A stretch of DNA of 64,000 nucleotides from Muribaculaceae bacterium (GCA_022509085.1 JAFLTW010000002.1:54455-118454), one strand, 5' to 3'. Positions 1 through 64,000 are shown, counted from the first letter of the stretch. A program made the numbers and translations. Notes: generated by a model not told the origin, from the sequence alone.

Positions 1-121
1 TCAGCAAACGGAGCAGAAAACTTTTCCCGACTCTGCGCTGACCAATCAGCACGAGCATCATCCCCTTGTTGAGACGCTGAACGATATGAGAGATATATTT
101 GGGACGGTCAATTAGATTCAT
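1..121 (-). CDS. AAA-family ATP-binding protein (AAA_14/DUF4143-like), 5' part only; runs off window
   Basis: Manual translation from ATG at 121: MNLIDRPKYISHIVQRLNKGMMLVLIGQRRVGKSFLLRLL, with Walker A GQRRVGKS. Not in the supplied ORF track. Confidence 0.8.
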   Translation of the reverse strand, partial: MNLIDRPKYISHIVQRLNKGMMLVLIGQRRVGKSFLLRLL

Positions 122-160
122 AATAGTTCTTTCCCTACGGTGTTTAATAACCTTACGGTG

Positions 161-192
161 CAAAATTACCCATTTATAACAAGAAAAACAAA
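161..192 (-). promoter_or_regulatory. Bacteroidetes sigma-A promoter (-33/-7) for the AAA ATPase
   Basis: Minus strand TTTG (192-189)-N20-TAATTTTG (168-161). Confidence 0.75.
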
Positions 193-352
193 CAAAATCT
201 GCAAAATTACCCACTTATAACACGCAAAACCACCAATTATACCAACTTTACCCACTTATAACACGCAAAATTGCCAATTATGTCGATTTTACCCACTTAT
301 AACACGAAAAATCACCAATTATACCGACTTTACCCACTTATAACACGCAAAA
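166..352. repeat. Five-copy tandem array, exact 41-bp period, 23-bp core TTACCCACTTATAACACGCAAAA
   Basis: Cores start at 166, 207, 248, 289 and 330; the 18-bp linkers are related to each other. Confidence 0.95.
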
Positions 353-463
353 TTGGCGAGTAGCCCTCGCGCTGCCAGAGGCATCGCTGTTTGTCTCCGG
401 GTGAAATCCAAAGTATCTGCAACCGGACGGCGGGGTGGAGTGTTAGATAAGAAAAGGACAGAT

Positions 464-832
464 ATGAAAGTATTGGGAAATATTATATGGGTAGTGTTTG
501 GCGGTCTGATGATTGCCATCGAATATTTTATGTCAAGTATTGCCATGATGGCCACAATCATCGGTATTCCATTCGGTATACAGACGATGAAACTTGCCCT
601 CGTTGCCCTGTGGCCCTTCGGCACATCGATTCACAGCGACGGCTGGCCTTCGGGCTGCCTGGCCGGCATAATGAACGTAATATGGTGGATTGTCGGCGGT
701 TTCGTGATTGCCCTGACCCACATTGTCTGGGGCGTGATTTTCTACATCACCATCATCGGCATCCCCTTCGGCAACCAGCACTTCAAACTGGCTTATCTCG
801 CCCTCTTCCCCTTCGGCAAAACCCTCAGCTGA
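464..832 (+). CDS. yccF: YccF-domain (DUF307 x2) inner membrane protein
   Basis: MKVLGNIIWVVFGG... with two TIIGIPFG...KLA..AL.PFG repeats; ATG 464 chosen over upstream ORF start. Confidence 0.9.
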   Translation: MKVLGNIIWVVFGGLMIAIEYFMSSIAMMATIIGIPFGIQTMKLALVALWPFGTSIHSDGWPSGCLAGIMNVIWWIVGGFVIALTHIVWGVIFYITIIGIPFGNQHFKLAYLALFPFGKTLS

Positions 833-837
833 ACATA

Positions 838-1075
838 GGGAGGGCTGTTCAAGAGAGGGATTGGCTCGCATTCGCTCGCCCATCCCTTAGGGAGGATGCG
901 GTTCAAGGAGGAGAGGGATTGGCTCGCATACGCTCGCCCATCCCTGAGGGGAAGCTGTTCAAGAGGAGAGGGATTGGCTCGCATGCGCTCGTCCATCCCT
1001 TGAGGGGGAAGCTGTTCAAGGAGGAGAGGGATTGGCTCGCATACGCTCGCCCATCCCTGAGTGGGGGAAGCTGTT

Positions 1076-1080
<5 letters not shown>
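838..1080. repeat. Four 33-bp hairpin repeats (GAGGGATTGGCTCGCATACGCTCGCCCATCCCT) with related linkers ending GTTCAAG; tRNA-linked/BIME-like array
   Basis: Copies at 855-887, 913-945, 968-1000 and 1026-1058; stem AGGGAT/ATCCCT. Confidence 0.95.
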
Positions 1081-1308
<228 letters not shown>

Positions 1309-1349
1309 GTAAAAGAGTCGCTAAGAGGACCAAAACCCCTTAACGACTG

Positions 1350-1381
1350 CAAAGTTATGAATTTTTTTTTAAAGCACCAAA
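1350..1381 (-). promoter_or_regulatory. -33/-7 promoter of tRNA-Ser
   Basis: TTTG-N20-TAACTTTG on minus strand. Confidence 0.8.
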
Positions 1382-1382
1382 A

Positions 1383-1994
1383 TTATTTGCGAGCCTTAGC
1401 AGCTTTGCGCAGTGCCTGAATGTGTTCGTGGATGGAGAAAGTCTCACCCTTCGTGCTCAGGCTGTTCTTGTAGTCGTCGAATTTCTTCTTGTTGACATAG
1501 GAGATCGAGAGGTAGTCCTCATCGTCGATGTCTAACCATACGTACATGTTACCCTTGGTGAAAGTGAAGGCACCGTCGCCGTTGGCTACAACTTCGCCAT
1601 ATTTCTTGCTCAGATAAGTAAGCACGGTGTTGGCGTCGAGGTCGTAGAGCTCTACCATTACCTCTACAGATTCCTTGTCGGGAACTACAGAAGGATTTGC
1701 TTCGATATCTTCGAAGGTGAAGAAGCAGTCTACCTCTGCAATGTTGTCACCAAGATCATTGCCATCGTTGTCGTAGAAGATGCCGTCGATGTCCTGATAG
1801 TAAGGAGTAAAGTCTTTCATCTTCTTGGTGATGATTTCATCACGATCCTTGTTGAGAAGGTCGCTGTAGTCGGTCAGCGTGATTTCATCGCCTTCGTTGT
1901 CAAGAATGGGTTCGTCGTCGTCACCGCAAGAGGTGAAAGCAATCAGAGGAAGTGCGAAAAGCACTGCCCATACGAGTTTCATCGCTTTTTTCAT
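1383..1994 (-). CDS. Hypothetical lipoprotein
   Basis: Signal peptide ending in lipobox FTSC; acidic body. Confidence 0.8.
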   Translation of the reverse strand: MKKAMKLVWAVLFALPLIAFTSCGDDDEPILDNEGDEITLTDYSDLLNKDRDEIITKKMKDFTPYYQDIDGIFYDNDGNDLGDNIAEVDCFFTFEDIEANPSVVPDKESVEVMVELYDLDANTVLTYLSKKYGEVVANGDGAFTFTKGNMYVWLDIDDEDYLSISYVNKKKFDDYKNSLSTKGETFSIHEHIQALRKAAKARK

Positions 1995-2065
1995 CTGTTC
2001 TTAAATTATTTAAAATTAATGTTTTCCAAGCTTGCTGAATGGCCCTTTTTCGGCCAAAAGCGTTG

Positions 2066-2097
2066 CAAAGTTACTAAATTTTTCCCATTTCACCAAA
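2066..2097 (-). promoter_or_regulatory. -33/-7 promoter of the lipoprotein gene
   Basis: TTTG (2097-2094)-N20-TAACTTTG (2073-2066). Confidence 0.75.
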
Positions 2098-2213
2098 AAT
2101 CTTTTTTCAGAGTCGTCACGTCCCGAACCGACTCCCCGAAACTCTACTCCTCCATTTCACTCATACTTCAAAATAATTTGCTAACTTTGTGGCACAAATC
2201 AATCATACTACAT

Positions 2214-3773
2214 ATGGAGCAGGTATACGGCATAGGCGAACAAAGTTTCAGTGAACTGAGAAAATATGAGCAGGTTTATGTCGACAAGACGTCTTTTATA
2301 CCCCTTTTGATCAAAAATAAATTCTATTTCCTTAGCCGTCCGAGAAGGTTTGGTAAAAGCCTTTTCCTCTCTACTCTCGAGCAATTCTTTAGTGGTAACA
2401 AACACCTCTTTAATGGGCTTGCGGTTGAGAATTTCAACTGGGATTGGGCGCAATATCCTGTGGTGAGAATTGATTTCAGTCAGGGTGGATTCCATGAGGA
2501 AAACGCACTCAAAGATAGAATACATTATGTGCTTGAATCCCTCGAAAAACAATATGACATTCCTCCTTTCAGCGGAAGTATAAGCAGCCGTTTCGACAAT
2601 CTTCTCAAATCCTTGTATCAAAAATTTGATAGGGGGGTTGTGGTGCTTGTTGACGAATACGAGAAGCCTTTGCTTGACGTCTACGGGAAAAAGATTTTTT
2701 CAACTTATCGAGATGATCTTGCTGAGTTTTATTCCGTGTTTAAGGGTAATTCCGAAATCATCCGTTTTCTTTTCCTAACAGGGGTAACACGGTTTGGCCA
2801 CCTTAATATTTTTTCCGGTCTTAACAATCTGAAAGATATATCGGTGGATGAGAGATTCTCTACAATTTGCGGTATTACCCAGCAGGAAATTGAAGAATAT
2901 CTAAACCCGGGGGTGGAAAAACTGGCAAATAAGATTCAGGTGACTACGGCTGAGATGGTTGAACTCCTTAAGAAGATGTATGACGGTTACCATTTCAGCT
3001 CAGGCATGAAAGATGTCTACAATCCTTTCTCTCTCCTTTCTGCCCTTGACTTTGGAGAAATGAATTTTTATTGGGCCCAAACGGGGAATTCCACATTTCT
3101 TTTAAATATACTTAAGGCCAAGAATTACGATTTATACAAGCTGGAGGATACCGTGGTGTCGCAGAGTGAACTGCTTGGCCTTGATGCAGAATTCATGAAC
3201 CCGACAACCCTCCTTTATCAAAGCGGCTATCTTACAATAAAAAACTATGAGCTTAAAAATTTGAGAGGTTTATACAGACTGGGAATTCCTAATAAAGAGG
3301 TGAAGCAATCGCTTTACAGCAAGCTGATTCCGTTTTATCTGGGAAAAGAAGATCAGTTTGATGATGATGAGTCGCAAAAATTGAACGCTCTTCTTGAGCA
3401 AGGGAAGGCGGAAGACATGATGCGATGGCTTGCCGCATTTTTCAGTAAAGCTTCATTCTCCACTAAGCTAAGATATGAAAGAGACTTCCAGTTTATCGTT
3501 TATGCAATATTTGCAGTGGTAAAGATGCTTGACGACATACACATGGAGTATTCCATGAGTTCGGGAGTAGCAGACCTTGTGGTGGAAACATCCAAATTCG
3601 TGTATCTTTTTGAATTTAAAGTGGATCAATCTCCTGAGGAGGCCTTGAGTCAGATAGATTTCAGAAGCTATTCTCTCCCGTGGTCGGCTTCGGGTCGGAA
3701 AGTTTATAAGATTGGGGCAGTTTTTTCATCAGTCAACAACGGAATTCTACAGTATAGGATAATTGAGGGATGA
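2214..3773 (+). CDS. AAA-ATPase-like protein with C-terminal PD-(D/E)XK nuclease domain
   Basis: YGIGEQSFSELR..YVDKT, Walker A SRPRRFGKS, LVDEYEKP, C-terminal ADL..E....YLFEFK. ATG 2214 follows a TAACTTTG -7 box (2182-2189). AT-rich relative to neighbours. Confidence 0.9.
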   Translation: MEQVYGIGEQSFSELRKYEQVYVDKTSFIPLLIKNKFYFLSRPRRFGKSLFLSTLEQFFSGNKHLFNGLAVENFNWDWAQYPVVRIDFSQGGFHEENALKDRIHYVLESLEKQYDIPPFSGSISSRFDNLLKSLYQKFDRGVVVLVDEYEKPLLDVYGKKIFSTYRDDLAEFYSVFKGNSEIIRFLFLTGVTRFGHLNIFSGLNNLKDISVDERFSTICGITQQEIEEYLNPGVEKLANKIQVTTAEMVELLKKMYDGYHFSSGMKDVYNPFSLLSALDFGEMNFYWAQTGNSTFLLNILKAKNYDLYKLEDTVVSQSELLGLDAEFMNPTTLLYQSGYLTIKNYELKNLRGLYRLGIPNKEVKQSLYSKLIPFYLGKEDQFDDDESQKLNALLEQGKAEDMMRWLAAFFSKASFSTKLRYERDFQFIVYAIFAVVKMLDDIHMEYSMSSGVADLVVETSKFVYLFEFKVDQSPEEALSQIDFRSYSLPWSASGRKVYKIGAVFSSVNNGILQYRIIEG

Positions 3774-3833
3774 GGATAGTATACGGGCAACTTAAGGGGA
3801 GGATGGGTTGTTATATAGGAAAACGAGAAGGAA

Positions 3834-5015
3834 ATGGCTGATTCTAATTTTATCGACTATGTGAAGATACTGTGCCGCTCCGGTAAGGGCGGCGCCGGCT
3901 CAAGACACTATCACCGCGCCAAATATATCCCCAAGGGTGGACCCGACGGTGGCGACGGAGGACGCGGCGGACATATCATCCTCAAGGGCAACCGCCATAT
4001 GTGGACTCTGCTTCCCCTGCGCTTTAAACGCCACGTCTTCGCTACCGACGGCCAGTCGGGCGGCGAGAACCGATCCACAGGGAAAGACGGTGAAGACAGG
4101 ATAATCGAGGTGCCCGTGGGCACCGCCGTCTTCGACGCCGACTCCGGCGACTTCCTCTGCGAGGTGACAGAAGACGGCCAGGAGGTGAAGCTGCTCCGCG
4201 GCGGCAAGGGTGGCCTCGGCAACGTGCATTTCGCTACCGCCACCAACCGCGCTCCACGCTATGCGCAGCCCGGCCAGCCCGGCATCGAGAAAGCCGTGGT
4301 GCTCGAGCTGAAGCTCCTCGGCGATGTGGGTCTCGTGGGCTTCCCCAACGCCGGCAAGTCAACCCTGCTCTCAGCCATCTCGGCCGCCAAACCCAAGATT
4401 GCCGACTATCCCTTCACCACGATGGAGCCGAGTCTCGGCATCGTTGACTACCGCGGCGACAAGTCGTTCGTGATGGCCGATATCCCCGGAATCATCGAGG
4501 GTGCAAGCGAAGGAAGAGGTCTCGGCCTGCGGTTCCTCCGCCACATTGAGCGCAACGCCGTGCTACTCTTCATGGTACCTGCCGACAGCGACGACATAAA
4601 GAAAAGCTACGAAATTTTGAGAAGGGAACTCCATGAGTTCAACCCCGACCTCTCCGACAAGAGCCGGGTGCTCGCCATCTCTAAAAGCGACCTGCTCGAC
4701 GACGAACTGAGGGAGGAGCTGCAGAAGGAACTCCCCGACGACTGCCCCACTGTGTTTATATCTGCAGCCACGGGCGAGGGCCTGACCGAACTGAAAGACC
4801 TGCTCTGGCGCGAGATAAATTCCGAAACCAATATGGTGCAGACATTCAAACACAGACCTCTCGACGTGCGCCACCGCGTGCAGGAGGAGGATGACTTCCT
4901 CTTCGAGCAACTCGACGGCGAAGGAGGTCAGGGCCAGAACGTGCAGGACGTGCTCTGGGAAGACGAGTTCTGGGACGAGGAGAACTCCGTCAACGGTTAC
5001 GAAGACGGTCTATAG
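3834..5015 (+). CDS. obgE: GTPase ObgE/CgtA
   Basis: Gly-rich Obg N-terminus, [17 protein letters not shown] motifs. Confidence 0.97.
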
Positions 5016-5028
5016 CCCTTCCCTCTCC

Positions 5029-5865
5029 ATGAAAGAGCTTATACAGTTAAACCTGACTGAAATCATCAGAAAGCGCGCGGGAAGCAAAGGGAAATGGATT
5101 CCCGCCGGTCTCCTGCATGCCCTTGAGCGCATAATCCGTCAGGATGAGCTCAACGAGATGCTCCGGGTGGCCTATCCGGCCGAGGGCTCGGAATTCTCGA
5201 AGCGCATCCTTAGCCATCTCGATATCACAGTGGATGTCAGCGGACTGGACTCCCTGCCTGCCGACACTCCCTACATCTTCGCCTCCAACCATCCCTTGGG
5301 TGGCCTTGACGGCATAGCGCTTGTGGCCGTGCTCGGCGAACACTATGGCGACGACAATGTCCGCGTTATGGTCAACGACCTGCTGATGAACGTCTCGCCC
5401 CTTGCAGGCGTCTTTCTTCCCATCAACAAGTATGGCAGTGCCGGGGCACGCGAGAGCTCGCGACTGCTCAACGAGGCGCTCGGGCAGGGGAAGCAGATCG
5501 TGATGTTTCCCGCCGGACTTGTGTCGCGTCTGCATCCCGGAGGCGTGATTAAAGACCTCCCCTGGAAGAAGAGCTTCGTGAGCAAGGCTATCGACTATGG
5601 CAGGAGCATTGTGCCCGTGAGTTTCGGCGCGCTCAACTCCATGAGGTTTTACCGCACGGCAAAATGGCGTAAGAAGCTGGGAGTCAAGGTTAACGTGGAG
5701 CAGGCCCTGCTCCCCTCCGAACTATGCAAGACGCGCGGCAAGCGCTTCTTCATCCGCTTCGGCACGCCGGTAAGTCCCGCAGCCCTGAAGGCCGAGGGTC
5801 TCTCTCTCAATCAGATTATAGAAAGGATTTACGACGCCTCGCGCTCCGGGCTCAGTGAAGCCTGA
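5029..5865 (+). CDS. Glycerol/phospholipid acyltransferase (PlsC-like)
   Basis: NHPLGGLDG and FPAG motifs; start set at MKELIQ. Confidence 0.85.
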   Translation: MKELIQLNLTEIIRKRAGSKGKWIPAGLLHALERIIRQDELNEMLRVAYPAEGSEFSKRILSHLDITVDVSGLDSLPADTPYIFASNHPLGGLDGIALVAVLGEHYGDDNVRVMVNDLLMNVSPLAGVFLPINKYGSAGARESSRLLNEALGQGKQIVMFPAGLVSRLHPGGVIKDLPWKKSFVSKAIDYGRSIVPVSFGALNSMRFYRTAKWRKKLGVKVNVEQALLPSELCKTRGKRFFIRFGTPVSPAALKAEGLSLNQIIERIYDASRSGLSEA

Positions 5866-5871
5866 AAAGGC

Positions 5872-6888
5872 TTACGCCATGAGCTCGCAGGCGTGGCGGT
5901 AGTCGTCGGGGCTGCCGATGTCTATCCATCTCCCGTCGATAACGTATAGCGACACTCTGCGGCCGTCGGCCAGCAGGCGGTCGATGAGGTCGGTGGCGTC
6001 CATGTATTCCCCTTTGGGGATGGCGTCCACGACGTCGCGCCTGAGCATGTAGATGCCGGCGTTGGCGTAATAGTTGTAGGTGGGTTTTTCAGTGAATCCC
6101 TTCACGGAGTCGCCCTGATGGTCAACAATGGCGTAGGGCACGGAGACGGTATAAGGGATGACGGCCATGGTGAGCCATGCTTCCGTGTCGATATGGCGCA
6201 GATACATGGCCTCGAGGTTGATGTCGGTGAGAAGGTCGGCGTTCATCACCACCACATTCGGCGCCTTGAGGTCGGCTATCAGCGAGAGGCTCCCTATCGT
6301 GCCGAGTCTTTTGGGCTCCTCCACACACGTCACCCCGGGTTGGCTTTCACCGAAGTGGGCGATCACCTGCTCCTTCAGATAGTTGACGGTGACGAATATG
6401 TTTTCGATGCCGAAGGCGTGCATAAGCTCGACATTATGGTCGATTATGGGTTTCCGGCCTACCGGTAACAGCGGTTTGGGTGTCTTCTCGGTGAGGGGGC
6501 GCAGGCGTTCGCCGATGCCGCCGGCCATGAGCACACCGTCGGCAGGCACGAGACCGCGCTGGCGACGGAGGTCGACGAGGGAGACGATGACGCCCTGCTC
6601 CACCACCGGGAGCAGCACTACCCCGCGCCTGCGGGCCTCGGCGATGGTTGAGGCGGCGTCGCCTCCACGCTCTATGCGGAGGCATTCGCGCCGGCAGATG
6701 CCGTCTACGGTGGCCTCGAGGGTCTTCCCGGCAAGCAGGGCGCGCCTGATGTCGCCGTCGGTGAGGCTGCCCGTGAGTCGCCCATCGGAGTCGGTGGCGA
6801 AGAGGGTCATGGTCTCGCCCGAAAGCCTGTTGAGCTGCTCGAGGGCCTTGAAGAGGGGGGCGCGGTCGGAGATTAGATGCTGTCTCAT
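5872..6888 (-). CDS. CBS-domain sugar-phosphate nucleotidyltransferase
   Basis: N-terminal CBS-like GSLTDGDIRR; MAGGIGERLRPLT..PKPLL; WIDIG. Confidence 0.9.
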   Translation of the reverse strand: MRQHLISDRAPLFKALEQLNRLSGETMTLFATDSDGRLTGSLTDGDIRRALLAGKTLEATVDGICRRECLRIERGGDAASTIAEARRRGVVLLPVVEQGVIVSLVDLRRQRGLVPADGVLMAGGIGERLRPLTEKTPKPLLPVGRKPIIDHNVELMHAFGIENIFVTVNYLKEQVIAHFGESQPGVTCVEEPKRLGTIGSLSLIADLKAPNVVVMNADLLTDINLEAMYLRHIDTEAWLTMAVIPYTVSVPYAIVDHQGDSVKGFTEKPTYNYYANAGIYMLRRDVVDAIPKGEYMDATDLIDRLLADGRRVSLYVIDGRWIDIGSPDDYRHACELMA

Positions 6889-7994
6889 CTGTCGGATGTC
6901 TGTCTCAGTCGGGTGAAGTAGAAGTCGAGCACGTCGCGGGCGGCCGTGAAGGAGCTCTGCTCATTGTTGAGTATGCGCATCTCTTTCTGCTCCAGGAGTT
7001 CCTTGATCTGCGGGAAGCGGTAGAAGCTGGCCTTGAGCTGCTCGTTGATGGTCTCAGTCATCCAGTATTTTGCCTGCTCGTTGCGCTTGCGCTCGAAGTA
7101 GCCGGTGCGTTCCACGTAGTCGAAGTATCGGTCGATCATGTCCCACACCTTGTCGATGTCGTAGCCGAAGTAGCCGCTGTAGGTAATCACCTCGGGTTTC
7201 CAGCGGCTGGGAGTGGGCGGGAAGAGGTGCAGGGCGTTGCGAAACTGTGCGGCGGCCAGGCGGGCGCGCTCCACGTTGTCGCCGTCGCATTTGTTGATCA
7301 CGATGCCGTCGGCCATCTCCATGATGCCGCGCTTTATGCCCTGGAGCTCGTCGCCGGTGCCGGCGAGCTGGATGAGGAGGAAGAAGTCAACCATGGAGTG
7401 TACGGCCGTCTCGCTCTGGCCTACGCCGACTGTCTCCACGAAAATGCGGTCGTAGCCTGCGGCCTCGCAGAGCACGATGGTCTCGCGTGTCTTGCGCGCC
7501 ACGCCGCCGAGCGACCCCGCGGAAGGGGAGGGGCGGATGAAAGCGTCATGGTTCTGCGAGAGTTTCTCCATGCGAGTCTTGTCGCCCAGGATGCTGCCGC
7601 GGGTGCGCTCCGAGCTGGGATCGATGGCCAGCACGGCGAGCTTGTGTCCCTGGCGTATCACGTGGAGACCGAATTCGTCAATCGAGGTTGACTTGCCGGC
7701 ACCGGGTACGCCCGTGATGCCGATTCGACGCGACTTGCCGGAGTGGGGCAGGCATTTCTCTATCACCTCCTGCGCCACGGCCTGATGTTCGTCGACGGTG
7801 CTCTCCACCAGGGTTACGGCGCGGCTCAGCATGCTGATGTCGCCCTTGAGTATACCCTCCACGTATTCGGCGGGTGTGAAGGAGCGGCGCCTGCGGGGGC
7901 GCCCCGTAAGGTAGGGATTTACCGTTGGTTGCGAGCTCACGCCGGAGTTGACGGTGAGCCCTTTGTATTCGCTGTCGTTTTCAGGATGGTGCAT
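6885..7994 (-). CDS. meaB: Methylmalonyl-CoA mutase-associated GTPase
   Basis: GITGVPGAGKST, DPSS..T.GSILGDKTRM, ETVGVGQSE, NKCD. Confidence 0.95.
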   Translation of the reverse strand: MHHPENDSEYKGLTVNSGVSSQPTVNPYLTGRPRRRRSFTPAEYVEGILKGDISMLSRAVTLVESTVDEHQAVAQEVIEKCLPHSGKSRRIGITGVPGAGKSTSIDEFGLHVIRQGHKLAVLAIDPSSERTRGSILGDKTRMEKLSQNHDAFIRPSPSAGSLGGVARKTRETIVLCEAAGYDRIFVETVGVGQSETAVHSMVDFFLLIQLAGTGDELQGIKRGIMEMADGIVINKCDGDNVERARLAAAQFRNALHLFPPTPSRWKPEVITYSGYFGYDIDKVWDMIDRYFDYVERTGYFERKRNEQAKYWMTETINEQLKASFYRFPQIKELLEQKEMRILNNEQSSFTAARDVLDFYFTRLRQTSDR

Positions 7995-8000
7995 GGAGGC

Positions 8001-8735
8001 TTATTTTTGTATGATGATCTTGAGGGGAGTGTATGGTTGCGTTTTCAATGTCTCGGGGTCGTGGGAGGTGTAAAGCCTGAGGGTGTATTCAATCCGGCCG
8101 GTGCGTGGCTCCTTGAGGGGGTCTACGTAAAGGCCGATCATCCCTTTCTCGCCGGGCGGGACGGGCGAAGGAAACGTCTGTGATGTCACTGCCTCGCTGT
8201 CGCTCTCCACGAGAGTCCATACGGGTAGGTCGCCGGCGTTGTAGACGTCGGCGTAGAGTGTCTTCTCCTCTGTCTGGAGAGGCAGCAGGGGCATGAAGGT
8301 GGTCTCCGAGAGGTGAAGCAGTCCGCCGTCGGAAGGGTAGACGCGTTTCAAGGTCTCTTCTGAGGCTACGACGGTGCCGGTGATGGGCACGCGTATCATC
8401 TCTCCCTCGGTTGGGTAAATCTTTACGGCCTTCTCAAATCTTCCGGGGCGCCTGTAGGGGTCGTAGGTGAGGTCGATCCATGCGGAGTCGCCGGGCGCTA
8501 TGGGCGTTTTCAGGAAGTCGGCGGCCGTGCAGCCGCATGTGGGGCGCACTTTCAGAATGCCGAGGGTGTCGGGAGATGCATTGCTCACATACATGCGGAC
8601 GCTTTTTGGCCCCTCTGATTCAAGGAGAGTCCCGAAAGATACGGTGTCGGCCGTCGCCACAATCTGAGAGTGTGCGACGGCCGCCATTATGAGCAATATA
8701 GCGGCGAAGGCGAACCGGAGTGGAACGAGACGCAT
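8001..8735 (-). CDS. DUF1573 domain protein
   Basis: Signal peptide; V.PTCGCT...PIAPG motif. Confidence 0.85.
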   Translation of the reverse strand: MRLVPLRFAFAAILLIMAAVAHSQIVATADTVSFGTLLESEGPKSVRMYVSNASPDTLGILKVRPTCGCTAADFLKTPIAPGDSAWIDLTYDPYRRPGRFEKAVKIYPTEGEMIRVPITGTVVASEETLKRVYPSDGGLLHLSETTFMPLLPLQTEEKTLYADVYNAGDLPVWTLVESDSEAVTSQTFPSPVPPGEKGMIGLYVDPLKEPRTGRIEYTLRLYTSHDPETLKTQPYTPLKIIIQK

Positions 8736-8736
8736 C

Positions 8737-9129
8737 TTACGGAGCTACGGTGCCGCGGATTTTGAGGCGTACCTTTTTGGGGCTGCCGTTGGTCTTGATG
8801 GTGACGGTTTTCTCGAAACTGCCGGGTCGGCCTACGGGGTTGTAGGTTACCTTTACCTTCCCCTTTTTGCCGGGAGCTACGGGCTTGTCGGGCCATTCGG
8901 GACGGGTGCAGCCGCACTCTGCCGTGGCATCGAGGATCACGAGGTTGCCCGTGCCCGTGTTGGTGAATTCGAAGTTATGGCTCGCAGGCTGGTCGCTTTT
9001 TATGGTGCCGAAGTCCCATACGCTCTCGGTGAAGGAGATGGAGGGTGTGCCCTCGGCTGCCTTTTTCTTGGCCGTAGCCGTTGCTGCCACGAGTATGATC
9101 GCCGCGAGTATGATCAGTGTTTTTTTCAT
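8737..9129 (-). CDS. DUF1573 domain protein
   Basis: WDFG.I...F.FTNTG...LVI..A.A.CGCT.P...PVAPG. Confidence 0.9.
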   Translation of the reverse strand: MKKTLIILAAIILVAATATAKKKAAEGTPSISFTESVWDFGTIKSDQPASHNFEFTNTGTGNLVILDATAECGCTRPEWPDKPVAPGKKGKVKVTYNPVGRPGSFEKTVTIKTNGSPKKVRLKIRGTVAP

Positions 9130-9173
9130 AAGTCGACTTTTCTCAATAAACGCGTGCGATACCCGAATTAGTG

Positions 9174-10613
9174 TTATTTCCTCACAATCTTTCTGCCTAC
9201 GATGTAGAAACCTTTGGGAAGCGACTGCCAGTCGGCCTCACCGCGACCTACCCGGATTCCCTGAAGATTGAAGATATCGCCCGTTTCTGTGGCGCCTTCA
9301 ACGGCAATCTCTTCCACAGCTGCCTCGTTGAAGAGTCCGAGTGTGGATATGCGCAGTCCGCTGGGCTTGTTGCCTATGGTGTCTTTGAGACGCAAAGTGA
9401 CTTTCCCTGCGGGAAGCTCCACGAGAGTGGCATAATTCCGGTAGGCAGTGTCGCTGTTGGGCATATCGGGAGTGAAGGTGTCTGAGATAGCCTTTTCATT
9501 GCCGCCCTCTATCAGATACCACTGGAGCACGGGGTCAAAACGTGTGGGTTCGCCGTATCCGGAAACGTTCATCACGATGTTGTATTTTCCGGCTGCGGGC
9601 ACCTCAAACTGCCAGGCGGCATTGGCGCCGTTGGTAAACTCGCTGATCTCTATGGGAAGCGGATTCAGGGAGTCGAGCGTGTCGAAAAGATTGAGGTTGT
9701 AGCTCTCCACATACTTTGTGGCGCCTACCATCTCTTCCACGGGGTGCCAGACTTCGAAGTCTGCTGCCTCAAGCATATGGACATAGACGTTTCCCTGCGG
9801 TGTGAGCATCCAGGGGTCGAGCGAACTACCCGATTTCATGACGAGACCGTAGTTCGGCCCCTTGTTTGAATCATAGTTGCCCACGGCCTTAAACCATGCA
9901 TAGCGGAATATCCATTCTGTGGTCTCCAGCCATTCGAGGGTGGCATTCATGCTTTTTATCTGGCTTTCGGGAGAAACGTAATCGTTGGAATTCCCTTCGT
10001 TGGGCCAGAGGCAGAATTCAGTCACCCAGACGTCTTTGCCATAACGGTTGTGGAAATTGCCTGCAAGTGTCTTCATTACATCGAGGCCTCCATAATTGTG
10101 GATGGCCACATAGTCGAAAGCATCGTTGCCTACAAGCGCCACGAATTCATCCATCCATTTGAGAGGGTCGGTGTAGGGTGGATTCGGACTGTAGTTCATG
10201 GCCGGTGCCACGAGTTTCAGACCCAGTTCCTTGGCAAGCGCCTGTACTGCCGGCCATGCGGCGGCGGCAACTTCGGGCGTCATGTTGGCCTGGTTGGTAA
10301 AGTTGGGCTCGTTGAAACCAAGCAGATACTTGGTGTTGGGGTGTGTCTTGCAATATTCACGGATATTGTCGGCGTTGTAGTTGCCGTTCCAGCACATGGG
10401 CACGTATTCAATCCCCTCGTAGTCGGAGATACCGTCGTAGCCCTTGCCGGGGACATTGCCCCAGTTGTAATACCAGGTTACGCCCGGCTCGAGGGCCTCC
10501 AGCTGCGAGACGAGCTGGAAGTTGCTCTCGCTCACGCCTCGCTTGCTTGATTTGGCAAAACCCGACAGGGTCGCGGCTGCCATGAGTGCAAATGCTATAT
10601 ACCTTAGTTTCAT
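9174..10613 (-). CDS. GH128-like beta-1,3-glucanase with CBM-like module and T9SS-type C-terminal tail
   Basis: WYYNW, YVPMCW, LLGFNEPN and VWVTEF (clan GH-A catalytic Glu pair); C-terminus DIFNLQGIRV...LPKGFYIV. Confidence 0.8.
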   Translation of the reverse strand: MKLRYIAFALMAAATLSGFAKSSKRGVSESNFQLVSQLEALEPGVTWYYNWGNVPGKGYDGISDYEGIEYVPMCWNGNYNADNIREYCKTHPNTKYLLGFNEPNFTNQANMTPEVAAAAWPAVQALAKELGLKLVAPAMNYSPNPPYTDPLKWMDEFVALVGNDAFDYVAIHNYGGLDVMKTLAGNFHNRYGKDVWVTEFCLWPNEGNSNDYVSPESQIKSMNATLEWLETTEWIFRYAWFKAVGNYDSNKGPNYGLVMKSGSSLDPWMLTPQGNVYVHMLEAADFEVWHPVEEMVGATKYVESYNLNLFDTLDSLNPLPIEISEFTNGANAAWQFEVPAAGKYNIVMNVSGYGEPTRFDPVLQWYLIEGGNEKAISDTFTPDMPNSDTAYRNYATLVELPAGKVTLRLKDTIGNKPSGLRISTLGLFNEAAVEEIAVEGATETGDIFNLQGIRVGRGEADWQSLPKGFYIVGRKIVRK

Positions 10614-10627
10614 ATTTTGTGTCCTTC

Positions 10628-12850
10628 TTATTTGATTGCAAAAGCTACGGGTGTGCCCGATGCGGAGTCGCCGGCTACCCAGAGCTGGAAGTCGCCGGGT
10701 TCCACCACATATTCATTCTTCAGGTTGGTGAAGCCGAGGGAGGAGGCGGGGAGATTGAACACTACGGTCTTCGTCTCGCCGGGTTGCAGACTGATTTTCT
10801 GGAAATCCTTGAGTTCCTTTACAGGACGGGCCAGCGAACCCACGAGGTCGCGTACATAGAGCTGGGCCACCTCGCTGCCTGCCACCGAACCGCTATTGGT
10901 GACGTCGCATACCACTGTTACAGAGCCGTCGGGAGCGATCTCAGCGGACGAGAGGCGCGGTGTGCCGTATTCAAACGTGGTGTAGCTCAGGCCGTAACCG
11001 AAGGGGAAGGCGGGGCCGTCGCCGGCATCCAGGAAGAAGGAGGTGCAGCCTGTGGAGGTCTGACCTGCCTCGAGCTCGATGTCGTCGATATATGTGATGC
11101 CTTCGGCGGGACGTCCGGTGTTCTTGTGGTTGTAATAGAGGGGAAGCTGACCCACCATCTTCGGGAAAGAGACGGGGAGCTTGCCCGAGGGGTTCACCTC
11201 GCCGCTGAGAACGTTGACGATGCCGGGTCCGGCCATCGTGCCGCCGTGAAACAGGTAAACCACTGCGTCGCAGAGCTCAGCGTCGTCGGCTATCGTCAGG
11301 GGTCGGCCGGCCTGCACTATCATCACTACCGGTTTGCCTGCCATCTTGAGTTCGCGCAGCAGCTCTTTCTGGGCGCCGGGGAGGTTGATGTCGGCCCGTG
11401 AGTGAGCCTCGCCAGAGAGAACGGCTTCCTCGCCGGCGAAGTAGAGCACCACGTCTGCTCCCTGAGCAGCCTTGAGTGCCTCCTCGAAGCCGTCATGTTT
11501 CCGGTCGCGGCTGTGGGCGAGTCCCTTGGCATATTTCACTTTCTTGCCCCATTTCTCATTGAGTGTCATGAGCGGGGTCACGCTGTGTTCTTTCTCGAGG
11601 TCAAACACCCATGTGCCTGCCTGGTCATGCTGTGCATCGGCCATCGGACCAACCACGGCTACCGTTTTTACTGCGTTGAAGTCGATGGGGAGGACGCCGT
11701 TGTTCTTGAGCAGTATGGCGCTCTCCTCCACAGCCCTGCGGGCTGCGTCGAGGCTGGCAGGTGCGTAGAAGGCCACGGCCGTCTCATCTACGTAGGGATT
11801 GTCGAAAAGGCCGAGTTTATACTTAAGGCGGAGCACGTTGGCCACCATTGCGTCGAGTTCGTCCATGCTCACCTCACCCGAGGCCACAAGGTCTGCGAGG
11901 TGTTGCGTGTAGGCATAGTTTTCCATATCCACGTCTACCGTTGCCTTGGCGCCCTGGAGAGCAGCCTCGCGCAGGTCGCGGCTGAAGCCGTGGTTGCGCA
12001 TCTGCTCTATTGAGCCCCAGTCGCTGACGATAAGACCGTTCCAGCCCCATTCATCGCGCAGGATGTCGTGAAGCAGGTAGCGGTTGCCAGACGAGGGCAC
12101 ACCGTTGATGTCGTTAAATGAGCACATGAATGTGGCTGCTCCGGCATCGGCGGCTGCCTTGAAGGGGGGGAGATAGACGTCGCGGAGCAACACTTCGGGT
12201 ATCCAGGTGGTGTTGTAGTCCTTGCCGCTCTCGGCCGCGCCGTAGCCTGCGAAGTGTTTCACACAGGCAGCCATAGTGTTGGGCTTGGAGAGGTCGTCGC
12301 CCTGGTAACCTTCCACCATAGCCACGCCGAGGCGCGAGGCCAGCACGGGGTCTTCGCCGAAGCCCTCGGCTATACGGCCCCAACGGGCGTCGCGTGCTAT
12401 GTCGACCATCGGGGAAAAGGTCCAGCGCACTCCCACGCTCGAGGCTTCGTCGGCGGCGATGCGGGCTCCCTGGCGCACCACGTCTTCGTTCCACGAGGCT
12501 GCCTGACCGAGGGGAATGGGGAAGATGGTCTTAAATCCGTGGATCACGTCGCGGGCTATGATGAGGGGGATGCCGAGACGTGAATTCTCAACGGCCTGAC
12601 GCTGCAGGGCGTTGACCGTGGCGGGGTCTACCTCGTTGAGGAGGCTCCCCACCTTGCCCTCGGCCACGAGGGCCACCATGCCGGGGTCGAGGCCGCGGCC
12701 GGAGAGCTGGTTGAGCTGCCCTACCTTCTCCTCTACCGTCATCTTGCCGATGAGGTCGGCGACGGCGGCGTCGATTTCCGCCTCAGTGAGCGGTGCGGCC
12801 ATGGCCGTCAGTGCTGTAAGGCCTAAAAGGCCCAGTAATATCTTTTTCAT
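10628..12850 (-). CDS. bglX: GH3 beta-glucosidase
   Basis: DVIHG, RDARWGR, KHFAGYG, VSDW, FPFGYGLSYT, Fn3-like C-terminus. Confidence 0.95.
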   Translation of the reverse strand: MKKILLGLLGLTALTAMAAPLTEAEIDAAVADLIGKMTVEEKVGQLNQLSGRGLDPGMVALVAEGKVGSLLNEVDPATVNALQRQAVENSRLGIPLIIARDVIHGFKTIFPIPLGQAASWNEDVVRQGARIAADEASSVGVRWTFSPMVDIARDARWGRIAEGFGEDPVLASRLGVAMVEGYQGDDLSKPNTMAACVKHFAGYGAAESGKDYNTTWIPEVLLRDVYLPPFKAAADAGAATFMCSFNDINGVPSSGNRYLLHDILRDEWGWNGLIVSDWGSIEQMRNHGFSRDLREAALQGAKATVDVDMENYAYTQHLADLVASGEVSMDELDAMVANVLRLKYKLGLFDNPYVDETAVAFYAPASLDAARRAVEESAILLKNNGVLPIDFNAVKTVAVVGPMADAQHDQAGTWVFDLEKEHSVTPLMTLNEKWGKKVKYAKGLAHSRDRKHDGFEEALKAAQGADVVLYFAGEEAVLSGEAHSRADINLPGAQKELLRELKMAGKPVVMIVQAGRPLTIADDAELCDAVVYLFHGGTMAGPGIVNVLSGEVNPSGKLPVSFPKMVGQLPLYYNHKNTGRPAEGITYIDDIELEAGQTSTGCTSFFLDAGDGPAFPFGYGLSYTTFEYGTPRLSSAEIAPDGSVTVVCDVTNSGSVAGSEVAQLYVRDLVGSLARPVKELKDFQKISLQPGETKTVVFNLPASSLGFTNLKNEYVVEPGDFQLWVAGDSASGTPVAFAIK

Positions 12851-14001
12851 TTTACGATGATTTTCTTGGTTGTGTTCCCGCTCTTTACGATATAGAGTCC
12901 GGGGGTGAGACGGCTTAAGGCTTCGTCGGCGGAAGCAGCGTGAGCCACACGGAGACCGCCGGCGTTAAAAACCGTCACACCTTCCTGTGCGTTGCCCGCT
13001 ACCTCGGCGATGCCATCAGTTCCGCCGGGGTTGTCAGTGCCACCGGGAGTCACATCCTCTAAGTCATCGCCCGGCACGTTGGCGTGGAAGGTCTCGTTAT
13101 CGACTCCCTTCTGGTAGATCTTCAGGTAGTTGACATACATGGAGGCCTCCTGTCCGTTTGCATCGTTCAAGGCCGTGATTTTTGCGGCATCCCATATCCC
13201 GGTGAAATTCCCACCTATCGCGAGGTCAAAGATAATGAAGTTGGGTTTGTGGAAGTAATTGCCGGCACACCATCCATCGTTCCAATCTATTTTGGAAATG
13301 TCGATTTCATAATAGGGCGCCTTTTCGGGATATTTGTCCATATCCACATACATGCGGATAAAATTTTGATCCCAAATGCAGGTGTATAGGTGGAATGCAT
13401 TGTCCTGCAGGGAATAATCCCAAGTAGCGTCTCTGGCATAATCGCCAACTTGGTCCCATCTTGTTCCCCAATGGCACGCACCATTAAAATACCTCTCGGA
13501 GGTGCCTCTGTTCATGCCGTTTGAATTGCCCATTTCAAGAATGTCGGTTTCGCCGCAGGCGGGCCAGCCCACCTCCGAGAAATCGTCGCCCATCATCCAG
13601 AATGCGGGCCAGAGCCCGTTGGCTGTCTTGGGAAGTTTGATGGAAGCCTCAACCTTGCCGTGGGTGAAGGTTACCTTGTGGAGGGTGTTGAGGCGTCCGG
13701 AAGTGAATTTTTTACCTTTATAATCTTCGCGTCTGGCCGTGAGGATAAGGCATCCGTTGCCCTGGCCGTCGTCGCCGACGCTGACGTTTTCTGCTTTGTA
13801 GTATTGGAGCTCGTTGTTGCCGCCGCCGTCGCCGTTCACCTCGATTACCCAGCGGTCAAGGTTGAGCTCGCCGCCGTCGAAGAGGTCTTGCCATACGAGC
13901 TTATAGCCGTCGGTTTCTCCTGAGCCTACCTGGGGCTCTGCGGCAAATGAGGAAATGAGAGGAAGGGAGAGAAGAATGAGGGGGGTAAAATATTTGGTCA
14001 T
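12847..14001 (-). CDS. GH16 beta-1,3-glucanase (laminarinase type) with T9SS-type tail
   Basis: GGGNNELQYY, WPAFWM, WPACGETDILE (ExDxxE); C-terminus VFNAGG...LTPGLYIVK. Confidence 0.93.
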   Translation of the reverse strand: MTKYFTPLILLSLPLISSFAAEPQVGSGETDGYKLVWQDLFDGGELNLDRWVIEVNGDGGGNNELQYYKAENVSVGDDGQGNGCLILTARREDYKGKKFTSGRLNTLHKVTFTHGKVEASIKLPKTANGLWPAFWMMGDDFSEVGWPACGETDILEMGNSNGMNRGTSERYFNGACHWGTRWDQVGDYARDATWDYSLQDNAFHLYTCIWDQNFIRMYVDMDKYPEKAPYYEIDISKIDWNDGWCAGNYFHKPNFIIFDLAIGGNFTGIWDAAKITALNDANGQEASMYVNYLKIYQKGVDNETFHANVPGDDLEDVTPGGTDNPGGTDGIAEVAGNAQEGVTVFNAGGLRVAHAASADEALSRLTPGLYIVKSGNTTKKIIVK

Positions 14002-14043
14002 GATTATTTAGTTGAGATAAGGGATGAAAAGAGAGGAAAGGTT

Positions 14044-14078
14044 TTATAAAAGGGGCGGAATGCTTATCCGCCCCTCTT
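14044..14078 (-). terminator. Intrinsic terminator inside the PUL
   Basis: Stem AGGGGCGGA (14051-59)/TCCGCCCCT (14067-75) followed by T-rich tract on minus strand. Confidence 0.75.
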
Positions 14079-14095
14079 ATATGGGGAAGCAATAA

Positions 14096-15070
14096 TTACT
14101 TCATGATCTTAACGATAGAGTTGCCGCTCTTGGCTACGTAGATGCCGTTGCCGAGTTCGCTGATGCCGAGAACAGTGCCGGTGGCGCTCTTGATCATACG
14201 GCCGCTGAGGTCGTAGAGAGCGATGCCATTGCCGTTGGCTACGTTGATGGTGTTGCGGGTAACGATGAACTGAGCGTCGTCGGCCACTTTACCTACAGCG
14301 TTGTCTTCCATTTCGGCAGGAGTGTAGAAGAACATGTTGTCGATAGAGAAGGACTGACCTTGAACACCGCCACCAAGTACGGATACTACGTTGCCTTCCC
14401 AAGGATTGGCGTTCTTCCAGTCGAAAGAGGGGTAGAATTTCTTGAGTTCAGCGAAAGAGAGGTCGAGACCTGCCCATTCGTCAGACACCTTCGGGCCTAC
14501 AGAAGGATAAACGTTATTACCATCCTGGAAGTTCTCGCCGAGAGCCACCTTGGCGGGGCTGCCGTCGTGAGTGTTGCCGTTTTCACCCTCACCGGTGATG
14601 TTACCGCCGTCGGCAATCACGAAAGCAAGAGATGTGGGAGCAGTGCCTGCCGTGCGGGTAGCAACGTGGAAACGGGTGTTTTCGTTCCAGTTGGAGGCAT
14701 CGGCCTTTGCGTCAATGCTGATAAACCAGCCTGCGCCACTCCAACCTACAGTTCCTACTTCAAGGTTGGGGTATTCATATTCGCCGACGAGAATGCCATC
14801 ATAACCTACTGCGGGATATCCGGTGTTGACACCTACGAAAGTATTGTCCCATACATAGAGGAAGCGGGTCTCGTCGTTTACACGCCAGTCCGTTACTTCC
14901 TGACCTGCGCCTTCGAGGGCTGTAACTACCTCATCGGCTGCTACAACGAGGTTGTAGACTGCCTTCTGACCTTCAACAACTGTTCCGGCTACGTCGGGAG
15001 TTGCGGTTTCCTGTGCACCTGCGCTCACTGCGAGAGCGGCGAATGCTGCGAAAAGAGTAAATTTTTTCAT
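14096..15070 (-). CDS. Secreted non-catalytic PUL protein with T9SS type-A sorting domain (putative glycan-binding)
   Basis: Type I signal peptide; Trp-rich body; C-terminus IALYDLSGRMI...GIYVAK. Confidence 0.7.
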   Translation of the reverse strand: MKKFTLFAAFAALAVSAGAQETATPDVAGTVVEGQKAVYNLVVAADEVVTALEGAGQEVTDWRVNDETRFLYVWDNTFVGVNTGYPAVGYDGILVGEYEYPNLEVGTVGWSGAGWFISIDAKADASNWNENTRFHVATRTAGTAPTSLAFVIADGGNITGEGENGNTHDGSPAKVALGENFQDGNNVYPSVGPKVSDEWAGLDLSFAELKKFYPSFDWKNANPWEGNVVSVLGGGVQGQSFSIDNMFFYTPAEMEDNAVGKVADDAQFIVTRNTINVANGNGIALYDLSGRMIKSATGTVLGISELGNGIYVAKSGNSIVKIMK

Positions 15071-15141
15071 GCTCTTTTTGATTTTAAATGGTTAAAAATT
15101 AGGTTTATTGTCAATATTATTTAAGTGGGAGCTACCCGGGA

Positions 15142-16743
15142 TTAGTATCCCGGGTTCTGCTCCATCGGATTCAGGATTATCTCTTCGGAGGGGATGGGGA
15201 AGAGTTCGTGCTTGCCCGGGATGAACGAAGCCATCTCGGCGCGCGCTTCTGGCGACTCGTTGCTGCCGTAGGAGCCGTTGTCTTTGTCCATCACTTCGGC
15301 AGCGATACCCCAACGTACGAGGTCAAACCAACGGTGGCCCTCCATGGCGAGCTCTACGCGGCGTTCGTGGCGAAGGGCCTTGCGGAGGTCGTCGGTATTG
15401 TCGCTGAAGCCGAGATAGCCGGGGAAGGCGGGAAGCACACCGGCCGTAGAGGCCATGGCACGGGCGCGGGCCCTTACGTTCTCAAGCATGGTCTTGGCCA
15501 CGCCGAGGTCCTTCCCACTCTCGAGTGCAGCCTCTGCATACATGAGCATTACGTCTGAGAGACGCACAAGGCGATAGTTGAGCGGTCCGCGTGAGGCGTG
15601 GTCGAGAGCCGGGAAGGTGCCGGCCTCATACATCGCCGTCTTTATGTTGTAGTAGGGAGAGCCGAGATAGTTCACCTCCACTTCCTGGAGTCCGGCAGCG
15701 TCAGGCACGCCGATGGTCTCCTCGAGGCGCGGGTCGCCGACCTCAAATTCGTCGTAGAGGTTCTGAGTGGGATGGTCCCAGCCCCAGCCGGCGTTGCCTC
15801 CGAGAGAGCTCATGCGCGGACGCGTCATGATGATGGAGAAGGTGCCGCGGGTGAAGCCGAAGCCCTCCCCATAGTCGGATGTCGGGTCGGCCATATACTG
15901 GATCTCAAACACGCTTTCAGCTCCGTTTTCTCCGGCGAGGTTGAAGTTGTCGGCATAATTGGTGAAGAGCGAGTATTCCCCTGCCTGGTCTTCCATGAAT
16001 TTCTTGCCCCAATTATAAGCCTCGTCATAATTGTGGTTGTAGAGGTTGGCCTTGAGCAGATATGCCTGGGCTGCTCCTTTCGTGGCGCGTCCTGCATCCT
16101 CGGGTTCGTATTTGCTCTTGTTCCAAAGCTTTGCCTCGGCCTCCGTGAAGTCGCTGATGATGTGATCGTACACTTCGGCTGCCGTTGCCCTGGGCTGCTG
16201 CCATTTGTCGGCCGACTCAATCACGTCGTCAATCAGAGGCACACCGCCGAAAATCCTCACGAGCTGGAAATAGTAGAGCCCACGAAGGAAGTAGGCCTCA
16301 CCCAGAAGGCGCTCCTTGAGCTCTTCGGGAAGTGTCTCGTCAGGTTCGTAGCCGCTCACCTCGCGCAGAGCGAGATTGCAGCGGATGATGCCCTGATATT
16401 TGGCGCGGTAATAGTCGAGCAATATGGTGTTGTTGACGTTTACCTTGAAGTTGTCGATGTCGTAGGCATCAGAGCCGTCAGCCACGTTCTGGCCCCCTTT
16501 CAGGGCATCGTCGCTGGCAATGTCGCCTATCATCCATTCCGAGAAGTAAGTCTTGTTAAACTCCCATGCCAATGGTGTGTAGCAACCGTTGACGGTCTGC
16601 ACGCAGGCCTCGCCGGTGTGGAAGAAGTCTCCGAGTTCCGTGCTGCCCGGGCTCGGCTCGCCAAGCCAGTCGTTGCATGAGGTGAGGCCAGCGGCTGCTG
16701 CCAGCGCTATGGCTCCTATATATATTTTCTTTATCGTTATCAT
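15142..16743 (-). CDS. susD: SusD/RagB lipoprotein
   Basis: Lipobox LTSC; GEAYFLRGLYYF.LVR.FGGVPL; RLSDVMLMYAEA; ERRVELAMEG.RWFDL. Confidence 0.96.
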   Translation of the reverse strand: MITIKKIYIGAIALAAAAGLTSCNDWLGEPSPGSTELGDFFHTGEACVQTVNGCYTPLAWEFNKTYFSEWMIGDIASDDALKGGQNVADGSDAYDIDNFKVNVNNTILLDYYRAKYQGIIRCNLALREVSGYEPDETLPEELKERLLGEAYFLRGLYYFQLVRIFGGVPLIDDVIESADKWQQPRATAAEVYDHIISDFTEAEAKLWNKSKYEPEDAGRATKGAAQAYLLKANLYNHNYDEAYNWGKKFMEDQAGEYSLFTNYADNFNLAGENGAESVFEIQYMADPTSDYGEGFGFTRGTFSIIMTRPRMSSLGGNAGWGWDHPTQNLYDEFEVGDPRLEETIGVPDAAGLQEVEVNYLGSPYYNIKTAMYEAGTFPALDHASRGPLNYRLVRLSDVMLMYAEAALESGKDLGVAKTMLENVRARARAMASTAGVLPAFPGYLGFSDNTDDLRKALRHERRVELAMEGHRWFDLVRWGIAAEVMDKDNGSYGSNESPEARAEMASFIPGKHELFPIPSEEIILNPMEQNPGY

Positions 16744-16750
16744 AGTCTGT

Positions 16751-19700
16751 TTAGTATGAAATGTTTACACCAAAGAGGAATGACTGGGCCTGAGGATAGT
16801 TGCCGTAGTCTACACCGCCGTTCACCTCGGGATCGTAGCCCGAATATTTGGTGATGGTGAAGACGTTGCTTATCTGCACGTAGAAACGGCAGTTTTTCAG
16901 ACCGCTCTTGCCGAGTACCTTCTCCGGGAGCGTGTAGCCAACCTGAAGGTTCTTGAGGCGGAAGTATGCACCGCTCTCAAGGAAACGGTCGCTCACGTAG
17001 TAGTTGATGCTGTTTTTCGGGTTGGGTATGCTTCCGTTGGGGTTGTTTTCCGTCCAGGCATCGGCCATTACTGGAGAGAGAACGGAGGTGGAGCCGTTGC
17101 TCTCGAGGCGGTGGCGCATCTGGTTGTAGATCTTGTTGCCGCCCACGCCCTGGAAGAAGAGATTGATGTCGAAGTCTTTCAGGAAGGCTGTGAAGTTGAT
17201 GCCGTAGTTGATCTTCGGGATCGAGCTGCCCAGATAGACGCGGTCTTTGTCGTTGATGATGCCGTCGCCGTTGTTGTCGCGATATTTGGAGTCGCCGGCG
17301 TGGAAGGGTGTCGACGATGCGTCGTAGCCGGGAAGATAATCGAGCACTTCCTGGTCGGTGCGGTAGATGCCGTCATACTGATAGCCCCAGTAGTAGTAGA
17401 GAGGCTGGTTGATGTCTACCACCTGCACGGAGCCGTAGTTGGTGTAGATGGGTGAGCCGCCGTTGAGCTGTGTCAGCTTGTTGTCGATAAAGGAGATGTT
17501 GCCGCTCACGTTGTAGTGGAACCACTCGTTGACCGTATTGCGGTGTTCGAGAGAGATTTCGATACCGCGGTTGCGCACGCGCCCTACGTTGGCCATACCG
17601 GCGTAGCGGTTGCCCACGTGTGCCGGCGCGTTGACACTCATCAGCATGTCGTTGGTGTTGCGGATAAAGCCGTCGACCGAACCGGTGAGCTTGTTGTTGA
17701 AGAAGCCGAAGTCGACACCAAGACTCCACTGCTCGGTGTTTTCCCAGTGGCCGCCGTTGTTGATCCATGTAAGCACTGCGGCTGCGTTGGCGATGGAGGG
17801 CACCATGCCGAAGGGATAGCCCACGAACGTCGGGCCGTTGTTGAACATGTTGAGGATGAAGGCGTCGTTGCCGATGTTGTCGTTGCCCACCTTACCCCAG
17901 CCGAAGCGGAGCTTCATGTCGGAGATGGCGGTGACGTCGCGCAGGAAGCTCTCGTTGCTCATCCTCCATGCGAGGGCAAACGAGGGGAAGTAGCCCCAGT
18001 GGTGTTCGGGGAACTTGCTCGAGCCGTCGGCGCGGAAGTTGACGGTAGCAAGGTAGCGGCTGTCGTAGCTGTAGTTGACACGGCCGAGCCACGACTGGCG
18101 GCGGTTGCGGGCCACTCCGTCGCTCGGGGTACCGAAGTCGTCGGTAACCTGGGAGAGATACCAGTTGCGCTCAATCGGGTTGATGATCGAGGAGCCGGAG
18201 TTGCCGATGGAGTAATAGTTGTATTCCTCTACCGTGAAACCTACCATAGCGGAGAGGTCGTTCTTGCCGAAGGTGTTGGTGTAGGTGAGGATGTTGTCAA
18301 CGTTCCAATAGTAAGAGCGGGATATGGAAGACGAGAGGAAGTTCTTCTCACGCTGGTCGTAAGCCGATACCTCGTAGGCATCCATGAAGCTCTTGTTTGT
18401 GTTGATGAGGTAGTCGAAACTGTAGGCCGAGTGCAGAATGAAGTGCTTCACCGGCGTCAGGTCGATATAGACGTTGCCCACCCAGCGCTCGTTGCGGCTC
18501 TTGGGGTGGCTGTATTCTATCATGCTCAGAGGGCTGGTGACGTTTTTGAAGTTGGAGCCGGCGGCTATCTTGCCGCTCATGTCCTCGCCTTTACGGTTGA
18601 CGGAACCCTCCGGATAGCGGGTGGGATCCCAGGGAGCCATGGCGAAGGCGGCCGAGATGATGTTGGCGCCGGCGCTCTCGCTGTTGTCGCCGCTCTCATA
18701 CGCGTTTTTGGCTACGGAGGCCATGAAGCTGATGTTCTCGCCTATCTTGAGCCAGGGGAAGGCCTGATAGCTCGTGTTGAGTCGGCCGGTGAAACGGCTG
18801 TAGTCGGAGCCCTTGATGATACCCTGCTGGCCGAACCAGCTGCCGGAGGCGCTGTAGCTGAACTGCTCCGATCCTCCCTCGAGGGCGAGGTGATAGTTCT
18901 GGATCAGACCCGTGCGGAACACCTCGTCCTGCCAGTCCGTGTTCTGTGAGGCATAGTCGAAGCCCGTAGGATTCGTCTCTGGGTCGTAAATGGTGGGATA
19001 ATAGTCTGACGCGCCTACGCCGAGGAATGTGCCGAGCCATTTGTTGAACCCGTACTCCTCATAATATGTGCGCGATGTGTTGTTGGCGTTGATGTTGATG
19101 TAGGCGTCGGCAAACTCGCTGGCGTTCATCACGTCGAGTTTCTTCCAGCGGCGCTGGAAACCTACGTAGCCGTCGAATGTGATGCGGGCGTTCTGCTTCT
19201 TGCCGCTGCGGGTGGTGACGATGATCACACCGTTGGCGCCGCGCGAACCGTAGATAGCGGTGGCGGATGCGTCCTTCAGAATCTCCGTGTGCTCTATGTC
19301 GTTGGGGGAGAGGAAGGAGATGTCGTCGGTGATCACGCCGTCTACCACGTAGATAGGGCTGGCGCCGTTGATGGTGCCGACACCACGGATGCGAACCTCG
19401 GCCGATGCGCCCGGCCTACCCGTGAGGGAGTTGACCGTTACGCCGGCTGCCTGGCCCTGAAGGGCGTTGGCAAGCGATGATGCCGGGGTCTTTGTCAGTT
19501 TGTCGCTGCCGATGGTAGACACGGAGCCCGTTACGTCGCTCTTCTTTACCGTGCCGTAACCGATGGCCACAACCTCCTGAAGCATCTCTGCGGCACTCTC
19601 AAGGGCGAAGTCAATCTTGGTGACGCCGGCAGCAACCTTCTTCTCGGCTGCCTTGTAGCCGACGTAGCTCACCACCAGCGTCTGGCCCGGAGCAACGTCG

Positions 19701-19882
19701 AGTGTATAGTTTCCGTCAAGATCCGTGGCCACTCCCGTGCCCGGTTTCTCCTTCACCATGACCGTTGCCCCGATCAGGGGCTCGCCGTCGGCGGCATCTG
19801 TGACGACACCGCTCACCCGCTCGGCCAGTACGGAAACAATTGAAATTGTTGAAAGCGTTAATAAGAGTAAAAACCTTTTCAT
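16751..19882 (-). CDS. susC: SusC/RagA TonB-dependent transporter
   Basis: DIE..EILKDASATAIYGSRGANGVII; start set at MKRF (19882). Confidence 0.97.
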   Translation of the reverse strand: MKRFLLLLTLSTISIVSVLAERVSGVVTDAADGEPLIGATVMVKEKPGTGVATDLDGNYTLDVAPGQTLVVSYVGYKAAEKKVAAGVTKIDFALESAAEMLQEVVAIGYGTVKKSDVTGSVSTIGSDKLTKTPASSLANALQGQAAGVTVNSLTGRPGASAEVRIRGVGTINGASPIYVVDGVITDDISFLSPNDIEHTEILKDASATAIYGSRGANGVIIVTTRSGKKQNARITFDGYVGFQRRWKKLDVMNASEFADAYININANNTSRTYYEEYGFNKWLGTFLGVGASDYYPTIYDPETNPTGFDYASQNTDWQDEVFRTGLIQNYHLALEGGSEQFSYSASGSWFGQQGIIKGSDYSRFTGRLNTSYQAFPWLKIGENISFMASVAKNAYESGDNSESAGANIISAAFAMAPWDPTRYPEGSVNRKGEDMSGKIAAGSNFKNVTSPLSMIEYSHPKSRNERWVGNVYIDLTPVKHFILHSAYSFDYLINTNKSFMDAYEVSAYDQREKNFLSSSISRSYYWNVDNILTYTNTFGKNDLSAMVGFTVEEYNYYSIGNSGSSIINPIERNWYLSQVTDDFGTPSDGVARNRRQSWLGRVNYSYDSRYLATVNFRADGSSKFPEHHWGYFPSFALAWRMSNESFLRDVTAISDMKLRFGWGKVGNDNIGNDAFILNMFNNGPTFVGYPFGMVPSIANAAAVLTWINNGGHWENTEQWSLGVDFGFFNNKLTGSVDGFIRNTNDMLMSVNAPAHVGNRYAGMANVGRVRNRGIEISLEHRNTVNEWFHYNVSGNISFIDNKLTQLNGGSPIYTNYGSVQVVDINQPLYYYWGYQYDGIYRTDQEVLDYLPGYDASSTPFHAGDSKYRDNNGDGIINDKDRVYLGSSIPKINYGINFTAFLKDFDINLFFQGVGGNKIYNQMRHRLESNGSTSVLSPVMADAWTENNPNGSIPNPKNSINYYVSDRFLESGAYFRLKNLQVGYTLPEKVLGKSGLKNCRFYVQISNVFTITKYSGYDPEVNGGVDYGNYPQAQSFLFGVNISY

Positions 19883-19933
19883 TATGTTAGTCTTAAATTT
19901 TTTTGCGGAAATATCTGTTCGCGATATTAACTG

Positions 19934-19965
19934 CAAAATTAGCAACCTTATTAAAATAATACAAG
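19934..19965 (-). promoter_or_regulatory. susC promoter
   Basis: TAATTTTG (19941-19934) with CTTG 20 nt upstream. Confidence 0.65.
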
Positions 19966-20138
19966 AAATCAGAGAGATAATTGCTCTAAAAAAACTCTAC
20001 ATTAACAAAATTTCACCTCTCAAACACTATATTTCACATAATTTAATAACCTGAAATTTCGTTAAATTAAGTGAAAATATGCTATACAACATGTTTTCAC
20101 CATAACTCTATTTGAAAGAATTTTGCTTGTTTTGCGCC

Positions 20139-23036
20139 ATGAATTCCGGTTGTGTGAAATTTTACGTCTCGATCCTTCTGCTTCTCTGCGTTCCGCTGGG
20201 CGGTTTTGCCATCGGTTTCGCCCCGGTGAGAAACTTCTCGCGTCATAACTACGGTGCCGGACCGCAAAACTGGTCGGTTGCTCAAGACGCCTCCGGGAGG
20301 GTCTATTTCGGCAACAGTTTCGGTATGCTGAAATACGACGGCGCGCGCTGGAGTCTCCACCCGCTGCCCAACTATACCGCCGTAAGGGCCGTGCTGGCCG
20401 ATAGGGAGTCGGGACGCATATATGCCGGTGGACACGATGAATTCGGATATTTTCACAACGATCCTCTTACCCGCCGCCTCCAGTATGTCTCTATGGCCTC
20501 GCTGCTTCCTGATGGCCACGGCAGCGTGGGAGAGGTGTGGCACATTCACCGGCTTGGTAAAGAGACGATGGCGTTTCAGGCTGATTACAAAATAATTCTC
20601 TTTGAAGGCCCAAACGTCAGGATCCTCACAAGCCACGATAAACTGATCGCCTCCGGAACGGTAAGAGGCTCGCTCTATGCAGGAACCGAAAACGGCAAGC
20701 TCCTGTGCCTGAAGGGAAACAGGCTGCAAAGTCTGGGTGTCCTGCCCGGCACTGCCCGAATTGTGGCCATCCTTCCCTATCAGGAGGATAAGCTGCTGAT
20801 TGTGACCGCCACAGCCGGTCTTTACTCTTACGACGGGCGCTCATTCCGGCAGGAAAACTGGGATATATCTCACTTTCTGATAGAAAACCATGCTTTCAGC
20901 GCCACCTATGCCGACAATGTCTATGCCTTCGGTACGGTCAACGACGGTGCCGTGGTGAAAGACCTGCAGACCGGGATGACTGACTATATCAATAAGGCTA
21001 CTGGACTGCAAGACAACACGGTGTTGAATCTCGGGTTCGACCTCTCCTCCAACATCTGGCTTTGCCTTGACAACGGGGTGAGCTACGCGCTCGTGGATTC
21101 CCCCTTTTTCAACTTTCTGGGTGACTCGTCGGAGGCCGGTGCCGGCTACTCTTCAATGCTGAGGGGCTCAACGCTCTATCTTGCCACCAACCGCGGACTT
21201 TTCTCCACACCCTATCCGCCGTTAGGAGGTCCCAATCCCCCGGCTCTGCATCGCCTGCACAGCGGGCAGGTGTGGAGCCTCGATTCCATAGGCACCACTC
21301 TCTTCGTCTCGGCGGATGACGGTCTCTATACCATTCAAGGCTCTGCCAACGCGCCCCTTAAACTCGACGGCATAAGGAGCGGCAGCTGGTTTGTGGCTCC
21401 GCTTGCCTCCCATCCCGGAAAGGCTCTCGCTTCCACCTACAACGGTTTCTATCTCCTCTCATATGATGCCGGCCGCTGGCACGCCTCTGGCAAAGTGGAG
21501 GGCTACGACGATGCCGGTGGAAAGTTTGTAGAAGCCCCTGACGGTAGCCTTTGGATCTCACATTGGCTTAAGGGCGTATATAGGCTCCGGCTTTCATCTG
21601 ACCTAAAAGGATTCGATGAAGTAAAACTCTACAATACGGCCGACGGATTGCCGGAAGACCGTAACAACGCAGTGACTATGGATAGGGGAGAAGTGAGGAT
21701 TACGGCTGCCGACGGTTCGTTTTATGTCGTGAAGGCTGACGGAAGTCTGGAGCGGGACCGACGCCTCTCGAGCCTGGTGCCTCTCCACCAGCCTGCCCAT
21801 CTCTTCCCCTTGGCCGGAGGTGTATCGCTTGCTCTATCCCCTGATTTGGTGTGGAAAATAACACCCGACGGCAAGAAGGGCGCCTCTATCGACTCCATCA
21901 GTCTGCGTCAGATAAGCCGGTCGTTGATACCCGGTTTTGAACACGTGGGGCTCCTTGCCGACGGTGAGATTCTTGTGAGCCATCAGGAGGGATTTTTCGC
22001 CGTAGACCTTAGGGAAAAGAAGGCTACACCCTGGCGAAACGGGGTGTTCGTGGAGTCGCTCGTGGCCGGAGACTCCATTATGTTTGCCGGTATGCCTTAT
22101 GACGCAACCCTCAACCTTGAGATTCCATACTCTCTTAACTCCCTTACGTTCAACTTTGCAGCTCCGGAATACCGCCGTGATGCCGGGGTGCTCTACAGCT
22201 TCATGCTCGAGGGCTACGACAAAGGATGGAGTTCTCCGTCGGAGTCCCCGACTAAGGAGTATACGCGGCTCGGAGAGGGCAAATACACGATGAGGGTGAG
22301 AGCCCTCAATAGCGTTACGGGCGAGACTGCCGAGTCGGCCTTCCAGTTCTCAATCCTCCCGCCCTGGTATCGCTCCATGTGGGCTTGGATTGTCTACTCT
22401 CTGCTTGCCCTGATCATCCTATATGTGGCGTACCTATGGCTGGCGTCTTATTCACAACGTAAGGCCCGCAAGATTGAAGAGCAGAAGGAGGCGGAAATGG
22501 AAATCATGAGGAAGGAGGCGGAGAAGGAGGCCCTGAGGAAAGACTATGAAATTGCGGCCCTAAAGAGCGACCAGTTGGAACTCGACATCAAGCATAAGAG
22601 TTCGGAGCTCAGCAACACCACGATGAACGTGATACGCAAGAACGAGATCCTGCTCGACATTGCCTCAATGCTCTCCAAACTTCATGAGAAGGCACGGGAG
22701 GAGGGAAAGTGGACCCCGAATATGAAGAAGGAGGTAGACAAGATTCAGGCCTTGATTCAGGATAATATCAGCCATGACGACGACTGGAAGAAGTTTCATC
22801 AGAATTTCGACATCGTCTACGCCGACTTCACCAAACACCTCACCGAGCTGCATCCCACCCTCACCGTGCAGGAGAAGCGGCTCTGCTGCTATCTCAAGAT
22901 GGGACTCTCGAGCAAGGAGATTGCCCCAATCTTCAGCATCTCTCCCAAAAGTGTGGAGATGAACCGCTACCGTCTGCGGCGCAAGATGGGTCTCGAACGC
23001 GAAGACAACCTCGTGGAATACCTCCAAAACATATAA
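20139..23036 (+). CDS. Membrane sensor-regulator: periplasmic propeller + Y_Y_Y + TM + coiled coil + LuxR HTH (HTCS-like, no kinase)
   Basis: GAGPQNW, YSFMLEGYD.GWS, GEGKYTMRVRA, PPWY, C-terminal LT..EKRLC.YLKMGLSSKEIA; start uncertain (20112 or 20139). Confidence 0.9.
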   Translation: MNSGCVKFYVSILLLLCVPLGGFAIGFAPVRNFSRHNYGAGPQNWSVAQDASGRVYFGNSFGMLKYDGARWSLHPLPNYTAVRAVLADRESGRIYAGGHDEFGYFHNDPLTRRLQYVSMASLLPDGHGSVGEVWHIHRLGKETMAFQADYKIILFEGPNVRILTSHDKLIASGTVRGSLYAGTENGKLLCLKGNRLQSLGVLPGTARIVAILPYQEDKLLIVTATAGLYSYDGRSFRQENWDISHFLIENHAFSATYADNVYAFGTVNDGAVVKDLQTGMTDYINKATGLQDNTVLNLGFDLSSNIWLCLDNGVSYALVDSPFFNFLGDSSEAGAGYSSMLRGSTLYLATNRGLFSTPYPPLGGPNPPALHRLHSGQVWSLDSIGTTLFVSADDGLYTIQGSANAPLKLDGIRSGSWFVAPLASHPGKALASTYNGFYLLSYDAGRWHASGKVEGYDDAGGKFVEAPDGSLWISHWLKGVYRLRLSSDLKGFDEVKLYNTADGLPEDRNNAVTMDRGEVRITAADGSFYVVKADGSLERDRRLSSLVPLHQPAHLFPLAGGVSLALSPDLVWKITPDGKKGASIDSISLRQISRSLIPGFEHVGLLADGEILVSHQEGFFAVDLREKKATPWRNGVFVESLVAGDSIMFAGMPYDATLNLEIPYSLNSLTFNFAAPEYRRDAGVLYSFMLEGYDKGWSSPSESPTKEYTRLGEGKYTMRVRALNSVTGETAESAFQFSILPPWYRSMWAWIVYSLLALIILYVAYLWLASYSQRKARKIEEQKEAEMEIMRKEAEKEALRKDYEIAALKSDQLELDIKHKSSELSNTTMNVIRKNEILLDIASMLSKLHEKAREEGKWTPNMKKEVDKIQALIQDNISHDDDWKKFHQNFDIVYADFTKHLTELHPTLTVQEKRLCCYLKMGLSSKEIAPIFSISPKSVEMNRYRLRRKMGLEREDNLVEYLQNI

Positions 23037-23070
23037 GAAAAGCTCCCAAAGGAACCCGCGCGCTAACCGC

Positions 23071-23100
23071 CAAAAAAAAAGCTCCCGTTGCCGAGAGCTT
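23071..23100 (-). terminator. tRNA-Pro terminator (second copy at about 23175-23205)
   Basis: AAAGCTC/GAGCTTT stem with T-tract on minus strand. Confidence 0.75.
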
Positions 23101-23106
23101 TGTATG

Positions 23107-23173
23107 TCGGGGTGAAAGGATTCGAACCTTCGACCCCCTGGTCCCAAACCCAAAGGAACCCGCGCGCTAACTG
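23107..23173 (-). pseudogene. Degenerate partial tRNA-Pro copy
   Basis: Anticodon loop to 3' end duplicated (23107-23150); D-arm-like GCGCTAACTG at 23164-23173. Confidence 0.75.
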
Positions 23174-23210
23174 CCAAAAGAAAAGCTCCCGTTGCCGAGA
23201 GCTTTGTATG

Positions 23211-23285
23211 TCGGGGTGAAAGGATTCGAACCTTCGACCACCTGGTCCCAAACCAGGTGCGCTAACCGGACTGCGCTACACCCCG
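23211..23285 (-). tRNA. tRNA-Pro (anticodon TGG), CCA not encoded
   Basis: CGGGGTGTAGCGCAGTCCGGTTAGCGCACCTGGTTTGGGACCAGGTGGTCGAAGGTTCGAATCCTTTCACCCCGA. Confidence 0.97.
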
Positions 23286-23303
23286 TGCCTTCTATTGACG
23301 TTG

Positions 23304-23335
23304 CAAAATTACGAAAAAAATCAATTTCCCGCAAG
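23304..23335 (-). promoter_or_regulatory. tRNA-Pro promoter
   Basis: TAATTTTG (23311-23304), CTTG 20 nt upstream. Confidence 0.65.
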
Positions 23336-23344
23336 CACCGCGCC

Positions 23345-24452
23345 TTATTCGTGGAATTCCATAAGGTAGGCCTTGATGAAGGCGTCGATGTCGCCATCCA
23401 TCACTCCGCCCACGTCTGAGGTCTGGTAGTTGGTGCGGTGGTCTTTCACGCGCCGGTCGTCGAAGACGTAGCTGCGTATCTGGCTGCCCCACTCTATCTT
23501 CTTCTTCCCGGCCTCTACCTTGGCCTTCTCCTGAAGTCGGTGCTGAAGCTCCTTCTCGTAGAGTATCGACTTGAGGTGACGTATGGCGTTCTCCTTGTTT
23601 TTCGGCTGGTCGCGGGTCTCCGTGTTCTCAATCAGTATCTCCTCCTGCTCCCCGGTATAGGGGTCGGTAAACTGATATCGAAGTCGCACGCCTGACTCCA
23701 CCTTGTTGACATTCTGGCCGCCGGCACCTCCCGACCGGAAGGTGTCCCAGGAGAGCAGTGCGGGATTTACCACCACCTCGATGGTGTCGTCGACAAGCGG
23801 GGTGACAAACACGGAGGCAAACGATGTCATCCTCTTTCCCTGGGCGTTGTAGGGGCTGACCCTCACGAGCCGGTGCACTCCGTTCTCGCTCTTCAGGAAC
23901 CCGTAGGCATAGTCGCCCTCGATATTGATGGTTACAGACTTTATGCCGGCGTCGTCAGCCTCCAGAAGTTGGGCTATCGACACCTTGTAGCCGTGGCGTT
24001 CGGCATAGCGCAGGTAAAGCCTCATGAGCATCTGGGCCCAATCCTGGCTCTCAGTGCCCCCGGCTCCCGAGTTGATGCGAAGCACCACCCCAAGCTTGTC
24101 TTCCTCGCGACGCAACATGTTGCGAAGCTCAAGTTTCTCAAGAAGGTCGACCGTGGAGGCATACTGGCTGTCGAGCTCCTGCTCCGAAACGAGCCCCTCC
24201 TTGAGGAAATCGAACGACAGTCCAAGCTCTTCCACCTGCTTCTCAAGTTCTTCGTATGAATTGATCCAGAACTGCAGTTCCTTGATCTTGCGCATCTGCG
24301 CTTCGGCCGCCTCACGGTTTTCCCAAAAGTCGGCCACATGGGTGCGGAGTTCCTCTTCTTCTACCTCGATTTTCTTGCTATCGATGTCAAAGATACCTCC
24401 TCAGCGCCAACTTGCGCTCTACCACGTCTTTGTATTGATCCTGGGTAGTCAT
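23345..24452 (-). CDS. prfB: Peptide chain release factor 2, programmed +1 frameshift
   Basis: MTTQDQYKDVVERKLALRRYL-(CTT TGA C) joins DIDSKKIEVEEEE...; SPY and GGQ motifs present. Confidence 0.97.
24386..24401 (-). promoter_or_regulatory. prfB frameshift site with internal SD-like AGGAGG
   Basis: AGGAGG-TAT-CTTTGAC on minus strand. Confidence 0.93.
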
Positions 24453-24490
24453 ATTAAAAGGTTTTTGTTTATGTGTTTTTTTGTTGTCGA

Positions 24491-26803
24491 TTATTTCGGT
24501 TCCATCAGCTTCTTTGCCTCCTCGAAGGTGAGGGCCTCCGGATTCATGTTCTTGGGTATCTTGTAGTTGGTGGCCTTCTTCGCTCCGGCCGGCTTGTAGG
24601 CCAGGTAAGGGCCAAACCTTCCCTTCAGCACTTCCAGACCCGGCATTTCGGGGAAGGCCTTGATGTGGCTCTCGCGCTCCTTCTGCCGTTTCTTCTCAAT
24701 CAGGTCTACAGATTCCTCCAGTGTGATCACCTCCGGAGCCGGCCCTCCCTTGGGGATGCTTACGAAGAGATTGTCGAATTTCACGTAGGGGCCGAAGCGT
24801 CCCGATGAGGCCTGCACGGGTTTTCCCTCATATTCTCCAACGAGTCTGGGAAGGTCGAAGAGCTTCAACGCCTCCTCGAGGGTTATTGTGGAGATGCTGT
24901 GGCCCGCGCCGAGACTTGCGAAACGGGGCTTTTCATCGTCGGTGGCCTCGCCGATCTGGGCGATGGGTCCGAAGCGGCCTATCTTGACATAGACGGGTTT
25001 GCCGCTCTTGGGGTCGGTGCCCAGCAGCCGCTCGCCCACCTTGTGTTCAGTGCGCTCGGCCACGGAGTTCTCAATCATGGGGTGGAAGTCGCCGTAGAAA
25101 GTGCTTATCTCGTCTTTCCATTCAAGATTGCCCTCGGCTATCTCGTCAAACTTCTCCTCTACCTTGGCCGTGAAATTATAGTCGAGGATGTCGGGGAAGT
25201 GCTGTGTGAGATAGTCGTTTACGATCATACCGATGTCGGTGGGCACGAGTTTGCCCTTCTCCGAACCGGTGTTTTCCGTCAGTTTCTTTTTCTTCACCTT
25301 GTCTCCCTCAAGTGTGAGCAGCATGTACGAGCGTTTTTCGCCCGGTTTCTCTCCTTTCTCTATGTAGTCGCGGGCTGTGATGGTGGAGATTGTGGGTGCG
25401 TAGGTGGAGGGTCGGCCTATGCCAAGCTCCTCCATCTTCTTCACGAGGGTGGCTTCCGTGTATCGGGCCGGAGGGAGTGTGAAACGCTCGGTGGCCGTTA
25501 TCTCCTCCGCCTTGAGCCGCTCGCCGGCCTGGAGTTCGGGGAGGGTCGTGCTCTTGTCGCTGCGCTCGGTGGGAGAGTACACCTTGAGGAAACCTTCGAA
25601 TTTTATCACCTCGCCTTCGGCGCGGAACACGCCGTCGACCCCCGTTTCTGCCTCCTTGTTGCCTTTCACTGCGATGTCTACGGTGGTTTTCTCCACTTCT
25701 GCGTCTGCCATCTGTGAAGCTACGGTGCGCTGCCAGATGAGGTCGTAGAGGCGCTGCTCATGTTCGCCGAGCCCTACTGTCCGTTTGTCGGTATAGGTGG
25801 GGCGTATGGCCTCGTGGGCCTCCTGCGCTCCCTTGGAGGTGGTATGGTATTTCCTTATCTTGAGGAAGTCTTTGCCGAAATCCTTCTCTATCACTCTCCC
25901 TATGTCTCCAAGGGCAAGGTTGGAGAGGTTGAGGGAGTCGGTTCGCATGTAGGTGATGTGTCCCTCTTCATATAGCTTCTGCGCAAGCCGCATTGTCTGG
26001 CTCACGCTGTAGCCCAGTTTCTGGTGGGCGGCCTGCTGCAGGGTGGAGGTGGTGAAGGGGGGCAGCGGAGTCCGCTTGAGCGGCTTCACGCTCACGTCTT
26101 TCACCTCGAATTCAGCTCCCGCACACTGGCGGAGCAGCTCCTCGGCTTCCTTCTCTGTGTGGAGCCTCCTGGAGAATTCTGTTTTGAAGACCGCGCCTGT
26201 GCCGTCGCCTTTCTGCATCTCGGCATTCACTCGGAAGAAGGGCTCGGGCTTGAAGGCGAGCACCTCTTTCTCTCTCTCGCAGATGAGGCGCACGGCAACA
26301 CTCTGCACCCTGCCGGCCGACAGTGCCGGTTTGATCTTGCGCCAGAGTACCGGACTCAGCTCAAAACCCACGATGCGGTCGAGCACGCGACGCGCCTGCT
26401 GCGCGTTGACGCGGTTGATGTCGATGGAGCGGGGATTCTCGATGGCTCCGAGTATGGCCGGCTTCGTGATCTCGTGAAACACGATGCGGCGGGTGTTCTC
26501 GGACTTCAGTCCGAGCACCTCGAACAGATGCCAGGCTATGGCCTCTCCCTCACGGTCTTCATCGGAGGCAAGCCATATCATGTCGGCCTTCTTTACTTCC
26601 CCCTTAAGCTTGCGGACGAGTTCCTTCTTTTCATCGGGAATCTCGTAGATAGGGTCGATAGTGGAGTCAGACTTTATGTCAAGACCTTTCTTCGCAAGGT
26701 CGCGGATGTGGCCGTAGCTTGACAACACCTTATAGTCTTTGCCGAGAAATTTCTCTATCGTCTTGGCCTTCGCCGGTGATTCTACTATTACTAAATTCTT
26801 CAT
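24491..26803 (-). CDS. topA: DNA topoisomerase I
   Basis: LVIVESPAKAKTI, DEDREGEAIAWH, GHITYMRTDS, C-terminal GRFGP repeats. Confidence 0.97.
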   Translation of the reverse strand: MKNLVIVESPAKAKTIEKFLGKDYKVLSSYGHIRDLAKKGLDIKSDSTIDPIYEIPDEKKELVRKLKGEVKKADMIWLASDEDREGEAIAWHLFEVLGLKSENTRRIVFHEITKPAILGAIENPRSIDINRVNAQQARRVLDRIVGFELSPVLWRKIKPALSAGRVQSVAVRLICEREKEVLAFKPEPFFRVNAEMQKGDGTGAVFKTEFSRRLHTEKEAEELLRQCAGAEFEVKDVSVKPLKRTPLPPFTTSTLQQAAHQKLGYSVSQTMRLAQKLYEEGHITYMRTDSLNLSNLALGDIGRVIEKDFGKDFLKIRKYHTTSKGAQEAHEAIRPTYTDKRTVGLGEHEQRLYDLIWQRTVASQMADAEVEKTTVDIAVKGNKEAETGVDGVFRAEGEVIKFEGFLKVYSPTERSDKSTTLPELQAGERLKAEEITATERFTLPPARYTEATLVKKMEELGIGRPSTYAPTISTITARDYIEKGEKPGEKRSYMLLTLEGDKVKKKKLTENTGSEKGKLVPTDIGMIVNDYLTQHFPDILDYNFTAKVEEKFDEIAEGNLEWKDEISTFYGDFHPMIENSVAERTEHKVGERLLGTDPKSGKPVYVKIGRFGPIAQIGEATDDEKPRFASLGAGHSISTITLEEALKLFDLPRLVGEYEGKPVQASSGRFGPYVKFDNLFVSIPKGGPAPEVITLEESVDLIEKKRQKERESHIKAFPEMPGLEVLKGRFGPYLAYKPAGAKKATNYKIPKNMNPEALTFEEAKKLMEPK

Positions 26804-26881
26804 TCAGGAGTCTGCACTTAATTTCGGCCACTCTCTCTTATAATCTCTTATAATAAGGAGTCGCTCAAATTAATTTGGGCG

Positions 26882-26913
26882 CAAAATTACAAAAATCTTC
26901 GAAACTACACAAA
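26882..26913 (-). promoter_or_regulatory. topA promoter
   Basis: TTTG-N20-TAATTTTG. Confidence 0.75.
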
Positions 26914-27018
26914 ATCCCTCCGAAATCCCTCCAATTTCCCTGATCTCGACAGTGGCGTCCCAAAAACTATTTCGGCCGGCTTTTGGTTTATTAATTAGTT
27001 AGCTAATGAGAATATAAT

Positions 27019-28092
27019 ATGATTTATCCCAAACTGATAACTGAAAAACTGGAGAGCGTGCGCTATCCGGGCAACGGTAAATCGCTTACCGAAAACGGAA
27101 TGGTGGAGGATATCCACATCGACGGTAACCATGTCTCTCTCTCAATCCTGTTCGACAAAGAAGGCGACCCCTTCGCCGCCAGCACCGTAAGGAGCGCCGA
27201 GGCGACGCTGCGCCGCGAGCTCGGCCCCGAGGTGGAGGTCTCCGTCTCACCTAAATATAATGTCGAAAAAACTAAGGAACCGAAGGAGAAACCTCTCAAG
27301 AATGTGAAATATAAGATCGGAATCTCCTCGGGAAAGGGAGGTGTGGGAAAATCTACCGTAGCCGCCAACCTGGCAGTGGCTCTTGCTTCACAGGGTTTTA
27401 AGGTGGGCCTGCTCGACGCCGACATCTTCGGTCCCTCGGTGCCCAAGATGTTCGGGGTGGAAGACGAAGGCCTGTATATGGTGAATCAGGAGGGTCGCGA
27501 CTGGATTGAGCCCGTGGAGAAATACGGCGTAAAGATGCTCTCCATCGGGTTTGTGGTCGATAAGCGGAAGGCCGTGGTGTGGCGCGGCACGATGGCCAGC
27601 AATGCGCTGCGCCAGCTGATCACCGACGCATGGTGGGGCGACCTCGATTTCTTCCTTATCGACCTGCCGCCGGGCACGAGCGACATTCATCTCACCCTCG
27701 TGCAGACCCTCGACCTCGACGGCGCAATTATCGTCACCACCCCTCAGGAGGTGGCCCTCGCCGATGCCCGCAAGGGTGTCGAGATGTTTCAGAATGATAA
27801 AATCAACGTCCCCGTGCTGGGTATAGTGGAGAATATGGCCTGGTTTACACCCCTTACGCATCCGGAAGAGAAATACTATATCTTCGGCAACGGCGGTGGT
27901 GTGCGTCTCGCCGACGAACTCCACGTGCCCCTGCTGGCCCAGATCCCGCTCGTTGCCGAGATCTGCGAGAAGGCCGACGCCGGAGCGCCCGTCTCGCTGG
28001 CCCTGGCGGCAATGCCTGCCGACAATGTGACGATGAATCCCGTGGCCCGGGCTTTCCACGACCTGTCGGTGCAGCTCCTTTCCAGGGTTTAG
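27019..28092 (+). CDS. mrp: Mrp/NBP35 Fe-S cluster carrier ATPase
   Basis: SGKGGVGKST, DADIFGPS, DLPPGTSD, GIVENM. Confidence 0.95.
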   Translation: MIYPKLITEKLESVRYPGNGKSLTENGMVEDIHIDGNHVSLSILFDKEGDPFAASTVRSAEATLRRELGPEVEVSVSPKYNVEKTKEPKEKPLKNVKYKIGISSGKGGVGKSTVAANLAVALASQGFKVGLLDADIFGPSVPKMFGVEDEGLYMVNQEGRDWIEPVEKYGVKMLSIGFVVDKRKAVVWRGTMASNALRQLITDAWWGDLDFFLIDLPPGTSDIHLTLVQTLDLDGAIIVTTPQEVALADARKGVEMFQNDKINVPVLGIVENMAWFTPLTHPEEKYYIFGNGGGVRLADELHVPLLAQIPLVAEICEKADAGAPVSLALAAMPADNVTMNPVARAFHDLSVQLLSRV

Positions 28093-28128
28093 AAAGCGGA
28101 GGACGGTCCTTTTTGAAGCAAGCCCTTT

Positions 28129-29031
28129 TTAGAATTCGGAGAAGAAGTGGGGCCGGAACACGATGCCTACCCTCAGGCGTGAGTGAAACTGATTGTAGTC
28201 AATCATGTTCTCGCCATACCCGTTGTAGTATTGCACCAGCAGGTTGAGGTTGGTCTTGTCGCTCACACGCCATATGAAGTCTACGATTGTGTTGAAGTTG
28301 AGGTTCCAGCCAGCGCGCTTCACGAGTGTCAGCCCCAGCGACAGTTTTTTGCTTGGGGTATAGGCCACAAACCCCGTCTGCCAGATGCCCGAGTAGCGAA
28401 GTATGTCGCGGTTGTTCTGCCCATCTACAATCGGTATCCAGAATTTCGAGTGCACCATCAGCCACTCGTTGATCAGCGCCGACCCTGCCAACGACACCTT
28501 GTTCCAGCTCCTCGACTCTGTGCCGTCCTTGCCGTTGCTCTCATGCTCCACGAGCAGCGTGAGCTTGCCTATATAACGATCTTCTATGAAGAATGGGCGA
28601 CTCAGTCCGATGCCGGGGTTGAAGTTGAGGTCGCGCATTGGCAGTGATTCCTGAAACACATTCCAGAAGGCCTTCTGCGTATACATAAGAAAGAGGAAGG
28701 TGTTCCAGGGCAGGGTGTTGTTCGTGAGCCGGATGGCCAGCGAGATCTGAAATTTTACGTCCGAGTTGATGGCGTTGGGTTTGTGGATGGTCGAGGTCCC
28801 CACCAGAAAGTAGTTGTCTTTGTAAAAACCGAAGAAGGGACCGTAGCGCAGTTCCCGTTTCAGCGAGTCGCGGTAGGCCTCCTCATTGGGTGCCGACAGT
28901 ATCTGAGCCGAGGCCCGCTGCGGCACGAATGCTGCCCCCGCTATCACGAGCAGTAGCAACAAAATAAGCGCCCGGAATCCACGGGACTCCGAACGTCTGC
29001 GGGCAGGGGAGGCGGTTCCGCATCGTTTCAC
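28129..29031 (-). CDS. pldA: Outer membrane phospholipase A (OMPLA)
   Basis: KFQISL, YTQKAFW, N.NPGI, HESNG....SRSWN, YYNGYGE..IDYN; start uncertain (GTG 29031). Confidence 0.9.
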   Translation of the reverse strand: MKRCGTASPARRRSESRGFRALILLLLLVIAGAAFVPQRASAQILSAPNEEAYRDSLKRELRYGPFFGFYKDNYFLVGTSTIHKPNAINSDVKFQISLAIRLTNNTLPWNTFLFLMYTQKAFWNVFQESLPMRDLNFNPGIGLSRPFFIEDRYIGKLTLLVEHESNGKDGTESRSWNKVSLAGSALINEWLMVHSKFWIPIVDGQNNRDILRYSGIWQTGFVAYTPSKKLSLGLTLVKRAGWNLNFNTIVDFIWRVSDKTNLNLLVQYYNGYGENMIDYNQFHSRLRVGIVFRPHFFSEF

Positions 29032-29054
29032 GTTGCAAATTTAATCAAAATTTA

Positions 29055-29390
29055 AGACCCCATCTAATAATGAATGTTAAAAACGCAGGGCGGTGAATTT
29101 TTGATGATTTTCAGCAAGTTGATGAAGGAATGATGCGGGCATCATGACTGAAGAGACTTGGCTGAAAGGCGCAAAAAGGCACCGGAAGGCGCAAAAACAG
29201 AATTTAAAACCTAAACGAATGTTAAACAAAACCCCTTACAATGAGAAGTAAAGTTACCGTTGTCTCGCAGCTTCACGCCATCTTTGACTCTTTGTTTCAG
29301 TCACATACCCCGGTATGCTCCTGAAACTGCAGAGCCAAATCTGACGCAAATCTGCGACCCTGCGTTAACATTGCTTATTGGATGGGGTCT
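29055..29390. other. 336-bp non-coding segment bounded by 36/33-bp imperfect inverted repeats
   Basis: IR-L AGACCCCATCTAATAATGAATGTTAAAAACGCAGGG (29055-29090) vs reverse complement of 29358-29390 AGACCCCATCCAATAAGCAATGTTAACGCAGGG; 30 of 33 matches, one 3-nt gap. Confidence 0.75.
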
Positions 29391-29463
29391 AAGCCGTATC
29401 CAATAATTTTTTCGGATACGGCCATATTCAAGTCCCTCGGCTCAGTCAGGATTTACGGTGAGG

Positions 29464-29940
29464 TCAGAATGGAGAGATGGGTCGCAGGAAAAGGCCGGCG
29501 CCTCCTCCGGCCCCGCGTATCAGGCCCTGCATCGACTCCTCGGTCTCTTCAAGAAATGCCTCGGCGCCTTCCATCCCGGTGTGGAGCAGCCAGCGGTAAA
29601 TGATGTAGCTGATGAAGATTCTCTCCAGGAGTATCCCCATGGCTGCTTCAAGATGGGCGCCAGATGCATTGCCGACAATTTTGAGGTGAAAGAAGGTATC
29701 GGGCTCCGACTGCCCTGTCTGACCCTCCTGAATCAGTTCCGATCCTTCGGCTTTGCACCCAAGCCTCGCCTGGATCCGCGCGGCGCACTCCTTGAAGAAG
29801 TCATGCAGAAGCGCTGAGTCCACGCCACAGGCCGAATGTCTGAAGTAATCCTCGCCGGTCTTGGCCCGCTTGCCCGAAATATAACTCAGCCTAACAATCA
29901 CTTTCTTTAAAATCTCACTGAATTTTACAGTTATTGTCAT
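29464..29940 (-). CDS. Hypothetical protein, possibly phage-structural-like
   Basis: 157-158 aa ORF with its own -7 box. Resemblance to Bacteroidales prophage proteins is my recollection only and is unverified. Confidence 0.6.
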   Translation of the reverse strand: MTITVKFSEILKKVIVRLSYISGKRAKTGEDYFRHSACGVDSALLHDFFKECAARIQARLGCKAEGSELIQEGQTGQSEPDTFFHLKIVGNASGAHLEAAMGILLERIFISYIIYRWLLHTGMEGAEAFLEETEESMQGLIRGAGGGAGLFLRPISPF

Positions 29941-29969
29941 AGATGTTTTAATGTTTCAATAAAAATTAT

Positions 29970-29998
29970 TAATTTTGCATTGCAAATGTAACAACATT
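29970..29998. promoter_or_regulatory. Overlapping divergent -7 boxes plus palindromic candidate operator
   Basis: + strand TAATTTTG 29970-77; - strand TACATTTG 29990-83; AATGT-N4-ACATT 29985-98. Confidence 0.6.
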
Positions 29999-30029
29999 GT
30001 TAAAAGTCAAATCTATAAAAGTTGAAACT

Positions 30030-30692
30030 ATGGGAGATTCAGGCACAGTTAAAAGCCGGCTTATACAATTTCTTAAGAGCCAACGCATCACCCAGACCGA
30101 GTTTACACGCGCCCTAGGGGTGTCGCCTACCTATATCGGAGCCATGCGCAAAGGCATACCTGCCGACCGCCTTAAAAAAATAGGTGAACTCTATCCCGAT
30201 CTCAACCGCGACTGGCTGCTCTATGGCGAGGGGGAGATGCTCCGCCAGGCTTCCCCTAAGGAGGAAACGCGCCCTGAAAGTGAGTATGAGACGCTGCTTC
30301 TTCCCGTCGAGGCCTTCGCCGGCGGCTTGCAGATGTGGAGCCAGGGGGTGCGCGGTGAGGAGTGTCGCCGTATAATGTCGCCCATCAGCGGCGTTGACTT
30401 CGCTATCCCTATCAAGGGCGACAGTATGGAGCCCCGCTTCCATGAGGGGAGCACACTCCTGCTTAAGAAAATCAACGAGAAGGCTTTCATCCCCTGGGGC
30501 CACACCATGGTGGTCGACACCGAAAACGGTGTGCTGGTGAAAAACCTCTATCCCGCCGAAGATACCGACGGCGAGGAATACGTGGTGGCAAAGAGCCTCA
30601 ACCCTAAATATCCCCCCTTCAAAATCCCGACATCATCCATCTATGGGCTCTATCGCGTGATGGGCACCGTGGATATTTTCTCCAACCTCTGA
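30030..30692 (+). CDS. XRE-HTH + S24 peptidase repressor (CI/LexA-like)
   Basis: ITQTEFTRALGVS HTH; AFAG cleavage-type motif; GDSM catalytic Ser; VKNL catalytic Lys. Confidence 0.9.
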   Translation: MGDSGTVKSRLIQFLKSQRITQTEFTRALGVSPTYIGAMRKGIPADRLKKIGELYPDLNRDWLLYGEGEMLRQASPKEETRPESEYETLLLPVEAFAGGLQMWSQGVRGEECRRIMSPISGVDFAIPIKGDSMEPRFHEGSTLLLKKINEKAFIPWGHTMVVDTENGVLVKNLYPAEDTDGEEYVVAKSLNPKYPPFKIPTSSIYGLYRVMGTVDIFSNL

Positions 30693-30796
30693 CTCCTCCC
30701 TCTTCCCGATTTTAAGCCCCGGGTTCCGGGTCTTTTAGTTTCACTGCCAGGTTGCTTTCGGTAAAGCATCCGGCATGCAAATAATGATCTTACACT

Positions 30797-32080
30797 ATGA
30801 AAAAGTACATATTGCTTATTGTCCTCTCTCTCTTTCTCATCTCCGATGCCTCGGCCTTCGATGGCATGATAAAAAAGAAGATCTTCACCTTTGGCGAGAA
30901 GGAGGAACTCGACTCCCTGCTTCTCTACGACATTTTCCACCATAACGCACCCGAAGATTTCCAGACCCCCAACGTGCCTACGGTGGCCGTCGTGGGCAAA
31001 GGCGGCAAGTTCATTCTCGGCATCGGAGGCAACGTGAAGGCCGTGATGGGCTGGGATATCGGTCACCCGATAGAGAGCGCCGATGAGTTCATCACCTCCC
31101 AGATACCCATGACGCCCATGAATGGCGACAACAGCCGCTTCAGTTTCTCGGCCCGTCAGACCCACCTCTTCATCAATTTCGTGGCACTCCCCGGCACGGG
31201 CAACGAGATTGGCGCCTTCATCTCCGCCAACCTCCTCAACGGCTACCTCCCCACCCTCCAGTTTGCCTACCTGAAGTATCGCGGCATACAGGCGGGCTAT
31301 GACTACTCGCTCTTCTCCGACCCCTCGTGTGGCGCTCCGGCCGTCGACTACGAAGGCCCCAGCTCCAATACCACCAACCCCGTGGGAGGCATCAACTACA
31401 CGTGGGAACCCAATCCCCACGGCCGCTGGGAACTGGCCGTCGGTCTGGAGATGCCCCAAACGTCATTCACCACTGTCGACGGACGCACCAGATGGGTGTA
31501 TCAGCGGGCTCCCGATATACCTCTGGCTGCCAAGTATGCCTGGCAAAGCGGCAGCTCATGGGTGCGCGCCTCGGCCATACTGCGCACGCTCACCTATCGC
31601 AACGAGCTCCTGGAACGCAACAAGAGCCGCTTTGGCTACGGTTTTCAGCTCAGCGGCGCATGGAATATCGCCGACCCCCTCACTCTATACTATCAGGGTG
31701 TTTGGGGTAAGGGCATCGCCTCTATGATTCAGGATACACTCGATGAAAATCTCGACATGACCCCCTCCGATGGCGACGATTCCCTCTCGCCCGTAATGCT
31801 CTGGGGCGGCTTTGCATCCCTCGAGTATGCCATCAGCGACCGCTGGACCGCCTCCGCCACATATTCCCACGTACGCTCCTACGTCCCCCGCTTTACCGGT
31901 GGCTCCGAGGCTTGGGGCGACCTGTATAAGTATGCGCAGTATGTCTCGGCCAACGTTTTCTATGACCTCACCTCATATTTCGAGATCGGAATGGAATACA
32001 TCTGGGGTCGCCGCGCCAACAACGACGGCCTGAAGTGTTCCGATAACCGTATTCAGATGTCTTTCCAGCTCTCTTTCTAA
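30797..32080 (+). CDS. DcaP-like outer membrane porin
   Basis: Signal peptide; ARQTHL, PDIPL..KY, W.R.SAILR.L.YR; C-terminal Phe. Confidence 0.75.
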   Translation: MKKYILLIVLSLFLISDASAFDGMIKKKIFTFGEKEELDSLLLYDIFHHNAPEDFQTPNVPTVAVVGKGGKFILGIGGNVKAVMGWDIGHPIESADEFITSQIPMTPMNGDNSRFSFSARQTHLFINFVALPGTGNEIGAFISANLLNGYLPTLQFAYLKYRGIQAGYDYSLFSDPSCGAPAVDYEGPSSNTTNPVGGINYTWEPNPHGRWELAVGLEMPQTSFTTVDGRTRWVYQRAPDIPLAAKYAWQSGSSWVRASAILRTLTYRNELLERNKSRFGYGFQLSGAWNIADPLTLYYQGVWGKGIASMIQDTLDENLDMTPSDGDDSLSPVMLWGGFASLEYAISDRWTASATYSHVRSYVPRFTGGSEAWGDLYKYAQYVSANVFYDLTSYFEIGMEYIWGRRANNDGLKCSDNRIQMSFQLSF

Positions 32081-32159
32081 TCCTTCCTTATAGAAATACC
32101 CTGTTTCTTGTCGCCGGTGCAAAATAATTTGGGCCTGAAAATTGCGTTTATAGTATGAT

Positions 32160-34886
32160 ATGAAGAAGTTAGTCAATAAAGCTCTGCTGGCCGTGCTCGC
32201 TCTTGGAGCATGCGCTGCTTTGCCTTTTCACGCATACGCCAATCTCAACGGCCAGTGGGTAAGCCACCCCGCCGCCAATCTCCGCTCCCTCCAGAAGGAG
32301 GGCCAGGTTGATCGGATCATCGAAGGCGAGAGGTACGTCTATTTCTCCCTGCGCGGCGACAGTTTCCACCGCGGAAGCCGATATCTCTATTCCACCGACA
32401 AGGCCATCGACCCCCTGCAGCTTTTCCGCTACGACAAGACACTCCCCTGGAGCGCCGACAACCTCAGGGCAGTGGCTGCCGACCTCCCGCTCTCTGGCGC
32501 CGTCCACGATGTACTGGCCTATTCCCCCGAACGGGGCCTGCTCGTGGTGGTCTACGAGAACAGGAAGTTCGACCTTATTTCCGACGACGGTGGCTTCGTG
32601 GCCAGTTCCACGCTCGCCGACATCTCCGTCTCCGGAAAGTCAAACCGTATCTACAGCATCACTTTCGACGAGTCGCTCCCGCAGATGTATATGGCCGGGA
32701 GCTTCGGCTATGCAGTGGTGAGCACAGACACCGGCGATCTTCTTGACCTCGTCAGGCTTGACAAGCCCGTGGCATGGGCCGGTAGGGTAGGAGACAATAT
32801 GGTGGTCTTCGCCGGCGATTTCTCCTCGGCGGCATATAATGTATCGGCCTATTCTTTCCCGGCTGCCAACCCCCCGGCCGTTCTGGAAAACCCGATTCCC
32901 GACTCGGCCAACATCCAGGCACTGATGCCCCTTACGGAAAGCTCCTTTGCCGCAATGGCACCCGGCACCACCGACAAGGACGGCATCCTGAAACTCTTCG
33001 TGAGGGAAGACGGCGCCTGGCGCTCATACCTCCTCACGGCCACTCTCTCGGTCGACGATCAGGCAATGCCCAATTTCCGCCATATGTTCCGCACAGACGG
33101 TTTCGTGTCTCCGGCCTCAGGCGGCTATGCCGTATATGACAGGGATGGGGTGCATATGCTTAAGAAAGGTGTCGATTTCAAGGCGGCCGGAAGTCTGGCC
33201 AATTATCAGGCGGCCGCTCTTTCCCACATCTCAAAGATGTCTCTCACCGACACTGCTGAGAAGGCCTCGAAAGGTGCCACTTTCGACGGTAGCCGTCTCT
33301 GGTTCTATACATACTCCTCCAACGGCCAGGACGCCCTCCCGCGCGGATTCTACACCAAGGGTGTGAATGGCGGCTCGCTCTCGAGTGTCAGCTCTGCCGT
33401 CGCCGCCCCGTCGGCTCCTACCTCCCTATTTACCGTCTACATGGACTATAGCCCTGAAAAGGGAATGATTGCACGAGGCCCGGGATCCAATTTCTATACC
33501 GGTACGCCAGACTACGACTATGTGAGCGCCTATTCTGCAGGCCGTTGGACCGACCTCTCCTATGGCGCTAACAATTCGAAATACGTAGTGCCCACGGCTG
33601 CTGGTGGCATTGTGGCAGTCGACCCCCTCAACCCCTCCTGGATATGGGGCGTCGGTTGCAAGAGGGGCGTCTACCGAATCGACACATCTGACTATTCCAA
33701 TTTCCTGGCTCTCGGCAGCACGCAGTATCCCGCTTACGAGACAAACTATCCGGGCTACTTCTGTGTCTTCCCGAAGCAGGTGGAATACAACGACCTTATC
33801 AACTTCTCGCAGATCGACTTCGACAACGATGGCCGTATGTGGTTTGCGCGCTATTGGCTCAACCCCGAGCGCGGCGGCGACTATGAGTATCTATGCGACG
33901 CCTCCGTGCCGTTCTACTACATAACGGCCGACGAACGCGGCAACATGGCGAAGATAGGCTCCGACAAGTCGAAGCTTCCGCCGCTCCACGAGCTCCGCGT
34001 GCCTATGGCTGAGTCGTACCATCAGGCCGACCTTGCGGCCCTGAAACACCCGGCCAACCAGACCATCGTGGCCTTTACCCCCAAGTTCTATTCCAATTTC
34101 TATCAGCCGGTGATTCTCTACGACCATAAGGGTCAGCCGGAAAATCCCGACGTGCATACCCACGCCTTCATCGAGGAACTATTCGACCAAAATGGCGAGA
34201 GGTTTACCCTCGATGTCCGCAAGGGGTTCTATGAAGATCCCCTCACAGGCTGGCTCTGGCTCCTCTCGAGCCATGGTGTGGTGGTGGTAGACCCGCAAGA
34301 GATTCTTGCCGGCAAGAGGGTGGGCCGGCGCCTCAGTGTTGAGAAGACCAACGGCATAGCATCCGGGGAGTTCCCCTTCGAGCATATCACCGTCAACGGT
34401 GTTTCCCACGACAATCTCGGCCGGAAGTGGGTGGCCACCGAGGAGGGCCTCTACTGTCTCTCTGCCGACTGCAAGGAACTGCTGGGGCTCTACACAGTGG
34501 CCAACTCTCCCATACCCTCCGACGAATTGTGGAACGTAACCTGCGATCCCGCCACCGGTGCCGTCTTCGTGCAGTCGTCGCGTGGCATCGTGGAGTTCCA
34601 GCCCGAGGGCAGTACGGCAGAACGTCCCGCCGGCACACACCTTAATATATGGCCCTCCGCCGTCACTCCCGAATATCGCGGCTATGTGAAGCTCACCGGT
34701 GCGCAAGACGGCGTGGAATACGTGGTAGAGGATGCTGAGGGCCGGAAGGTAGGCAGTCTCGGCAAAGCCTCAGGCGGCCTGCTCCAATGGGACGCATCGG
34801 GCGCCGACGGCAGCCGTCTCGCCCCGGGTCGTTACAACGTGCGCCGCGACGGCCGCCAAGAGTCAAATCCCATAATCATCCTATAG
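32160..34886 (+). CDS. PorZ-like beta-propeller protein with T9SS C-terminal domain
   Basis: DNLGRKWVATEEG...YTVANSPIPSD...DPATGAVF; IWP..V.PEY.GYVKLTG...GG...WD. Confidence 0.7.
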   Translation: MKKLVNKALLAVLALGACAALPFHAYANLNGQWVSHPAANLRSLQKEGQVDRIIEGERYVYFSLRGDSFHRGSRYLYSTDKAIDPLQLFRYDKTLPWSADNLRAVAADLPLSGAVHDVLAYSPERGLLVVVYENRKFDLISDDGGFVASSTLADISVSGKSNRIYSITFDESLPQMYMAGSFGYAVVSTDTGDLLDLVRLDKPVAWAGRVGDNMVVFAGDFSSAAYNVSAYSFPAANPPAVLENPIPDSANIQALMPLTESSFAAMAPGTTDKDGILKLFVREDGAWRSYLLTATLSVDDQAMPNFRHMFRTDGFVSPASGGYAVYDRDGVHMLKKGVDFKAAGSLANYQAAALSHISKMSLTDTAEKASKGATFDGSRLWFYTYSSNGQDALPRGFYTKGVNGGSLSSVSSAVAAPSAPTSLFTVYMDYSPEKGMIARGPGSNFYTGTPDYDYVSAYSAGRWTDLSYGANNSKYVVPTAAGGIVAVDPLNPSWIWGVGCKRGVYRIDTSDYSNFLALGSTQYPAYETNYPGYFCVFPKQVEYNDLINFSQIDFDNDGRMWFARYWLNPERGGDYEYLCDASVPFYYITADERGNMAKIGSDKSKLPPLHELRVPMAESYHQADLAALKHPANQTIVAFTPKFYSNFYQPVILYDHKGQPENPDVHTHAFIEELFDQNGERFTLDVRKGFYEDPLTGWLWLLSSHGVVVVDPQEILAGKRVGRRLSVEKTNGIASGEFPFEHITVNGVSHDNLGRKWVATEEGLYCLSADCKELLGLYTVANSPIPSDELWNVTCDPATGAVFVQSSRGIVEFQPEGSTAERPAGTHLNIWPSAVTPEYRGYVKLTGAQDGVEYVVEDAEGRKVGSLGKASGGLLQWDASGADGSRLAPGRYNVRRDGRQESNPIIIL

Positions 34887-34916
34887 TGGAAATCGGTTTT
34901 TGATAATTGTTATCCG

Positions 34917-34959
34917 AAAAAGCGAGAGGGCCGCGCTCAACGAAGCGAAGCCCTCTCTT
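34917..34959 (-). terminator. Terminator between convergent PorZ-like gene and aspA
   Basis: GAGAGGGC/GCCCTCTC stem with T-tract on minus strand. Confidence 0.7.
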
Positions 34960-34989
34960 GTGTTAGGTTAGTTCAATATCGTGTATGCC

Positions 34990-36423
34990 TTACTTTCGGG
35001 GTTTGATATCGAGCTTCACCGGTTTGATCATGTTTTCTGGCGAGAGGATGCGGTCGAGCTCCTCTTTGGTCAGGATGCCGTGCTCGAGCACGAGGTTGTA
35101 GACGCTCTTGTTGGTCTCGAGGGCCTCCTTGGCTATTTTGGTGGAGTTCTTGTAGCCGATGATGGGATTGAGGGCCGTTACGATGCCGATGCTGTTGTGC
35201 ACGTTGGCAAGGCAGTGGTCGGGGTTGGCCGTGATGCCCTCGATGCAGTTTTTACGCAGCGTCTCGAAGCCGTTGATCATTATCTCGATCGATTCGAAGC
35301 AGCACTGTGCCATTACGGGTTCCATGGCATTTAGCTCCATCTGGGCGGCGTCGCCGGCCATCGTTACGCAGAGCTCGTTGCCTATCACCTTGTAGCAGAT
35401 CTGGTTCATCACCTCGGGGATTACGGGGTTCACCTTTCCGGGCATGATCGAGGATCCGGGCTGCCTTGCGGGCAGGTTGAATTCCTCGAGGCCGCAGCGC
35501 GGGCCGCTGGCAAGCAGTCGCAGGTCGTTGCAGATCTTGTTCATCTTTACGGCCACTCTCTTCAGGGCCGATGCGTAGCCTACCATGCAGGAAGTGTCGG
35601 AGGTGGCGCCTACGAGGTCTTTGGCCAGCTTGATGTCCCAGCCGGTGATGTCGCGCAGGGCGGCGATACATTTCTCTGCATAGCCGGGTTCGGAGCAGAT
35701 GCCGGTGCCTATGGCCGTGGCTCCCATGTTTACGGTCAGGAAGTCTTCGGCTGCCTCGTCAAGGTGCTTTATCTCGTCTTCCAGGATGGAGGCGAATCCG
35801 CCGAAGGTCTGACCCAGAGTCATGGGCACGGCGTCCTCAAGCTGAGTGCGTCCCATTTTCAGGATGTCTTTGAAGGCGTCGGCCTTCTCGCGCAGAGCTG
35901 CGATGAGGGTGCGGAAGTGGGTCAGATATTTCAGGTGGGAGAAGTAGAGGCCGATGTGGATGGCGGTGGGGTAGGCGTCGTTGGTCGACTGTGAGCAGTT
36001 CACGATGTCGTTGGGCGAGCAATACTGGTATTCGCCGCGCTTGTGGCCCATCAGCTCGAGCGCCCTGTTGGCTATTACCTCGTTGGCGTTCATGTTGGTG
36101 GTGGTGCCGGCGCCCCCCTGAATCATGTCTACCGGGAACTGGTCGTGGTGCTTGCCGTCCATTATCTCGTGGCATGCCACGTCGATGGCGTCAGCCTGCT
36201 CCTTCGTCAGGAGCCCGAGCTCGAAGTTGGCGCGCGATGCCGCCAGCTTGGTGATGGCAAGTCCCTTGATGAAGTCGGGATACTCGTTGAGATGGAATTT
36301 GCTGATCTCGAAATTCTCGATGCCGCGAAGGGTCTGCACGCCGTATAATGCGCATTCGGGCACCTCAAGGGCTCCCAGCAGGTCTGATTCGATGCGGAAT
36401 CCTTTCTTGCAATTGTCTTCCAT
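34990..36423 (-). CDS. aspA: Aspartate ammonia-lyase
   Basis: RIESDLLG, QGGAGTTTNMNANE, GRTQLEDAVP, GSSIMPGKVNP. Confidence 0.96.
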   Translation of the reverse strand: MEDNCKKGFRIESDLLGALEVPECALYGVQTLRGIENFEISKFHLNEYPDFIKGLAITKLAASRANFELGLLTKEQADAIDVACHEIMDGKHHDQFPVDMIQGGAGTTTNMNANEVIANRALELMGHKRGEYQYCSPNDIVNCSQSTNDAYPTAIHIGLYFSHLKYLTHFRTLIAALREKADAFKDILKMGRTQLEDAVPMTLGQTFGGFASILEDEIKHLDEAAEDFLTVNMGATAIGTGICSEPGYAEKCIAALRDITGWDIKLAKDLVGATSDTSCMVGYASALKRVAVKMNKICNDLRLLASGPRCGLEEFNLPARQPGSSIMPGKVNPVIPEVMNQICYKVIGNELCVTMAGDAAQMELNAMEPVMAQCCFESIEIMINGFETLRKNCIEGITANPDHCLANVHNSIGIVTALNPIIGYKNSTKIAKEALETNKSVYNLVLEHGILTKEELDRILSPENMIKPVKLDIKPRK

Positions 36424-36515
36424 GGTTTCTTATGTTGATTTTGTGTTTTTATGGTCGCTTTTTGAGCTTTTCCGGTAATCCTTTTTGAGTTTTTACGGTC
36501 GTCTTTAAAGTGAGG

Positions 36516-36579
36516 CAAAGTTAGAAAATAATCTTAAATTATGCAATATTGTCAGATTGGTAAGATTTTTATAATTTTG
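36516..36579. promoter_or_regulatory. Divergent -7 boxes for aspA and the capsule operon
   Basis: - strand TAACTTTG 36523-16; + strand TAATTTTG 36572-79. Confidence 0.65.
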
Positions 36580-36637
36580 CATTTTGAATAAAACGGAGAA
36601 AAATTCGTTTATTACTAAAGACCGTTAAGAGATAGGC

Positions 36638-37783
36638 ATGACTTTAAACTGGCCGATCATCATGTTGTGTGCAGTAGGGATCTCCATACTGCTCACGGCC
36701 GTGCTGATTCCCCAGATTCTGCATGTCTCTCTTGCCAAGAGGCTTTTCGACCGCCCGGCGCAGAGGAAGATACATCATGGTGTCGTGCCTCGCCTCGGCG
36801 GTTTCGCGTTCCTCCCGGTGCTGCTCGTCACGGCCGGTATCGTCCTTGTGATGCCCGCCAACTATGTTGAGAATTCCTCTATTGTGATGAGTCCCGACTT
36901 CATCCGCTGCCTGCCCGACATAATCGTGCTGGTGGCGGCGATGATGATCATGTTTCTCACCGGGCTCTACGACGACCTCCTCAGTCTTAAGTATGGCGTG
37001 AAGTTCCTTTCCCAGCTTATCGCTGCCGTGCTCCTGGTGGAGGCGGGAGAATATATCGTAGACTACGACCATCTCTTCGGCATCGGCACCACTACCGTGG
37101 CCATGGGCAAGATCATCACGGGTTTCTTGATTGTCTACATCGTCAATGCCCTCAACCTTATCGACGGTATCGACGGTCTGGCTTCCGGTCTCTGCGTCGT
37201 TACGCTCTGCTTCTTCGGCTGGATGCTTTTCGCGGCCCATCTCTTCATGTTCTCGCTCCTCTCGTGGGTGGGAGCTGCATCGATGGCCGTGTTCTGGGTG
37301 TTCAATGTCTTCGGCAGCAAGCGGCGACACACCAAAATTTTTATGGGCGACGTCGGCTCGCTCTCCGTGGGTATATTCGTTGCGTTCCTGGCCATAACGG
37401 TGGCGCGCCAGAACCCCAGGGAGTCTCTCTGGGCCGAACCTCCCTTCCTGCTGGCCATGAGCCCCCTCGTGCTCCCGCTCTTCGATGTGGTCAGGGTGTT
37501 CTGCGTCAGGATTATCAACCATAAGAGCCCGTTCCTGCCCGACAAGCGCCACATCCATCATCTGATGCTCGACACGGGCATCAGCATGCGCGGAGCGATG
37601 TGCCTGCTCATCCTGGGCCAGATCTGTGTGCTCGCCCTCAATCTCTGGCTCGCCGAGTTCTGGAGCATCAACTGGATTCTGATTCTCGATGCCGGCATCT
37701 ACATCCTCTGGGTGCTCGCAGTGAGCCTCTCTTCTAAAGACAAACCTAAAAAAGCAAATAAAAAAGCAAAAAGGATAAGATGA
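36638..37783 (+). CDS. wecA: MraY/WecA-family undecaprenyl-phosphate GlcNAc-1-P transferase
   Basis: RKIH...VPRLGG, GLYDD, NALNLIDGIDGLA, IFMGDVGS, DKRHIHH. Confidence 0.92.
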   Translation: MTLNWPIIMLCAVGISILLTAVLIPQILHVSLAKRLFDRPAQRKIHHGVVPRLGGFAFLPVLLVTAGIVLVMPANYVENSSIVMSPDFIRCLPDIIVLVAAMMIMFLTGLYDDLLSLKYGVKFLSQLIAAVLLVEAGEYIVDYDHLFGIGTTTVAMGKIITGFLIVYIVNALNLIDGIDGLASGLCVVTLCFFGWMLFAAHLFMFSLLSWVGAASMAVFWVFNVFGSKRRHTKIFMGDVGSLSVGIFVAFLAITVARQNPRESLWAEPPFLLAMSPLVLPLFDVVRVFCVRIINHKSPFLPDKRHIHHLMLDTGISMRGAMCLLILGQICVLALNLWLAEFWSINWILILDAGIYILWVLAVSLSSKDKPKKANKKAKRIR

Positions 37784-38628
37784 AAAAGATAACAACCGCT
37801 TTCATGGGACTTGGCGTGGCTCTGGCAACTCTGATGCTCGGGGGCTGCACGCCGAAGAACATCACATACGTGCAAGACTTTGAGGAAGATGTCGTGATCC
37901 GCGACACCCAGCGCACCGCCATCCGCATCCAGCCGGAAGACAAACTCTCCATCATCGTACATTCCAAAGACCCCGAGCTCGCAGCCCTCTTCAACCTCCC
38001 CGTGGTTGCCAACAATACGCGCAACATTCAGGGCGTCAACGGCAGCGGCTCCATACAACGCACTTATGCATCTTCCGACGGCATGTCGTCCTACACTGTC
38101 TCCGCCCAGGGCACAATCGAGTTCCCCGTGCTCGGCACACTCCATATCGCCGGCATGACGCGCAACGAGCTCTCGGCCTTCATCAAGGGCGAGCTCATGG
38201 GCCGCGACCTGGTGAAAGACCCCACGGTGGTGGTTGAGTTCCTCAACTCCGGCGTAAGCATCCTCGGCGAGGTGCGCTCCCCGGGCCGATACGACATGAA
38301 CCGCGACAACATCACCGTGCTCGAGGCTATAGCTCTTGCCGGCGACCTTACCATACAGGGCAAGAGGGAAAACGTGAAGGTGATGCGCGAAGACACCGAA
38401 GGCAATGTCCATGTCTATGTGATCGACCTCACCAAGGGCAAGCAGATCATGAGCTCTCCCGGCTACTATCTGAAGCAGAACGACGTGATCTACGTCGAGC
38501 CCACCAACTATAAGAAACGCGAGACAACCGTCAACGGCAACTCTGCCCTCGCCGCCAGCTTCTGGATCTCGGCAGCCTCGCTCCTCACATCTATTGCCGT
38601 GCTCGTGGTAAACCTCACAAAGAAGTAA
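37780..38628 (+). CDS. wza: Polysaccharide export lipoprotein
   Basis: Lipobox LGGC; IQPEDKLSIIV; G.I.FPVLG; SLBB VSILGEV..PG. Confidence 0.93.
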   Translation: MKKITTAFMGLGVALATLMLGGCTPKNITYVQDFEEDVVIRDTQRTAIRIQPEDKLSIIVHSKDPELAALFNLPVVANNTRNIQGVNGSGSIQRTYASSDGMSSYTVSAQGTIEFPVLGTLHIAGMTRNELSAFIKGELMGRDLVKDPTVVVEFLNSGVSILGEVRSPGRYDMNRDNITVLEAIALAGDLTIQGKRENVKVMREDTEGNVHVYVIDLTKGKQIMSSPGYYLKQNDVIYVEPTNYKKRETTVNGNSALAASFWISAASLLTSIAVLVVNLTKK

Positions 38629-38699
38629 CCTGAGCCATACACACAAATACTTCACCACGGCTCTCTCCAATCCTAATTTTTCAGAAGGAATCTTAAAGT

Positions 38700-41120
38700 A
38701 TGATTGCAAATAACAGGTTGGCTAACCCTGATCAGGACATCGAATCCTTTTCGATGAAGAATTTCCTGTTGCTCTGCCTGGGCTATTGGAAGTGGTTTCT
38801 GCTCTCCATCGTGGTCTTCGGCGGCATCAGCCTCTTCTATCTTGCCCGCAAGCAGCCCGTCTACGAGCGCTCTGAAGAAATCCTCGTAAAAGACAAGGAA
38901 AAAAGCAGCGGAGTGGGAGAGGTCACCAACTCCTTCTCCGACCTCGGACTATTCGCCAACCAGACCAAAGTATACAACGAACTTATCTCTTTCACGTCGC
39001 CCGCGGTGATGATGGAGGTGGTAGACCGCCTGCATCTCGCCATGAACTATACCCACCGTGACGGCCTTAAGAGCTACACTCTCTATGGCACCAACCAGCC
39101 CGTAGTGGTTGAGTTTCCCGAACTCGGCGAGCAAGACAACGTGGGGTTGCGCCTCGAGCTCCAGCCCGACGGCCGCTTCGAGCTCAGCAAGATGTGGAGC
39201 ATCGAGCCCTCCGGCAGAGTGAAGTTTAAGGAGGAGGTGACCGGCCGCGTTGACGGTCCCGCAGTCAAGACGCCCCTCGGCCCCGTAAGGGTCATCACCA
39301 ACCCCGGATATCTCGCCCCTGAAGGCAATGGGATAGTGAAGGAGGAGATGGATATCGACATCTACCGCCAGGGACGCCTCCAGGCCGTGGAGAAATATGC
39401 CGCCATGCTTAAGGGCGACCTCACCGACCAGGATGCCGACGTGATCAACCTCTCCATACGCGACACCTCCGTGGAGCGTGCCGACGATATCCTCAACATG
39501 GTGGTCACCGTCTACAACGAGCGATGGATGGAGGATAAGAACAAGGTCTCCATCGCAACCTCGAAGTTTATCTCTGAACGCCTCAAGGTAATCGAGCAGG
39601 AGCTCGGCGAGGTCGATACAGACATTGCTCGCCAGAAGAGCGAGATGAAGCTCCCCGACCTCGAGGAGGCCACCAAGACCATCATGGCAAAAGACCTCCA
39701 GATCTCGGAGCAGGAGCTCCAGATGTCGTCGATGCTCGCCATGTCTACCTATCTTAAGGAGTATATCGAGGATCCGGCAAACGAGTATGCCATCATCCCG
39801 ATGAATACCGGTACGGAAAACGAGATTCTCGAAAAGCAGATCAGCGACTACAACAACCTGCTGCAGACACGCAACAAGCTTGCAGACAACTCTTCCGACC
39901 ATAACCCCCTGATCAATGATATCAACCGCCAGCTCAAGGGCCTGAAGAACTCCATACTCCGATCTACCGAGAGTAATATCAACAACCTTCAGAACGCCCT
40001 GCGCAACGTCCGCCGCAAGCTTGGCGAAAACCAGAATGTGATGGGCTCCAGCCCCCTCCAGGCTAAAAACCTCCTCTCAGTGGAGCGCCAGCAGCTCGTC
40101 ATGGAGGAGCTCTACCTCTTCCTGCTCCAGAAGCGTGAGGAAAACGAGCTAACCCAGACCTTCACCGCCGACAATACGCGCATCATCACCCCGCCATACG
40201 GTAAGCTGAAACCCGTGGCCCCAAAGAAGAGCCTCATCTTCATCATCTCTCTACTTTTCGGCCTCGGCATGCCCGCAGTTGTGCTCTTCCTCCTGGAGTC
40301 GTCTAACACCAAGATCCGCTCCAAGAAGGATATGGAGAATCTCCCCGTACCCTTCGCCGGCGAGATTCCACTCGTGGGCAAAGACCGCAAGTGGCTCAAG
40401 GCTCTCCAGACCAAGAAGAAGAAACAGAAGGAAATCGACAAGCCCAAGATTATCGTGGCCGAAGGCCTGCGCGACATCCCCAACGAGGCATTCCGGGTGG
40501 TGCGCTCCAACCTGGACTTCATGCTCGGGCGCGGCAACCATGCCATCTTTGCCCTCACTTCGTTCAACCCCGGCAGCGGCAAGTCGTTCGTGGCCTACAA
40601 CCTCGGTGCCAGCTTTGCACTCAAGGGTAAGTCGGTGCTCGTGATCGACGGCGACCTGCGCCACGGCAGCATCTCCGGCTACGTCAACTCCCCGCGCCGT
40701 GGCCTTTCGTCTTACCTCACCGGTTCTGAAACCGACTGGCACAAGCTCGTGGTCCACGTGCCTGATTTCAAGGACTTCGACGTGATTCCTATCGGCCATA
40801 AGCCGCCAAACCCTGCCGAACTTCTCGAAAACGGCCGTCTGCAGGAGCTCCTCGAAGAGGCTAAGCAGCAGTATGACGTGGTGCTTATCGACTGCCCGCC
40901 CGTAAATATCGTGGTAGACACACAGATCATCAACCAGTATGTCGACCGCACTATCTTCGTGGTGCGCGCCGGTCTGCTCGAGCGTGCCGCCCTCTCGGAT
41001 ATCGTAAACCTCGTGGAGGAAAACAAGCTCAAGAATGTCTCCGTGCTCCTCAACGGCACCAAGACCGAGTTCAGCTCCTACCACACCTATGGCAACTACG
41101 AGGCCATAGATAAAGGATAA
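38700..41120 (+). CDS. wzc: Polysaccharide co-polymerase/tyrosine kinase
   Basis: EAFRVVRSNL, TS..PGSGKS, LVIDGDLR, PPNPAELL, DCPP, C-terminal Tyr residues. Confidence 0.95.
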   Translation: MIANNRLANPDQDIESFSMKNFLLLCLGYWKWFLLSIVVFGGISLFYLARKQPVYERSEEILVKDKEKSSGVGEVTNSFSDLGLFANQTKVYNELISFTSPAVMMEVVDRLHLAMNYTHRDGLKSYTLYGTNQPVVVEFPELGEQDNVGLRLELQPDGRFELSKMWSIEPSGRVKFKEEVTGRVDGPAVKTPLGPVRVITNPGYLAPEGNGIVKEEMDIDIYRQGRLQAVEKYAAMLKGDLTDQDADVINLSIRDTSVERADDILNMVVTVYNERWMEDKNKVSIATSKFISERLKVIEQELGEVDTDIARQKSEMKLPDLEEATKTIMAKDLQISEQELQMSSMLAMSTYLKEYIEDPANEYAIIPMNTGTENEILEKQISDYNNLLQTRNKLADNSSDHNPLINDINRQLKGLKNSILRSTESNINNLQNALRNVRRKLGENQNVMGSSPLQAKNLLSVERQQLVMEELYLFLLQKREENELTQTFTADNTRIITPPYGKLKPVAPKKSLIFIISLLFGLGMPAVVLFLLESSNTKIRSKKDMENLPVPFAGEIPLVGKDRKWLKALQTKKKKQKEIDKPKIIVAEGLRDIPNEAFRVVRSNLDFMLGRGNHAIFALTSFNPGSGKSFVAYNLGASFALKGKSVLVIDGDLRHGSISGYVNSPRRGLSSYLTGSETDWHKLVVHVPDFKDFDVIPIGHKPPNPAELLENGRLQELLEEAKQQYDVVLIDCPPVNIVVDTQIINQYVDRTIFVVRAGLLERAALSDIVNLVEENKLKNVSVLLNGTKTEFSSYHTYGNYEAIDKG

Positions 41121-41125
41121 CACCC

Positions 41126-41860
41126 ATGGGAATCTGGCCTTTCACTTCTAAAGTGCCCTCCATCCGCGAGGCAGCGATGCTCGCCGGTACCACCGACTGG
41201 CATAGCCACATCCTCCCGGGCGTCGACGACGGCTTCAAGGAGATGGAGGAGTCGCTCAATGCTCTCCATGAGCTCGAGAAACTTGGCGTGAAGGATGTCT
41301 GGCTCACTCCCCACGTGATGGAAGACTATCCCAACGAGACCGCCGACCTCCGCAAGCGCTTCGAGGAACTCAACCTCGCTTTCCGGGGCGACCTCAGGCT
41401 CCATCTCGCCTCCGAGAACATGCTCGACGCCCTCTTCGAAGACCGTCTGGATGCCAACGACTTTCTGCCCCTCGGGGAAGCCGGAAACCATCTGCTGGTG
41501 GAGACCTCCTACTACAATCCGCCCATGAACATGATTCCGCTCCTCGAGAAGGTGAAGGCAAAGGGCTACTTCCCCGTGCTCGCCCATCCGGAGCGCTACC
41601 AGTATATGGACGAGAAAGACTATGAGAGGCTCAAGGAGTTGGGCGTGCTCTTCCAGGCCAACTACTTCTCGCTCATAGGCGCCTACGGCAACACGGCGCA
41701 GAAGAAACTCGAATGGATGCTCGGAAAGGGAATGATCGACCTCATGGGCAGCGACCTCCATAAGCTCCGCGTGCTCACCAATCTTGTGGACCGCAGTCCG
41801 CGAAAGAGGAAACACCTCGAGGCCATGAAGGCCGTGGGCGCCAGGAGCAATCACCTCTGA
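41126..41860 (+). CDS. wzb: PHP-family tyrosine phosphatase (CpsB/CapC type)
   Basis: DWHSHILPGVDDG, TPH, LAHPERY, GSDLH. Confidence 0.92.
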   Translation: MGIWPFTSKVPSIREAAMLAGTTDWHSHILPGVDDGFKEMEESLNALHELEKLGVKDVWLTPHVMEDYPNETADLRKRFEELNLAFRGDLRLHLASENMLDALFEDRLDANDFLPLGEAGNHLLVETSYYNPPMNMIPLLEKVKAKGYFPVLAHPERYQYMDEKDYERLKELGVLFQANYFSLIGAYGNTAQKKLEWMLGKGMIDLMGSDLHKLRVLTNLVDRSPRKRKHLEAMKAVGARSNHL

Positions 41861-41877
41861 TCCCCCCTCTCCCGGCA

Positions 41878-43416
41878 ATGGCCGATGCGGTTCAGTCTCG
41901 GGTAGGAAAGACCCTCCTCAACGCGAAGGTTAACTTCGTGTTCTACTTCCTTACACTCGTAGCTAACTTCATCTCGCGTAAGGTCTTCCTCGACCATCTC
42001 GGCGACGACTTCATCGGCCTCACGGGCACCCTGCTCAACATCCTGGGCTATCTCAACCTCGCCGAACTCGGAGTCAGCTCGGCCATTGCATTCAACCTCT
42101 ACAAGCCTCTTAAGGATGCCGACCAGGCCGGCATCTGCCGCATCATCTCGATGCTCGGCTACTATTACCGCAACATAGGGTTTGTGGTGTCGGCCGCGGG
42201 GGTCGTCCTCAGCGGATTTCTCTTCTTCATATTCCGCGACTCTGCCTTCCGCGACTACGGGGTGATCTATTTCGCCTTCTATTCCTTCCTCATCTCCTCG
42301 CTACTGGGATATTTCTTTAACTATAAGCAGGTGCTCCTCGTTGCCGACCAGCGCAACTACGTGGTGTCCTCCCTCTTCCAGTCGAGCAACATCCTGAAGG
42401 CCGGGGTGCAGATATTCGTGGCGGTCTATGTAGGCAATTTCTATCTCTGGATTGCCATCGAGCTCCTCTTTGCCGTGGCTTACAGCCGGGTGCTCAACGT
42501 CAGGATCCGGCGCGTGTATCCCTGGCTTAAGACCGATGTGCACGAGGGGAAGCGCATGGGCAAGGAGCGCCCGGACATCCTGCGCTCCACAAAGCAGGTG
42601 TTCGTGCATAAGATCAAGGACTTCCTGCTCACCCAGTCCGACCAGCTTTTCGTCTTCATCTTCGTCTCGCTGAAAATGGTGGCCTACTACGGCAACTACG
42701 TGCTCATCACCTCGAAAGTGATGCAGCTTTTCAACACGCTGCTCGACAGTGTGCTGGCCAGTGTGGGCAATCTTGTGGCCGAGGCCGATGCGGGGAGGAT
42801 GCTCAAGGTGTTCTGGGAACTGATGGCCGTACGCTATCTGCTGGCAGGCTTTATCTGCTACTGCCTATATCATCTCATCGATCCCTTCATCGTGCTCTGG
42901 GTCGGTCCGGAATACCTGCTCGGCAATGTGGTGCTTATGCTGCTGATGATAAATCTCTTCATCTTCATCTCGCGCGGCACTGTAGACAACTACAACTTTG
43001 CGTTCGGCCATTTCGCCGATGTCTGGGCAGCGTGGGCCGAGCTCATCATCAATGTCGGGGTCACGATTGTGTGCGGCTACTTCTGGGGCATTCCGGGTAT
43101 CCTGCTGGGCAAGACGGCGAGCATGATTCCCATCATCGTGTTCTGGAAGCCCTACTATCTTTTCCGTGACGGTTTCGGGGTGAGCTATCTGCGCTACTGG
43201 AGCGGCACTCTGCGCTATCTGGTCTGCTTCGCGCTCTGCGTCCTGGTAGCGGAGTGGGTGGTGAGGCGTGTCTCTATCGACCCCGCGCATTCTTTCGTCG
43301 ACTGGGGCCTTTATTCTCTGGTGGTGGCCGGTGTCTTCGGGTCGCTCTATGCTGTCTGCATACTGCTTCTCTGCCCCGGGGGGCGCCACCTCGTGGCGCG
43401 TCTGCGCCGGCGCTGA
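41878..43416 (+). CDS. wzx: Wzx-type flippase
   Basis: Multi-TM MOP-family pattern, LNLAELGVSSAIAFNLYKPL. Confidence 0.88.
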   Translation: MADAVQSRVGKTLLNAKVNFVFYFLTLVANFISRKVFLDHLGDDFIGLTGTLLNILGYLNLAELGVSSAIAFNLYKPLKDADQAGICRIISMLGYYYRNIGFVVSAAGVVLSGFLFFIFRDSAFRDYGVIYFAFYSFLISSLLGYFFNYKQVLLVADQRNYVVSSLFQSSNILKAGVQIFVAVYVGNFYLWIAIELLFAVAYSRVLNVRIRRVYPWLKTDVHEGKRMGKERPDILRSTKQVFVHKIKDFLLTQSDQLFVFIFVSLKMVAYYGNYVLITSKVMQLFNTLLDSVLASVGNLVAEADAGRMLKVFWELMAVRYLLAGFICYCLYHLIDPFIVLWVGPEYLLGNVVLMLLMINLFIFISRGTVDNYNFAFGHFADVWAAWAELIINVGVTIVCGYFWGIPGILLGKTASMIPIIVFWKPYYLFRDGFGVSYLRYWSGTLRYLVCFALCVLVAEWVVRRVSIDPAHSFVDWGLYSLVVAGVFGSLYAVCILLLCPGGRHLVARLRRR

Positions 43417-43447
43417 CACCTCTTCAGGTTGAAGCCTAAATTACTGC

Positions 43448-44272
43448 ATGAAAATGAAACTTACCATAATAACCATCAACTATAATAACCGCGAGGGGTT
43501 GAGCCACACTCTGGCGAGCGTTCGTAGCCAGCGTTGTCGCGACTTCGAGTATCTGGTGGTCGACGGCGGCTCCTCCGACGGCAGCCGTGAGCTTATCCTT
43601 GAGAATGAAGACATCGTATCATCCTGGGTGAGCGAGCCCGACGGTGGCATCTACAATGCGATGAACAAGGGCGTTGGCATGGCCTCCGGTGAGTATTGCC
43701 TCTTTCTGAATTCGGGCGATACGCTCCATTCTCCCGATGTGGTGGGCCGAGTGCTGGAGGCCGGGCTGGAGGCCGATATCGTATTCGGCCGTGTGCTCAA
43801 CGTCTGGCCCGACGGCCGCAGACGTGAGTATGTGCCCTCGCAGGAGATGACGCTTCATTGGATTATGCAGACGGGCATCCACCATGCCGGAGCCTTTATC
43901 CGTACGTCCCTGATGCGCCGTATTCCCTATGATGAGTCGCTGCGTATATGCGCCGACCGTAAGTTTTTCATCCGGGCGCTGGTGGTGGAAAACTGCACGT
44001 TTTCCACACTGCCATTCCTGGTGTGCGATTTCGAGGTAGGCGGCGTGAGCTCCACTTCCCCGGAGCGCGTCAGGGAGGAGAGCTGGGAGATTATGGAGAG
44101 CCTTTTCCCGCCTCGCCTGGTGGCCGACTACCGCAAGACCAACGTGCGCCTTCAGGCCCTCACGGAGCAGCTCGTGCCCTGCCGCAACAAGGTGATTGGG
44201 CTCGTGTGTGCCGTCGACCGTTTTATTCTACGGGTGCTGAGGTTGCTGCTGGGCCGAAGGCTCTACAGGTGA
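43448..44272 (+). CDS. GT2 glycosyltransferase (WcaE-like)
   Basis: [37 protein letters not shown]. Confidence 0.93.
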
Positions 44273-44276
44273 ATTT

Positions 44277-44308
44277 TTTGCATAATCGCGCGGAATTGGT
44301 TAATTTTG
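44277..44308 (+). promoter_or_regulatory. Internal promoter upstream of fcl
   Basis: Perfect TTTG (44277-80)-N20-TAATTTTG (44301-08). Confidence 0.8.
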
Positions 44309-44346
44309 CAGTAGAAAAAGCGTTTTTTCGACATTCTATTGATCAT

Positions 44347-45273
44347 ATGATGCAGAAAGATTCAAGGATTTTCGTTGCGGGCCACCGCGGCATGGTGGGC
44401 TCGGCCATCGAGCGCTGCCTCCGCAAGGATGGCTATACCAACATCGTGACTCGCACCCACAGTGAGCTCGACCTCACCGACCAGGCTGCCGTTCGCGAGT
44501 TTTTCGCCTCCGAAGGGATAGAGTACGTGTTTCTCGGGGCTGCCAGGGTAGGAGGTATCGGCGCCAATTCGGCCCGTCCTGCCGACTTTATGTGGGAAAA
44601 CATGATGATCGAGATGAATGTGATCCATTCGGCTTGGAAGAGCGGTGTGAAGAAGCTTCTCTTTCTGGGCTCATCGTGCATCTACCCCAAGCATGCTCCC
44701 CAGCCCATGCCGGAGAGCTGCCTCCTGACGTCGGCTCTGGAGCCTACCAACGAGGCCTACGCCCTGGCAAAGATTTCGGGGCTGAAGTATTGCGAGTATC
44801 TCAACCGCCAGTATGGCACGGACTATATCTCCGTAATGCCCACCAACCTTTACGGTCCGGGCGACAATTACCACCCTGAGAACAGCCATGTGGCTCCGGC
44901 CTTCATCCGCCGTTTTCACGAGGCCAAGCAGCAGGGCCTGGAGGAGGTGACGTGCTGGGGTAACGGTTCGCCGCTGCGCGAGTTTCTCTATGTCGACGAC
45001 CTTGCGGAGCTCTGCGTCAAGCTCATGAACGAGTATTCGGGATGCGAGACGGTCAATGCCGGCAGCGGCAAGGAGCTCTCCATCCGGGAGCTCGCAGAGA
45101 CGGTGGCCGAGGTGGTGGGCTATAAGGGCCGCATCAAGTGGGATACCACTAAGCCTAACGGCACCCCGCGCAAGCTGCTCGACGTCTCCAAGGCCGCAGG
45201 CCTGGGTTGGCGCTATTCCACCGAACTGAAGGATGGTCTTCGGAAGGCTTACGAGGATTTCCTGACCCGCTAA
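44347..45273 (+). CDS. fcl: GDP-L-fucose synthase
   Basis: [46 protein letters not shown]. Confidence 0.96.
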
Positions 45274-45342
45274 CTGCTCAACTGCAAGCTTCGCGCCGCA
45301 AACCAAACCGGGAGAACAAGCCACAAACCGGAAGAATAGAAG

Positions 45343-46650
45343 ATGATATATATAGCGATTTTCTTACTGATGCTTGTCGGGGTCTATGCCTTCGACTACC
45401 GCAAGACCCGTCAGTTCAGTCTGCTTTATTATCTTTTCTTTCTTGTGGTGCTCATCCTTATCTCGGGCCTGCGTTACCGTCTGGGTACGGACTCCGTGGT
45501 CTATGAGGGCTACTACGACCAGGTCCCCACGCTCTGGGAGCTCGGCCGATTCAAGTTCGACAGTACGCGCTACGAGCCGGGCTATATGGTATTCGCCTCC
45601 GTGGCAAAGACGATCTCGCCCGATTTCATGATGCTCCAGCTGCTCCATGCCATCGTGGTCAATTCCGTGGTGTTCTGGTTTATCTATAAGGTTACGCCCA
45701 ATAGGTTTCTTGGGCTCTCGTTCTATTTCATCATCCTTTACTTCAACCTCAACATGCAGGTGATGCGTGAGGCGTTGGCCGTCTGCTTCTTCCTGCTGGC
45801 GTGGCCTTCGTTCAGAGACGGCAAGTGGCTATGGTATTACCTGCTGGTGATTCCGGCAACCCTTTTCCATTCGTCGGCCATTCTGATGCTGCTTGTGCCG
45901 CTGTGCTGCCTGCCGGGTGTGCGCGAGCTTTTCGTATTCGGGCGCCGCACTTTCCTTATCTGCATCCTGGTGCTCGGAATCGGTATTTTTATCCAGACTC
46001 GATTCTCGCAGGTGTTCAACTTTATGGCAGTGACGGAGAGGATGATGGACCGTGTCAATGCCTATTCGGCAAATAAGCAGAGTGGCAACATTCTCAATAT
46101 CGCGGGTATGATAGGCGTGGTGTCTCAATTCTGCATCTATCCGCTCCTCGCGCTCTATTTCATGAATCAGAACCGGAGGTTCCTGCTTCATGGGCGCCAG
46201 GACTTTCTGCCGCGTAAAAACCGATTTAAGCTCACTCAGCAGGAGAAACGTGAGATTCGGGAGCAGAGGCGCGAGCAGCGCAGGGAAGACCGCGAGTTCT
46301 ACCGTTGGCAGATTATGGTGCTCCTCAGTGTCTACGTCATGATCTTCTCGGTCCCGATGTTTATCTTTGCGCGCTATTTCAACTATTTCGGTCTGTTCAG
46401 CCTGTGCACGGTAGCCACATGGGCTTTCAGCCGTCTCCGCGTCGGCACCAAGCGTATCAGGCTTCAGTTTGCAGGCTGGGTGCTGGCTCTGATCCCCTAT
46501 ATCGGCTTCAATCTGATGGCCTTCAATGCTCCGGCCAACCGGTCGGGCACGCTAAAGGTCTACCAGATCTATTATCCATACAAATCACGTCTCAATCCGG
46601 AAATGGACCCCGAGAGAGAGGCTATCTACCGGTATTTCAATGCGAGATAG
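45343..46650 (+). CDS. wzy: EpsG-family polysaccharide polymerase
   Basis: LRY.LGTD...Y..YY, EPGY, MREALA, FHSSA; multi-TM. Confidence 0.88.
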   Translation: MIYIAIFLLMLVGVYAFDYRKTRQFSLLYYLFFLVVLILISGLRYRLGTDSVVYEGYYDQVPTLWELGRFKFDSTRYEPGYMVFASVAKTISPDFMMLQLLHAIVVNSVVFWFIYKVTPNRFLGLSFYFIILYFNLNMQVMREALAVCFFLLAWPSFRDGKWLWYYLLVIPATLFHSSAILMLLVPLCCLPGVRELFVFGRRTFLICILVLGIGIFIQTRFSQVFNFMAVTERMMDRVNAYSANKQSGNILNIAGMIGVVSQFCIYPLLALYFMNQNRRFLLHGRQDFLPRKNRFKLTQQEKREIREQRREQRREDREFYRWQIMVLLSVYVMIFSVPMFIFARYFNYFGLFSLCTVATWAFSRLRVGTKRIRLQFAGWVLALIPYIGFNLMAFNAPANRSGTLKVYQIYYPYKSRLNPEMDPEREAIYRYFNAR

Positions 46651-47782
46651 AAAACTGCTTATAGTGGTCAATGAAGACCGTTTCTTCCTTTCCCACCGCA
46701 AGGAGGTGGGGGTGAGGGCCCGGGCCGCTGGCTGGGACGTCACCGTGGTAGCTAAGGATACCGGTGTGAAGGGGGAGATCGAGGCACTGGGCCTCAACTT
46801 TGTCGACCTTCCCATCAACCCTACGGGCAAGAACCCTCTCCAGGAGATGCGCGTGGTGCGCTTCCTGAGCAACCTGTATAAGAAAAACAGCGATGCCATA
46901 GTGCATCATGTCGGCCTCAAGCTCCTGCTATGGGGCAGTCTGGCCAGCAAGATGTCGCCGGTGAGGGGCACGGTCAATGCCCTCAGTGGATTGGGCACTC
47001 TCTTTACAGGCGAGCGCCCGTCGAGACTTATCTATCTGATGTATCCTCTGCTGCGTTTCTGCAAGCGCCGCAGCAAAAACATACATTATATCTTCCAGAA
47101 CAACGACGACCGCCAGGTGTTTGAAGACCAGAAACTGCTGGGCATCGACGACAACCACCTTATTCGCGGCGCCGGCATCGACCTCGAGAAGTTTGCCTAC
47201 CGGCCCATCCGCCACGGGGGCACCGTGAAGGTGGTGTTCACCGGGCGAATGCTCGAGGAGAAGGGCGTGCTCGACCTTGTGAAGGCTGCCGAGATCCTGC
47301 GTCCGAAATATGAGGGTAAGGTTGAGTTTATCCTCTGCGGGGCTCTCTCCAAAAATCCGTCGGCTCTCTCCGAGAAGGAGATCCGTGAGCTTACCGACGG
47401 CCGGTATATCAAGTGGCTGGGCTATCTGCCCGACGTCAGGAACGTCCTGGTAGACAGCACTATCTATTGCCTGCCGAGCCATCGCGAGGGCTTCCCGAAG
47501 TCGGTGATTGAGGCCTCTGCCATAGGGCGCCCCATCGTCACCTACAATTCTGTGGGCTGCCGCGACACTGTGGAGCAGGGGAAGAACGGGTTTAAGGTGC
47601 CTCTGCGCGACTATAAATCGCTTGCCGAGAGTCTCGATATGCTTATCTCCGATCCCGCGCTGTGCGACCGTATGGGAATGGCCTCGCGTAAGATTGCCGA
47701 AAAGACCTACGATATCAATTTCGTAGTGGGCAAACACCTCCAGATCTACGATCGTCTCTACCGTAACTCTAAGGAATCCTGA
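46640..47782 (+). CDS. GT4 glycosyltransferase
   Basis: FFLSHR, HHVGLK, GRML.EKG, PSHREGFPKSVIEA. Confidence 0.93.
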   Translation: MRDRKLLIVVNEDRFFLSHRKEVGVRARAAGWDVTVVAKDTGVKGEIEALGLNFVDLPINPTGKNPLQEMRVVRFLSNLYKKNSDAIVHHVGLKLLLWGSLASKMSPVRGTVNALSGLGTLFTGERPSRLIYLMYPLLRFCKRRSKNIHYIFQNNDDRQVFEDQKLLGIDDNHLIRGAGIDLEKFAYRPIRHGGTVKVVFTGRMLEEKGVLDLVKAAEILRPKYEGKVEFILCGALSKNPSALSEKEIRELTDGRYIKWLGYLPDVRNVLVDSTIYCLPSHREGFPKSVIEASAIGRPIVTYNSVGCRDTVEQGKNGFKVPLRDYKSLAESLDMLISDPALCDRMGMASRKIAEKTYDINFVVGKHLQIYDRLYRNSKES

Positions 47783-47796
47783 ACACCCTCCTGAAT

Positions 47797-48771
47797 ATGA
47801 GCATTCCTGCGCCCGTGCTTGCCATCGTGGTCCCCTGCTACAACGAGCAGGAGGTCTTTGCCGCTACGGAGCGGCAGCTCCGCGAACTCGTAGTGAGGAT
47901 GGCTGAGGAGGGACTGGTGTCGCCGCTGAGCTACGTTGCTTATGTCGACGACGGCAGCCGCGACCGCACTTGGGAGCTTATCGAGGAGGCTGCGCTGGCC
48001 CATCCGGACCTTGACCGCGGGGTGAAACTGGGCCATAATGTTGGCCATCAGAACGCGCTGCTCGCCGGCCTGGAGGCTGTGGAGCGTAGCTGTGACGCTG
48101 TGGTGACGATCGACGCCGATTTGCAGGACGACGTCAATGCCATACCGCGCATGGTGGAGAAGTATCGCGAGGGTTTCGAGATTGTGTATGGCGTGCGCGA
48201 CTCCCGGGAAGCCGACACATGGTTTAAGCGCAACTCGGCGCGTGCTTTCTATCTCACCATGTATAGGCTCGGGGTGGAGAGCGTAGACAATCATGCCGAC
48301 TTCCGCCTCATGTCGCGCCGCGCAGTCGTCGAACTGCTGAAATATAAGGAGCGCAACATTTTCTTGCGGGGCGTCGTGCCGCGCATCGGTCTGCGCCAGA
48401 CGCAGGTGGTCTACGACCGTCGGGCGCGTGAGGCCGGTGAGTCGAAATATCCGCTTCGTAAGATGTTGAATTTCGCTGTCGACGGCATCACGTCCTTCTC
48501 TATCAAACCCGTAAGGATGGTGTTCGCTCTGGGAGTGGTGTTCGTGGTGATAGCCCTCTTTATTTTCGTCTATACTCTCTGCCGCTATTTCGCGGGCGAG
48601 ACCATCGAGGGGTGGACTTCGCTCATGCTCTCCATCTGGTTCTGCACCGGTGTGCTCCTGCTGGGCCTGGGCATCATCGGGGAGTATGTGGGCAAGATTT
48701 TCCTGGAGGTGAAGGAGCGTCCGCGTTATGTGGTGGAGTCGCTCCGCGGTTTCGACGCTCCGGAGCTGTAG
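47797..48771 (+). CDS. GT2 polyprenol-phosphate glycosyltransferase (GtrB-like)
   Basis: VVPCYNE, DDGSRD.T, IDADLQD, ADFRLMSRR, two C-terminal TM helices. Confidence 0.92.
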   Translation: MSIPAPVLAIVVPCYNEQEVFAATERQLRELVVRMAEEGLVSPLSYVAYVDDGSRDRTWELIEEAALAHPDLDRGVKLGHNVGHQNALLAGLEAVERSCDAVVTIDADLQDDVNAIPRMVEKYREGFEIVYGVRDSREADTWFKRNSARAFYLTMYRLGVESVDNHADFRLMSRRAVVELLKYKERNIFLRGVVPRIGLRQTQVVYDRRAREAGESKYPLRKMLNFAVDGITSFSIKPVRMVFALGVVFVVIALFIFVYTLCRYFAGETIEGWTSLMLSIWFCTGVLLLGLGIIGEYVGKIFLEVKERPRYVVESLRGFDAPEL

Positions 48772-49847
48772 ACCTCCATCAGCAGTCGGCAGGTTTCCTT
48801 TATGTCATGTTTTCTCAACGCGGGGTGGATATCACTCCTCGGAGACAGCTCTGTCTGCGCAATCTTCTGCGCCCATTCCTTAGCAGGAACGTCGAGCGGG
48901 ATGTAGCGTATCAAGGGGGTGAGGTCGGTTTCGCGCGGCACAGCCGTTGAGGCCACTACGGGGAGACCTGCGGCCTGGGCCTCGATAGCCACGATGCCGA
49001 AGCCTTCGTAGAGCGAGGGGAAGAGGAGCAGGTCAAAGGCCTGCATCAGGTCGCTCACATCGCTGCGGCTCCCAAGGAAGAGGGCGTGCGGGGCGAGGCC
49101 CTCGTCGATGACGCGCCGCTCTATTTCCTGCTTGAGCTCACCGTCGCCGGCAAATACCATGACGGTGTCGGGGCGCAACTTCACCAGTTCCCGCAATACG
49201 TCGATCATGAAGCCGTGGTTTTTCGCCTTGCGGAAGGCGGCTACGCTGCCTACGGTGAATGCCTTCTCGAGGCAGAGCTGCCGGCGCACCCGGTCGCGGG
49301 TCTCGGGGTTGAAACGGAAGCTGTCGAGGTCGATGCCGTTGTTCACCACGCGGGCCTCCTTCCTGGCACGCGTGCCCTTGAAACCCCAGTCGAGGGCGCC
49401 CTCCGAGCAACCGAGGTAGTGGGTAGCAATGCCGGCTATGCGTGCACGGTTGAGGCGATGTAGGAGGCGGTTGTGCAGTCCGGCGGTCGAGACGTTGTGG
49501 GAATGGGCGATGCGGACCGGTATACCGTATTTGCGTGCGTATACCAGGGGCATGATTCCCGTGAAACTGTTGCCGTTGAAGTGCACGGCGTCATAGCGGT
49601 GGGCGTTGGCCTTGAAGAAAGCGTCGAGCGAACGGATATGGGCTTTCCAGCCCTGCTTACGCGGGATGAAGGAATGTATTTGGGCCCCCAGAGCCATGGC
49701 TTCCTGCTCCACGTCGGAGCCGGTGCGTTCTTCGACGAGGAAGTCAAACTGCACCTCTTTCGGGTCCATATTACGGATGGCGTTGAGCATAAAAGCCTCC
49801 GTCCCGTTACGGCGGAGTCCCCCTGTGATCATCAGCACTCTCTTCAT
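48726..49847 (-). CDS. GT4 glycosyltransferase (EpsF/CapH-like)
   Basis: MKRVLMI..GLRRNGTE, RIAHSH, KNHGF, FPSLYEGF..VAIEAQAAG; -7 box TAACTTTG at 49860-53. Confidence 0.9.
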   Translation of the reverse strand: MKRVLMITGGLRRNGTEAFMLNAIRNMDPKEVQFDFLVEERTGSDVEQEAMALGAQIHSFIPRKQGWKAHIRSLDAFFKANAHRYDAVHFNGNSFTGIMPLVYARKYGIPVRIAHSHNVSTAGLHNRLLHRLNRARIAGIATHYLGCSEGALDWGFKGTRARKEARVVNNGIDLDSFRFNPETRDRVRRQLCLEKAFTVGSVAAFRKAKNHGFMIDVLRELVKLRPDTVMVFAGDGELKQEIERRVIDEGLAPHALFLGSRSDVSDLMQAFDLLLFPSLYEGFGIVAIEAQAAGLPVVASTAVPRETDLTPLIRYIPLDVPAKEWAQKIAQTELSPRSDIHPALRKHDIKETCRLLMEVYSSGASKPRSDSTT

Positions 49848-49942
49848 CCCCGCAAAGTTAATAAAATAAATCGACATTCCCACCTCCCACGCTGGTGGGC
49901 CTCCCGCCACCGTGCCTCGCCGCGCCGGTTCTCGACGCCGGT

Positions 49943-50007
49943 TCATGCTTCTTCATGATAAATCATGATAAATCATGTTAAATCATGCTTCATCCTGCTC
50001 CCTCATG
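49943..50007. repeat. Seven TC(A/C)TG units at exact 10-bp period
   Basis: Units at 49943, 49953, 49963, 49973, 49983, 49993, 50003. Confidence 0.9.
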
Positions 50008-50017
50008 CCCCAGAGGG

Positions 50018-50767
50018 CTAATTGAGAGGCCTGGTTCCCGTGCATTTAGGATAGTCGCTGCAACCCCAGAATTCGCGGCCTTGGTTCTGTCCGCGCTTTT
50101 GCATCCTCTTTAGCATCGGTTTGCCGCATATCGGACATTGCGGGCATCCTTCGGCCTGGGATTGCGCAGCGCGGGCCTCAAGTCGTTCCTGGGTCATGTT
50201 TTCAGAGAAACCCCCTGTCTGCTTAAAGCTTTCAAGCTGACTCTCAAGTTGTGATTGCAGCATCTTATTCTCTTTCAAAAGCAGTAAGAGCAGCGCGTTG
50301 GCTACAATTTCCGGATTTTCATTTTCCAGCCATTGGCTAAATTTATCTTTCTGGGCGAGAATGTGCTTGGCTGCATCATGAAGATAGCTGTTGGAATACT
50401 GTGGCCGATCAAGATTAATGTGCCATATCGCCTCCCTGTCCGGATTCCCGATTGCCCATGCGTCGGCCCTACGACGAAGCAGGAAATTGAAAAAATCGCC
50501 CTGCAACTCATCGAAACTTGCTCGGGCAACGTCCAAAAGCTTCAGCTCCGTCTCTATCGAGGTAGAATGGCGTGCTGACCCCTCGGCGATGTTTGCCACG
50601 CCACACCGCGCTGCCATAACCATCTGATCGTAAAGCCGGCGTCCCGGATCCATTTTATAGTCGACAAAGCGCTCGCAAAAGTCTTGGGTGGCCAGTTGGA
50701 TAATATTTGCCAGCACCCAGGAATCCAGATAGAAATAAGACTGAGAGAATTGTATCTTAACGCCCAT
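50018..50767 (-). CDS. Four-helix-bundle protein (TIGR02436-like) + suffix domain (TIGR04258-like) + topoisomerase-type C4 zinc finger
   Basis: DQMVMAARCGVANIAEG...ETELKLLDVARASFDEL; ANALL...Q......F...GGF.E.M...R; CPICGKPM...FWGCSDYPKC. Confidence 0.9.
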   Translation of the reverse strand: MGVKIQFSQSYFYLDSWVLANIIQLATQDFCERFVDYKMDPGRRLYDQMVMAARCGVANIAEGSARHSTSIETELKLLDVARASFDELQGDFFNFLLRRRADAWAIGNPDREAIWHINLDRPQYSNSYLHDAAKHILAQKDKFSQWLENENPEIVANALLLLLLKENKMLQSQLESQLESFKQTGGFSENMTQERLEARAAQSQAEGCPQCPICGKPMLKRMQKRGQNQGREFWGCSDYPKCTGTRPLN

Positions 50768-50778
50768 AATAATTCCAT

Positions 50779-50808
50779 TAGTAAAGTATAGTAATGTATA
50801 GTAAAGTA
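50779..50808. repeat. 3 x 10-bp TAGTAA(A/T)GTA in the 5' leader of the four-helix-bundle gene
   Basis: tagtaaagta tagtaatgta tagtaaagta. Confidence 0.9.
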
Positions 50809-50836
50809 TTAGCTAGCTTAGGAAGTGGCTTTTCAG

Positions 50837-50844
50837 CAAAATTA
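50837..50844 (-). promoter_or_regulatory. -7 box of the four-helix-bundle gene
   Basis: TAATTTTG on minus strand. Confidence 0.65.
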
Positions 50845-50860
50845 GCAAATTTTGTTATAA

Positions 50861-50952
50861 GAATCATGGTTAATCATGATAATCCATGATCAATCATGAT
50901 CAATCATGCCAATTCCCGCTTACCTTATCATGCTTCATCCTGATATTTCATC
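50861..50952. repeat. Five CATG units at 10-bp period plus a degenerate second block
   Basis: CATG at 50865, 50875, 50885, 50895, 50905; TCATG/TCCTG/TCATC at 50928, 50938, 50948. Confidence 0.9.
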
Positions 50953-51060
50953 CTCTTCGATTCTGCCTCCTCATGCTGCATCCTCCCGCGATGTTCAGCT
51001 CGTTATTTCCAACAATCTAAAAAGTTCGATTGGTCCACGGAGCGGCGCCGTGCCGTCTTG

Positions 51061-51429
51061 TCAGTGGGCGGAGCGGGTGGAAAGCTTCTTGCCGTCGCGG
51101 CTCCAGGTGTAGATCCAGCTGCCGGAACGTGAGGTGAAGGTGTCGCCGGCTACGCCGATGACTTCGCCGACGGAGCTGCGAGACAGGGTGCAGTATTTGC
51201 GGCCGTCGGAATCCCAAAGGTAAACCCAGCTGCCGTTTTCGCTTACAAAGAACGTGGAGCTATAGCCCTTCACCGTACCTACCGATGAGGCGGAGAGGGT
51301 CTTGTATTTCTTTCCCTGGGCGTTGTACATGTAGACCCAGCTTCCTGCAGGCTCTACCTGCGATATCACTTCGGCGAAGGCGCAAGCCGCTATCATCACC
51401 ATCGCCAAACTCAATATTATACGTTTCAT
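51061..51429 (-). CDS. Small secreted protein with 37-aa internal repeats
   Basis: Signal peptide; GSW(V/I)Y...GKK...(L/R)S x3; -7 box at 51480-73. Confidence 0.8.
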   Translation of the reverse strand: MKRIILSLAMVMIAACAFAEVISQVEPAGSWVYMYNAQGKKYKTLSASSVGTVKGYSSTFFVSENGSWVYLWDSDGRKYCTLSRSSVGEVIGVAGDTFTSRSGSWIYTWSRDGKKLSTRSAH

Positions 51430-51523
51430 TTTCTTTCCTCTAATTTATTCCTATGCGTCATTCTAATTGATGCAAAGTTAATAAAAATCCCGGATATGAG
51501 AGGGGGGTGAGCCGGGAGCGGGA

Positions 51524-51979
51524 TCAGGGGTATTTGCGGAAGTTGTAGGTGAGCATGCGGCCATACTGGTCGGTGTATTGCCACTGCATTATGTCGGAGG
51601 TGAGACGCGTTACGGTGATCTCGAGTTGGTCGACACCCTGCGGGAAGTGCATCGCCACGGGGAAGGGGTCGAAGAGGTAGGAGAGGTTTGCGCCGCTGCC
51701 TGCTTGGAATGAGGCTATAAGGGTGAGGGTCTCTCCGGCATACGACCATTCGCCGTAGATCTCGGCACGCTCCATGTAGGCGGCGTTGAATACCTTCCCC
51801 TGGAAGTTGAACATGATTTCGGGATTGTCGGCATAGGATTGCTCGCTCACGCCGTCGATCATAATCGACTCGAGGTGCCAGCTGCCAAACCATACGCCGA
51901 TGTCGCCGTCGGGCCGGGTGCAGCCTGGGGCTGCCAGCAGCAGTATGAGGACTGCCAGGATATTAAGTGTCTTTTTCAT
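51524..51979 (-). CDS. Lipocalin-like lipoprotein
   Basis: Lipobox-like PGC; G.W.GSW.L lipocalin motif; FRKY C-terminus. Confidence 0.75.
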   Translation of the reverse strand: MKKTLNILAVLILLLAAPGCTRPDGDIGVWFGSWHLESIMIDGVSEQSYADNPEIMFNFQGKVFNAAYMERAEIYGEWSYAGETLTLIASFQAGSGANLSYLFDPFPVAMHFPQGVDQLEITVTRLTSDIMQWQYTDQYGRMLTYNFRKYP

Positions 51980-53562
51980 TTTGCGGAATGATGTTTACCC
52001 AGGGTGACGGGGCATGAATATGATAGGGTAAGAAGGGCGCCCACGGCGTTGGAGGGAATGGTGCCGTGGTCTATGGCGATGGCCGCGCCCAGAGAGAGCC
52101 CGGGCACGCGACGGAAGGCATAGGATGCGCCGGCCATGAAGCTGTCGGACTCCACGGGGTTGATGAGGGTATAGGTGTTGGTGTCGCCCCAGGCCTTGCG
52201 GTGGTTGTATTTCACAATGTAGTCTATATCGGGTCCGATGGCGCCCTCGATGGCAAGGTGGAAGCCGCGCACACGGAAGTAGGGGATGCCGCCGTCGTTG
52301 GGCCTAAGTGGGTTGGAACCCGTATCGAAGAGGATACCCTGCACCATGGGAGTGCCCATGGTGAGTCCATAGTTCACATAGTCGCGATAGTAGAAATTGG
52401 TGTAATAGCCGTCGCGGCCGTGGGCCTGATGGGGGAGGTTGGCGCCTCCGGTGTTGTTGTAGCCGGGGGAGTAGCTGATGGGGCCGCTCATGTGGGTAAG
52501 GTCGAGATATTCGGCCACGGCTCCCGTAATCCACCATCGGCGGTTGAGCTTGAACTCGAGACCCCAGAGGCCGTCCCAGCCGTTCTCCTTGAGCAGGCTG
52601 GATCCGTCTTCCCAAAACCACTGTGTGTAGGCTCTCAGCGTCTCGCCTCCCTTGAAGCGGTAGCGTGCGGCGACGTCCCACGTGCCCTTATGGTCGCCCG
52701 TCTTGTAGCCCTCGTGGGTCTTCGTGTCGAGCGGCAGGATCATCAGGAAGAAGTCTTTGAAGCCGCCGTAGTTGTTGGTCTGCTCGATGAGCTGGCCGTT
52801 GGCATACTTGTATGTCCAGCCTCCGAAGATGCCGCTCATCTGAAAGCCGAACCTGAAGGAGAATGGCTTGGAGGGTTTCGACTGGAGGGCGATGCGTTTG
52901 TAGGTCCAGAAGCTGCCGGGGTTGCGTTTCCCCTCCCAGTAGTCGAAATGGTTGTTGATCCACTTAGTATCGACAAACTTTCCGTAGCTCAGGCAGATGT
53001 CGGCCTGCACCCATCCGTTGGTGAGGGGTATGTCCTGGAAGTCGACGAAACCGATGCGTGCCTCGGGAATGCCGCGAGAGTTGCCGCTCCAAAGGAGGTC
53101 GCCGCTCGAGAGCTCCTGGTCAACGAAACAGGAGTTGAGATCCTTGAGGCCGAGGCGCAGGTAGAGGCAACGCCACTTCACCTCGCCGTAGAGCTGCTGG
53201 ATCCAGACGGCTGCGGGCCCCTGCGGATTACGCTCCCACCGCATGTCGGCCGGAAGGTCGGTGAGCGCGGGGTTGTAGCGCCGGTAGTCTACCCTCGAGG
53301 CGTAGCCCCCGAGCAGCTCGACGCCCCAGGCGAAGTCGAAGCGCCGGGAGAGGTCGAGGGGGTCTTCGGCCCAGAGGTCGAGCTGGGCGTTATAGGCCTG
53401 CGTGAGTTTGCCGTGGCGGTTGGCATGGAGGTAGAAGGGTGCGAAGTCGCTGCTTCCGGCCCCGAGATTCAGTTGGGCGCCCACATCAAACGTATACTCG
53501 GCGCGGACCCCTGGGAGGCAGCACAGCATAAGCAGGATGGAGGCTATCAGTTTTTTTGTCAT
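51976..53562 (-). CDS. wzi: Capsule assembly Wzi-family outer membrane protein
   Basis: LSSGDLLWSGNSRGIP..RIG; DHKGTWD; DGLWGLE; N.GLTMGTP; in capsule context. Confidence 0.82.
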   Translation of the reverse strand: MTKKLIASILLMLCCLPGVRAEYTFDVGAQLNLGAGSSDFAPFYLHANRHGKLTQAYNAQLDLWAEDPLDLSRRFDFAWGVELLGGYASRVDYRRYNPALTDLPADMRWERNPQGPAAVWIQQLYGEVKWRCLYLRLGLKDLNSCFVDQELSSGDLLWSGNSRGIPEARIGFVDFQDIPLTNGWVQADICLSYGKFVDTKWINNHFDYWEGKRNPGSFWTYKRIALQSKPSKPFSFRFGFQMSGIFGGWTYKYANGQLIEQTNNYGGFKDFFLMILPLDTKTHEGYKTGDHKGTWDVAARYRFKGGETLRAYTQWFWEDGSSLLKENGWDGLWGLEFKLNRRWWITGAVAEYLDLTHMSGPISYSPGYNNTGGANLPHQAHGRDGYYTNFYYRDYVNYGLTMGTPMVQGILFDTGSNPLRPNDGGIPYFRVRGFHLAIEGAIGPDIDYIVKYNHRKAWGDTNTYTLINPVESDSFMAGASYAFRRVPGLSLGAAIAIDHGTIPSNAVGALLTLSYSCPVTLGKHHSAK

Positions 53563-53604
53563 ATGGTCAGTTCGTCGGTTTAAGGTTATGGGTAGATAGG
53601 GAAG

Positions 53605-54705
53605 TCAGTTGCGCCCTTCGGCAAACTTGAATAGGGAGCCTGTGGGGCATACGAAGCGGCAGTAGGGGCGGTGAACCACCAGCGAGAGCAGTACGAATAC
53701 GCCCGCTATGCCGAGTACCACCGGCGAGGCGTCGCGCACGAAGAAGGCCGCGAAAGGTTCGTAGCCCATCCAGTCGAACCAGAGGCCGGTCCAGAGCAGC
53801 CACATGAGCCCGAACCAGAGCACCTCGCGGCACACCGTAAGCCAGCGGGCCACGCGTGCCGGCACCTGCAGCTTCCACTTGCAGCACTTCGATGCGAGGT
53901 CTTGGATAGAGCCGTAGGGGCATAGCCAGGAGCAGTAATGATCTACCTTGCCAAACATCGGATAGATGAAGGCTGTGACAAGCAACAGAACCACCGGGAT
54001 GAGCGCCACCTGCGTGATGCCGTTGGTGAGATAGGACACCATCAGGGAGTAGGAGACGAACGTGCCGCCCCAGAAACCGAGGATGCCTACATTGAGCGCC
54101 AGCTGCAGCAGGCGGTACTTGCGGCTCTTCAGAAACAGCGGGAGTACGGCCCCGCAGAGGATGACGGCCAGCGTGAAGTAGAATTTCAGGTCGAGCGGAG
54201 CCTCGGCGCCACGGGCCGCTCCTGCATGGGCGTTCTCCTCGTCGAGTGCATAGGCCACGCCGGCCTTGACGTTGGCAATAATGGCCGTAGACGTGAAGGT
54301 GGCGCCCGACACGGCGTCGAGCGGCGTATCTGCGGCCTCCCGTAGCGTCTTGCCCTTTAGGGCGTCGAGAAGGTCGCTATTGAGCACTGCGCCCAGAAAC
54401 TCGGGCGACTCGCGGTTGGGGGAAATCACCTTCACCTTCTGTATTCGCCCGTCGACGAGCGTTATCTCCACGGGAGTGGGTCCGCCGTAGCCGATGATGT
54501 CGCGCCCGGGAGCGGTGGTGTTGATCACCATCGTTCCGTCCGGATTTTCCGTAACTACGGGCGGTGCCTCGTCGGCATCCCCCTTGGAGAGGTCGATGCC
54601 GATAATCTTATGGCTGTTGGCAATGGGAACCACCATCATCAGGAGCAGGCAGATGGCAAAGCAGGCAAACTGCCCTATGTTGAGCTGCAGCTTGAGTCTC
54701 TTCAT
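53605..54705 (-). CDS. FMN-binding + 4Fe-4S membrane protein (NosR/NirI-like)
   Basis: GYGGP, LDAVSGATFTS (flavinylation-type Thr), CSWLCPYGS and YCRFVCPTG. Confidence 0.85.
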   Translation of the reverse strand: MKRLKLQLNIGQFACFAICLLLMMVVPIANSHKIIGIDLSKGDADEAPPVVTENPDGTMVINTTAPGRDIIGYGGPTPVEITLVDGRIQKVKVISPNRESPEFLGAVLNSDLLDALKGKTLREAADTPLDAVSGATFTSTAIIANVKAGVAYALDEENAHAGAARGAEAPLDLKFYFTLAVILCGAVLPLFLKSRKYRLLQLALNVGILGFWGGTFVSYSLMVSYLTNGITQVALIPVVLLLVTAFIYPMFGKVDHYCSWLCPYGSIQDLASKCCKWKLQVPARVARWLTVCREVLWFGLMWLLWTGLWFDWMGYEPFAAFFVRDASPVVLGIAGVFVLLSLVVHRPYCRFVCPTGSLFKFAEGRN

Positions 54706-55889
54706 AACCGGTTAAGAATTTTATCCTCCCACTCATCCACGATGTCGCGGATGCCGAAGCGGCGTATAGAGGCCGGCCCCTGGAGGGCCATCCGACGCCA
54801 TAGGTCGGGGTTGTCGGCCAGGCGTGCCATCGCCGCTGCCATCGCTGCGGCGCTGAAAGGGGGCACGATGAGACCGTTCTCTCCGTCGGCCACAATGTCG
54901 TGCATAGCCTCGTAAGAGTCGAAAGCCACGGGCACGCAGCCGAAGGCCATGGCCTCCACGAGCACCATGCCCCAACCCTCGAAGGTAGAGGTGAGGCAGA
55001 AAATTTTGGCCTCACGGTAATATCGCTCCACGTCTTCACGGTTGCCCTCGAATCGGATGCCGCTGACGCCGCGTCTTTGGGCGTAGCGCTTCACCAGCTC
55101 GAGGTCGACCCCGTCGCCCACGAGCACTGCTTCCCAGTCGGGGTGGCTGCGGTGGAAGATGCCCCAGGCTTCCACGAAGCCCGTAAGGTTTTTCTGAGGA
55201 TTGATGGCGCGGCACATCTGGAGCACCACGTTGCGCTTCGCGCCAAGATCCGGAGCCTCGTGAGGAGCCTCAAACGTTAGGGGATTGTTTACGGCCACGA
55301 CGCGGTCGGGGTCGAGGCCGGGAGTGTTGGCGAAAAGGCGCGGCAGAAAGCGTTCGCTGAGCATCACGAGCCGCTCCGTATGAAGCGCCACATCGCGGAA
55401 GGAGGCGGCAATCTGCCGCCGGTAGAGCACGCGGAACAGCGCCGGAGCCACAATACCGAGCATGCGCAGCACCTTGCCCTTGAGTCGTAGGGGAGTGGCC
55501 GACGGGAGACTCTTCACCTTGCGCTCCTTGCCGAGAAGCGAGAAGGGCTGCATATGATAGACCATCACGGAGCGCACCCCCTCCGGGAGCAGGTGCATAG
55601 CCATGAGATTGGCCTCGCTCATATGCTGGAGCACCACAAGGTCGATACCGCTTCGGGTCGTGAATTCGGCGAGCCGTCGCCTCGCCTCCTCCCGGCTGAG
55701 AGAGAGGACGGGTATCGTGAGTTGCGGAAACTCACCCTGACGCGCAAAGGGCTCCGGGGCATCGGCCAGCGAGAGGAACGAGACGGAGTGGCCGCGGCGG
55801 CGCAGCTCGCCGGCCAGCAGCCACGAGACGCGCTGCATGCCCCCCTTCGAGGGATTGACCTCATGGTCGTGAACGAACACGATATTCAT
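54702..55889 (-). CDS. GT4 glycosyltransferase
   Basis: MNIVFVH...GGMQRV; QKN; [18 protein letters not shown]; start set at 55889 after -7 box 55904-897. Confidence 0.9.
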
Positions 55890-55946
55890 ACCGATGCAAA
55901 AATACAAAAATTTTTACTAATTTTGTATGCTCTAAAAAAGAAACTT

Positions 55947-56921
55947 ATGGAATGCGAAATACTGGTGACCGGAGGAGCGGGCTTCATCGGCTCCAATCTC
56001 TGCGAGCATCTGCTCGAGAAGGGATACAGAGTGAGATGTCTCGACAACTTCGCCACGGGAAAATGGCAGAACGTGACGCCGCTGCTCGAGAAGTATGCCG
56101 GGAAATTTGACCTCCAGGTAGGCGACATAAGGCAGCTTGACGCCTGCCGCAAGGCCGTGGAGGGCGTGAGCTACGTTATGCACGAGGCGGCGCTGGGTTC
56201 GGTGCCCCGCTCGATCAAAGACCCCATCACCACCAACGACGTGAACATCGGCGGCTTCCTCAATATGCTCGTGGCCTCGCGCGACGCCGGAGTGAAGCGT
56301 TTCATCTTCGCCGCCTCCTCGTCGACCTACGGCGACTCGGCCACGCTGCCCAAGGTGGAAGACAAGATAGGGAAACCCCTCTCGCCGTATGCCATCACAA
56401 AATACGTTGACGAGCTGTATGCCGACGTCTTCGCGCGCACCTACGGCACGGAATACGTTGGGCTTCGCTACTTCAACGTGTTCGGCCGGAGGCAGGATCC
56501 CCACGGTGCCTACGCAGCCGTGATACCCCTCTTCGTGAAGAAACTGATGCAGCACGAGGCTCCGGTGATAAACGGCGACGGGGAATACAGCCGCGACTTC
56601 ACCTACATCGACAACGTCATTCAGATGAACATGCTGGCAATGCTCACCGACAATCCCGAGGCCGTAAACCAGATCTACAACACGGCCTACGGCGAGCGCA
56701 CCACCATCAACGACCTGGTGAAATATCTCAAGGAATACCTTGCCGAATATGATCCCGCCATCGCGGAGATCGAGCCCATACACGGCCCCATACGTGCCGG
56801 CGACATCCCCCACTCGCTGGCGAGTGTGGACAAGGCGCGGCGGCTGCTCGGCTACGAGCCGGAATACAGGATGCGCGACGGCCTCAGGGAGGCCGTAAAA
56901 TGGTATCGCGAAAATCTTTAA
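55947..56921 (+). CDS. UDP-GlcNAc 4-epimerase (WbpP/TviC-like SDR)
   Basis: [40 protein letters not shown]. Confidence 0.92.
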
Positions 56922-56961
56922 GCTCCCCAGTCACCACTCCCACTCCATTAAGAGACACCCC

Positions 56962-58239
56962 ATGAAGAAAGAAGACATAAGGATATGTGTGATTGGCCTC
57001 GGCTATGTGGGTCTGCCGCTGGCGCGCCTCTTCTCGACGAAATACCCCACCATCGGCTTCGACCTCAAGAAGGAGAGGGTAGAGGAGGTGATGGCCGGCC
57101 ACGACTCCACGCGGGAGGTAGACGACGCCATGCTGCGCGAGGCAATAGATAAGCACGGCTTCCGGGCCACGAGCGAGCTTGACGACATACGGGGCTGCAA
57201 CTTCTACGTCGTAGCCGTGCCCACGCCCGTAGACCGCAACAACAACCCCGACCTCCGGCCGCTCTACGGCGCCTCGGAGACGGTGGGCAAGGTGATTGGC
57301 AAGGGCGACGTGGTGGTGTATGAGTCGACCGTCTATCCTGGCGTCACCGAGGAGGAGTGCATACCGGTGGTGGAGCGAGAGTCGGGGCTGAAGCTCAACC
57401 GCGACTTCTATGCCGGCTACTCGCCGGAGCGGATCAACCCCGGCGACAAGGTGCACTCCGTGGAGAACATAAAGAAAGTTACCTCAGGCTCTACGCCCGA
57501 GACCGGACGGCTGGTAGACGACGTCTACTCCTCCGTGATAGAGGCCGGTACACACCTGGCCCCCTCGATAAAGGTGGCCGAGGCTGCCAAGGTGATCGAG
57601 AATTCCCAGAGGGACATCAACATAGCCTTCGTAAACGAGCTGGCCAAGATATTTCACCTTATGGGAATTTCGACGCGCGACGTGCTGGAGGCCGCCTCCA
57701 CGAAATGGAACTTCCTGAACTTCACTCCGGGACTGGTGGGCGGCCACTGCATAGGGGTGGATCCCTATTATCTGGCGCAGTGTGCGCAACGCTACGGCTA
57801 CAACCCCGAGATAATTCTCTCCGGGCGCAGGATGAACGACAGCATGGGAGCCTACGTGGCCGACAGGGTGATAAAGCTCATGCTCAAGAAGGGGATAAAA
57901 GTGCTTGGCAGCAAGGTGCTCGTGATGGGTTTCACCTTTAAGGAAAACTGCCCCGACGTGCGCAACACGAGGGTGATCGACATTGTGAGGAGTCTCAAGG
58001 AATACAACATGGACGTCACCGTTCTCGACCCCTGGGCACGCCCCGACGAGGTGAGGCGCGAATACGGCATAGAGCTGGTGAATGCCCTCGGGAAGGACGA
58101 GAAATTCGAGGCCGCCATACTGGCCGTGGCCCACGAAGATTTCAAGGACTTCGACCTTGAGGCCCATCTGGAGAGGCAGCACGTGACATTTGACGTAAAA
58201 GGGTTACTGCCCGACGAAATTACCGACGGAAGATTATGA
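56962..58239 (+). CDS. UDP-N-acetylhexosamine 6-dehydrogenase (WbpO/TviB-like)
   Basis: GLGYVGLPLA, YESTVYPG, YSPERINPGD, GGHCIGVDP, FKENCPD.RN. Confidence 0.93.
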   Translation: MKKEDIRICVIGLGYVGLPLARLFSTKYPTIGFDLKKERVEEVMAGHDSTREVDDAMLREAIDKHGFRATSELDDIRGCNFYVVAVPTPVDRNNNPDLRPLYGASETVGKVIGKGDVVVYESTVYPGVTEEECIPVVERESGLKLNRDFYAGYSPERINPGDKVHSVENIKKVTSGSTPETGRLVDDVYSSVIEAGTHLAPSIKVAEAAKVIENSQRDINIAFVNELAKIFHLMGISTRDVLEAASTKWNFLNFTPGLVGGHCIGVDPYYLAQCAQRYGYNPEIILSGRRMNDSMGAYVADRVIKLMLKKGIKVLGSKVLVMGFTFKENCPDVRNTRVIDIVRSLKEYNMDVTVLDPWARPDEVRREYGIELVNALGKDEKFEAAILAVAHEDFKDFDLEAHLERQHVTFDVKGLLPDEITDGRL

Positions 58240-59225
58240 AAAAACTATTAAGTATACTGTCAGCAATACTGTTTGCGGCGACATTCACGGCCTGTGTCAA
58301 CGACCAGCCGGCAACATCGGACAACAGCCCGATGACGATAGACGTGAACAACTACATGCAGAACACGCAGAACATCCACCCCAAGGTGCTCTACTTTCCG
58401 GAGGGGTGGCACGGTTACCGGTTCTGGATGGCCTACACGCCCTATCCCAACGGAGCCGTCGACTGCGAGAACCCCTGCATCGCCGCAAGCCACGACGGGC
58501 TGAACTGGGAAGACCCTAAGGGGCTCTCGAATCCCCTGGCCACGGCACCCGAAGGTGGCTACAACTCGGACACCCACCTCGTATACGACGCGGCGCATGA
58601 CAGACTGGAATGCTGGTGGCGCAAATACAATATCGCCACAACGAGCGACGCCATCTGCCGCCGGGTCTCCGGCAACGGCATAGACTGGGAGCCCGAAGAG
58701 CTGCTGCTCGACTGGCAGACCGACAACCGCCTCTCGCCCACGGTTTGGATCGAAGATGGCAAATACAGAATGATATACAGCAACGGGCGCTTCCTCTATC
58801 ACATTTCCACTCCCGTGGGAAAGGAGAAAAAAGAGTGGAGCGAGCCGGAGAAACTGCCCGTTGACTGGGGCAACCTCGCTGCATGGCACCAAGACCTGAT
58901 TACAGACGAGAATGGCGATCTCGAGATTGTAGTCTGCTGCTATGTGGTGGGAGAGGGCAACAACAATGCCGCCGACCTCTACTACGTGAAAGTGAAGGGT
59001 GACCTGACGGAGGCCACGGCTCCAGCCATGATTCTGCACCGCGGCGAAAACGAGGAAGACTTCGACTGGAGAAGCATCTACCGGTCGTCGATAGTAAAGG
59101 TGGATGGGGAGTATTACATCTATTACAGCTGCATCGGGAAAAACTGGGAGCGCCACATGTCGCTGCTGCGCGGCCCCTCGCCCTTCGAGCTGCGAGGCCT
59201 GACGCGCGACGACATGGGATGGTAG
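58236..59225 (+). CDS. Lipoprotein, putative five-bladed beta-propeller glycoside-hydrolase-like
   Basis: Lipobox FTAC; HPKV...WMAYTPYP...ENPCIA.S.DG..W; repeated S..G..W blades. Confidence 0.6.
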   Translation: MKKLLSILSAILFAATFTACVNDQPATSDNSPMTIDVNNYMQNTQNIHPKVLYFPEGWHGYRFWMAYTPYPNGAVDCENPCIAASHDGLNWEDPKGLSNPLATAPEGGYNSDTHLVYDAAHDRLECWWRKYNIATTSDAICRRVSGNGIDWEPEELLLDWQTDNRLSPTVWIEDGKYRMIYSNGRFLYHISTPVGKEKKEWSEPEKLPVDWGNLAAWHQDLITDENGDLEIVVCCYVVGEGNNNAADLYYVKVKGDLTEATAPAMILHRGENEEDFDWRSIYRSSIVKVDGEYYIYYSCIGKNWERHMSLLRGPSPFELRGLTRDDMGW

Positions 59226-59284
59226 AGAATAAGCCCGTTCCAACGCCAGGCTCCCCCCGAAAGGGCGGGAGAGACCTGAGGAAG

Positions 59285-59325
59285 AAATTTTCCGTTGAAA
59301 TGACGGAAAATTTTTATTAACTTTG
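59285..59325 (+). promoter_or_regulatory. fba -7 box with an 11-bp inverted repeat over the -33 region
   Basis: AAATTTTCCGT (59285-95)/ACGGAAAATTT (59303-13); TAACTTTG 59318-25. Confidence 0.65.
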
Positions 59326-59375
59326 CAGTTCAAACCCACAGACAGGTAACCTAAACTCACAAACAGATAAAAAAG

Positions 59376-60377
59376 ATGGTAGATTTTAAGCAATTAGGTC
59401 TTGTAAACACCCGCGAGATGTTTGCCAAGGCAGTACACGGAGGCTATGCCATACCGGCATTCAATTTCAACAACATGGAGCAGCTCCAAGCCATCATCAA
59501 GGCCGCGGCCGAGACGAAATCGCCCGTGATACTCCAGGTGTCGAAAGGTGCGCGCAACTATGCCAACCCCATCCTGCTTCGCTATATGGCCCAGGGGGCT
59601 GTAGACTACGCCAAATCGCTGGGTTGGGAGCACCCGCAGATTGTGCTTCACCTCGACCACGGCGACTCCTTCGAGCTCTGCAAGGACTGCATCGACCACG
59701 GCTTCTCGTCGGTGATGATCGACGGCAGCCATCTGCCCTTCGAAGAGAATGTGGCGCTGACCAAGAAGGTAGTAGACTACGCCCACAAATATGACGTGAC
59801 GGTAGAGGGAGAGCTCGGCGTGCTCGCCGGCGTGGAAGACGAGGTAAGCTCCGACCACCACACCTACACCGACCCCGAGGAGGTGATAGAATTCGTGGAG
59901 CGCACCGGCTGCGACTCTCTTGCCATCTCGATCGGCACCAGCCACGGCGCCTATAAATTCACCCCCGAGCAGTGCACCCGCGACCCGAAGACCGGCCGTC
60001 TCGTGCCCCCGCCGCTCGCATTCGACGTGCTCGAGGCCGTAGAGAAGAAGCTTCCCGACTTCCCCATCGTGCTCCACGGCTCATCGTCCGTGCCCCAGGA
60101 ATACGTGGACATCATCAACAGCCACGGCGGCAAGCTACCCGATGCCATCGGTATCCCCGAAGAGGAGCTCCGCAAGGCAGCCAAGATGGACGTATGCAAG
60201 ATCAACATCGACTCCGACAGCCGTCTGGCCATGACCGCCGCCATCCGCAAGGTGTTTGAGGAGCAGCCCGGAGAATTCGACCCCCGCAAGTATCTCGGCC
60301 CGGCCCGCGACGAGATGACCAAGCTCTACAAGGAGAAGATCATCAACGTGCTCGGTTCGGAGGGAAAGGCCGAATAA
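59376..60377 (+). CDS. fba: Class II fructose-1,6-bisphosphate aldolase
   Basis: AIPAFNFNN, LHLDHG, SSVMIDGS, VEGELG, IVLHG, KINIDSD. Confidence 0.97.
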   Translation: MVDFKQLGLVNTREMFAKAVHGGYAIPAFNFNNMEQLQAIIKAAAETKSPVILQVSKGARNYANPILLRYMAQGAVDYAKSLGWEHPQIVLHLDHGDSFELCKDCIDHGFSSVMIDGSHLPFEENVALTKKVVDYAHKYDVTVEGELGVLAGVEDEVSSDHHTYTDPEEVIEFVERTGCDSLAISIGTSHGAYKFTPEQCTRDPKTGRLVPPPLAFDVLEAVEKKLPDFPIVLHGSSSVPQEYVDIINSHGGKLPDAIGIPEEELRKAAKMDVCKINIDSDSRLAMTAAIRKVFEEQPGEFDPRKYLGPARDEMTKLYKEKIINVLGSEGKAE

Positions 60378-60417
60378 GGCAAACTCCAAACTTTACAGGC
60401 ACACATAAAGCTGAATA

Positions 60418-61935
60418 ATGAACCTATTCAGTCCGAAACAGATACACGAAATCGACAACGCCACCTGTCACGCTCAAGGGATCGACTCCCTTGAGCTGAT
60501 GGAGCGTGCCGCCTCGGCCGTAAGCGTAGAGCTGATGTCGCGCTTCCTGCCGGGGCAGCGCTTCGTGGTGGTGGCCGGCCCGGGCAACAATGGAGGCGAC
60601 GCCCTCGCCGTGGCCCGGCAGCTCATAGAGCAGGGCTACCGCAAGGTGGAGATCTTCCTCTTCAACGTCACGGAGCGTCTGAGCCACGACTGCGATGAGA
60701 TGCGCAAGAAGCTCATCACCATGGAGGGAGTGGACTTCACGGAGGTGACCAAGGAATTCTCGCCTCCCTATCTGAGCGAGAACGACGTGGTGGTAGACGG
60801 CCTTTTCGGCATAGGCCTGCAGCACGCCCTCTCGGGCGGTTTCCAGGCCCTGGCGTCGCTCATCAACGAGAGCGGAGCCTTCGTTGTCTCCATCGACATC
60901 CCCTCAGGGCTCTTCAGCGAATGGAACACCGTGGCCACCCACCGCGAGATGGTGCACGCAGACCTCACGCTGACATTCCAGTTTCCGAAGCTCTCCTTCA
61001 TGTTTGCGGAGAACGCCCCCGTGATCGGCGAATGGAAAGTGCTCGACATCGACCTTGACAGCCAGAAGATAAAGGAGACCCCCACGGAATTCAAATACGT
61101 GGAGGGCTACATGGTGCGCTCGCACCTCCGGAAGCGCAACCCCTTCACCGGAAAGCGCGACTACGGGTCGGCCCTGCTGATGGCCGGCAGCAAGGGAATG
61201 ATGGGCGCGGCCGTGATGGCCTCGCGCGCGGCTCTGAAGAGCGGATGCGGGCTGGTGACAGTACACTCGGCAGCCGGCGGCTACACCATATTGCAGACCG
61301 CCGTGCCCGAAGCCATGTTTGAGCCCGACCGCAACGACAACTACATTACCGACATGAACCCCCACCACGCCCACCAGGTTGTGGCCGTGGGACCCGGCAT
61401 CGGCACCCACCAGCTTACGATAGACGCGCTGGAGCATCTGCTCAAGAACTCCACGACCCCACTGCTGCTCGACGCCGACGCCCTCAACTGCATAGCCAAG
61501 CGGCCCGCGCTGCTTACGGCGCTACCCCCCTACACCATCATCACGCCCCACGCCGGCGAATTCGACCGCCTCTTCGGAGAGCATCCCAACGACGAGGCAC
61601 GCCTGCGCAAGGCCATCGAGATGGCGAAATACCACAAGATAATCATCGTGCTCAAGGGGCACTACACCGCCTGTGTGCGCCCCGGAGGGAAAGTATTCTT
61701 CAACTCCACGGGCAACCCCGGAATGGCCACTGCCGGCGCCGGCGACGTATTGACGGGCGTCATAGCCGCCTTCATGGCCCAGGGGATGCGACCCGAGATA
61801 GCCGCCTCAGTGGGCGTCTACATCCACGGCCTGGCCGGCGACCTCGCCGCCAGAGAGATAGGCGAATATGGAGTAACGGCCACCGACATTGCCAGCTACG
61901 TGGGTCGAGCCGTGGCCGAGACCGCCAACATTTAA
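60418..61935 (+). CDS. nnr: Bifunctional NAD(P)H-hydrate epimerase/dehydratase
   Basis: GPGNNGGD, DGLFG, DIPSG, TPHAGEF, GNPGMATAGAGDVL. Confidence 0.95.
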   Translation: MNLFSPKQIHEIDNATCHAQGIDSLELMERAASAVSVELMSRFLPGQRFVVVAGPGNNGGDALAVARQLIEQGYRKVEIFLFNVTERLSHDCDEMRKKLITMEGVDFTEVTKEFSPPYLSENDVVVDGLFGIGLQHALSGGFQALASLINESGAFVVSIDIPSGLFSEWNTVATHREMVHADLTLTFQFPKLSFMFAENAPVIGEWKVLDIDLDSQKIKETPTEFKYVEGYMVRSHLRKRNPFTGKRDYGSALLMAGSKGMMGAAVMASRAALKSGCGLVTVHSAAGGYTILQTAVPEAMFEPDRNDNYITDMNPHHAHQVVAVGPGIGTHQLTIDALEHLLKNSTTPLLLDADALNCIAKRPALLTALPPYTIITPHAGEFDRLFGEHPNDEARLRKAIEMAKYHKIIIVLKGHYTACVRPGGKVFFNSTGNPGMATAGAGDVLTGVIAAFMAQGMRPEIAASVGVYIHGLAGDLAAREIGEYGVTATDIASYVGRAVAETANI

Positions 61936-61983
61936 AACACCACCCGCAATCCCGGAAGCACGCCCCCAAACAACCCCACGCAT

Positions 61984-63081
61984 ATGAAGCATCCGAATCC
62001 CATCGCACTCTGCATCGCGGCCGCCTCCATCTGCGTCTTGCCCGCGATGTCGCAGCAGACGAAGATACTCACCGCCGAGAAACACAACGAATACGGCATC
62101 GTCTACTCCCTGCCCACCACCGCCCTGCAGATCAGGGTGACGGCACAGAAAGAGACCCGAAAGGCCGGGCCCTTCAGGCAGTATGCCAAACGATACCTCG
62201 GCACGACCAACGTAGTGGGCGAGGATGCCGTAAGCTGGACCATCACCTCGGTGGAGGTAACCCCCGTAGGGGTGAAAGATGACGACACCAAATACCTGAT
62301 GCAGCTAAAGGCCGGCGCCACCACCTACGTAGGCGTGGCAGGCGACGGCATGCTGCTGAGCATCAACACGCAGCCCGAGGAGACCGAGAGCGACACGGAC
62401 GGCGCCCAGACCAACGTAGCCAGGAGCGTGAGAAACGACGGCGGAGTAGACGACTATCTGCAATACGTGGACATGGACTTCGTGTCGGCGCAGAACAGCA
62501 TGAGGCAGGCAGAGATGGTGGCCAACTCACTGATGGACGTGCGCGACGCCTACCTCTCGCTGACACGAGGCACGGCCGACAACACGCCTACCGACGGGCG
62601 TCAGCTCGAGCTCATGCTCAACTCCCTGCGCCAGCAGGAGAGCGCCCTGACACGCGCCTTCAGCGGCAGCGTAAGCATTGAGGAATACACAGCGCAATAC
62701 ACCTACCTGCCTGAAGAAGACGGCGAGGAGGTGCTCTTCAGGATAAGCGACTTCACCGGACTCACCGGAGCGGAAGACTACAGCGGAGTACCGGTATACA
62801 TCCGTACGGAGGTGATGATGGAGGGCACATTGCCAGTAGACGCCAACGGCGAGACAAAGAAATTCCCCAAAGACGGCGTGGTGTATGCCATACCGGGAAC
62901 GGCCAAGATAACGCTGCAGACCGGCGGCCGGCAGATCTACAGCCGGGAGATGGAATTCGCACAGTTTGGCACCGTCTTCGCCCTCGCCCCCTCGCTCTTC
63001 ACCGACAGGAAAGCCCCGTCGTATGCCCGGTTCAGTCCCGTAACGGGCGCCCTCGAGGAGATAGGTACCGTAAAGGAATAA
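61984..63081 (+). CDS. DUF4831-family protein
   Basis: Signal peptide; GIVYSLP.T, GPF..YA..YLG, AQFG; recognised by motif only. Confidence 0.75.
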   Translation: MKHPNPIALCIAAASICVLPAMSQQTKILTAEKHNEYGIVYSLPTTALQIRVTAQKETRKAGPFRQYAKRYLGTTNVVGEDAVSWTITSVEVTPVGVKDDDTKYLMQLKAGATTYVGVAGDGMLLSINTQPEETESDTDGAQTNVARSVRNDGGVDDYLQYVDMDFVSAQNSMRQAEMVANSLMDVRDAYLSLTRGTADNTPTDGRQLELMLNSLRQQESALTRAFSGSVSIEEYTAQYTYLPEEDGEEVLFRISDFTGLTGAEDYSGVPVYIRTEVMMEGTLPVDANGETKKFPKDGVVYAIPGTAKITLQTGGRQIYSREMEFAQFGTVFALAPSLFTDRKAPSYARFSPVTGALEEIGTVKE

Positions 63082-63094
63082 CCTCACCGGCGGG

Positions 63095-64000
63095 ATGGAC
63101 GCAATGACACAATCCCCCGGGGTGGACGCCATAACCCTGTATGAATATACGGCGCGGATAGGAGCAACCATCCACTCGCAGCCCACGCTGCGCAACGTCT
63201 GGATCACGGCAGAGCTCAGCGACGTGGCCGTGCGCGGAGGCCACTTCTACGCCGACCTCATACAGAAAAACGAGCAGGGAGCCACCGTGGCCCGCATGAG
63301 GGCCAATCTCTGGGCCAGCCAGCACGTGGTCCTGCGAAACAAATACATACGCCAGACCGGCGAAGACCTCCGCAACGGCATCAAGGTGAAGATATGCGGA
63401 GCGGCCAACCACCACAACATATACGGCCTCTCCTTCAACATCACCGACATCGACCCCAGCTATGTGGACGAGGGCGACATCATGCGCCACCGCATGGAGA
63501 TACTCAACAGGATGAAGCAGGAAGGGCTCTTCGACGAGAACCGGCAACTGCCACTTCCGGCCGATACGCAGCGTATCGCCATAATTTCCGCACATGGTGC
63601 GGCCGGACTGGGAGACTTCCTAAACCAGCTGGGGCACAACCCCGACGGCTACCGATTTACCACCGGCTTCTTCGAATCGCCCATGCAGGGCGAGCGTGCC
63701 CCCGGCGGCGTGATGGCCGCTCTGGAGAGGATCAGCGCGGAGGCCGAGCGCTGGGACTGCGTGGTGATAATACGCGGAGGCGGCGCCACGGCCGACATGA
63801 ACTGTTTCGACAACGAGCAGCTGGCACGCAACGTCTGCCTTTTCCCGCTGCCCGTGATTGTCGGCATCGGGCACGAGCGCGACAACTGCGTGCTCGACTA
63901 CATAGCCCACACCCGCTGCAAGACTCCAACGGCCGTAGCGGAATTCCTGGTGAACCATCAGCGCGAGGCATGGCAGCACTCCACGGAGCTCACCAACCGC
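63095..64000 (+). CDS. xseA: Exodeoxyribonuclease VII large subunit, 3'-truncated by window edge
   Basis: Manual translation: VWITAELSDV..RGGHFY, IIRGGG...D, P.P.IVGIGHE.D, KTPTAVA; start 63095 or 63104. Confidence 0.93.
   Translation, partial: MDAMTQSPGVDAITLYEYTARIGATIHSQPTLRNVWITAELSDVAVRGGHFYADLIQKNEQGATVARMRANLWASQHVVLRNKYIRQTGEDLRNGIKVKICGAANHHNIYGLSFNITDIDPSYVDEGDIMRHRMEILNRMKQEGLFDENRQLPLPADTQRIAIISAHGAAGLGDFLNQLGHNPDGYRFTTGFFESPMQGERAPGGVMAALERISAEAERWDCVVIIRGGGATADMNCFDNEQLARNVCLFPLPVIVGIGHERDNCVLDYIAHTRCKTPTAVAEFLVNHQREAWQHSTELTNR

Follow-up and report, generated by a model that had tools for sequence, protein, structure and literature searches.

A Muribaculaceae bacterium (genome of 2.41 Mb in 36 contigs) carries a self-contained module of about 1 kb, made up of one direct-repeat array, a promoter, a gene encoding a four-helix bundle, a suffix domain and a zinc ribbon, and a second array. 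The module lies in a stretch of 64,000 nucleotides (hereafter the window), and the best explanation is that it belongs to the family of 23S-rRNA-intervening-sequence proteins. The arrays are part of what the gene carries with it: most homologs have them, and they are co-inherited with the gene. The package is found at chromosomal sites that are unrelated between species, and also between the two members of one close strain pair. We propose that the cassette is a relocating module and that its arrays are putative binding sites for its own protein, a reading of the sequence to which we give slightly less than an even chance.

The cassette, which has a 122-aa gene on one side and a GT4 gene on the other, has the following parts.

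49943-50012, minus strand: 3' array, GGGGCATGAGGGAGCAGGATGAAGCATGATTTAACATGATTTATCATGATTTATCATGAAGAAGCATGA on the gene strand, seven units with a 10-bp period, starting about 6 nt past the stop codon.
49982-49997: first copy of the 16-mer ATCATGCTTCATCCTG, within a longer direct repeat common to both arrays.
50018-50767, minus strand: ORF of 249 aa, four-helix bundle with a NIAEG motif, TIGR04258 suffix domain and C4 Topo-type zinc ribbon.
50768-50836, minus strand: 5' leader, which holds a third 10-bp array.
50779-50809: the third array, 3.1 units of TAGTAAAGTA, in the leader.
50837-50844, minus strand: putative Bacteroidetes-type -7 box TAATTTTG (TAnnTTTG), read directly off the sequence.
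50862-50908, minus strand: core of the 5' array, five CATG units with an exact 10-bp period, of the CATGATTGAT type on the gene strand.
50909-50975, minus strand: outer 5' array, degenerate and G-rich, including the second copy of the 16-mer (50927-50942).

The ORF, the 10-bp-period arrays and the exact 16-mer described in an earlier sequence-only reading of this DNA were all present. TC(A/C)TG recurs seven times at exactly 10 bp in the 3' array (units spanning 49943-50007) and CATG five times at exactly 10 bp in the 5' array (units spanning 50865-50908), and the two arrays have the same orientation. Four CATG at period 10 occurred four times in the window, all at the cassette, compared to 0.00 in 100 shuffles. 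ATCATGCTTCATCCTG was exact at 49982 and 50927, with 0.05 occurrences expected even when two mismatches were allowed. The visibly lower GC content noted in the same reading was also there, falling from about 0.60 in the surrounding DNA to 0.42-0.52 across the cassette. The last unit of the 5' array occupies the expected -33 region of the candidate promoter. Outward of position 50970, weaker array-like similarity (GGAGGAT) runs slightly further out.

Known elements were searched for at the locus. There was no transposase or integrase within about 4 kb of the cassette, no rRNA or other Rfam match in 49500-51500, no match to the Gut-1 RNA motif (RF01706) at E ≤ 1 in the window region or eight related loci, and no match to PADLOC defence-system models.

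The 249-aa protein is under strong purifying selection and, judging from its sequence, appears to be functional. Its dN/dS against three relatives was 0.075, 0.060, and 0.040, the mean column identity across 52 homologs was 75%, and the four cysteines of the ribbon (C211, C214, C236, C242) and the NIAEG motif were invariant in the 52 sequences. The protein matched TIGR04258 4helix_suffix (E 8.3e-14, 51.2 bits, cut-off 40, residues 152-200) and PF01396 Zn_ribbon_Top1 (E 1e-8, 35.2 bits, cut-off 32); the ribbon also weakly resembles the single-strand-binding GRF/Topo zinc fingers. Scores were below cut-off for PF05635 (21.4 bits, cut-off 33.8) and TIGR02436 (22.5 bits, cut-off 24). A precomputed PF05635 match is present in some close homologs, and source records name homologs 'four helix bundle suffix domain-containing protein'. 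A profile built from the 52 homologs matched 2gsc at E 4.6e-4, over the NIAEG helix. The AlphaFold (AF2) monomer model (pLDDT 84.6) has long helices at residues 15-34, 44-65, 71-98, and 152-184, a disordered linker and a three-strand zinc ribbon, and its best Foldseek matches were 2gsc (probability 1.0, target TM 0.65, E 0.016) and then 2rld. Support for the four-helix-bundle fold is moderate because no Foldseek match reached E ≤ 0.001. Taken together, these results indicate that the protein is a divergent relative of PF05635/TIGR02436 and not a clean member.

Arrays accompany the gene at most of its homologs. Our sample comprised 84 intact homologs, mostly of Muribaculaceae, taken from 80 loci of species-representative genomes and from same-genus genomes, and an array was counted if a tandem repeat was no more than 250 nt upstream or 200 nt downstream of the ORF. 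By this measure, 63 of the 84 homologs (75%) had an array on at least one flank. There was a 3' array in 49 homologs, and in 41 of these it started within 25 nt of the stop codon. Array length had a median of 6-7 units (range 3-18), with no preference for multiples of five units. A stricter detector, run over about 520 kb of DNA around the loci, picked up only nine other arrays. In an all-versus-all nucleotide comparison, the conserved unit was the ORF plus 50-110 nt downstream, with usually no more than 20 nt upstream.

The repeat unit is more general than CATG. Most species have GATTAATCNN as their unit, with the scheme GAT-WW-ATC-NN. The ATCATGAT/GATAAATC units of the window follow this scheme with NN = AT, and therefore CATG is mostly the way in which one clade fills NN, the core being GAT..ATC. 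Other clades use TCGAGNNNN (TCGAG, period 9) or TCGAATNN (TCGA, period 8, immediately ahead of the ATG). An arrangement with one site per helical turn, also suggested from the window, is thus not general, since clades use periods of 8, 9 or 10.

Each unit of the period-10 arrays seems to be maintained as a symmetric site. The half-sites GAT and ATC were kept in every unit, the linking dinucleotide was mostly TA, the spacer varied, and the central dinucleotide was limited to 9 of the 16 possibilities. This pattern fits selection on each unit as a symmetric site in duplex DNA or in a hairpin. There was no strand bias, and a linear single-strand (TRAP-like) motif is disfavoured on that ground. 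Arrays are predicted to fold as long hairpins (z-scores of -2 to -5); in the minimum-free-energy fold of the whole cassette (1000 nt), each array paired locally, and the 5' arm did not pair with the 3' arm. The arms were direct repeats in 16 of the 21 loci of the window's subfamily.

Hairpins of this kind might act in the transcript. According to this explanation, the arrays form hairpins at the 3' end or in the leader that give stability, cause termination or serve as RNase III cleavage sites, and this RNA is bound by the protein, which would be a toroidal oligomer as its relatives are. The 3' array would be transcribed and could act in RNA because it is positioned between the stop codon and any terminator. 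We found a terminator between the stop codon and the 3' array at 0 of 49 loci and a canonical terminator after the array at only 2 of 49, and so the array itself would be the 3' end structure. At some loci the 5' array is found in the interval from the upstream gene's stop codon to the ATG. The variation in period from 8 to 10 and the excision of family relatives from rRNA by RNase III (PMC4990558) also favor this explanation. It is hard to reconcile with the lack of the strand bias expected of a linear RNA motif, with the position of the window's 5' array upstream of the predicted promoter, with the absence of an Rfam match, and with a predicted fold that has no long-range stem. On balance we regard a role in the transcript as a long shot.

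Array type tracks the protein clade and not the host. Placed on the protein tree, the array classes required 31 changes, compared to a mean of 49.3 when shuffled, and 0 of 200 shuffles gave a number as low. The TCGA period-8 class was almost wholly in one clade (support 100), and the TCGAG period-9 class was mostly in two starred clades of the protein tree. The window's own genus has genes from three protein clades, each with the array class of its own clade. Such clade-specific arrays could come from co-inheritance alone. The clades with different array units are separated by only about three alignment columns (positions 161, 177, and 228), with too few independent contrasts there for a specificity code to be called.

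The same diversity is present within one genome. The genome that contains the window holds three family members, the window gene and two paralogs.

C2:16265-16810: 182-aa paralog, inside a type I restriction-modification operon.
C32:51272-51823: 183-aa paralog (par3), without the zinc ribbon.

The sequence-only reading had proposed that other four-helix-bundle paralogs be checked for periodic flanks, and short-period arrays were found at both paralogs and at the sampled relatives. Flanking short tandem arrays were thus present at all three genes of the genome, each with a different unit: ATCATGATAA at period 10 for the window gene, CCTTAAAAA at period 9 for the C2 paralog, and AGCTAWNNT at period 9, on both flanks, for the C32 paralog.

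Arrays of the same families are found much more often without the gene than with it. Four gene-less CATG period-10 arrays are present in the genome (C12:31052-31172, C15:7518-7594, C1:320542-320605, and C33:10060-10103), and gene-less arrays of the AGCTA family are likewise at intergenic sites. We also scanned metagenome contigs for three exact GATTAATC units at period 10. Most of the 120 loci found were unrelated eukaryote-type repeats, and about 30 were of gut Bacteroidales type; the gene was beside the array in only one of these roughly 30 (gene-less by about 30:1). Gene-less arrays border unrelated genes, just past the stop codon, just before the start, or just ahead of a TAnnTTTG promoter. 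Based on this excess, we conclude that the gene is embedded in a dispersed family of repeats, and that the arrays do not belong to the cassette alone.

These findings raise the possibility that the arrays are a dispersed repeat of the host, comparable to the short tandem repeats known from cyanobacteria and Xanthomonas, which would function upstream of promoters, at 3' ends or in the nucleoid. Some other factor, or none, would bind them, and the gene would merely tend to land or persist beside them. The number and positions of the gene-less arrays are in keeping with this, and the dispersed heptamers of Xanthomonas and Nostoc show the same positional preferences (PMC4692102). Against it, array type follows protein clade and not host genus, paralogs within one genome differ in unit, and arrays travel with the gene. 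In addition, among same-genus genomes, CATG-type arrays were detected in about 6 of the 12 that have the gene and in 1 of the 12 that lack it, a weak and non-independent count. We therefore consider a host-level repeat decidedly unlikely as the explanation for the arrays. The single genome that has CATG-type arrays and no gene, and the large excess of gene-less arrays, also count against the binding of the arrays by the encoded protein.

The gene and its arrays were found as one unit at a second, unrelated site. The protein encoded at locus L097 is 97% identical to that of the window, and its neighbours are a WYL protein and a 951-aa protein. The nucleotide alignment between the two loci extends over 1,020 bp at 92.5% identity and covers only window positions 49953-50970, from an outer edge at about 49953 on the 3' array side to the other end at 50970, including both arrays, the promoter and the ORF. 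Homology fades at both ends within array-like sequence, there is no target duplication, and the L097 flanks are absent from the window genome. Together with the arrays at 75% of homologs, this copy bears out the suggestion from the window that gene and arrays form one unit. An 89%-identical protein is found in a third context, in which only the ORF and the 3' array are in common.

The neighbours of the cassette differ from locus to locus. We looked for fixed synteny, which would have spoken against a mobile unit, and found none: 60 loci had unrelated neighbours. The immediate neighbours represent 99 Pfam families among 60 upstream proteins and 74 among 57 downstream; examples are rpsL, RuvX, MetH, HsdS, and HsdR. 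A single DDE transposase, one of the 57 downstream proteins, was the sole neighbour of recombinase type, and the families listed for the 117 neighbour proteins (60 upstream, 57 downstream) included no integrase.

Relocation is probably rare, and the cassette is not hopping now; its site is fixed within species, and neither a circular form nor an empty site in the same species was found. In two well-sampled species the gene was at one fixed site in 23 of 23 and 24 of 24 contigs. Arrays varied by whole 10-bp units between strains. Insertion or excision by recombination between the arrays, which had been suggested from the window, was not seen in these contigs. A search for empty sites, to see whether one array or the 16-mer remains there, had also been proposed. 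No empty site was found in close relatives: same-genus genomes matched the gene only and never its neighbours, and exact look-ups of the neighbour proteins returned either nothing or the same filled contig again. The sole empty orthologous site was at C31:62984-63042, compared with the filled locus L014 at a genus-level distance; it has a 60-nt spacer and no array. The difference is either an insert gained in the L014 lineage or one lost here. Both the within-species fixation and the lack of a filled/empty pair in close relatives count against an array-binding module that relocates. Carriage of the cassette by phage was also considered and is unsupported, as a viral collection contained neither a homolog nor a GATTAATC array.

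A selfish cassette of the intervening-sequence type could account for part of these findings. In this alternative, the arrays are structural arms (hairpins, RNA-processing sites, or substrates for recombination or slippage) that the protein does not read, and gene-less arrays are scars or non-autonomous copies. The unit moves whole, as at L097, and is at unrelated sites that include those beside the housekeeping genes rpsL, RuvX, and MetH, and relatives contain decaying copies of the gene (L094, L095). Direct arms would allow deletion of the cassette by ordinary recombination, and such a deletion would leave a solo array; the solo array at C1:320542 resembles the G-rich edge of the cassette arrays. 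The long hairpins predicted for the arrays, and the same-family ORF inside the Coxiella 23S intervening sequence, with its variable-number tandem heptamers before the ORF (PMC4990558), are also as this alternative would have them. However, strong purifying selection, a single copy and a site fixed within species are unlike an active parasite, and neither an enzyme nor a target duplication was found. Furthermore, the distant empty site keeps no scar, the 5' and 3' arms are left unpaired with each other in the predicted fold, and scars would decay, yet the cores were kept in every unit. We consider a selfish cassette with unread arrays unlikely but a serious contender.

Our preferred reading, the relocating module with arrays bound by its own protein, would work as follows. 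The arrays would be tandem sites read by the encoded protein, as duplex DNA or as hairpins, through a symmetric oligomer. Each unit contains a short palindrome (here GAT-AA-ATC / ATC-AT-GAT). Binding to its own flanks could lead to autoregulation, since the 5' array abuts the -33 region of the Bacteroidetes-type promoter. Gene-less arrays of the same family would be further targets of the protein. The rare relocation would most likely be due to host recombination within array sequence and not to an element-encoded enzyme, because the unit has fuzzy ends and direct-repeat arms and comes with no recombinase. The high conservation of the bundle and ribbon across clades that have different cores is awkward for sequence-specific reading, as is the small number of columns that separate those clades. 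The expected transcription of the 3' array, the predicted long hairpins, and the chance that co-inheritance by itself produced the pairing weigh against protein binding as well.

In its broadest form, the proposal is that short tandem repeats may be read in a sequence-specific manner by the 'suffix' proteins, and perhaps by all of the 23S-IVS/Avd-like family, each clade being matched to its own palindrome-cored unit of 8-10 bp, with the gene riding with its sites as a relocating module and gene-less arrays serving as genome-wide targets. We offer this generalization tentatively and think it rather doubtful. To our knowledge, the four-helix-bundle family has thousands of members and no known function, and the origin of rRNA intervening sequences has been open for decades. 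If the proposal is true, the reading of repeats would be the function of a large family that has so far lacked one, and would link rRNA intervening sequences with unexplained short tandem repeats between bacterial genes.

In print, the nearest described element is the ORF-bearing 23S rRNA intervening sequence. That of Coxiella burnetii contains an ORF of the S23p family preceded by strain-variable tandem heptamers and is regarded as selfish (PMC4990558). The 23S intervening sequences (Coxiella, and the Leptospira, Brucella, and Xanthomonas type) resemble the cassette in having an ORF of the same family in a small insert without a recombinase (PMC4990558), and in having short repeats that vary in number between strains, heptamers in Coxiella and whole 10-bp units here. 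In contrast, the cassette lies between protein-coding genes and not inside a 23S rRNA helix, its arms are direct with no predicted stem whereas the intervening sequence has a complementary stem, and its units, of 8-10 bp, have palindromic cores. Strong selection acts on the cassette protein, with its suffix domain and zinc ribbon, whereas the Coxiella ORF is decaying. The cassette thus fails the defining features of an intervening sequence, the rRNA location and the complementary stem. A four-helix-bundle protein of Xanthomonas is reported to form a toroidal homopentamer (cited in PMC4990558). The statement in the sequence-only reading that no element of this architecture had been described is nearly right as far as print goes, and needs to be qualified by the tandem heptamers that precede a same-family ORF in Coxiella (PMC4990558). 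Literature searches on the suffix domain, its models, and the repeat units brought up no description of an association with arrays.

Other systems share single features with the cassette. Avd, the accessory protein of diversity-generating retroelements (DGR), belongs to a related four-helix-bundle fold family and works with nucleic acid. The cassette differs in that no reverse transcriptase was found in the 4-kb flanks or in the families of the 117 neighbour proteins, and its protein has the suffix domain and zinc ribbon. ParR-parC, the omega repressor heptads, and the MetJ metboxes have tandem units of 7-11 bp near the gene for a cooperatively binding protein, and binders of the ParR, omega, and MetJ type are ribbon-helix-helix dimers. 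Iteron- or centromere-like arrays of this sort are our working model, in which binding by the cassette protein is presumed; the cassette is neither a partition nor a plasmid system. It also differs from insertion sequences and integron cassettes in having no consistent transposase or integrase among its neighbours and fuzzy array ends without duplication. Dispersed short tandem repeats like those of Nostoc have been described in other cyanobacteria as well. The heptamer repeats of Xanthomonas and Nostoc are G-rich, are explained as quadruplex-forming, and are found no more than about 50 bp from a stop or start codon (Rehm et al. 2015, PMC4692102). Like the gene-less arrays, these repeats are intergenic, have units of 7-9 nt in few to many copies that vary in number, and are near stop or start codons (PMC4692102). 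They are G-rich whereas the arrays here are AT-rich palindromes, and PMC4692102 makes no link to four-helix-bundle proteins.

The window adds to what was described a subfamily that has a zinc ribbon and direct arms with palindromic cores, one nearly identical unit present at two sites, a site fixed within species, an excess of gene-less arrays, and a cross-species test of clade-specific units. The pairing of protein clade and unit is directly testable by comparing cognate and non-cognate binding, for example GATAAATCAT versus TAGCTATAA, and would account for one kind of tandem repeat that is dispersed between the genes of abundant gut bacteria. For annotation, such genes in capsule, restriction-modification, and ribosomal-protein loci would be passengers and not members of the pathway.

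Arrays also accompany the ribbon-less paralog in other species. Homologs of par3 (86%, 71%, and 71% identity) from three other species, in three unrelated contexts, all had AGCTA period-9 flanks, so that AGCTA period-9 arrays accompany this paralog in four species. A search with the par3 family returned more than 5,600 clusters. In Prevotella nigrescens, CTAGG period-9 units follow a homolog that is 45% identical.

Cassettes and arrays of this kind appear to have settled repeatedly in the spacer 5' of the S12 operon (rpsL). In three other species (loci L012, L057 and L113), rpsL adjoins the zinc-ribbon cassette itself. The corresponding region of the genome of the window (contig C35, 47950-48100, outside the window) contains a period-12 array, GTACCCAATAAA x4, 5' of rpsL, and GAGTTCTGCGATTRAT is present there in two copies, also upstream of rpsL.

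A second kind of slot is among restriction-modification genes. The C2 paralog, which has no zinc ribbon, is within a type I restriction-modification operon, 3' of an HsdM-like gene (C2:11767-16850, outside the window). At locus L043, the HsdR gene that is orthologous to that of the C2 operon adjoins a zinc-ribbon gene. Thus, the same kind of slot is occupied by different family members in different species.

Two small features are near the cassette in the window:

50779-50809: third 10-bp tandem array, TAGTAAAGTA x3, in the leader, 3' of the predicted -7 box and 5' of the start codon
51037-51056: GC-rich palindrome, ACGGAGCGGCGCCGTGCCGT, directly 3' of the stop codon that ends the 122-aa gene

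The unit of the leader array is unrelated to the CATG array units. The palindrome falls outside the shared cassette and may be the 3' hairpin of the 122-aa gene.

Arrays were also observed at C12:25015-31172 (outside the window), a region in which no four-helix-bundle gene was found. There, an 11-unit ATCATGATAA array is immediately 5' of a 490-aa ORF, putatively capsid-like as judged by eye alone, and TTATAAG-type arrays with periods of 9 and 10 are 6 kb away.

Among the metagenome contigs from the array scan (L117-L236), many that matched three GATTAATC units with a period of 10 came from coral or plant-associated samples. These matches are CGATTAATCG runs, apparently at the ends of small repeats, and are unrelated to the bacterial arrays.

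At least eight AGCTA arrays with a period of 9 are scattered through the genome of the window (C32:25686-131632, C2:41186 and C34:69643), one of them with a length of 116 bp (C32:56758), and their unit is identical to that flanking the C32 paralog. At locus L238, which has a homolog of the C32 paralog, a Bacteroidales-1 (6S-type) RNA (RF01693, 127.7 bits; 1146-1332) is approximately 170 nt 5' of the homolog.
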